From the NCBI RefSeq assembly GCF_009914755.1, contig NC_060938.1: a DNA stretch of 64,000 nucleotides, one strand, 5' to 3'. Below the pieces are notes generated by a model. It had not been told where the DNA came from and did no database searches. It saw only the letters and a list, made by a program, of their open reading frames with translations. Each line of letters starts with the position of its first letter. The first letter of the stretch is position 1. The translations under genes and the position numbers were made by a program. Below are positions 1 to 64,000 of the stretch, piece after piece. This DNA comes from the human T2T-CHM13v2.0 reference genome, Homo sapiens.

Positions 1-595
1 GCAGATGGGAAAGAGTACCTGATAGTGACTATGAACAGGGTGGCTGGGCCATGGGGAAGTTAGACTCAAAGTTTAGTATCACTGGATTTGGTAGAAAAAA
101 GTGGGGATTGTAGGGGAAGGACTTAATGACTACATTATGTGTCTATGAGATTTAGGACTACATTTTCCTTATTTGATTCAATGACCTCTGCTCCCATCTT
201 TTGGTCAAGGGATAAATATTACCAGGATGTGTGTGTGTGTGTTTCCAAAAAATTGGATGGAAGTCTTGAAGAAAAGAGAGGGGAAGCAGAGAGACCTGAG
301 AGAAATAAGCCTGTTACTCAAGATAAATTATTCTTTCCATTACCTACCTCCGTCTCTCCCTTCCAAACATCTACTATCCTTCCATACACACCATTTGTAA
401 TCTGATTACAGGTGCCTGCCACCCCACCTGACTAATTTTTGTATTTTTAGTAGAGACAGGGTTTCACCATGTTGGCCAGGCTTATCTCGAACTCCTGCAT
501 TCAAATGATTTCTCCACATTGGCCTCCCAAAGTGCTGGGGTTACAGGTGTGAGACACTGCACCTGGCCTCATCAGATTCTTGAAACAAACCTAGG

Positions 596-992
596 GGTCG
601 GGTGCAGTGTCTCACGCCTGTAATCCCAGCACTCTGAGAGGCCGAGGTGGGTGGATCATGAGGTCAGGAGTTGGAGACCAGCCTGACCAACATGGTGAAA
701 CCCCGTCTCTACTAAAAATACAAAAATTAGCCAGGTGTGGTGGCGCGAGCCTGTAATCCCAGCTACTCAGGAGGCTGAGGCAATAAGAATGAAACTCCAT
801 CACAAAAAAAACCTAAATAATAATAATAATCGATGCTGTTATTATCCAAATGAACAAAACCACTAAACTAGAATCGCTTGAACCCAAGAGGCAGAGGTTG
901 TGGTGAGCCGAGATCATGCCATTCCACTCCAGTCTGGGCAACAAGAGTGAACTCTGTCTCAAAAAAAAAACAAAAAACAAACAAAACAAAAA
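596..992 (+). mobile_element. AluS-type element interrupted in its right arm by an 88-bp foreign patch (783-870)
   Basis: Alu sequence runs to GAGGCTGAGGCA (782) and resumes at GAATCGCTTGAACCC (871); A-rich tail at 961-992. Confidence 0.9.
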
Positions 993-1444
993 CCGGTAGG
1001 CTGGGCACAGTTGCTCACACTTATAATCCTAGCACTTTGGGAGGCTGAGGTGGGAGGATTGCGTGAGGCCTGGAATTCAAGACGAGGCTGGGCAAAATAG
1101 CAAGACCCCGTCTCTACAAAAAATACCTACTGGGCATCCACTCTATGCCAGCTGGGCATGATGCTTGTGAATATAACTTCATATCCTTTCCACTCTCCAA
1201 GAATTTATATTGAAAGTCCACTTGACAAATAGAACTCATATGACATACATTTTCATTTTTAGTGGAAAAACCATCGAACTTGGGTTCTAGTCAAATTCTT
1301 TCTATTCCCAGTTAAATCCCCTTGGGGCCAGGCATGGTGGCTCATGCCTGTAATCCTAGCACTTTGAGAGGCCAAGGCAGGAGGACTGCTTGAACTCATA
1401 GTATGAGACCAGCCTGAGCAACATAGTGAGACCTCATCTCTACT

Positions 1445-1486
<42 letters not shown>

Positions 1487-1546
1487 CAGGCACAGTGGCT
1501 CATGCCTGTAATTCCAGCACTATGGGAGGACAAAGCGGGCAGATCA

Positions 1547-1943
<397 letters not shown>

Positions 1944-2097
1944 TCAATCTGCATTGATGGAATTAGACCCAATGATTTTCTTACCCAGCTTTAACAGTTT
2001 GTGCTTGCATATGTGAACATCTGTATCAATCAACAAGATGCATCTATTGCAACAATTTCTACATAGGGTCCTACAATAATAAATCTATGATGGTAAT

Positions 2098-2099
2098 TT

Positions 2100-2159
<60 letters not shown>

Positions 2160-2178
2160 TCCTTTCTTTCTTTCTTTC

Positions 2179-2229
<51 letters not shown>

Positions 2230-2281
2230 CTCTCTCTCTCTCTTCCTTTCTTTCTTTTTCTGTCTTCTTTTTTTTTTTTTT
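2098..2281. repeat. Compound (CTTT)n/(CT)n/(T)n microsatellite grown from the tail of a minus-strand AluJ-like element (2282-2555)
   Basis: About 125 bp of near-pure CTTT, then CT and T runs directly abutting an Alu 3' end. Source of the KERK and FLSF ORFs. Confidence 0.95.
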
Positions 2282-3431
2282 GACACAGTCTCACTCTGTT
2301 GCCCAGGCTGGAATGCAGTGGTACAATCTCTGCCTCCGGGGCTCAAGTGATCCTCCCACCTTAGCCTCTCAACTTCAGCCTCCTGAGTAGCTGGGACCAC
2401 AGGTGCATGCCACTATGCCCAGCTAATTTTTGTATTTTTTGTAGGGACAGGGTTTTGCCATATTGGCCAGGCTGGTCTTGCACTCCTGGACTTAAGTGGT
2501 CTGCCCACCTCAGCCTCCCAAAGTGTGATTACAGGTGTGAGCCACCTCACATGGCCCCTGATGGTCATTTCTAAACCATTACTTAAGACGAGGTCTAGAG
2601 TCAAAGTCGAAAAATTTCTGAGGAAGGAATGCCCAAGAGACTGCTTTTGCTCTGGTATTAGAACAAGTTCTTGTCATTTATTTGGCGAATATTGGAGGAA
2701 GTAGTTGGCCTGCATTTATTTATGCGGTAGGTAGAATAAAACTATGCACTTCTCAATATAGGATCACACTCATGCTTATATAGAGAGGGACAGGAGGACA
2801 GAGAGACTCAACCTGGGCTAACTGCATGGAATGCCAGAGTGAGATTCCGTTGCATTCTTTACATTGCTGTTGGGGAATCCTAATTATAGTTTAATTTGCA
2901 TATTCAAATTTAACTTGTATTAAATTAAATTAAAATATGAAAGTCCATCAACAAACCTCAGGTCTGCTAACCTCTGTGACCTCCAGAAGTAAGTCCAATC
3001 AAAAACCAAAGCAGCTTAGACATTCATGATTCTGTATCTCCAGATGGCAGAATCACCTCAGGATTTAGCCCAGGCCATAGAAATCCTTTCCTTCTTTTGG
3101 GACATAAGCTCCAAGGTAGATCTTCTAATTTGTTACATTTTCAACAAACATTTGGCAAATGCATTTGAGATTTCACTTACCAGGCCTGCATTTAGGGGGA
3201 AAGTAGAGTGAACGAGTAGACATTTCTCAACATAGAATCACATTCATGCTCATATTAAGAGAGAGATGAGAGAACTGGGATGCTGGGGTTACAAAGGCAA
3301 ATAAGACACAGGCCCTGCTTCTCCCTGGGAGGAGGGGCAATTTCGAAAAGATAAAGACGATACAACATGAGAAACTGTCGTAAAGGTATACATAAAGTTC
3401 CCTGGGAAGAAGGGAGACTTGAATAATACTA

Positions 3432-3698
<267 letters not shown>

Positions 3699-3806
3699 TC
3701 AGGAGGCTGAGGTGGGAGAATTCCTTGATCCCAAGAGGTTGAGGCTGCAGTGAGCTATGATCAGGCCACTGCATTTCAGCCTGGGAGATAGAGCAAGACT
3801 CTGTCT

Positions 3807-3840
<34 letters not shown>

Positions 3841-4183
3841 AGAAGAAGAAAAGAAAAAAGAGTAGAAATGTATAGGGAAAGAAAATTTGAAAAGAAGTTT
3901 GGGGTGAGTGTAAAAGACCATTTATGCTATATTAACAAATTGAATATTATGAGAAGACACTGGAAGTTTTAAAACAAAGAATATAGCTGTATTTTATTAT
4001 TATTTTAATAATTTTATTTATTTATTTATTTTTTGAGACCATGTCTCACTCCATCACCCAGGCTGGAGTGCAGTGGCACAATCTTGGCTCACTGCAACCT
4101 CTGCCTCCTGGGTTCACGTGATTCTCCTGCCTCAGCCTCCTGAGTAGCTGGGATTACAGGTGCCTGCCACCATGCCTGGCTAA

Positions 4184-4330
<147 letters not shown>

Positions 4331-4431
4331 TAGAAGGTCAACCATTGAAAGTGTGGAAAATGATTTAAAATTGGAAAGAGACTGAATGGACAGAAGAGAT
4401 ACCAGAAATCCAGGCAAGAGATGAAGAGTGA

Positions 4432-4820
<389 letters not shown>

Positions 4821-5226
4821 TAAAATAGAGACAGGGTCTCACTATGTTGCCCAGGCTGGCCTTGAACGCCTGGGCTCGAGTGATCCTTCCACCTCAGTCT
4901 CCCAAAGCATTAGGATTACAGGGATTACAGGTGCTCCCCATCATGCCCAGCTAATCCAGGCTGGTCTTGAACTCCTGACCTCAGGTAATCCACCTGCCTT
5001 GGCCTCCCAAAGTGCTGGGATTACACGCATGAGCCACTGCACCCGGCCACCAAGTTCACAACATTTGATAGTTAATATTATTACACTGTTCTGCATAGAG
5101 AACAAGAGGTGAGTGCTATAAGCAATGCAGATCAACTGCATACAAGTTCAGAGGAAGGAAAGGCCATTTCCAATTGGAGGGCAGGAGGGTGAGCAGATTA
5201 AATTAGAATAATGAAGAAGTCACTTA

Positions 5227-5523
<297 letters not shown>

Positions 5524-7154
5524 TCAAAAAAAAAAAAAAAAAAGAAAAAAGAAAAAAAAAAGTAAGATGAACATTTAGACGATAAAACTTAGAGAAGGCT
5601 TAGTGATCCGGAAGAAAGAAAGAAGCTTGTCACCTATCATTTGTAGAAGTGACAAGCAATAAAAATGTAAGCAAATAAATAACTACAGAATGAATGATAA
5701 TTAAACAGGGTAGTGGGTCAGAAAGTGAAGAGAAAGAGTGGGGCTGGTGGTTAAGGAATTAGAGGGAAGACTTGATTCCATCTCAAGGTAGAAAGCTGTT
5801 CATATGCAGATCAACTGCTATCTGTGAATGGATACCCGAATATTGTCACAAACAAACTGAAATGCAAATACTCTTAGAAACTGGGGTATTAGTAATGCAA
5901 GTATGAAAAACATCTGATTTAAGCAGAACAACAACAACAAAACACCCTCATCATTCTTTGAATGACTTAATCTGTGAATGAAAACATTCACATCCTCATG
6001 ATTTTGATGACAGAATAGATGATTTTTCTTTGTGCTGAGTTTGTTATCTCAAGCTGGAACTAAGTAAGGCTAGTCAAGGCCATCTGATTCTTATTGCTCA
6101 TTCATTCATTCATTCATTCATTCATTCAACCAATATTTTACTGAGAGCTTGCTGTATGCGGAATTATGCTTTGCCTGGGGAATGCAGTGGAGGTTTTTTC
6201 CTTGGAGTTCTCTTACTCCAAAGGGCTTTAACCTTGGACAGGTTCTGACACTTGTCTGCTGACGTTTTTGTTTTGTTTTGTTTTGTTTTGTTGAGACAGG
6301 GTCTTGCTCTGTTGCCCAGGCTGGCAAAAAGATAACGGCTCACTGTGGCCTTGAACTCCTGGGCTAAGGCGATCCTCCCACTGCAGCCTTCAGAGTAGCT
6401 GGGACTATAGGTGTGAGCCACCATGCCCAGCTAATTAAAACAATTTTTTTTTTTTTGTGGAGATGGGATCTCCCTCTATTGCCCAGGTTGGTCTCAAACT
6501 CCTAGGCTCAAGTGATCCTCCTGCCTCATCCTCCCAAAATGTCGGGATTACAGGTGTGAGCCATGGTGCCTAGCCTGTTGATTTTTTTTTGGATAAGAGA
6601 TAGAGAGGACCTGGTAATATACAAGGCCCAGAGTGTGTCCTAAGATGATCTATGGGGAGAGAACAGAGTATCCCTGACTGAAGAGTTTTGGAAACTATTT
6701 TAATGTTCCCCAATTTTATTTGAACTAAAAAACATTGTCTGCCTTTCACATTCCTTCGTGCACTCCACCTCACCACTGCTCCCCCGGCACCTGTTGGCCT
6801 CTTTTGCTATCCAAATTTACCAAATAAATCTTCCCCGCCTTTCTACCCATCTGCTGTTCTTCACAGCTTGTCTCTGGGCTCAGCCCCAAGCCTGGAGGGG
6901 CAGTAAATGGATTCAGAGTTGCTGCTCAAACATGGATTCCCATGGAAACCAAACGACTAAGAAAACAAATAGGGAGGAAGAGGCAGCCACTGCCTGACCT
7001 CTTACCCTCCCCCTCCAAATTCTTTTCGCTTTTCAGCATGAAGGCAAGCGCTTATTTGTATAACTAGTAGAAGGACATAACCTGACCCCTCCCCCCACCC
7101 CCAAATTCTTTAAGAATCTCTCGTTCGACAATGAGTAAATGAAAGACAGTGGGA

Positions 7155-7173
7155 CATCGCCACCTGGTGGTAG
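7155..7173 (-). promoter_or_regulatory. Candidate CTCF binding site
   Basis: Minus strand reads TACCACCAGGTGGCGATG; the core CCACCAGGTGGCG (7158-7170) fits the CTCF consensus CCASYAGRKGGCR. It lies in an Alu-free island. Confidence 0.65.
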
Positions 7174-7906
7174 AAATGCCAAAATACTTAAGAAGAGAGA
7201 ACTCAATTAACAAGTGAAAGCCTGCGATACAGGCCAGTAAGTATACAAAGAAGTAACATTCAGATACAAAAATAAGATACAAAGAAGTAACATTCAGAAG
7301 CCACTCCTAGGAAACTGTTTAATTGTGATGCAGTTAGTACTTGTTCCTTCTCACATATACAGATTTAAATATCATCTTTATGTTGGTGAATTTTTATTTT
7401 TATTTTTTAAAAATTTTATTTATTTATGTATTTATTTTTGCGACGGAGTCTCACCCTGTCGCCCAGGCTGGAACGCAGTGGCGCAATCTCGGCTCACTAC
7501 AACCTCCGCTTCCTGGGTTCAAGCGATTCTCATGTCTCAGCCTCCCGCGTAGCTGGGGATTACAGGCACCTGCATTATGCCCGGCTAATTTTTGTAGAGA
7601 CAGGGTTTCACCATGTTGGCCAGGCTGGTCTTGAATTACTGACCTCAGGTGCCTCAGCCTCCCAAAGTGCTGGGATTACAGGCGCGAGCCACCACGCCCG
7701 GCCGAATTTTTTTTTTTTTTTTTGCATCCAATTCAAATATGGGAACATGAGGTTTAGTCTTATCTCTCCCAACTCCATACCAGATTTTTTTTTTGTTTGT
7801 CTGTTTGAGACGGAATCTCACTCTGTCGCCCAGGCTGGAGTGCAGTGATGCAATCTCAGCTCACTGCAACCCCCACCTCCCGGGTTCAAGTGATTCTCTT
7901 GCCTAA

Positions 7907-8095
<189 letters not shown>

Positions 8096-8190
8096 TAGAT
8101 ATTTTTTATCTGAACGTCATGCTGTTGCTACAGATTCAGTGGAGTTGGACAGTACTTTTCTCTTCCCGTCCTTTCCCTTCCATAGGGTAG

Positions 8191-8758
<568 letters not shown>

Positions 8759-8760
8759 TA

Positions 8761-9045
<285 letters not shown>

Positions 9046-9484
9046 TCAAAAAACAAAAACAAAATTATAAAAAAGAGAAGAAGCTCAACAACTGATATGT
9101 TTTTCCCGGCATGAATATTTTTATATTGAGGAAAAATAAATCACTTAAAATTTTTTTAAAAGAAAGAGGGTATACTAAAAATACAAAAATTAGCTGGGTG
9201 TGATGGCTCTCTCCTGTAGTCTCGGCTACTCAGGAGGCTGAGGTGGGAGGACTGCTTGAGCCTGGGAGGTGGAGGCTGCAGCCCACAACATTCCAGCCTG
9301 GGTGAGAAGGAAGACCCTGTCTAAAGAAAACAAAAACAAACAAACAAACAAAAATGAGTGGAATTGGCCGGGCACGGTGGCTCATGTCTGTAATCCCAGC
9401 ACTTTGGGAGGCTGAGGCAGGCGGATCATGAGGTCAGGAGATCGAGACCATCCTGGCTAACACAGTGAAACCCTGTCTCTACTA

Positions 9485-10693
<1,209 letters not shown>

Positions 10694-11136
10694 CTGGCCT
10701 TCCATACCATAAGCTCCTTTCCCTATATAATTTGCAATAAACAGAGGCCTGGAGAATGGAGACAAAGCTATTCTGGAGACCCAGGGGTCTAGGCTACCTT
10801 GCCTTTGCCTCATTTCACACTTCAGGCTATATGAGCTCTATCCCCAGGAAAATTCAGCTCTTGCTATTTGGATTCATTAAGTGGAGAATAGAATGAGATC
10901 TGTTTTGGGTATCAGGCCAGAAATTATCAGCATCTTGGAACGTCAGAAAATAATGGATCAGTACCCAAGTTACTTAGTCTCACCCCATACAGTCTTCCAC
11001 CACCTACAGCTGGGTACTATAACAACACATCCTAAGAGAAAAGAGGCTCAGAGACTTCTTTAGCCTAAGAACCTCTAGGACCTAACTCCCCAGAAGCCTT
11101 AGCGTCAGGTCAAGTAAAGGAGCACACACAGGATAG

Positions 11137-11280
<144 letters not shown>

Positions 11281-12131
11281 TAGCCGGGACTATAGGCACA
11301 CACCACAACGCCTGGTTAATTTTTTGTATTTTTAGTAAAGATGAGGTTTCACCATATTGGCCAGGCTGGTCTTGAACTCCTGACCTCAGGTGATCTGCCC
11401 GCCTCGGCCTCCCAAACTGTTGGGATTACAGGCGTGAACCACCGTGCAGCCGGGAAGTGTTTCTTTCACTGGAGGGGCAGAGGTAGTTGTGATGACCCTA
11501 CTGTGGCCCTGGGGAGAAGAGTGAGAGGATAACAGTGAACAAGGGGCTAAGTGAAGTTCTTAGAAGTAGGGTGGAATGAGTGTGAGAGAAAGGGGGAAGC
11601 TAGTGAGGCTTTTCCCTTATGCTGATGTAAAGTAGGTTTCCAATAGAAGAAATTTATAAGTAATACAGAGGATAGGATGATTAATCTAAATTGGACCAGA
11701 GCAGAGTTTTGTTGGCCCCAGAGGTTTTAAGATTTTGTTTAGGTAAGATTTGTGTTTAGTCCCAGCAATTTGGGATGCTGAGGTGGGAGAATCACCTGAG
11801 CCCATGAAGTCGAGGCTGTAGTGAGCTGTGATTGTGCCGCCGCACTCCTGCTTGGGCGACAGAGCGAGACCCTGTCTCAAAAACAAACAAACAACAAAAA
11901 AGAAAAGATAAATAAACCTAGATTCTTATTGCACACCATATGCGAAAGTAAATTTCAGATGGAATAAAGATATAAATGAGCATAACAAAACTATAAAAAC
12001 GTTAGAATCAGGCCAGGCATGGTGGCTCATGCCTGTAATCCCAGCACTTTGGGAAGCTGAGGTGGGAGGATCACCTAAGGTCAGGAGTTCAAGACTAGCC
12101 TGACCAACATGACAAAACCCCATCTCTACTA

Positions 12132-12326
<195 letters not shown>

Positions 12327-12801
12327 TTAGAAGAATATTTAGGACTCTATAAAATCTTGGGATGGGGATGTGCTTCATTTTTTTTTTTTTTTTTTTTTGA
12401 GACAGAGTCTTGCTCTGTTGCCCAGGCTGGAGTGCAGTGGCGCCATCTTGGTCTCGATCTCTTGACTTCGTGATGTGCCTGCCTCGGCCTCCCAAAGTGC
12501 TGGGATTATAGGAGTGAGCCCCTGCGCCTGGCCTGGGGATGCGCTTCTTAAACAAAATAGCCCAGAATCTATAAAGAAAATATTATTACACAAAAATAAA
12601 ATCTTTGGGATGAAAAAAGGCAGCATAAACACAAATAATACAGTTGGTAGAAAATATTTGCACCCATACCACCAATTGATGAATTTTCTAATATACAAAG
12701 ACCTAGTATTGGAAGAAAAAGTTGACAACTCAGTAGAAAAATAGGCAATTGATATAAACAGACAAAAGGCAGACGAGCAATTCTGAATGGTAAATAAGTC
12801 T

Positions 12802-13099
<298 letters not shown>

Positions 13100-13227
13100 T
13101 TCTGAATGGTAAATAAGTCTAATAAAAGCTACCCAGGCAGCCTCCCCACCCCTCCCGCAATGCTCGACCCCAGGATTGCCCCGGCTTGCCTGCCCGCCAT
13201 GGCCGTCAAGGAAGCAGCCTTCGATGA

Positions 13228-14699
<1,472 letters not shown>

Positions 14700-15436
14700 T
14701 GATTTTAGACTCCCCTTTTTTCTTCTCAATGCTGAGAGTGATTTAACACTGGTTTTGAGACACAAACTTTGTTCAGCTATCCCTCTATATAATAGGTACC
14801 ACCAATAATACCATTAGCCCTAACAGTGGGTGTTTTCTAAATATTAATGGTGGGGCTTGATTCAGCAAAGCCACAGACTTATTACACTGAAGTTTTCTTC
14901 AGGAATTTTCTAGTAACAAAACCAGGTCTAAAGTAGCTACAGAAACGGGAATATTATGTGTGATTATTTTTCTTCTTATGCTATATCCGCAAGTTTTTCA
15001 GACTCATTTAAGTAAAGGCTAGAGTGAGTAAGGAACAGAGCCAAATGAGGTAGGTGTCTGAGCCATGAAGTATAAATACTGAAAGATGTCACTTTTATTC
15101 AGGAAATAGGGGAGATTCAAGTCATATAGATTCCTACTCGAAAATCTTGATACCTGACTTTCCAGCATGCACATGAAGACCAGTAGACCAGGAAACAGGT
15201 AGACGAGTTTCCTCTTGGTTCCTTCAGTTAAGTCAGAACTACACGTTCCTCTTTCCCCATATATTTTTGCTTGTTCGTGTATTTCTTAAGCTGTTTTCAT
15301 GCTGTTTCTTTCCTTTCTGTGGAATGGTTTTTTTTTTTTTTTTTTAACTTAGGACTACCAAGTTGTAAAGATGTATGTTTTTACCTGACAGTAATACCAC
15401 AGGTAGACTGTCAAGTTGAGAAGAGTGAATCAATAA

Positions 15437-15774
<338 letters not shown>

Positions 15775-16554
15775 TTTTTTTTTTTTTTTTTAGGAGTTAG
15801 TCCTTGACCACTAGTTTGATGTTTGATGCATCTCCATTTTGGGTGACCTGTTTTACCAGCAGGCCTGTTACTCTCCATGACGAACTGTGTAAGTGCTTAA
15901 AATGGAATAAATTGCTTTTCTACCTTAAAAAAAAAGCTACCCAGTCTCTTTATTCATCAGGAGAAATTAAAACAAAAATGAACTGCCCATTAGATTGGCA
16001 AAAATTAGTTGATAAGATTCAGTGTGGGTGAGAGTGTGGGAATAGGCATTCATACAGACACACACAAACACACATATATATGCCTCGTGGGTGTATGAAT
16101 TAGGGGTGGGTGTATGAATTAGGAGCATGAATTGCTACAATTTTGGGGGAAGAAACATAGTAATATCTACAAATATTAAAATTATGTATCCTTTGGCCAG
16201 GGGCTGTGACTCATGCCTGTAATCCCAGCACTCTGGGAGGCCGCGGGGCGGAGGGGGTGGGGTGTAGATTGCTTGAGGTCAGGAGTTTGAGACCAGCCTG
16301 GCCAACATGGTGAAACCCTGTCTCTACTTTACTAAAAATACAAAAATTAGCCAGGTGTGGTGGTGTGCACCTGTAGTCCCAGCTACTTGGGAAGCTGAGG
16401 CAGGAGAATCACTTGAACCCGGAGGCAGAGGTTGCAGTGAGCTGATATCTCGCCATTGCACTCCAGCCTGGGTGACAGAGTGAGACTCCGTCTCAAAAAA
16501 TAAATAAAAAGTCAAAGGCATATACATTGTTCTGCACCTTACTTTTTCAGTTAA

Positions 16555-16890
<336 letters not shown>

Positions 16891-16893
16891 TAA

Positions 16894-17112
<219 letters not shown>

Positions 17113-17450
17113 TAGGCTGGTCTCGAACTCCCGACCTCAGGTGATCCACCCGCCTTGGCCTCCCAAAGTGCTGGGATTACAGGCGTGAGCCACTGCGCCC
17201 GGCTGGATGTTGTTTAAGGCGCTAAATTTCTGCTGCTAACACATTGCCTATTATGTTAGATTAAATCCAAACTTCCTACATAGTTTCTGAGGCTTTACAA
17301 TATCTACCCTTCACGTGTAGTATGGTCATGTAACCTCTCCCCCATATACTACCTTTCACCAACACTAGCTTTCCTTTCAAACATGCCAAGCTTTTTTTTT
17401 TCTTTTCCATCCTAGAGCCTTGTATTAGCTTTTCCCTCTATTTTTCCTGA

Positions 17451-18087
<637 letters not shown>

Positions 18088-18127
18088 CCAGAAATAGTAA
18101 TTTTTAAAAAATTGCTTTTTAAGAAAA

Positions 18128-19049
<922 letters not shown>

Positions 19050-19393
19050 TATAATATTGGGAAATATCATATTGAACTCTACGTTTTGGTGTGGGAGAAT
19101 TTATTACTGAGACATTGGAAAATACACTATTGCATTCTTTCTTCTGGATTGTTTAATGTGGTTTAGTTTGTGAGAATTTGGTCTCATTCTCTACTCTTGC
19201 AGTGGCTGAGAGTTATCTTGAGAGGATACTAAGGAACTGTTAGAAAGTTAGTATTTTACCTTAAACTGTGTTTGATCATACAGTATGGCTATATAAAAGA
19301 GAAAAAACAAGAAGAAAAGAAAAAAGTTACCGAAGCCTAAACATTATAATAAATTCTAATTGTGACAGCTTCCCTAGTGGGAGAAAGACACTT

Positions 19394-20335
19394 TCAAACC
19401 TCACTCGGAGTTCTTGGGCTTCTGAGCATTCTTTTCAGGGCCAGCTTCACCTCTTGGTTCCGCAGAGTGTAGATAAGGGGGTTGAGGAAAGGAGTGATGG
19501 CCGTGGGGACTAGGGCAGCTGCCCCATCCAGGGGGCTGTTGGTTTCAGGCCTCAGGTAGATGAAGGCACAGGGCACATAGTACACGGTGACCACGGTTAC
19601 ATGGGCTCCACAAGTTGAAAACGCCCGGCGCCGCCCATCAGCTGTGTGGATTCTCAGGATGGCCTGAATGATCTGTATGTAGGAGAGGAGGATCAGGGAG
19701 AAGCAACTGGCAACCACCACCCCAATGTCTACAAACGTCACCAGCTCGTTGACTGTTGTGTCAGCACAGGCCAGTCTCAACACTGCAGGGATGTCACAGA
19801 AGAAGTAATCCACCTGATTGGGCCCACAGTAGGGCAGGCGGAAGGTTAGGATGGCCTGGAGAGCCCCATGGATGGATCCTGCCATCCAGGCTCCAGCCAC
19901 AAGCAAGGCACTCAGCTTAGCAGTCATGAGCACAGGGTAGCGCAGGGGCTGACATATTGCCAGGTACCTGTCATAGGCCATTAGGGTGTAGAGGAAGCAC
20001 TGGGTGCTGCCCAGGAAGTGATAGAAATAGAGTTGAGCAACACAGCCACCAAATGGGATGGGTTTGACACCTAAAGTGAAGTTCATCATGAGGCGAGGGA
20101 CAATGATGGAGGAGATGCCCATATCAATGACTGAGAGAACACCAAGAAAGATGTACATGGGGCGGGCATGGAGCCTTGGGTCTGCCCAGACAGTGATTAA
20201 AATAAGCAGGTTTCCCAGCTGAGTCAGGATGTAGATTAGAAAAAAGAACACAAAAAAGAGTGTCCTTAGCCTGAGTGGATACGGAATTCCTGTCAGGATA
20301 AACGCAGTCAACAGTGTGCTGTTGATTCTTTCCAT
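19394..20335 (-). CDS. OR10G3: Olfactory receptor 10G3, class II OR, 313 aa, single coding exon
   Basis: Intact 7TM ORF with N-glycosylation site NST, GN, LHARPMYIFL, MAYDRYLAIC, FFCD, SY, RAFSTC and PFLNPLIYTLRN; termini MERINSTLL and RSPRTPSEV recognised as OR10G3. Confidence 0.97.
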   Translation of the reverse strand: MERINSTLLTAFILTGIPYPLRLRTLFFVFFFLIYILTQLGNLLILITVWADPRLHARPMYIFLGVLSVIDMGISSIIVPRLMMNFTLGVKPIPFGGCVAQLYFYHFLGSTQCFLYTLMAYDRYLAICQPLRYPVLMTAKLSALLVAGAWMAGSIHGALQAILTFRLPYCGPNQVDYFFCDIPAVLRLACADTTVNELVTFVDIGVVVASCFSLILLSYIQIIQAILRIHTADGRRRAFSTCGAHVTVVTVYYVPCAFIYLRPETNSPLDGAAALVPTAITPFLNPLIYTLRNQEVKLALKRMLRSPRTPSEV

Positions 20336-20352
20336 ATCCCAGAGAATCTTAC

Positions 20353-20420
20353 CTAGAGAATGGACAAAACAAGAGTTAACATAGAGGTGAGAGGAAAGTG
20401 AGGGGGAACTAGAAAGAGAT
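20353..20420 (-). promoter_or_regulatory. Splice acceptor (polypyrimidine tract plus AG) for the OR10G3 coding exon
   Basis: Minus strand CTCTTGTTTTGTCCATTCTCTAG|GTAAGATTCTCTGGGATATG; AG at 20354-20353, 17 nt before the ATG. Confidence 0.8.
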
Positions 20421-20497
20421 TGTAAAAACTAGGGGCAGTGGCAGAGAAGTTTCTTTCTTACGTGGAAAGATGACAAGTAGGGAGAAACAATGTTCTC

Positions 20498-20662
20498 TGG
20501 CAGGTGTTTTGTAAACAAGATCTTATTGGAACACAGCCTTGCTCATTTACTTACATATTGTCCGTAACTGTTTTGGAGCTACTATGACAGAGATGAGTGG
20601 TTGCATTTAGCTTGCAAAACATAAACTATTTACTCCCTGGACATTTATAGAAAAAGTTTGCA
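20498..20662. mobile_element. MER58-like hAT DNA transposon remnant
   Basis: TTTTGTAAACAAGATCTTATTGGAACACAGCC...TTTATAGAAAAAGTTTGC. Confidence 0.7.
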
Positions 20663-21321
20663 CCGAGGGTTTTGTACTTAGAGCACTTTTTCCAATAACC
20701 TTTGGAAAATAATCATTGACTGTTGTGTTAGTACAGGCCAGGATTTCCTGGAAACATGATATATGTGAGAAAGGGTATTTGTTTCATTAGGTGCTCTGCC
20801 CGCTCAGAATCTTCCAGAGGCCACTGGCTCACTCTTATCTCTGCCAGGACATAAACTTACATAGAGTGGGGAATATGCAGAAAGGAAATGCAGAAAATAA
20901 GTGGCTGATTTTTATGTGTGACAGTGCTTGATGCTGTACAGATCTACTTTCCAAGTTCTTTACCATTAAAAGGAAGAGAATGACCATGAAGCTGTAAGTA
21001 CATAAAGTGAGGACTATCGCCACTATGCACTGTGGTTGGTACTTGGTGCTATATAATTCAGTTGCTTTGCATGTGATCATTTAGCCTTAAGACACAGTAA
21101 AGAGAGGAGAGAAAGAAGAAATGAGGGCTGGCTCTAGTGAGAAGTCAGAGATTTAAGGAAAATTAAAGGATGATTGGAGAGAATGAGAGGATTGCTAGAC
21201 CAGAACAAACCACTCTCAGTGTGGAAGAATTATTTTAAGTTCTTAGTCCAACTCCTTGATTCGCATTTCTTTTTTTTTTTGAGACAGAGTTCTCTCTGTC
21301 ACACAGCCTGGAGTGCAATAG

Positions 21322-21579
<258 letters not shown>

Positions 21580-21871
21580 TAAAGAAAAGGGTTGGCGGGT
21601 GGGCTCGGTGGCTTATGCCTGTAATCCTAGCACTTTGAGAGGCCGAGGAGGGTGGATCACCTGAGGTCAGGAGTTCAAGACTAGCCTGAACAACATGGTG
21701 AAACCCTGCCTCTGCTAAAAATACAAAAATTAGCCAGGCACGGTGGTGGGCACCTATAATCCCAGCTACTCGGGAGGCTGAGGCAGGAGAATCACTTGAA
21801 CCCAGGGGGTGGAGGTGAGCTGAGATTGCACCACTTCACTCCAGCCTGGGCAAAAGAGTGAAACTCCATCT

Positions 21872-21919
<48 letters not shown>

Positions 21920-21935
21920 CAGGTGTGGTGGCTCA

Positions 21936-23530
<1,595 letters not shown>

Positions 23531-23710
23531 AAATAAAACAGGCTTGATGAAAATTTTTACTGAAAAATACTCATGACTTGAGGTAGGATGTCAAAAAAAT
23601 TGAAATTGATTGATTTGGCTGGGCGCGGTGGCTGACGCCTGTAATCCCAGCACTTTGGGAGGCCGAGGCAGGCGGATCACGAGGTCAGGAGATGGAGACC
23701 ATCCTGGCTA

Positions 23711-23959
<249 letters not shown>

Positions 23960-24641
23960 TCAGAAGGAGGAGAGTAAGATTAACAGGGAAATGTCAGGAG
24001 CTTTCTGATTAATGATTCTCTCTACCTTCACTCCTGTGCAGGGCAGCATTCTGCCTTGCTTGGGTCAGGGGACTGTGGAGAGCAGGGAACTGGCAACTCT
24101 GGTGAAGAAGTAAGTCATCGTAGACAGATGGTCCTGCTGCTGGCTGAGAGCAACAAATGTAAACATTATAATGGATCTCAATCGTTAGGTTGCCATCATA
24201 ATGGATCTGGTCATTAGTTCACTTCTTGGTTCTGAGCGAGTCTCAAAGCTCCTCTGGGACTGGGTGTGGTGGCTTATGCCTGTAATCCCAGCACTTTGGA
24301 AGGCTGAGGCAGAAGGATTGCTTAAGCCCAGGAGTTTGAGACAAACCTGGGCAACATAGCAAGACCCTATTTCTATAAAAAAAATAAAAAAAATTTACTG
24401 GGCGTATTGGCACGCACCTGTGTTCCCAGCTACTTGGGAGGCTGAGATGGGAGGATTTCTTGAGCCCAGAAGGTCAAGGTGAACCACTGCCCTCCAGCCT
24501 GGGTGATAGAGTGAGAGACCCTGTCTTAAAACAAAAACACAAACAACATACAAAAAAGCCAACTCCTCTGGGTTTCAATTTCTTCACTGGGGCTATGAGG
24601 ATGCGGAATGAGACTGTGGATCCAATTTTGACAAATAGTGA

Positions 24642-24853
<212 letters not shown>

Positions 24854-24912
24854 TAGTAGAGACAGGGTTTCACCGTGTTAGCCAGGATGGTCTCGATCTC
24901 CTGACCTCATGA

Positions 24913-25293
<381 letters not shown>

Positions 25294-27487
25294 TAGCTTT
25301 AAAACTGCTGTACCCAAGCTCTTTCAGAGCTTAGCTCTCATCATTTAACCATCTCTGTTATGAAACTTAAAAAAAAGGCAGTAAATCCCGCCACCCCATG
25401 CCATTTTATCCTCTTTCAAGTCAATAAAATGCAGTTTATAAATTCTTCAGTTTTAAACATTATAGCCACAGGATCACAGCGATGGCTGAACTTCAAAAAG
25501 CTGACCGCAATCCTCTTCCAGATGCCAGAGCTACAGATGCTGGCCTCCTCCCCGCGTTCCTTGACTTCAGAAAGTACAGAGGCTCAAGTTCCCACACAGG
25601 TTCCTTGGGAAATTCATGGCAGTGCACAATGGTAGCCCTGGGCTGAAGGAGCTCAGGTGGCTGCTCTGGTCTGTGTGTCGTGTCATGGGATGCTATAGTT
25701 TTCTGGGGTCACTGAGGTCTGTTGTTAAAGTGTCCAGATTTAGAAGCCTGATTTGGTTAGGTCTCTCTGGGGGAATCAGGCTGAGGGAAATCAGTTCACA
25801 CTATTCAAGTACCTGAGAGAATGACTTAAAAACTAAACAAATAATTTATTACTTTACAGTGGGAGATCTTGCTCCCATGTCTGAAATGATGTGTCTACTG
25901 CCCAGGGCACCCACGTATTAATACTTCATGGTCCCTGGAAATGAAATTAGGAATCAAATGTGTAATTCTGAGTTTTGAATCACAGCAAGGGGAATTTCAT
26001 GAAGCACACTTAAGTTAGGTCACAGTGAACTACACCTGGTAAATCACACAGCATCTGTATCTAAGGGAATACTTCAATTTTCCCTTCAGATACAGTTATC
26101 TTTTTCCCTTGGGCAGTAACGAAGATACATCAACAAAGTTTTATTCTAATTATTTTCTCCCTGAATTTCTATCTTTTTAGATTGCCTTTGTTATTTCCAT
26201 TGGCTCTTTTTCAACATTTTTCTAACTTTTTAGAGTTCCCTAATTATTTTTCCCTGATTTATTTTTCATACTGTTTTCTTGTTTGCTTTGGAGAATATTC
26301 TAAGATTTACTCCCTAAAAAGTGTTATTTCTTTTGCAAAATTTTCCATTGATAGGGAATGACAGTCCACCCATAGCATGATGATTCTTGTTTTATTCAAC
26401 CAGAGAATAGAATTTTCTAACTTTGTCCTTAGATTTCAGAACCATCTTAAAGGGAGGAATGAGAGGAAAGAGTGCAGTTTTATTTGTAATACCGAGTATC
26501 TTTATTGGGTGTGATTTCATCCCAGTTACCTCTTTTTGTTTTCTTCTTTTTGTTTCTCTAACTTTTTGCTCCTCAGTAAGTTATAAATATTAATAGAAAA
26601 ACTTCCCTTTACCTCTGATCTGTTAAGACCTTTCTCCCTGTGTCACTGCCATTATCATAAACCTCCAAGCATAAAGCTTAGTATTTGCCAGGTAACCACC
26701 CTTCTGCATACTCTCTGGCTCATTAATATCCCACATGTGGTTCTGAGACACTTTATTTAAATGCTTTCAAAAATAAAAGAGAGAGAGAGAGAGAGATACG
26801 GAGGGACAGAAAGAGACATGGAGGGAGAGAAAGAGACATGGCACAAGGAGAAGGAAACATGGCACCGATGAAACCTCCGGGGACCAGAGTGATAAAAAGT
26901 CATAGAATAATGGTGGCATTTTGCACCTGTGTAGTGTTTTTTAATCCTTAGAGGTTAAATGGCAGAGGAGTCTCACAGCTGTATAATGCTGGAGTAAAGG
27001 CTCCAACCAGATTGTGTTGTTCCTAGTCCAGCACTCTTTCCACATTTTACTGAAAATTCCTTCCCACAAGGAACCAAATCAAAATAATGTAGTAAATCAT
27101 GTGAACTGAATCACAATTTTAAGAGTTTTATGGTTCATTCTGTCAAGGATTCTAAACTGGTGTTACTACCCTATTTCAAAATTGAGACATAGTGGAGTTA
27201 AGAGCAAGTTCTAAAATCAAACTAGAGTGAAGTTTAGTTACAATGAATTCATGAAGTTGCCCGACTTCTTTCATTGACAATCTATCACACTGAGTGTTTC
27301 TTAAAAAAGCCCGAGGGAGGCCGGGCGCGGTGGCTCACGCCTGTAATCCCAGCATTTTGGGAGGCCGAGGCGGGCAGATCACCTGAGGTCGGGTGATCAG
27401 CCTGACCAACATGAAGAAACCCCGTCTCTACTAAAAATACAAAATTAGTGTGGTGTGGTGGCACATGCCTGTAATCCCAGCTACTCA

Positions 27488-27592
<105 letters not shown>

Positions 27593-27707
27593 TCAAAAAA
27601 AAAGAAAAAAGCCTGAAGGCTTAGTAGTGTTTTTATTTCACAGATACTTAGTCTTTGAATATATTGATTAAATGTGTTTTTGAATTCTCATCTGATATCA
27701 AATATTA

Positions 27708-28001
<294 letters not shown>

Positions 28002-28843
28002 TCAAAATAAATAAATAAATAATAAATAAACAAAATAAAATAAAGACCATCTAGTACATGAATGTTTGAAAAATATATGAGAAATATTAGGGGACCACAA
28101 ACTAAATAAAAGTGTATAATTTTGAGCAACCAAGGAGATTAGACATCTTTTCTAATGAGGCGAAGGGCACAGGCTTAACCTCATTTCAGCAAATGAATTT
28201 TACTTAATTCTGGTCCCAAACTGTATCCCTAACCCATCTTTCAAATGGCCATGAAGAAAACTTTAAAAATTTTATTATTTTCTGAAAATCGACTCAAAGC
28301 ACACTTTTTTATTTATAAAAAGCATTTCAAATATTTGGAAAACTAATATAATTAATTTCTTTTTAAAATAAATTTCACAATAAGACATATAAAATGGAAA
28401 ATAATTTAAAGATGAATAACAATGGAACAAATATATACATATATAATATGAGAAAAGTTTGAGTTATTAAATTGAGAGACATGAGACAATTTCTATTAAA
28501 ATGTAAAACCCTTATTAGCAATGAGTTAGAATTGTCTGTTTAAAATATTTGCCAACAAAGAAATCAGGTTATAGCTTTACTCATGTCCATTTTTCAAATT
28601 TTGGGCAGAGAACTTGTCTTATAGGTGGAAGGGACCTGGTGAGGACAAAAAGAACAGAGCAAGGGTGGCACCACCACAGAACTCGAAGATGCTCTTCCTA
28701 GTCTGGTTGGTATTAAAACCAGTGAATGGACTTTTAATGGAGAATAGCTTTGGAGAAAAATTTAGCCAATTAAAGGCCTGGGGGAAATAGTGTTATCCAA
28801 TATTAGCCACTATTTTTTAATTTTTTAATTTTTTTAATTTTAA

Positions 28844-29044
<201 letters not shown>

Positions 29045-29371
29045 TAGGCTGGTCTTGAACTCCTGACCTCAGGTGATCCGCCCGTCTTGGCATCCCAAAG
29101 TGCTGGGATTACAGGTGTGAGCCAACATGCTTGGCCTATTAGCCACTATTTATAAAAAGGCTAAATGGTAGTTACATAGTCATATGAGCAGAACAGCAAA
29201 GAAAATTTTTGTGACAGCAGAAAAAGAACTATACTGAGTAACTAAACAAGTAAGAATATTGAGAGATGAAGTGACTCAGAGTAGAGAAACCCCTTACACA
29301 ATGTTTGGACTTAACATTTATCTCTGAAAAATGGGATTAGAACAGTGGCAGGTGCTATTTTGAGAAGAGGA

Positions 29372-29810
29372 ACTCACCTGAAGGTGTCAGCATCCATCAA
29401 AAACTCTTCTTGCAGACGGAGAGAAAGGATACAAATCTATTCCTAAGGAATCTTGAATATCTCATAGGTCAGCAGCAATTATTGTGAAGAGCTCGTGGCA
29501 GAAGACCCAACTAATTACTTTTGGCTGGATCAAAGTAAAGAGTCAAACTATGGAAACTTAATTTATTATTTGCCTGCTTATTTGTAGAGATATCTGCTTC
29601 CAGCTTCCTTATGAACTGGGGGAGGAGCTGTGGCTCTTACTGAAGATAACTGTTAAGGTTGGTCTCTCCTGTGTTCTACTACTTCTTCTATTTCCCTCAG
29701 AGTCAGTTTTTATGTGTGAGACCTTTAGCTTGGGGAATATTGTAATAGCACTCCTGTGATAGGCAAGACCAATATCCATAGTTTGTTTCCTAGGAGACTC
29801 TCTGGGTTTC
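29372..29810 (-). promoter_or_regulatory. Probable OR10G3 non-coding first exon, donor site and promoter
   Basis: Consensus donor CAG|GTGAGT on the minus strand (exon end 29378); repeat-free tract with O/E(EBF)-like TTCCCTCAGAG (29692-29702) and TTCCTAGGAGA (29787-29797) plus TAATTA. OR genes usually have 5' non-coding exons. The exon start cannot be defined from sequence. Confidence 0.6.
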
Positions 29811-30111
29811 TAGCTTTTTCCAATTTTGTAACAGCAGGTGCGACAAAGTCTGTGGGGCTTAACAGGTCTCGTTGAAATCTTCAGATCTGTGGTTTTCTTT
29901 CTGTTCCAAAGCAAATTTGGAAAAAAAGAGAAGAAAAAGCTAACATGGTTGTTACTTGGCAAGAGATGTGTTCTTATTGGTGCATTCACATTTTAAGAAA
30001 TTCACACTTTGAATTACTAAGGTGCTAACATAGACCTTCACAGACTAGAAGAAACAGAATTTCAGGGTTGGAGGGACATTAGAGGTCATCTGATCCAACT
30101 ATCATCTGTAA

Positions 30112-30338
<227 letters not shown>

Positions 30339-30712
30339 TAAATTTTTCGTAGAGACGAGGTCTCACTAGATTGCTCAGGCTGGTCTTGAACTCCTGGGCT
30401 CAAGTGATCCTCCTCCCTCTACCTCCCAAAATGCTGGGACTACAGGTGCAAGCCACTGCCCCCGGCCTGTTATTTTTCTTAGTATTTCTTGGTCTTGTTT
30501 CCTTGAATACTTTGAATTTGGTCTAACTTATTTTCTTCTAGACTTAAATTTGGTGTTGTCGCAACATTTTTCCCAACTGTCTTCAAATGTCCAGAGATGG
30601 TCTGTGTTGTAAAAGAACATCTTGAATATGGTTTAGTTTTATTATTTTTTCCACCAAACTTTTGTGGAGGTCTCTGTAGCTTCCAAGCCACAATTGTGTT
30701 AAAGTGTCTAAA

Positions 30713-31640
<928 letters not shown>

Positions 31641-32654
31641 GAACAGAGCTGATGTGGGGAAACACGAAGCATGTTTGTGGCTAATCAGTGAGGAGAAATG
31701 GCTGAAAGTCTGTGTGTGTGGCTTTTGTGCAGAGCCACAACCCATACTGATCCCTATAACTTCAGGAATTGCAGCCTAGGTTTGAGATTTGACCTTCCAA
31801 CAAACTGTGGACTCATAATTCTGATTGTGATCTGTTTCCCGGGTATAGACTGGTTTGCGAATAACCAGGAATTAAGTTGGAAAGTAGGATTGCTCTGGGA
31901 CTGACTTGAAGAGGGCTGCCATGTATCCTACAGGATAAATTGCATAGAACTGTGATGGTTGGCAATCAATCAAACTCATTATACCACGTGTGGGTGGAAG
32001 ACTGCTGCAGGTGGGCAGGTGAAGCCACGCAAATATTGGTATTTCTCCTTGAGGTCCTGATCTTTTCTTGTATTTTGCTGCTTCTACTACTCCAGGAAGC
32101 ATACTTTCAGCATGAAATGCAATACTGTATTGAGTCATGTACGCAGACATCATGTTTAAACCAGGCAGTAATTTGGAACTCAAGTTTTCTTTCTTTTTTT
32201 TTTTTTTCTCCTTGTGTTTTCTTCTGCATGATCCTGGGAGATCGTCTCCAAATGAAAACATTAATAAAGATGATTGTGATTACTGATTGTTTAGATTTGT
32301 TTTTAGGTGGGAAGGAACATAGCTATATTAAGATTAGCTTAAGTAATAAAGTCTACCATATGTTTACATGTGGAAAGTAAAAAAATACAAACTACTGAAA
32401 GCCAAATTGCCTAGACAAACAGGATCTGCAGTAGAGCTGGGCCTCATGAAGATGGACTGGTCAGGAACAGGGAATGAATCAGAATATAGGGCAGCTCTGG
32501 TGACTGGGATATTTTGTTGTCCCTATCAGAAGAAGACATCATTTGGTCCAAATTGTGTGTTGCCTTGTTATGGTAACTCAATAGGTCTCCATCTCTGCTT
32601 CTTCCAGTACTCCTGTGACTGACAGACCAATTTTTTTTTTTTTTTTTTTTTTGA

Positions 32655-32759
<105 letters not shown>

Positions 32760-33159
32760 TGAGTAGCTGGAATTACAGACACGTGCCACCATGCCCAGCT
32801 ACTTTTTTGTATTTTTAGTAGAGATAGGGTTTCATCACGTTGGCCAGGCTGGTTTCGAACTCCCAACCTCAGGTGATCCACCCACCTCAGCCTCCCAATG
32901 TGGAGGGATTACAGGCGTGAGCCACTGTGCCCAGCCGCTTTTTGTTTTTTTATGTATCTCTTTGGTTTGGTTGGTCACCTTCCATAGAATGGCTCACACT
33001 GCCTCTTGTAGGGGATTGTGGCCATTTTCATCAAATAATTTTTCTGATTCCACAGTCATCCATACTTGGCAATCTAAGCTTATGATCCTTGTTCTCAAAT
33101 TTCCGACACATCTTTTTTAAGACTCTTTATTTATGCTACTACTAATAATACAGTACGGA

Positions 33160-33395
33160 TGATGATGTTTATTATTATTTGTTGGATACCTCCCATGTTT
33201 AAGAGCTTTACAAGTGTTAATTTATTCAATTCTTGTTGAGGTAGATATGAATATCCTTATTTTATAGAAGAGGCAACTAAGTTCAGAGAGTTTAATTTGA
33301 ATTTGGCACAAGGCCATATTTCCAGTAGGTGGAAAAGTCAGGATTCAAATCCAGTGTATTTTTTTTAATACCTATGCTCTTTCTACTCCACTATA
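33160..33395 (-). mobile_element. MIR remnant
   Basis: Core CCTTATTTTATAGAAGAGGCAACTAAGTTCAGAGAGTTTAA...CAGGATTCAAATCCAG. Confidence 0.7.
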
Positions 33396-33495
33396 TCATG
33401 ATGTCTCTCTAAAGGACATACCAGGATTTAATCAGAGAATACTTTGTTTAAAGGCATGTATATTTACCAGATAAAACACTGGGTCCCTCCAGTGA

Positions 33496-33756
<261 letters not shown>

Positions 33757-34880
33757 TAGTAGAGATGGAGTTTCACTACGCTGGCCAGGCCGGTCTCGAA
33801 CTCCTGACCTCAGGTAGTCTGTGCGCCTCGGCCTCCCAAAGTGCTGGGAGGTGTAAGCCACCGCGCCCAGCCTGCCTTGTCTTTAATGCAAGAAACAGAA
33901 TGCGAGTAATCAGAAAGCCCTAGAAGGCATCAGTTAATACAAGATATTAATTTCTTAATTCCAAAAGCACTTGCAAAGAAAAACTTTTAAGGGGGAGGGG
34001 AGGAGGGGGATTGAAGCACATCATAATAACTGGAATCCCATGAGTGTGCCAAGTCTCATGAGGCTATTTTTTGAATTTATCCTTTACTTGTTCATTTTTT
34101 TCTCTCAAATAATAAGTATTATTTTTCTTTGATATTTCCCCTCAAAGGATAAAACATATGAAATATAAAATATAAACGAACTCTTGTATTGTACAGTTAG
34201 AAGTTATAGAACTATCCGGCTGGGTGCGGTGGCTCATGCCTGTAATCCCAGCACTTTGGGAGGCTAAGACAGGTGGATCACGAGGTCAGGAGTTCAAGAC
34301 CAGCCTGTCCAAGATGGTGAAACCCCGTCTCTACTGAAAATACAAAAAAAAATTAGCTGGGCGCGGTGGCAGGTGCCTGTAATCCCAGCTACTCAGGAGG
34401 CTGAGGCAGGAGAATTGCTGGAATCTGGGTGGCAGAGGTTGCATCGCGCCACTGCACCCCAGCCTGGGCAATAGAGTAAGACTCTGTCTCAAAAACAAAA
34501 CAAAACCAAAACCAAAACAAAACAAAAAAATGAAACAAAAACAAAAACAAAAAGAAGTTATAGATCTACACACTGATAAACTGCATAAAATCTTGGATAA
34601 CTCGTGAATATACAAAATATCAGGGCACAGAAAGAAGTAAACCCACTTTATTTTTGTCACACATAAGATTCAAATATTCAATCTGAAGAAAAGCAATCAT
34701 TTTTGCTGTGTTCTAGGTTGCATGTTGATACATTTATTAAAATATTCCTGCATAATCACATTTGGTATTACTATTTCAAGTCAGATATAAAACTTCAAAA
34801 TCTGCCATCCAGACAAAATGGGTAATCAGAAAGATTATCTCTGCCCCACCTCCCTAACCTCGATAAGTATAAACTCAATT

Positions 34881-36213
34881 TTATGACATGACTCCAAACC
34901 CTAGATTGTGATGACAAATGCTAGGTCCGATTTCTTTATAATCCTTTTCGGGGTGGCATACTTGATAGAACTCAAGCATAGAAGTCTGCATTGGTCCTCC
35001 AAACCAAATTGCATATTGCTCTACGTGGTGTGTAATGACTTGTACATCAATAGCTTCTGGCTTCAATCTACTGCTACTTAATTCCTCACTTAAGGTCAGC
35101 CTGACATCTACAGTTCTTTTCATATCTCATTGCAAGTGATGTACAAAGTCCCTGAACACAGTTGAACCTCCATAGACAACAATATTCTTGTTGAGAGGAT
35201 GTCTCACATCAATAGGACAATTCTGAATTACTTCATCTGCAACATCTGAGATGGGATGTATAAAGTCTGGATTAGCAAACCTGGTTGAGAAAAGATTTCA
35301 GGTCCCAAGAATCTCTCATGTCCAATATCGATGGAAAATTATTTATTTGAGATGGCATTGATTCTTATACACTGTTTAAATCCACTGCGACCCATCTGCA
35401 CCTTACTTTTTAAATTCTTTTACTAAATCTGAGCTAACATAACTATAGTGATCCTCTACTGCCTTAGCAGTTTCCAGGGATTGCTCTGGAGGGATTCCTA
35501 CTTCTTGGTCTCTCAGTAGTTGCTGAGTAAGATATGTTATAGCTCATCCTGCAATTGGAATGTGTTTAATACAGCTGCCAATCACATACCCTTCAGGCGC
35601 GGAAATGCCATGAGTGACACCGTTTCAACTTGTCTATAACCTACCAGTCAACATGTATTCTCCTATTTGTCTTGTGGTCCAGGATGTAGCTACAGCAAGA
35701 ACAACCTGCACAGCAATGTACAAACCTGAACATTGAAGGACCCAAACACTATTTCAGGAATATATTCCCTGCTTTCTGGAGTATTCAGCGGAGGTCCAGT
35801 CAAAAGAAAATAATGGTCTTCAGGTTCTGCCCTTAAATATTTAAAGATCACTTGCTCTATAAAGCTTTCCATTGAGTTCCAATCTTTAACTAGACCATGA
35901 TGGATGGGCTCTTTGTTGTATATGTAGATTTTCCAATGCTTCATCGCCAGTAAAGACGTCTAGGTCATCAGCATGTTTCATCACCCTCCTTTTGAACTTG
36001 ACCACCCACTTTTGTTGAGTTTTTTTTTTCATGGATGAATAATTTATTGGTAGAATAATACAGAGTTTACCTTCAATTCTATATCTGTTTTGTTGAGTTG
36101 TTAATGGCAGTACAGGAAGGGATGGTAAACGGAGATTCTTTATTTTGGACATATCCTGGTTTTGTATACCTGGTACCACAGTCTGCTATGTAGGCTGTCA
36201 GCTGTCAGGTCAT
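34881..36213 (-). pseudogene. ACTR3 (ARP3) processed pseudogene, coding-homologous part; UTR homology extends to about 36570 and to at least 33880
   Basis: ATG at 36213 gives MT*QLTAYIADCGTRYTKPGY (ARP3 [21 protein letters not shown]); [24 protein letters not shown]; C-terminus [32 protein letters not shown] and EIGP favour ACTR3 over ACTR3B. Intronless, many stops and frameshifts, CAG run before the ATG. Confidence 0.93.
36022..36087 (-). mobile_element. 66-bp retrotransposed polyadenylated fragment of unknown source
   Basis: 12-bp TSD TTTTGTTGAGTT (36010-36021 and 36088-36099), AATAAA on minus at 36048-36043, A-tail 36029-36022. Confidence 0.85.
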
Positions 36214-38901
36214 CTTTCCTCCTTTTATCCTGCTGCTGCTGCTGCAGCGGCTGCCACTTGCTCCATGCTGGTAGGGGCCAGAAATTGGCAGTGGGAGATG
36301 GGGCATCTGACCATCCACAGCTGAGCTGCCTTCTCTGTGGGGGGTGGGTGGGATGGGGATCTGTGAAGGCAAAGCAATAGCAAGAAAGCATCAGGCTCAG
36401 TCAGCACTATTCACCACCCAGCACTATCCACAACCCAGGCAGGCAGGCCATACCTCCCCTGTCCCACTGTGGCCTCCTCATCCTCTCCCTTCCCTCCTCG
36501 TCACTCCTGCTCCCACCCTACAACTTGGTGTCCTTGTGCTGCTTTTCCCCAGGTAGCCAAGATGCCCAGGCACCCTAAATACCTTTGAAATGGTTAGAGT
36601 GTGCATCAGTTATTTTCACCTAGTGTGGCTCAGTTTAATCAGTTCCTTAGTAATGCTACTTGAGATCCTGCCAGTAAGATGGAAGCCATTTTAGTATGGA
36701 TGAAAGGAAAAAGGGAAGGAAAAGAAAAGAACTGGGGAAGGGAGGAGGTTTCACTTGAAGTAGGTTTCAGAAAGGAAATTGTATATATTATGGGACCAGG
36801 TTTGTATGTGGCAACCAGAGTGTGTGTGAGGAGGTACTTTATGAAGTGGGATATGAATAGGTGCAGGTTTATATATCATTTTAAAAGTTGTTCACACCTT
36901 GGTCTAGTTTCATGTTGAAGCTAGCTGAGTCCCTGCTGGCAGCTCTGTTCCACAAAAGTCATGCTGTATTCTACAAAAATATGTTTATTGATGAAATTTG
37001 TAATGATACATATACTCCTAAAAGAGTAGTTAGGTCTTATGGATTAAACTTACATATGAACCCAAGATCTCACAGCCTTAACAGCATCTCATTTCCACTG
37101 ACAAGAACAATAAGGTTTTCCAGCTTAGGTGCTATATAAAACACATGTCCCTTAACTCTGGTTTCTATCTAACATTATTTTATTTATGTCACAATTGGCA
37201 ATTTAAACAAAAGTAGCTGCTCCAACCTTAATAAATTATTGTAGGTCTATGAGTTGGGATTTCTGGCTTCCAAAGGGTGACATAGAAGCAAGCTGGGGCC
37301 GGGCACGATGGCTTACACCTGTAATCCCAGCACTTTGGGAGGCCGAGGCGGGTGGATCACAAGGTCAGGAGTTCGAGACCAGCCTGGCCAACATGGTGAA
37401 ACCCTGCCTCTACTAAAATACAAAAATTAGCTGGGTGTGGTGGTGCATGCCTGTAATCCCAGCTACTCAGGAGGCTGAGGCAAGAGAATCGTGTGAACCT
37501 GGAAGGTGGAGGTTGCAGTGAGCCAGTGAGCCGAGATTGTGCCATTGCACTCCGGCCTAGGGGACAGGGCAAGACTGTGTCTCAAAAACAAAACAAAACA
37601 AAACAAAACAAAACAAAACAAAACAAGCAAGCTGGCTTCATTCCTCCCCATAAAAAACCAAAACTCAAACATGAGATGAGACTGTTCCCAGGGTCACAGA
37701 GAAATGAAAAAATTTTGAGCTGATGGTAAGATAATTGGACTTACATATCTGCAGTGCCCCACCCCATAATCTGCCCAGCACCAAGTACACAAAAATTTTC
37801 CCTTGGCTCACAATATTTACATTGAAAAAGGTGAGATTGAGGTGGACAACCTGCTTCCCCACCATCTTGGGTTCCCTGGCAGGAGACCTGTTCCATAAGA
37901 AACATCACGAGTGCCTGAAAGGAGAAATATTCCTGAGGACAGCCAGCGACAAAGGCAGGAGGTGGGACTACCATCCCCAGCCCTGGAAACTGTGCTCTGC
38001 AACTGGGCCAAATCAGAGTGGCTGTTCAACAGCACCATGTTGAGGTTTGTTCCACACCCCCTGGGTATGTGCCCTTAACCAGCCTTCCCACATTACTGAG
38101 ATATCTCATTTAAGACTTCTTCAATTCAGAATAAGGGGCATTCTGATTGTTCACTAAGGCAAACCTGGACTTAAGATGCCATTTAGTACTGAAAAGGACA
38201 CAGTGGCCTAGTGGGAAAAAAAAGCAAGAAAATCAACAGGTAAATTATAAACAATCTCTAAACAAACATATCTAATGAAACCAAAACAAGCCAGACAGAG
38301 AAGACTAGAATAAATAACTAATCCTTCAGTGAAAAGACATAGATGTACATCCACAAGAAACAACAGCAATCATGGAACATGACCTCCTTAAACTCATAAA
38401 ACAAGGAACCAGTGACTAACCCTAATAAGATGGCAATATGTGAACTCTCTGGCTAAGAATTCAAAATAACAGCTTTAAAGAAACTCAGTCCAATACAGAA
38501 AAGGACCTCAGAAACTTATCAGAGAAATTTAACAAAGAGATTAAAATAATAAAAAAAGAAACATATATTAAAACTGAGAAATATTTTTTTTTAAACTGAA
38601 AAATTCATTAGAGACTGTCAACAGTGGAATGGATCAAGCAGAAGAAAGCATCAGTGACCTTTAAGGCAGGTTATTTGCAAAAACATAGAGGAGAAAAAGG
38701 AGCAAAATGAAAAGGAAGAAAGATCACCCACAAGATACAGAAAGTTAGTTAAAAAGACCAAATCTTAGAATTATTGGTGTTCAAGAGGGAGTTGAGCAAG
38801 GGCAAAGAGTAGAAAGCTTGTTCAAAGAACTAGTAACAGAAAACATTCCAAAACTTGAGAAAGAGATAAATATCCAGGTATGGCAAGGTCAGAGAACACC
38901 A

Positions 38902-39474
38902 TGTTAAATACAGTGAGTTCTAAATTTCTCTTCAAAGAATCAGTATATCAGTATGTTCAGTTCTTCGTTCTCCATTTTGAAGTTTAACTTCCTCATTCTC
39001 CTTGTCTGCTTGCCCGAAGTTTCAGTAAACAACCTTTCCCAGCAGTTCTAATCAGTAGTTCACATCTATTCCCCTGGTTACCTGCTCTGTCCTGAGTCAC
39101 CCCTGGTCACCTGCTCTGACCTGAGTCACCCCTGGTCACCGGCTTGATCTGAGTCACCTTTAATCACCTGTTCCTAACTATCCTTCCCACCAAACTACTC
39201 ACCCTGCCACCCTGGCTCGTACCCCTGCTCTTTAAAACAGCCAATCAGAATTAGCTTAGACTGTGTGGTCCAACCCTATCCAATAGGGGAATGACCCAGC
39301 AGTAGGGGCTACCTGCATCAGGGATAAGAACCCCTTCCCCTCCCTTGTTCAGGTGTGCTCTCGCCATTGCTCCATCCATGAGATGCACCCTTCTACAGAA
39401 GTAAAATTGCCTTGCTGAGAAAATTTATGTTGGAGTGCTATTTCTTTTGTGGCACCAAAAATTTATTTCCAACA
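38902..39474 (+). mobile_element. LTR10-family (ERV1) solo LTR, 573 bp, inserted in L1 ORF1
   Basis: TG...CA ends; 4-bp TSD ACCA (38898-38901, 39475-39478); LTR10-like start GAGTTCTAAATTTCTCTTCAAAGAATCAGTAT; internal TGAGTCA repeats, two CCAAT boxes, AGTAAA signal. Confidence 0.85.
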
Positions 39475-40055
39475 ACCAAACAGATTTGAATCAAATAAGA
39501 TCACCCCAAGGCATATAATAATCAAACTCTCAAAGGTCAAGGACAAAAAGAAGATCCTAAAAGCATCAAGAGAAAAGAAGCAAATAACATATAAAAGAAC
39601 TCTGATTCATCTGGTGACAAAGTTCTCAACAGAAACCATATAGGCCAGGAGGGAAAGGGACAACATTTTCAACATGCTGAAAGAAAAAAAAAACCTGCCA
39701 TCTGAGAATACTGTATTCAGCAAAGCTACCCTTCAAATATGAAGATGAGATAAAGCTTTCCCCAGACAACAAAAGATGAGAGAATGCATCACCATGAGGC
39801 CCACAAGAAATGCCAAAGGGAATTCTTCAATTTGAAAGAAAAAAAGAAGCACTAATGTGCAAAAAGAAAACATTAGAGGCCAGATGTGGTGGCTCATGCC
39901 TGTAATCCCAGCACTTTGGGAGGCCAAGGTGGGCAGATTACCTGAGGTCGGGAGTTTGAGACCAGCCTGGCCAACATGGAGAAGACCTGTCTCTACTAAA
40001 AACAATATAAAATTAGCTGGGCATGGTGGTGTATGCCTGTAATCCCAGCTACTCA

Positions 40056-40160
<105 letters not shown>

Positions 40161-40687
40161 TCAAAAAGAAAAAAAGGAAAAAAAGGAAAACATTCGAAAG
40201 TATCAAACCCATTAGTAAAATAAAGTACATGGACACACCTAGAATACTCTAATACTGTAATTGTAGTGTGTAATATACTCATAACTCTAGTATGAGGCCC
40301 AAAAGGCTATCTATTAAAAACAATAATAGCTGCCAGGCATGGTGGCTGACGCCTGTAATCCCAGCACTGTGGAAAGTCAAGATGGGTGGATCACCTGAGG
40401 TCAGGAATTTGAGATCAGCCTGGCCAGCATGGTGAAACCCCATCTCTAATAAAAATACAAAAATTAGCCAGATGTGGGGGCGTGCACCTGTACTCCCAGC
40501 TACTTTGGGAGGCTGAGGCAGGAGAATCGCTTGAATCCGAGAGGCAAAGCTTTCAGTGAGCAGAGATTGCACCAGTGCACTCCAGCCTGGGCGACCGAAT
40601 CAGACTCCATCTCAAAAAGCAAACAAACAAAACAAAACAAAAAAACAATAATAGCCGCAGCAACTTGTTAGGAGGTACGCAATATAA

Positions 40688-41020
<333 letters not shown>

Positions 41021-42345
41021 TGAGACAACATAAAATCAAAATATGGGGGGATGGAGTTGAAGTACAGAGTTTCTGTTTTCATATTTCTTTATTTCTTTTT
41101 TTTAAATTTTTAAAAGTTTTTTTACTTTTTTTTTTTTAGACAGAGTCTCGCTCTGTTGTACAGGCTGGAGTGCAGTGGCACGATCTCAGCTCACTGCAAC
41201 CTCCGCCTCCCGGGTTCAAGCAGTTCCCTGCCTCAGCCTCCGGAGTAGCTGGGATTACAGGCTCCCACCACCACGCCTGGTTAATTTTTGTATTTTTAAT
41301 AGAGACAGGGTTTCACCATATTGTTCAGGCTGGTCTTGAACTCCAGACCTCGTGATCCACCCACTTTGGTCTCCCAAAGTGCTGGGATTACAGGTGTGAG
41401 CCACCGCGCCCGACGTCATTTTTCTTTATTTCTGTTCTATTCATGATGTAAGATACATTGTCACCTCCTTAAAATAACTTGTTATATCTATATTTTTTGT
41501 AAGCCTCATGGTAACCACTATGTAAAAACGTATAATAGATTCATTAAGAATAAAAAGCAATGATTTAAAACATACTGCCAGAGAAAATAAATCAAAGGAG
41601 GACAGTAAGAAAGGAAGAAGAGAAGAGTTATAAAACAACCAAAAAAACGAGCAACAAAATGGCAGTAGTAAGTTTTTACATATCAATAGCACTAAATGTA
41701 AACAAACTCAATTCTTCAATTAAAAGGCATAAAGTGGCTTAATAAACAAAGAAATAAGACCCAACTTATAAAGACACACATAGAATGAATGTGAAGGGGT
41801 GGAAAAAGATATTCCATGCAACTAGAAAAAAAAAGGGGAGGAGTAGCTATATTTATGTCAGATAAAGTAGACTACAACTCAAAAACTATAAAAAGATACA
41901 CTATATAAATACACTACAAATCAAAAACTGCAAAAAGAGACACCATAACTGTAAAAAGGTCACTATATAATGATTAAGGGGTCAATTCAGAAAGAGGATA
42001 TAACAATTATAAATATCTATGCATCCAATGTGATAATTCCCAAGTATATAAACAAACATTAATAAATTTGAAGCAAGAGAGAGACAGCAATACAATAATA
42101 GCAGAGGACTTCAGCACCACGCTGTCAGCAATGGACAGATCATCCAGTCAGAAAATCAACAAAGAAACATCAGAGTTAAGCTACACACTGGACCGAATAT
42201 GTCTAACTGACATTTATAGAACATTTCACTCAACTGCTGCAGGATGTACATTTTTGTTTGCGTTAGCACATGGAACATTCTCCAGAATAGACCATATCTT
42301 AGGCCACAAAACAAGTCTTAACAAGTTCAAAAAAGTAGAAATTAT

Positions 42346-42425
42346 ATCGAGTATCACATTGATCAAGTACCACATTGATCGAGTATCACATTGATCAAGT
42401 ACCACATTGATCAAGTATCACATTG
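42346..42425. repeat. Five tandem 16-bp units ATC(A/G)AGTA(C/T)CACATTG
   Basis: Units start at 42346, 42362, 42378, 42394 and 42410; variant order A-B-A-B-hybrid. Confidence 0.95.
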
Positions 42426-43490
42426 GTCAGAAAAGAAGTCAATAATAAGAGAAATCTTGAAAAATACACAAACACATGGAAATTAAACAATAAGCTCCTG
42501 AACGACCAGTGGGTCAGTGAAAAAATTAAGAAGTTAAAAAATTTCTTGAAACGAATGAAAATAGAAATACAGAATCCCCAAATCTATGGGATACAGGACA
42601 AGAAGAACTAAGAGGGAAGTTTGCAGCAATAAATGCCTTTATCAAAAAGGTAGAATGTCTTCAAATACGCTGGGGGTGGTGACTCTTGCCTGTAATCCTA
42701 GCACTTTGGGAGGCCAAGGCAGGAGTATTACTTGAGGTCAGGAGTTCAATACCAGCCTGGGCAACATAGCGAGACCCCATCTCTACAAAAAATAAAGAAT
42801 ATTGTCTGGGCATAATGGCATGCACTTGTAGTCTTAGCTACCCAAGAGGCTGAGGTGATAGGATGGCTTGAGCCCACAAGATCAAGGCTGCAGTGAGCTG
42901 TGATTGTGCCACTGCACTCTAGCATGGGTGACAGAGTGAGACCCTGTTTCAAAAAAGAAAAGAAAACAAGATTTCAAATAAACAACCTAATGATGCACCT
43001 CAAGGAACTAGAAAAGCAAGAATAACCAAAACCTAAAATTAATATAGGAAGAAAAAATATAAAAGCAGAATTAAATGGGATTGAGATGAAGAAAACAAGG
43101 CTAGGTATGGTGGCTTATGCTTATAATCCCAGTGCTAGGAGGCTGAGGTGGGAGGATTCTGTGAGGCCAGAATTTGAAACCACCCTCCACAACATAATTA
43201 GACTCCTGTCTCTACAAAAAATAAAATAAAAATATTAGCCAGGCATGGGGCAATGCACCTGTAATTCTAGCTACTTGGGAAACTGACACAGGAGGATCCC
43301 TTGAGCCCAGGAGTTTGAAGTTACAGTGGGCTGTGATTGTGCCACTGTACTCCAACCTGGGTGACAAAGTAAAACCCTGTCTCTAAAAAGAAAAAAATCC
43401 GGGCGCGGTGGCTCACACCCGTAATCCCAGCACTTTGGGAAGCAGAGGCAGGCGGATCATGAGGTCGGGAGATCGAGACCATCCAGGCTA

Positions 43491-43880
<390 letters not shown>

Positions 43881-44450
43881 CTACAAAGTATCATTAAAGA
43901 CTATTATGAATAATTATATGCAGACAAATTGGAAAAGCTAGAAGAAATGGATACATTCCTGGACACATACAACGTACCAAGATTGAACCATGAAGAAAGA
44001 AAACCTCAGACCAGGAGTGATGGCTCATGCCTGTGATCCCAGCGCTTTGGGAGGCTGAGGCAAGCGGATCACCTGAGGTCAGGAGTTCGAGACCATCCTG
44101 GCCAACATGGTGAAACCCCACCTTTACTAAAAATACAAAAATTAGCTGGGCATGGTGGTGCGTGCCTGTAATCCCAGCTATTCAGGAGGCTGAGGCAAGA
44201 GAATCTCTTATCTCTTGAACTCGGGAGGCAGAGGTTGCAGTGAGCCAAGATCACGCCATTGCACTCCAGCCTAGGTGACAAGAGCGAAACTCTGTCTCAA
44301 AAAAAAAAAAAAAAAAAAGAAATAGAAAACCCCAACAAAGCAATGACAAGTGATGAGATTGAAACCATAATAAAAAGTTTATCATCAGAGAAAAGTCCAG
44401 GATCTGATGCTTCACTGCTGAATTCTACCAAACATTTAAAGAAGAACTAA

Positions 44451-44627
<177 letters not shown>

Positions 44628-45272
44628 TGAGTAGCTGGGACTAGAGGCATGCACCACCATACCGGGATAATTTTTGTATTTTTAGTAGAGGCAGGGTTTC
44701 ACCATTTTGGTCAGGCTGGTCTCGAACTCCTGACCTCAAGTGATGCACCCACCTTGGCCTCCCAAAGTGCTAGGATCACAGGTGTGAGCCACTGTGTCCG
44801 GTCCCCAACTCATTTTACAATGCCAGCATTAACCTGATACCAAAACCAGATAAAGATACAACAAATGAAGAAAACTATAGGCTAATATTACTGAAGGACA
44901 TAGATGCAAAAATTAATTAAAGAGATCATTCATCATGAGCAAGTGGGATTCATCTAGGGATGCAAGAATGGTTCAAAATACACAAATTAGGCTGGGTGCG
45001 GTGGCTCACGCCTGTAATCCCAACCCTTTGGGAGGCCAAGGGTGGGTGGATCACTTGAGGTCAGGAGTTTGAGACCAGCCTGGCCACCATGGTGAAACCT
45101 TATCTCTACTAAGAATACAAAAATTAGCTAGGTGTGGCGGCACACACCTGTAATCCCAGCTACTTAGGAGGCTGAGGCAGGAGAATCACTTGATCCCAGG
45201 AGGCGGAGGTTGCAGTGAGCTGAGATCGCACCACTGCACCCCAGCCTGTGTGACAGAGGGAGAATCTGTCTC

Positions 45273-45303
<31 letters not shown>

Positions 45304-45988
45304 AAAAACTAAAAGACACGAAAACCCAAAAACAATTCCCTCACAAATCAATAAATGCGATGTATGCCATTAGCAGAACCAAAACCAGCATCCATATGAT
45401 CACTTCAATAGATGCTAAAAAAATTAGATAAAATTTAACATCACTCTATGATAAAAACCCTCAACTAACTAGGTATAGAAAAAAGATACCTTAAAATAAT
45501 AAAGGCCGTATATGACAAACCCACAGTCAACAACCTACTGAATGGGGAAAGATTGAAAGTCTTTCCTCTAAGATCTGGAACAAGATAAGGACAACCATTT
45601 TCACCACTTTTATTCAGTGTAATACTGGAAGTCCTGGCTGGAGCAATTAGGCAAGAGAGAGAAATAAAGAGCATCCAAATTGGAAAGAAAGAGGGCAAAT
45701 TAGCCTTGTTCGCAGATGACATGATCTTGTACTTAGAAAAATCTGAAGATTCCACCAAAAACTGTTAGCACGGATAAACAAATTCAGAAAAGTTGCAGGA
45801 TATAAAATCAACATGCAAAAATTAGTAGCACTTATTTACACCAATAGTGAACAATCTGAAAAAGACATCAAGAAAGCAATCCCATTTATGGTAGCTACAA
45901 ATAATATAAAATACTTAGGAATTAATTTAACCAAAGAAATGAAAGATCTACACAAGGAAAACTATAAAACACTGATGAAAGAAATTGA

Positions 45989-46254
<266 letters not shown>

Positions 46255-48215
46255 TGAACTTCTGACCTCAGGTGATCCGACTGCCTTGGCCTTCCAGAGT
46301 GCTGGGATTACAGGGGTGAGCCACTGCACCAGGCCAAGAATTAATACTTTTAAAAATGTCAATATTACCCAAAGCAATGTACAGATATCATACAATATCT
46401 ATCAAAATATCAATGACATTCTTCACAGAAATAGAAAAACAACTCTAAAATTAATATGGAACCACAAAAGACCCTGAATAGCCAAAGTAATCCTGAGGAA
46501 ACAGAGCAAAGGTGGAGGTATCACACTACCAGACTTCAAAGCATACTACAAAGCTATAATAACCAAATCATAGTGTTGGCATAAAAACAGACATATAGAT
46601 CAGTGGAACATAATAAGGAACTCAGATATCAATCCAAGCATACAGCCAAGTCACTTTCAACAAAGGCACCAAGAACATATGATGGGAAAAGGATAGTCCT
46701 TTAATAAATGGTGCTGGGAAAACTAGATAACCAAATGCAGGAGAATGAAGCTGGATCACTATCTCTCACCACGTACAAAAATCAAATAAAAATGGACAAA
46801 AGACTTAAATGTAAGATCTGAAACTATGAAACTCCTACAAGAAGTTATTGAGTGATGCTCCAGGACATTGATCTGGACAAAGACTTTTTGTGTAGGACTT
46901 CAATAATACAGGCAACCAGAGCAAAAATGCACAAATGGGATGGTAGCAGTTGAAAAGCTTCTGGATAGCAAAGGGAACAATAAACAAAGTGAAGAGACAA
47001 TTCACAGAATGGGAGAAAATATTTGCAATCTATCCATCTGAAAACGGGTAAATAATCAGAATACATAGGGAGCTCAAACAACTCAATAACAAAAAACCCC
47101 ATATAATCCAATTAAAAAGTGGGCAAAAGATCTGAATGGATATTTTCCAAAAGAAGACACACAAATGGCCAATAGTTATATAAAAAATGTGCAACAACTT
47201 TAATCTTCAGAAAAATGCAAACCAAAACTACAACGAAATATCATCTCACCCTAGTTACAATGCTTTTATCAAAAAGACAGGGAGTAATGAATATTGGCAA
47301 GAATGTGGAGAGAGGGAAACCCTTGTACATTGTTAGTGAGAAGGTAAATTGGTAGAAGCATTATGGAAAACTGCATGGAGGTTCCTCAAAAAACTAAAAA
47401 AAGAATTCTCATATGATCCAGCAGTTCCACTAATTGGATATATACCCAAAAGAAAGGAAATCAATATATTGAAGTAATATCTACACTCCCATGTTTGTTG
47501 TAGCACTATTTATAATAGCCAAAATATGGAATCAACCTAAGTGCTCATCAATAGATGAATGGGTAATGAAAATGTGGCATATATACACAACAACATAATA
47601 TTCAGCCTCCCCTCCGCCCCCCACACAAATCCTGTCATTTGCAGCATGGATGGAACTGGAGGCCATTATGTTAAGTGAAATAAGCCAAGCACAGAAAGAC
47701 AAATATTGCATGTTCTCACTCATATGTGGGAGCTGAAAAAGTGGATCCCATAAATATAGGGAGTGGATTGGTGGAAGGCAAGAAGTAGGTGGGGATGAAG
47801 AGAGGTTGATTAATGGGTACAAATATACTATTTGGTAGACAAAGTAACACCTAATGTTTGATAGATTAGTAGTGTGACTATAGTTTATCATAAACTATTG
47901 TATATTTCAAAGTCACTATAAAATAATAATTCAAATGTTTCTGGCATAAAGAAAATACAAACATTTAAGTTGATGGACATCTCAATTACACTGATTTGAT
48001 ATTTACAAATTATGTGAATGTATTAAACTACCACATGAACCCTGAAAAAAAATATATCTATTATGTATTGGTGAAAAATATTGGCTTTGAGAAAAAATAA
48101 ATTACTGTAGACTCAGAAGTTGTCTTAAGTGGCTTCTCTTATAGGAGAAGATATAGATATATCTTGTAATCTCACCGTAACAGTTTTTTCTCATAAATAA
48201 TTTTTTTTCTTTTAA

Positions 48216-48567
<352 letters not shown>

Positions 48568-48777
48568 TAGCCAGGATGGTTTCGATCTACTGACCTTGTG
48601 ATCCACCCACCTCGGCCTCCCAAAGTGCTGGGATTACAGGCGTGAGCCACTGCACCCGGCCTATTTTATTTTATTTTACTTTTTAATTAGTAGAGATGAG
48701 GTCTTGCTATATTGTCCAGGCTGGTCATAAAGGCATTTAACAAAATTGATGTTCATATTTATTCCAGTTGTCTCAGA

Positions 48778-48778
48778 G

Positions 48779-48838
<60 letters not shown>
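48778..48838. repeat. (TA)n followed by poly-T
   Basis: Read directly from the sequence. Confidence 0.95.
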
Positions 48839-49545
48839 CTGAGTCTTTGACTTGATCTATTATTTAAAATTAGGCCAACATGATCTCTCACATACAGATG
48901 AATAAAAAACTGTTGGCAAATGAAATAACACATTTACCTTGTCCTTCATTTTTCTGGAAGGAGCGATTGACCCTGCTCTTATATTGTTCCATACTTGAGT
49001 CTTCTGAAATGTTTTCTTTTTCCTCCAGGTAAGACCAGGATAGGTCACAGAGGAAAACACAAGGGTTATTTACATCCGCCTGGCCTGGTCAGAAGACATT
49101 GCATGATTTACTCAGTGACCTACTGAATGACTGACCAGCTGGCTTCTAGATCTTTGTCTACTTGGCTTGTGATAACTAACCAAAAGTTTTTCTGGATGCT
49201 TTGGACAATTTAGATGCAGTTCAAAAGACTTTCCTGGTGCTGTTTTTGTTTGTTTGTTTGTTCATATTCTAGAGATGGGATCTTGCTTGGTTGCCTAGGC
49301 TGGTCCTGAATTCCTGGCCTCAAGCTCTCCTCCCAGCCTCAAGTAGTTGGGATTACAGACATGAGCCACCGTGCTCAGCCCTGGTGCTGTTTTAATTTAA
49401 AAAATTGTTGATTGGGTAAAGTATTAGGATGAGGTAACAAAGTAACTCGACAATAAATCAGTGGATTAAAAACTGCTCTAACAAAGTAACCCAACAATAA
49501 ATCACTGGATTAAAGAAGCTAAAGTTTTATTTCCCTCTAACTTAA

Positions 49546-50064
<519 letters not shown>

Positions 50065-50519
50065 TGACTAGATCTGGCTGCAACAGACACTGAGAAATAT
50101 CCACAGAAGAGCAGCCACATTCTAGCTACAGCCTTCTAACTAGGGAAGGAGAGAATGGATTTTTGTGGACACCCAGCCATCTCCTCTATAAGTGGATACT
50201 AGTAGATATTGGGGAAAAGGAGGCTACAACATAAACATCAATAAAACATACTTTCCTGGCCGAGCACGGTGGCTCACACCTGTAATCCCAGCGCTTTGAG
50301 ATGCAAAGTGATAAACAGAGCAAGACTCCATCTCAAAGAAAAAAAAAATGCTTTCCTTTCTCTAGAAACTCCAATCTAAGCTATAATATAGTCCAGCCAA
50401 AGAAAAGTACTATTATAAAATTTGAAGGCCCACTGGAATACAAGGAGGAGGATATAACTTATGAGTGGAAGAATAAGAAAACTTCTTGTAGGAATAAAGA
50501 TTTTTCTTGGACCTCAAAG

Positions 50520-51020
50520 TTAGCATAAAACATCAGTTTACCAATATGGAGGAGGAAGGCTATTTCAGATATGAGAATAACTCAAGCAAAGGCTCAGAGG
50601 CGGGGAAGTATAATGTTTAAGGAATGACAGGTAAATTAATGGGGCCGGAAGAGAAAAGGGAGGTAGAGATATGTTGGGAGATGAGGTATGTTGGTACCAG
50701 ATTGTGGGGAACTTTGAATTCCAAGCTAATAGGTATGGGCTTTATTTATATGCAGTGGAAAGCCAGTAAATATTTATAGGGACAGGAAATAAAATATTTA
50801 GTTGTATGTTTCAGAAAGAAAACTCCGGTAGTTGTATGGAGGAAAGTGGAGGTGACAAGGAGACCACTTAAGAAGCCAGAGAGACATTTCTGAGGCAGGG
50901 TGAACAGGATTTGATGAATTACTACATGGAGAAAAGTGAGGGGCTGAAAGGAAACACAGATGAGCCACACAGAGATTCTAACTAAGTACCTGGAAGGATG
51001 GATTTGCCTTGATGTGAGCA
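50520..51020. mobile_element. L2 remnant
   Basis: Purine-rich degenerate L2 blocks (GCAAAGGCTCAGAGG, ATGCAGTGGAAAGCCAGTAAA, AGAAAGAAAACTCCGGTAGTTGTATGGAGG). Confidence 0.6.
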
Positions 51021-51371
51021 AAGCAATTCTGATGCCTAGAGGCTTGGGAAGTTAGGAGCAAAGCAAATGAATGTAGGACAGTATTATGTTGGCTTTCCCC
51101 AAATTTGCTTGGAATAATTTCCCCTCCTTCTAGAAGAAAACATCAATTTCTCAGAGTCAACATATGTGCTTTCTCTTGAGAGCTGGGTCAGAAAAGGGTA
51201 AAACAGCTATGGATAACTTCTTGAGGTTGAATATAGCACCAGAAGCCTCTTTCTAGTAGAATTATGTTCATTTCCGCTGAAACTAACATCTATTTATTGA
51301 ACATTTGTCACGTGCAGCAGTAGCTGAAGAGAGTGGTAGCGATGGTTATGTGGCTGTAGTTACTTATTTTC

Positions 51372-51456
51372 CCACCCAAGTAATAACCAGGCCCGACCCT
51401 GCTTAGGTTCTGAGATCAGACGAGATCGGGCGTGTTCAGGGTGGTATGGCCGTAGA
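51372..51456 (-). pseudogene. 5S rRNA retropseudogene, 3'-truncated and tailless (about nt 2-87 of 5S)
   Basis: Minus strand TCTACGGCCATACCACCCTGAACACGCCCGATCTCGTCTGATCTCAGAACCTAAGCAGGGTCGGGCCTGGTTATTACTTGGGTGG; TSD TAGTTACTTATTTTC at 51357-51371 and 51457-51471. Confidence 0.95.
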
Positions 51457-51469
51457 TAGTTACTTATTT

Positions 51470-52413
51470 TCATTCAGTCCCTTGACCTGCTGTTATCCTC
51501 TTCAGGGCAGACTTCACTTCCTGGTTCCTCAGTGTATAGATGAGGGGGTTCAGTAATGGAGTGACAACAGTGTAAAACACAGCTGCTGCCCCATCCAGGG
51601 GGCCTTTGGAGCCAGCCCTAAGGTAGATGAAAATACAGGGGACATAGTAGACTGTGACCACGATTAGGTGGGAGCCACAGGTGGAGAAGGCCCGGCGCCT
51701 CCCATCAGTGGTGCGTATCTTCAGGATGGCATTTACTATGTTGGCATACGAGAGCAGAATTAACATGAAGCAACTGGCGGCCACTACCCCGATGTCCACA
51801 AAGGTCACAAGCTCATTGACAGTTGTGTCAGCACAGGCCAGTCTCAATACTGCGGGGATGTCACAGATAAAGTAATCTACCTGATTGGGCCCACAGTAGG
51901 GCAGGCGGAAGGTCAGGGTGGCCTGGATAGACCCATGCATGGAGCCAGCGACCCAAGCTCCAGCCACAAGGACTGTGCATAACCTCCCATTCATGAGCAC
52001 TGGGTAGCGCAGGGGCTGACATATTGCCAGGTACTGTCATAGGCCATCAAGGTGTAGAGGAAGCACTGGGTGCTGCCCAGGAAGTGAAAGAAATACAGTT
52101 GAGCCACACAGCCACCAAACGGGATAGCCTTGTTGGCAGGAGTGAAGTTTAAAATAATTCAAGGAACGATGACTGAGGAGAGCCACATGTCCAGGAATGA
52201 GAGCACTCCCAGAAGAATGTACATGGGGCGAGCACGGAGCTTCGGGTCAGCCCACACGGTGAGCAGAATGAGCAGGTTCCCCAGCTGAGTGAGGATGTAA
52301 ATGACGAAGAAGACCAGGAAGAGGAGGCTTCTTAGATTCGGGGGGTGAGACAAACCCAGAAGAATGAAATCTCTCACCACGGTGTCCAGCGATGTGTTTT
52401 TGGTCTTTCCCAT
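51470..52413 (-). pseudogene. OR10G1P: Olfactory receptor family 10G unprocessed pseudogene, close to OR10G2
   Basis: Full-length OR homology from MGKTKNTSLD to KRITAGQTE-like end (ITAGQGTE*); premature TGA at 52161-52159 (IVP*; the paralogue has Arg) and a 1-bp deletion in the Arg codon of MAYDRY near 52034 (GGTACTGTC vs OR10G3 GGTACCTGTC). Confidence 0.93.
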
Positions 52414-53431
52414 GTCTTTTTGCAGTCTGCTAAGATGAATGGTGAAGTCTGATAAGGAAAATGCAGGTGTGGAGTGATAACAGAATGCTTTTGTCTAATG
52501 ATCAGAATTTGAGAGGTAAACAGAAGTCTTCTATATTTTAAATAGAAAGCATTTGCCATCAGTCACCTGGGTTTGCTTGGCAAAACAACCTTCAGAGCTG
52601 TTTAGTCTCTAGGTGCCCTGAAATGCCTCTTTAATAGGGGATACGACATACAGGTATTAGAAACCAAGCACAGGATTGTGTCTGAATAATAGTGTAAGTG
52701 CATATGATAGGTCTACGCCCCCAAAGGGGACCACAGAGAAATAGATTTTGGTGATATGAAGCAGTGTGGAACTATTACCCCACAATTATCATTCCTATTG
52801 TTGGTTTATGACTTAATATCCTTGAAATGTCTCCTCCTGAGATCTACAAGAAACTTTGTGATCTGGTTCTTGCATATTTCAATAATCTTTGTTTTAGTTC
52901 TCTCAGATCACCATACCCTCCTTCCTCTGGACTTAGGAGTATGCTGATTGATCTAATATGTCTTCATTCCTCTGTCACCTCCTTGGAAAGAATTATCCTC
53001 CACTAGAAGACAATTTTCTGGGAAATAAGAACTTATATTAAAGGGTGATTACAGTACATTATTATAAGAGCTATTTGCTTAAGTACTTACCGTTTCCTTC
53101 TACTAGATTTTAAGATCCTTCAGAGCAAAGAGCACTCTATTTTGTTCTTTGATGTATTTGCAGCAACTACTCTGGTGCTTGGCAATAATAAGTTAATAAA
53201 TATTTGTTGGTTGACTGGCTAAGTGGATAGTGTCAACTCCTACTAATCCTGTATCATGTTTCCCTCCATGATCACATCTCTCATGCTTTTTCCATATAGT
53301 CAAGACTGTAGGACAGGGCCTGCACTTCAAGCAATGTGAGCCTATGCTCAGTGTAAACAAAGTCTAAGGTACCATTTGTACCTTCTGTTTGCTCTGGAAT
53401 GTTATTTACATTTATTAATTGACCTAAGTAG

Positions 53432-53780
<349 letters not shown>

Positions 53781-54334
53781 ACAGCATTGATTATTATAGG
53801 ATTTGTCTTTTAGTACATTGTTATTTTAATAGTTTTTGTTTGTCTTCCAACAAAAAGGATTTCAAAAAGCCTTCAAAGGTATTAAACATCTAAGCCAGAT
53901 GTTATTTAAAAACTCCCTTTGGCTGGGCGCAGTGGCTCACACCTGTAATCCCAGCACTGTTGGAGGCTGAGGCAGGCGAATCACTTGAGGCCAGGAGTTC
54001 AAGACCAGCCCTGGCCAACATGGCAAAACCTTGTCTCTATTAAAAATACAAAAATTAGTCCGGTATGGTGGTGCATGTCTGTAATCCCAGCTACTCAGGA
54101 GGCTGAAGCACGAGAATCGAGACTCACCTGAGCCTGAAAGGTGGAGGTTGCAGTGAGCCAAGATCAGGCCACTGCACTCCAGCCTGGGCCACAGAGAGAG
54201 ACTAGGTCTTGAAACAAAACAAAACAGAAAAACTGTCTTTGATAAATGGTTTGTTCAAAAAAGAATGTTTTAGGTATTTTTACCCATTGCTTAAACTAAA
54301 ATATCTTACAGTTCTTTTTTGTTGTTGTTTGTTG

Positions 54335-54603
54335 TTTTTTTAAAATAAATTTTATTATATATATTCAAAGTATGCAACATGGTGTTATGAAATATATAGA
54401 TAGTAAAATGATTACTACAGTGAAGTAAGTTAACATATTCATCATCTCACGTAGTTACCCATTTTATTGGGTGGCAAGAGCAGCTAAAATTTAGTCATTT
54501 AGCAAAAAATCCTAAATATACAATATTATTAACTATAGTCCTCATGTTGTACATTAGAGCTTTAGACTTGTTCATTCTGTGTACTTGCTACTTTGTGTCC
54601 TTT
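54335..54603 (-). mobile_element. L1MA 3' end fragment
   Basis: AAAATGATTACTACAGTGAAGTAAGTTAACATATTCATCATCTCACGTAGTTACC...ATTATTAACTATAGTCCTCATGTTGTACATTAG. Confidence 0.75.
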
Positions 54604-55069
54604 AAGAAACAAAAATTAAACTAGTAAGAAATTAATTATACAAAGATCTGAGCATTAACAGTTATAACCACAGGGATGCCATTAGAAAAATTCCCTTTTA
54701 TAAATGTCAGACTCAAACATATTTTATCTTCATTATTATTTAAAAGGAATTAAGTGCATATAATTATTAATAATACTGCATTTGTACTAATTATTAATAA
54801 TAATGCATTTATACTAATTATACAGTCCATAGAAATAAGTACAGACTTTGTCCACAAATCTCTTTATTAGAGTATATTAGATTTTTATTACCTTATTTTC
54901 AGAAGGAAGGATAATTTCTTTTGGGATGGGTGGATGGTACTTTCTTTGTCTAGAATGGAAAGAAATGGCAAAGTTTGAGCACTTGTATATGATACTAATT
55001 ATGAGCAAAATTTATATTCTACCAGTGAGAGGAGATACATACTAGAGGAGATATATACTATAAATGTGA

Positions 55070-55429
<360 letters not shown>

Positions 55430-55623
55430 TAAATCATATTAGAATTATACTAAAATGTCAACCATTTGGATGTTCATACATAACGAACATAATAAATCCT
55501 TATGCATAATGAAAAATGTTATCTTTCTTCGGCCAGGCACGGTGGCTCACGCCTGTAATCCCAGCACTTTGAAGGCCGAGGTGGGCGGATCACGAGGTCA
55601 GGAGATCGATACCACCCTGGCTA

Positions 55624-55854
<231 letters not shown>

Positions 55855-58576
55855 TCACCAATCTGAGTTTTTCCCTGGCTGTGGTGCATAAATATGGGTA
55901 CACTTTCCCAAATCCTCTGCTGAGAGAAGGTTCCTTCTACCCTCACCCTGCTTTCCTATCTGGCCCTGGGCATCCTGGTTGGCAGGACAGGGACTCTGGT
56001 GGTGCTCACAGTAGGTGAGTATAAGGGCAAGGCTCCTTTTCCAGGCAGAGGCAGCAGAAGATGGTGATTTTGATGTGGTGTAATGGGGTTGCAGAGGAAG
56101 GCAGACTGTGGGAAGGTGGGTAGAGGAGAATTTCAGAAGGAGGAATCTCTGTAGGGCAGGGAGCATGTTTGCAGAAGGACCAAGTCATTCTAAGAGAGAG
56201 AGTGTGGTTTTAGAAGAGAGAAGTCTTTTTTTTTTTTTTTTTGTTCTGGAGAAAAATGGGCCAGCCTAGAAAAATACAAAAGAAGAAAACTGATCAAATG
56301 TTTTCCTTCCTAACGTAAATGTGATATTTTATTATGAGCCTACTAATCTTTTGAAGCTGTAGAGTCTTAGGCTTCTTATATTGAGGAGTGAAGGAAACTT
56401 AGATGTATCAATTAAAAAAAAGTTGAAGTATCTACATCTTGGCTAATTTGTTACATATTCTAAAATTTCTTATTTTAAATAGTATTTAGTATTGTTAAGG
56501 TCATCTTATTAAATGGTTGTAATTTAATATCAAAATATATGATTAAAGAAAATAAGAATCTACCACTGATAGATTCAGCATTTAAAACAGCAAATAATTA
56601 GGGGCAGGGGCTTTGGTCCAGAAATTCAAGGGAGGGGGTCCTAGGGATGGAATGAAGGAGGTTAGCATTGAGAGAGCATGGTAAGGAAGGGATGAGATAG
56701 GGTTAGGTAGGAAACCATAGGATGGGCTAAGTATTGTGCTCTTCTTTACTAGGAGGCCAATTCATGTTGAACGCTTTGCAGGCAGTAGCATTTTTCACTT
56801 TGTAAAAAGTCAGATTATCCCAGAGAAAAATTGGTTTCTTTCTGGCATGTCTGCACCGAACTGGGGTTCCTACAGGGCACTTTTGAGTTGGTGCCATCCC
56901 CATTTAGAGCAGATGTGAATCGCTGAGGCTGAGAGATGAGGACTGACCCAGCGTTGAGTTGTTCACTCTTGTTTGCTTTTAGGGCCAGACTTGACCACAG
57001 CCCTTTTAGGCCATTAGGCAGCCTGAGCAAAGAGTTGAAGCAAGGAGAATGAATAGAGTTTGGGTACAGTGGGGAGGCAGAGCTCATATTTTCTTGCTCT
57101 GATTATTCTGCCAGTGTTCTTGTATTCTTAGTTAAAACAAAAAGAGCTTACTTAAGAAAAGATACTTGAAACAAAGACCTTCCAATTTTCAAGTAGGTTG
57201 AACTAACTGTGTTCTGGGAAACACAGGTTTAAATAATCCATCTCTTACTGTGTTTACACAGTAACACTTAATCTGATACATCATCTATATTGTTTATCAT
57301 CTCTCCCAAAAGAGAGAAAATAAACGATAGCTCTTTAAAATTATTTTCCTCAATTCAAAGAAGAATGTTCTTTAATTGGGAGAAATAATAATTTAATTCA
57401 AAATTTATCTGCCTACCAAATTAACTCTGGGTGTAGAGGGTGAGTTGAGAAAGAAGATGGGGGAAAGAGACAGATTAAATACCGTTTTTGACAAAATTGT
57501 GAAAATGTTTAAAGTCTGGGAATTAAGTATTTGTTCCATTTTGAATTGCCCCAACCTTAGGAATGCTTTTCTTCTTGGACTCACATGGACACAGGAGCAA
57601 AATCTTGGGGAAAGTTGGTGTATTCTCAGGTGGAATGTGGAGCAGGTAAGGAAAGCATCCTTCAGAACATCGCTTTGGCTTGTGGTGATGGATTACTGAA
57701 TCTCTGTTTTGTAATGGAATTAAAATCTTCCAAGGGATCAGCTCATTGACTGATTTAAGAATCGATGAGACTTGGTTATTTATGGAGTGTGACTCTTCTA
57801 CTTATGATCTTGAATTGATTACCCTTATTAGCTGGATCTCCTTTGATCCAGTTTTTAAAAACACTGTCAAGAGATTTGAAGAAAACTGTCCACCTCCTTG
57901 GAATCCTACCTTGAAACATTTCCCAGATGAGAACTACATTCCCAAGATCCTTGTTATTTTTTGTTTTGACGGCAAGCAGGAATCATTTCTGCATATCTAG
58001 AAAGTGAGCTGTGAAGAACAACATGAGCTGTTTGAATGACCTCAAATTTCTGTGATTTCTTTATTTAAGTTGTTGCGAGGGTCACACATTTACCCACATT
58101 ATACTCAGAAGTGAATTGATAATGTATTGAATTTTTAAGAGTGTCTCCGTTTAAAAAAATGGAAAAAGAAAAAAAGAAAATGTATCGAATTTTTAATAAT
58201 TAAGCTAATCTTTCTTATATATTCCCACTTCTCTGGACACTGAGAGAAATAAAAAATCCCCTAAATGTAGGTCAATTGACTAAATTTGGTTACTTCCAGT
58301 TTATAAAATATTGGGTTGGGCAGCAATGGCTCACACCTGTAATTCCAGCTATTCAGGAGGCTGAGTTGGGAGAATCATTTGAGCCCAGGAATTTGAGACC
58401 AGCCTGAGCAACATGACAAGACCCTGTCTCACAAACAAACAAACGCCAAACAAATTTGCCAGAGATTCTAAAAAGTCTTGGATGACTCCATTGTTTCTAT
58501 AACAGTGGGGAAAAAGATGGCTTCAGATTGTTGGAGCATTCCTTAGATACTTCTTCTTGTTTTGGAAATTATTTTA

Positions 58577-58951
<375 letters not shown>

Positions 58952-59142
58952 TCAAGCAGTCCTCCCACCTCAGCCTCCCCAAATGGTGGGATTACAGATG
59001 CGAGCCACCGTGCTCAGCCTGACTTTTGTTCTTTTTTGCTGGGGTGTGGCAGGTAGGTCTGGTAGACTTCTTGAATCATATAGGTAAGGATAGTGATGCC
59101 TAGACATTTGGGGTGCTTGCTCTTATCCATAGTTGGAATCAA

Positions 59143-59885
59143 TCGTGTGCTGGAGTTGGTTTGTACTGGCTTGCAATAGCTGATTGTTAAAATTTCAGAA
59201 GTTTTGTGAGCTCTTTGCTAAACCTGCAATTAAAATACACATTTGTAGGCCTAGCACGGTGGCTCATGTCTGCAATCGCAGCTCTTTGGGAGTCTGAGGT
59301 GGAAGGATCGCTTGAGCCCAGAAATTTGAGACTAGCCTGGCCAAAATATCAAGACCTTTTCTCTACAAAAATTAAAAAATTAACCAGTTGTGGTGACGCA
59401 TGCCTGTAGTCCCAGCTACATGGGAGATTGGGGCAGGAGGATCCTTTGAGCCCAGGAAATTGAGGCTGCAGTGAGCCATGTTCATGCCATTGCACTCAGC
59501 CTGAGTGACAAAGCAAGACCCTGTTTCAAAAAAAAAAAATATATATATATATATAACTTATATAAATTTGTACTTAATAGACATTTTCACTTAAATAAAT
59601 TATATCAAATACAATACTAAAAACTCATCATTTCCTGAGTATTTTACTGTGTTTTACTAATATCTATGAGATCGTTCACATCTATCATATCTTTATGGTA
59701 GAAATACCATAAAATAGTGTGCTACTACACATCTCTTACTAAACTCATAAGTAGTGATGTCATGTTGGAGCTTGAAATTGACTATAGTGGGATGATTTAC
59801 ACCATAAAAATGGGCAAATACTACCTATCAGGTTTTTTTTTTGTTCTGATAGCGAGTTTTTAAATATTTAACAGCATACTCATGG
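59143..59885. mobile_element. hAT-Tip100 (Arthur1-like) DNA transposon remnant split by an AluJ
   Basis: Start GTGTGCTGGAGTTGGTTTGTACTGGCTTGCAATAGCTGATTGTTAAAATTTCAG; end AAATATTTAACAGCATAC. Confidence 0.55.
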
Positions 59886-60876
59886 CTGGAATCTCTAGCT
59901 CCTGTTCTTCCTGGAAGTCATTGCATGCTGTAGCAACTTTGCTTTGACTCTAGCCTTGTGCTGTTGCACTATTGTTCTGCATGCTTCTCTATCTTCCCTG
60001 GCAAAACATACAGGCATCTTTGATTTCCTTATTTCCAGGCACTGGAAAACTAGATTCGTATAGTCATGTCCCCTTATACAATGAGCCAGAGTTGTTTTAA
60101 GGATCTGCAGCCTCTCTGTGTCATGCCCACAGAAACATGCTACTATCTTTGGTGACCTTAGGTTTTCTTATACTCCATAAGCTCCCATTTATCTTAAGGG
60201 TTGGTTTCAAGTCAAGGAAAAGAAAAAAGAACCCTGGCATCTAACCTCCTTGGTCTACCTCTGTTTCCCTTCATGATTCTCCCAAATTTGCAGGGGCGAG
60301 GTTTTCCTGCTTTCACTTAATTCTATGTGGAGCCTTCAACATATAAATTCTGTGACCAAGTCTACCAAGCCTGGCTTGATGTATTACAGAGGGAGATAAA
60401 TTAATTTAGAAAACTTGTTTCTCTCATGACAAGTCCTGCCTTTCAAGCTGATTGGCTTGTTGCCGACATGAAAACCTATTTTGGCTATGGGAGGCTGAAT
60501 AATGATTCTTTTTATCTTGCTTATTTCTACTGCAACGCTGCTATCCTAATCTTCTTTGCCACACTTCCTCCCTTTTCCCCCTTCCCAGCATATTGATGCT
60601 TTAAGTGGCTAGGAATAAGGTGCTATTCATAGACTTGCAAATAGAAGAGCACATCAAGATATGTAAAAGTATTGCTTCTTTGCAGAGGTATAAAGGACAG
60701 AGGGATGTAAGACTGATTCTTCCTATAGCTGGGAGGAATGAATATAAGGAGCTGGTATGTCTCACTTCACCTTGTGATATAAAATAAAGTGGCAGCTTTG
60801 AATATTTGAGTTAAATTTCAGGAGTCTCCATGTAGCTATTGTGGAAATATTCTTATTGCCACTACCTTCTTTGTCG

Positions 60877-61302
60877 TTTTTTTTTTTGAGGCAGACTCTC
60901 GCCCTGTCACCCAGGCTTGAGTGCAGTGGTGCGATCTCGGCTCACTGCACCTCTGCCTCCCGGGTTCAAGCGATTCTCCTGCCTCAGCCTCCCAAGTAGC
61001 TGGGGCTACAGGTGCGCACCACCACACCCAGCTAATTTTTGTATTTTTAGTAGAGACGGGGTTTTGCCATGTTGGCCAGGCTGGTCTTGAACTCCTGATC
61101 TCAGGTGATCCACCCGCCTTGGCCTCCTAAAGTGCTGGGATTACAGGCATGAGCCACCACACCCAGCTAATTTTTGTATTTTTAGTAGAGACAGGGTTTT
61201 GCCATGTTGGCCAGGCTGGTCTCGAACTCCTGATCTCAGGTGATCCACCCGCCTTGGCCTCCCAAAGTGCTGGGATTACAGGCGTGAGCCACCACGCCGG
61301 CC
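60877..61302 (-). mobile_element. Trimeric Alu with the left monomer duplicated in tandem
   Basis: 135-bp period (61019 vs 61154) with near-identical copies. Confidence 0.9.
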
Positions 61303-61360
61303 TGCCACCACTACTTTCTTTCTGTGATAAATTCAAGGACCCCGGGGCTTATCCATTACT

Positions 61361-62052
<692 letters not shown>

Positions 62053-63319
62053 GGCTTATTCATTTCTAGAGGTCAGTATAATTGCAACATTCTATAGAAG
62101 GGAAAATCCAGCAACCTATTTTTAGTAGAGAAGTCTGGTGATCTTTGGCCACATGATGTCACTGGTGGTACAGAAGATTTTTTGCCATCTCTGCCTCAGT
62201 GCCATGGGCAAGTTCCCTCCATCAACCTAGTCACGACCTCTTATTGTTCAAATGTAGGCAGGATGTCTTTCTCCCCTCACTGCCATGGCCATGCTGTTTT
62301 CCCACAGCCACCACAGCCTGGGCTGCCATTGCCACAGCTCCTCAGTGACCTGGCTCTTCGGTTTAGCTCAGGTAAGTGTAACCCTCTTCCAACAGAGCTG
62401 AGTTTGGAGGCCTGCCATCTCACCCCCCGACATTGTTCCTGGAAGCATACGTTTCCCCCTCTCTGAATCCAGGCTGTTCCTTTCTCCCTCATCTAATATT
62501 TATTCTCATTTCCCATTCTAGCATCACCACTATCTCTTTTGGGAGAGCAAAACCTCACTTACATAAAAAAATTGTATATTACTCATAATATATCTTATAC
62601 ATTTTACCCACATCTTTTCTATTTCCGTGATTCCTTCTATGCCAGAATCCTTCAAATATTACTTAATATTCACTGTTTTGACTTTATCTCTTAAGTTTAG
62701 TGCAGTAGGATTTTCCTCGTCTTCCACTTGCACAAAACTTTCATTTTCAAGATCATCAGTGACTATACATATACACACAGGTATTTATTTGGGGAAGAAA
62801 TGGTTTAGTCCTACCTCATCTTCAATAAGTTTATAGTATAGTGGGAAGAATATATTAACTACAGGTTAGAGTGGGACCACAAAGAAGAGTGAAGTTATGT
62901 TTGCTGATGGTTTTAGTGGAATTAGAAGCAGAGACTAGAGAAATTTCACGGAGTAGGTAGCCCTGTGCTCCTCTTGAAAGATAAGTAGACAGGGAGGGAC
63001 ACTTCAGCAGAGGAAAAAGGGAGCAATAGGTGGAGTGCTTGAAGCCGCCCTGTGTGAATGGGGAAAGGCCATTCACACCAATCTGCAACTCAGAGTATCT
63101 GCAGTATAGGTTAAGTGGATTTAAGTGATACATAGTTGGAATTTTATATGATGGAATAATAATCTGCCCTTACTTTGTAGGGGCTGGGGAGCCACTGAAG
63201 GCTTTAAGTAGGAGAATGTCACAGTCAAGTTGAAATCGTACATTGATCACTCGTGTATCTGTTTAAAAGGTAGTTTGGAATAGAGATAGACTATGGTGAA
63301 CAACACTGATACTCTGCTA

Positions 63320-63448
<129 letters not shown>

Positions 63449-63454
63449 CTACTA

Positions 63455-63634
<180 letters not shown>

Positions 63635-64000
63635 TTAGAATCAAAACAAAGCTTAAAAACCATATAGTCCTTTAGTTGTCTCATTCTACAATTGATATGT
63701 AAATCTACAGTAGGTAGCAAAATTCCTTATAAGGCTGTGTTCCTATATCCAAAACCAGGTTTTTTTCCCAAAAGTTGTTCAAAATAAGAGTAACCATTGT
63801 TAAACAAATAAAGCCCCACTACTATTAATTTAGGCTAATGCAGAATCAAGTGGTCTAGATGAGAAGCAGTGTGATTACAAATCTACCCCTGCAATTTAGA
63901 GCATTTGTCCTGGTGGCTCCCAATTTGAAGCTCATATATTTGAATCACTGTGTGTTTTCTCTGTCCACAGACATCCAAGATGTTTCTCTCTCCACTGGCA

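What the first reader, a model, noticed from the sequence alone, without database searches (positions are those of the whole stretch)
783..870. Templated patch inside an Alu, copied in inverted orientation from an Alu tail and its unique flank 52.6 kb away
Seen: the Alu at 596-960 breaks after GAGGCTGAGGCA and contains an Alu 3' end, an (AAT)n tail and 40 bp of non-Alu DNA (831-870). Those 40 bp match the reverse complement of 53429-53468 at 37/40, which is the TSD end and 3' flank of the Alu upstream of OR10G1P, and that Alu also has an (AAT)n tail. The left junction shares GGCA with the Alu 3' end; I see no TSD or terminal poly-A. Inference: break repair by a microhomology template switch, either to DNA in the same chromatin neighbourhood or to a Pol III read-through transcript of that Alu (no TTTT terminator on its strand across the copied flank). 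The donor could instead be a duplicate of this segment outside the window.
Basis: partly seen in the sequence, partly recalled or inferred. Interest (0 to 1): 0.8.

Follow-up and report, generated by a model that had tools for sequence, protein, structure and literature searches.

The report
Old repair patch inside an Alu
An 88-base piece copied long ago from the end of another Alu repeat and its unique neighbouring DNA 52.6 kb away sits inside an Alu repeat, most likely as the scar of an ancient break repair; it is a clean example of a known kind of event.

Summary
Window 783-870 (88 nt) interrupts an otherwise continuous Alu. Only 3 consensus bases are missing at the break. There is no target-site duplication and no terminal poly-A.

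The non-Alu 40-mer 831-870 matches the reverse complement of 53429-53468 at 37/40. Chance expectation is 0.00. In the whole T2T-CHM13 assembly these are the only two places with 3 or fewer mismatches.

The patch carries the donor Alu's 3' end, A-run, its 17-nt target-site duplication and 31 nt of flank. It was therefore copied from the Alu-filled donor site. Identity is about 88%, so the event is old and not an assembly chimera.

- **Junctions:** the left one has 4 nt of microhomology (GGCA) within a 9/11 imperfect match; the right one has at most 1 nt.
- **OR10G2 flank:** it is far too diverged to be the donor.

Best reading: one-off repair of a break or stalled fork, primed by microhomology on donor DNA in cis (0.6). 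A reverse-transcribed read-through Alu RNA is the main rival (0.2), weakened by the cis proximity (about 3.4e-5 by chance).

This is a new member of a known kind: class-2 templated insertion, or non-classical Alu insertion. Interest is low to moderate.

The parts
596..782 (+). Host Alu, 5' part, ending in ...GCTGAGGCA
   Evidence: sequence; 90 in-window hits; alignment to 45 in-window copies. SRP-like match at 597-711, 46 bits, below gathering.
779..782 (+). GGCA, the 4-nt microhomology shared by the host Alu and the donor Alu 3' end (donor 53522-53519). It lies in an imperfect 9-of-11 match with one 1-nt gap.
   Evidence: junction contexts printed side by side; alignment.
783..803 (+). Copied Alu 3' end, 21 nt
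   Evidence: It matches many in-window Alu ends at up to 92.6% over 27 nt. Over the 25 alignment columns that include the shared GGC bases, the donor ranks only 7th of 45 (19/25). This part alone does not identify the donor.
804..830 (+). A8, then CCT, then AAAT(AAT)4
   Evidence: The donor has A6-T-AAAT(AAT)n. CCT equals the 3 bases before the donor's 5' duplication copy (53800-53798).
823..839 (+). Copy of the donor Alu's 17-nt target-site duplication, 16/17
   Evidence: query 41-57 against 53797-53781 at 94.1%..
840..870 (+). Copy of 31 nt of unique donor flank beyond the duplication, 29/31
871..998 (+). Host Alu 3' part and A-rich tail. It resumes 3 consensus bases after the break.
583..595 (+). 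Probable, imperfect target-site duplication of the host Alu. Its partner is at about 984-1000. It brackets both halves of the host.
   Evidence: read by eye (AAACAAACC-TAGG against AAACAAAAACCGGTAGG); not tested statistically.
53429..53518 (-). Donor segment: Alu 3' end, A/AAT run, 3' duplication copy and 31 nt of flank
53477..53780 (-). Donor Alu, full length, with body and tail
   Evidence: start at 53780; 32/282 differences from the in-window consensus.
53781..53797 (-). 5' copy of the donor Alu's target-site duplication. The 3' copy is at 53460-53476.

Best explanation
A single ancient germline event. The host Alu broke, or a fork stalled in it, between ...GAGGCA and GAATCGC....

- The 3' end of the left side (...CTGAGGCA) annealed by 4 nt of microhomology, within a 9/11 imperfect match, to the similar motif ...CTG-GGCA near the 3' end of another Alu. 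That Alu lay in cis, in opposite chromosomal orientation.
- A DNA polymerase copied about 88 nt of donor DNA: Alu end, A/AAT run, target-site duplication and 31 nt of flank.
- The new strand was released and joined to the other side of the break with at most 1 nt of homology. The host lost 3 nt.

This is synthesis-dependent end joining, or an MMBIR/FoSTeS-type double template switch.

Shown: the anatomy, the direction of copying (donor to patch), the uniqueness of the pair and the age. Inferred: that the template was DNA, which enzyme acted, and what caused the break. No function is implied.
For: - The host is continuous apart from 3 nt, with no duplication or poly-A around the patch. This is an insertion at a break, not a retrotransposition.
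- The patch holds the donor's duplication plus Alu end. A global alignment scores 118 against the filled site and 76 against an Alu-free model. The copy was therefore made from the donor after its Alu had inserted.
- The left junction has GGCA microhomology inside a 9/11 match. That meets the 'microhomeology' definition of at least 5 bp, at least 70% identity and a gap of at most 2 nt (PMC6902434, passages read).
- The donor is on the same chromosome, 52,559 bp away. It is the only other copy in 3.117 Gb.
- If the donor were drawn at random from the genome, as for RNA-derived patches, lying within this distance has probability about 2 x 52.6 kb / 3.117 Gb = 3.4e-5 (my arithmetic). Experimental RNA-derived patches mapped to 18 of 24 chromosomes with no regional preference (PMC5110952, text read).
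- In a self-comparison of the window, this is the only short inverted duplication among the 7 low-copy pairs. The others are 3 segmental-duplication blocks, 2 local tandems and 1 artefact.
Against: - Nothing in the sequence itself tells a DNA template from an RNA template.
- The copied strand has the sense of the donor Alu's own transcript. No TTTT occurs for 844 nt past the copied end, so a read-through RNA would contain the whole patch.
- The right junction (at most 1 nt) is a poor priming or return site for a polymerase switch. It fits simple end joining as well.
- A test for error-prone synthesis downstream of the patch was not significant. The host 3' part has 15/91 differences against 16/189 in the 5' part: rank 5 of 46 Alus, Fisher p = 0.065.
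Even so, about 10^4 such patches genome-wide would be needed to expect one chance cis case.
- The TSI screens were built on inter-chromosomal junctions. Their lack of cis donors is partly by design (PMC5110952).
Confidence: 0.6

Rival explanations
1. RNA-templated patch. A read-through transcript of the donor Alu (Pol III), or intronic OR pre-mRNA of the same sense, was reverse-transcribed at the break by L1 ORF2p without endonuclease cleavage. Synthesis was primed from the right-hand end. The cDNA end then annealed to the left end through GGCA. This would be an endonuclease-independent or non-classical Alu insertion, or a class-2 templated sequence insertion.
For: - The patch has the sense of the donor Alu, and the first TTTT lies 844 nt past the copied end.
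- No duplication or poly-A, a microdeletion and microhomology match the published features of NCAI and class-2 TSIs (PMC5402677 passages; PMC5110952 text).
- Over half of NCAI carry 2 bp to 2 kb of non-Alu sequence (PMC5402677).
Against: - The donor lies in cis at 52.6 kb, about 3.4e-5 by chance. RNA-derived patches showed no chromosomal preference (PMC5110952).
- NCAI are typically 3'-truncated, whereas this fragment keeps its 3' end and A-run and is 5'-truncated.
- Priming at the right junction would have had at most 1 nt of complementarity.
Confidence: 0.2
2. Two steps. First, ordinary Alu-Alu gene conversion (SDSA) in the homologous register copied the donor's whole right arm, tail and flank into the break. 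Later, about 95 bp between the two GGCA motifs was deleted.
For: Host and donor are homeologous Alus, each about 11% from the in-window consensus. The GGCA-containing motifs form an internal quasi-repeat.
Against: It needs two independent events to give what one microhomology-primed event gives. No remnant of the donor's right arm is left in the patch.
Confidence: 0.07
3. Capture by end joining of a free double-stranded DNA fragment of about 90 bp released from the donor region of a sister chromatid or homologue.
For: Both junctions are compatible with end joining. Capture of DNA fragments at breaks is described (PMC5110952, introduction).
Against: Nothing explains why such a fragment should come from 52.6 kb away rather than from anywhere. 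The donor is intact.
Confidence: 0.06
4. Born with the patch. During the host Alu's own retrotransposition, the reverse transcriptase jumped from the Alu RNA to a donor read-through RNA and back.
For: A probable duplication brackets the whole host Alu, so one insertion event made both halves.
Against: The return jump would have had to land 3 nt from the exit point. The cis proximity of the donor to the integration site is again unexplained.
Confidence: 0.04
5. Assembly chimera or chance similarity.
For: None found.
Against: The patch is 88% identical to the donor, not 100%. Chance expectation is 0.00. The reversed-pattern control is 0/0 genome-wide.
Confidence: 0.01

Closest known systems
Class-2 templated sequence insertions (TSI/TSIP; Onozawa and Aplan, PMC5110952)
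   Same: A patch copied from elsewhere with the donor left intact. No duplication, no poly-A, a microdeletion and microhomology at the junctions. Size is in the same range: experimental TSIs were 73-414 bp.
   Different: Those are attributed to reverse-transcribed RNA from distant loci, often other chromosomes. Here the donor is 52.6 kb away in cis, and the event is ancient and fixed in this assembly rather than polymorphic (polymorphism not tested).
Non-classical (endonuclease-independent) Alu insertions, NCAI (features as summarised in PMC5402677)
   Same: An Alu fragment without duplication, with a small target deletion, accompanied by non-Alu sequence, at a site with no L1 endonuclease motif.
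   Different: NCAI are typically 3'-truncated and lack the tail. This fragment is 5'-truncated and keeps its 3' end, A-run and downstream flank, which lets the source element be named.
MMBIR/FoSTeS template switches and synthesis-dependent MMEJ (PMC6902434, passages read; PMC2943611, search listing only)
   Same: Priming on 2-9 nt of microhomology set in imperfect 'microhomeology'. A short templated insertion from a nearby locus. Inverted orientation is allowed.
   Different: Those are usually seen at the breakpoints of larger copy-number changes, or use templates within tens of bases. Here the 88-nt copy is the whole event, and the second junction is nearly blunt.
L1/SVA-type 3' transduction by target-primed reverse transcription (recalled, not looked up)
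   Same: The flank downstream of a retroelement travels with the element's 3' end.
   Different: No duplication, no terminal poly-A and a 3-nt target deletion. This is not classical retrotransposition.

Membership tests
Class-2 templated sequence insertion | Insert templated from another locus, with the donor intact | tested here: met
Class-2 templated sequence insertion | No recipient duplication of 5 bp or more, no poly-A tract at the insert end | tested here: met
   and junction contexts.
Class-2 templated sequence insertion | End-joining marks: microdeletion, microhomology | tested here: met
   3 consensus bases are missing. GGCA is shared.
Class-2 templated sequence insertion | Donor in a distant region, derived from RNA | tested here: inconclusive
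   The donor is 52,559 bp away on the same chromosome. An RNA origin cannot be tested from the sequence.
Non-classical Alu insertion (ENi) | Alu fragment lacking duplication, with a target deletion of 1 bp to 7 kb | tested here: met
Non-classical Alu insertion (ENi) | 3' truncation, no A-tail | tested here: not met
   The fragment keeps its 3' end and A8 and runs on into the flank.
Non-classical Alu insertion (ENi) | No L1 endonuclease site (TTTT/A) at the insertion point | tested here: met
   The break lies in ...GAGGCA/GGA/GAATCGC...; neither strand has a T-run. Read by eye.
Non-classical Alu insertion (ENi) | Reverse transcription of Alu RNA by L1 ORF2p | not testable with these tools
   It is only shown that a read-through RNA would contain the patch.
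Classical TPRT insertion with 3' transduction | Target-site duplication and terminal poly-A | tested here: not met
MMBIR/FoSTeS or SD-MMEJ templated insertion | Microhomology (2-9 nt) or microhomeology (at least 5 bp, at least 70%) at the priming junction | tested here: met
   GGCA lies within a 9/11 match. The definition is from PMC6902434.
MMBIR/FoSTeS or SD-MMEJ templated insertion | Template close by in cis | tested here: met
   52.6 kb away on the same chromosome; the only other copy genome-wide.
MMBIR/FoSTeS or SD-MMEJ templated insertion | Excess point changes near the junctions (error-prone synthesis) | tested here: inconclusive
   Host 3' part 15/91 against 5' part 16/189, rank 5 of 46, p = 0.065. 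Polarisable changes are 6 in the patch and 3 in the donor (read by eye).

The most novel reading that the evidence does not exclude
The broken end of one Alu used an Alu-internal quasi-repeat (...CTG(A)GGCA, present both mid-element and near the 3' end) to prime on another Alu in the same chromatin neighbourhood, and then ran off into that Alu's unique flank. If this is a recurrent route, Alus act as landing pads for template-switching polymerases. They would move snippets of unique DNA between Alus in cis. Such patches would then be datable fossils of ancient three-dimensional contacts.
Probability: 0.12. Interest if true: 0.55.

Novelty: new member of a known kind. Interest (0 to 1): 0.27.

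Why it matters
On its own this is a neutral scar in intergenic DNA between SALL2 and OR10G3. Its value is as a clean specimen.

- The patch carries the donor Alu's target-site duplication and unique flank. Source, direction and uniqueness can therefore all be established, which is rarely possible for Alu-derived filler.
- The cis location of the donor bears on a question the TSI papers left open: RNA-derived patches versus DNA template switching.
- One case settles nothing. A census of such patches and their donor distances could.

Tried and rejected
- **Empty-site model.** The left part of the patch loosely resembles the donor's 5' flank, so I tested whether the patch copies the Alu-free donor site. 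It scores 76 against 118 for the filled site, and is rejected.
- **Error-prone synthesis.** A first count gave 19/90 differences in the host 3' part against 14/187 in the 5' part, rank 1 of 46. Seven of those mismatches were a 1-nt alignment shift. After realignment the counts are 15/91 against 16/189, rank 5 of 46, p = 0.065. Dropped.
- **Donor-specific markers in the Alu part.** The donor ranks 7th of 45 (19/25). The shared 1-nt insertion occurs in 10 of 45 in-window Alus and the shared G-to-A in 12 of 45. These are not diagnostic. The link to the donor rests on the tail, duplication and flank.
- **Fragile inverted repeat as cause of the break.** An antisense Alu (400-568) lies head-to-head with the host, with a 27-bp spacer and 83.75% identity over 160 nt. 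Head-to-head pairs with 24-36 bp spacers are over-represented in the human genome, not depleted (PMC3215922, passages read). No special fragility can be claimed.
- **Inverted copy of the host.** The antisense Alu is no closer to the host than to other Alus.
- **Inversion with staggered breaks.** Rejected from the layout: the two host halves have the same orientation and directly flank the patch.
- **A third copy at 17945-18147.** This is an Alu inserted into another Alu with spurious flank similarity.
- **OR10G2 flank as donor.** A collinear but weak paralogue exists: local score 43 against a shuffle mean of 19.7, sd 2.7, maximum 29. Only 29 of the 40 donor positions align, with about 13 extra bases in gaps (counted by eye). 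Rejected.
- **Not available.** No primate orthologues, population data, raw reads or Hi-C data were at hand.

Full report
**What is there**

- Its left part has 90 in-window BLAST hits, its right part 35 and the donor Alu 155.
- It gives sub-threshold SRP matches.
- A probable imperfect target-site duplication brackets it, at 583-595 and about 984-1000 (by eye).

The element stops after ...GCTGAGGCA at 782 and resumes with GAATCGC at 871. Aligned with 45 other in-window copies, exactly 3 consensus columns are missing at the break.

The 88 nt in between are laid out as follows:
- 783-803: an Alu 3' end.
- 804-811: A8.
- 812-814: CCT.
- 815-830: AAAT(AAT)4.
- 831-870: 40 nt that are not Alu.

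**Is the match real and unique?**

- The 40-mer matches the reverse complement of 53429-53468 with 3 mismatches. 100 dinucleotide-preserving shuffles of the window gave none.
- The 55-mer 816-870 matches at 52/55. The whole patch aligns over 82 columns at 87.8%, with 8 mismatches and 2 gaps.
- In the whole 3.117-Gb assembly, a search allowing 3 mismatches finds only these two places. The reversed-pattern control finds 0.
- BLAST-type searches agree, using the 88-mer, a 60-mer and 271 nt of donor flank. The three extra hits of the 88-mer cover only its Alu end and A/AAT run.
- The 40-mer is therefore not a dispersed repeat, and there is no hidden third copy in this assembly. The tool warns that counts are lower bounds for repeats; that does not apply to this unique word.
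- The 12% divergence excludes a recent assembly chimera.

**Direction of copying**

The Alu at 53780 to about 53490 (minus strand) is full length. It is flanked by a perfect 17-nt duplication at 53797-53781 and 53476-53460.

The patch contains, in order:
- an Alu end,
- the A-run,
- a 16/17 copy of that duplication (823-839),
- 31 nt of the flank beyond it.

That order exists only at the donor after its Alu inserted. A global alignment scores 118 against the filled site and 76 against an Alu-free model. The donor's AAT run is partly target-site sequence, since the 5' copy of the duplication also contains it. It is not simply an Alu tail.

The 25 Alu-end alignment columns alone do not single out the donor, which ranks 7th of 45 at 19/25.

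**Junctions**

- On the left, host ...AGGCTGAGGCA and donor ...AGCCTG-GGCA share GGCA, within 9 of 11 aligned positions.
- On the right, the patch ends ...AAACTA and the host resumes GAATCGC. The donor continues CTTAGG, so at most 1 nt is shared.
- No host bases are duplicated and the patch has no terminal A-run.
- Classical target-primed retrotransposition, including a 3'-transduction version, is therefore excluded.

**Age**

- Patch and donor differ at 8 of 82 columns plus 2 gaps, about 5% per lineage.
- Host and donor Alus differ from the in-window majority consensus by 31/280 and 32/282, about 11%.
- The event is thus roughly half as old as the two Alus, with wide Poisson error.
- With recalled ages of 30-40 Myr for elements of this divergence, that means tens of millions of years. 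No primate genomes were available to test this.
- Sites that can be polarised give 6 changes on the patch and 3 on the donor, which is not asymmetric. They were polarised using the donor's other duplication copy, the in-window consensus and the weak OR10G2-side paralogue (by eye).

**Mechanism**

The near-perfect continuity of the host points to an insertion at a break, or a double template switch at a stalled fork, in an Alu that already existed.

Two templates fit the anatomy.

1. DNA. The left 3' end primes on the donor's antisense strand through GGCA and its surrounding imperfect match, copies 88 nt, and the product is joined almost bluntly on the right.
2. RNA. A read-through transcript of the donor Alu would contain the patch, because there is no TTTT for 844 nt beyond the copied end. 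It is reverse-transcribed from the right-hand end, and the cDNA anneals on the left through GGCA.

The one discriminating fact is location. The donor is 52,559 bp away on the same chromosome. For a donor drawn at random from the genome, that has probability about 3.4e-5 (my arithmetic).

RNA-derived patches at induced breaks mapped to 18 of 24 chromosomes without regional preference (PMC5110952, parts 1-2 of 4 read). That paper's screens of genomes were built on inter-chromosomal junctions, so cis cases were partly excluded by design.

Even so, about 10^4 such patches would be needed genome-wide to expect one chance cis case.

I therefore put DNA-templated repair in cis at 0.6 and the RNA route at 0.2. 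Smaller shares go to three others:
- a two-step conversion followed by a deletion,
- capture of a free fragment,
- template switching at the birth of the host Alu, which would need a return jump landing 3 nt from the exit.

An inversion with staggered breaks is excluded by the layout.

**What did not hold up**

- An apparent excess of changes in the host's 3' part fell to rank 5 of 46 and p = 0.065 once a 1-nt alignment shift was corrected.
- An antisense Alu lies head-to-head with the host, 27 bp away and 83.75% identical. Head-to-head pairs with spacers of 24-36 bp are over-represented in the human genome (PMC3215922, passages read). It cannot be called a fragile site.
- A suspected third copy at 17945-18147 is an Alu within an Alu.
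- The OR10G2-side paralogue of the donor flank is collinear and appears to lack the donor Alu. It is only weakly alike: score 43 against a shuffle maximum of 29, with 29 of 40 donor positions aligned and about 13 gap bases. It is not the source.

**Comparison with what is known**

The patch fits the description of class-2 templated sequence insertions in every junction feature. It does not fit their distant, RNA-derived donors.

It meets most features listed for non-classical Alu insertions (PMC5402677, passages read). The exception is 3' truncation, which was tested and not met.

Its left junction meets the published definition of microhomeology used for replicative template switching (PMC6902434, passages read).

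I file it as a new member of a known kind: an ancient templated patch. It has the unusual merit that the source element can be named.

I found no paper describing this locus, but I ran no search aimed at it. My five completed searches were on mechanisms.

**Verdict**

Novelty is modest and interest is 0.27.

Noticed in passing
window 812-814 and 53798-53800: The patch has CCT between its A-run and the AAT run. The same three bases directly precede the 5' copy of the donor Alu's duplication. The donor's duplication may originally have been 20 nt, with the patch preserving a state that the donor's 3' copy later lost to AAT-repeat turnover. It could also be chance.
   Followed up: partly
window 400-568 (-) and 596-782 (+): A head-to-head inverted Alu pair with a 27-bp spacer and 83.75% identity over 160 nt. 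The pair gives sub-threshold matches to hairpin miRNA models such as mir-1972 at 542-622 (49 bits against a gathering score of 90).
   Followed up: partly
window 50508-54933 against L012 (G000:C14:15829000-15838900) 1608-5140: Collinear paralogy between the OR10G1P and OR10G2 regions. The gene block 51457-52824 is 85.3% identical and the flanks only 58-65%. The OR10G2 side aligns across the donor Alu's insertion point as if Alu-free.
   Followed up: partly
window 19428-20233 / 51495-52299; 22523-22685 / 46682-46843; 22766-22881 / 47627-47740: Direct-orientation paralogous blocks between the OR10G3 and OR10G1P regions, at 79-81% identity, with differing offsets that imply later insertions.
   Followed up: no
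window 17945-18147: An Alu inserted into the A-rich linker of another Alu. It mimicked a third copy of the donor's 5' flank in BLAST.
   Followed up: yes
window 42346-42429 and 49435-49514: Two short local tandem duplications: 52 nt at 96% with an offset of 32, and 36 nt at 92% with an offset of 44.
   Followed up: no
window 1446-1484: An uninterrupted A-run of about 38 nt ends the Alu that starts near 1327. It is followed directly by the start of another Alu.
   Followed up: no
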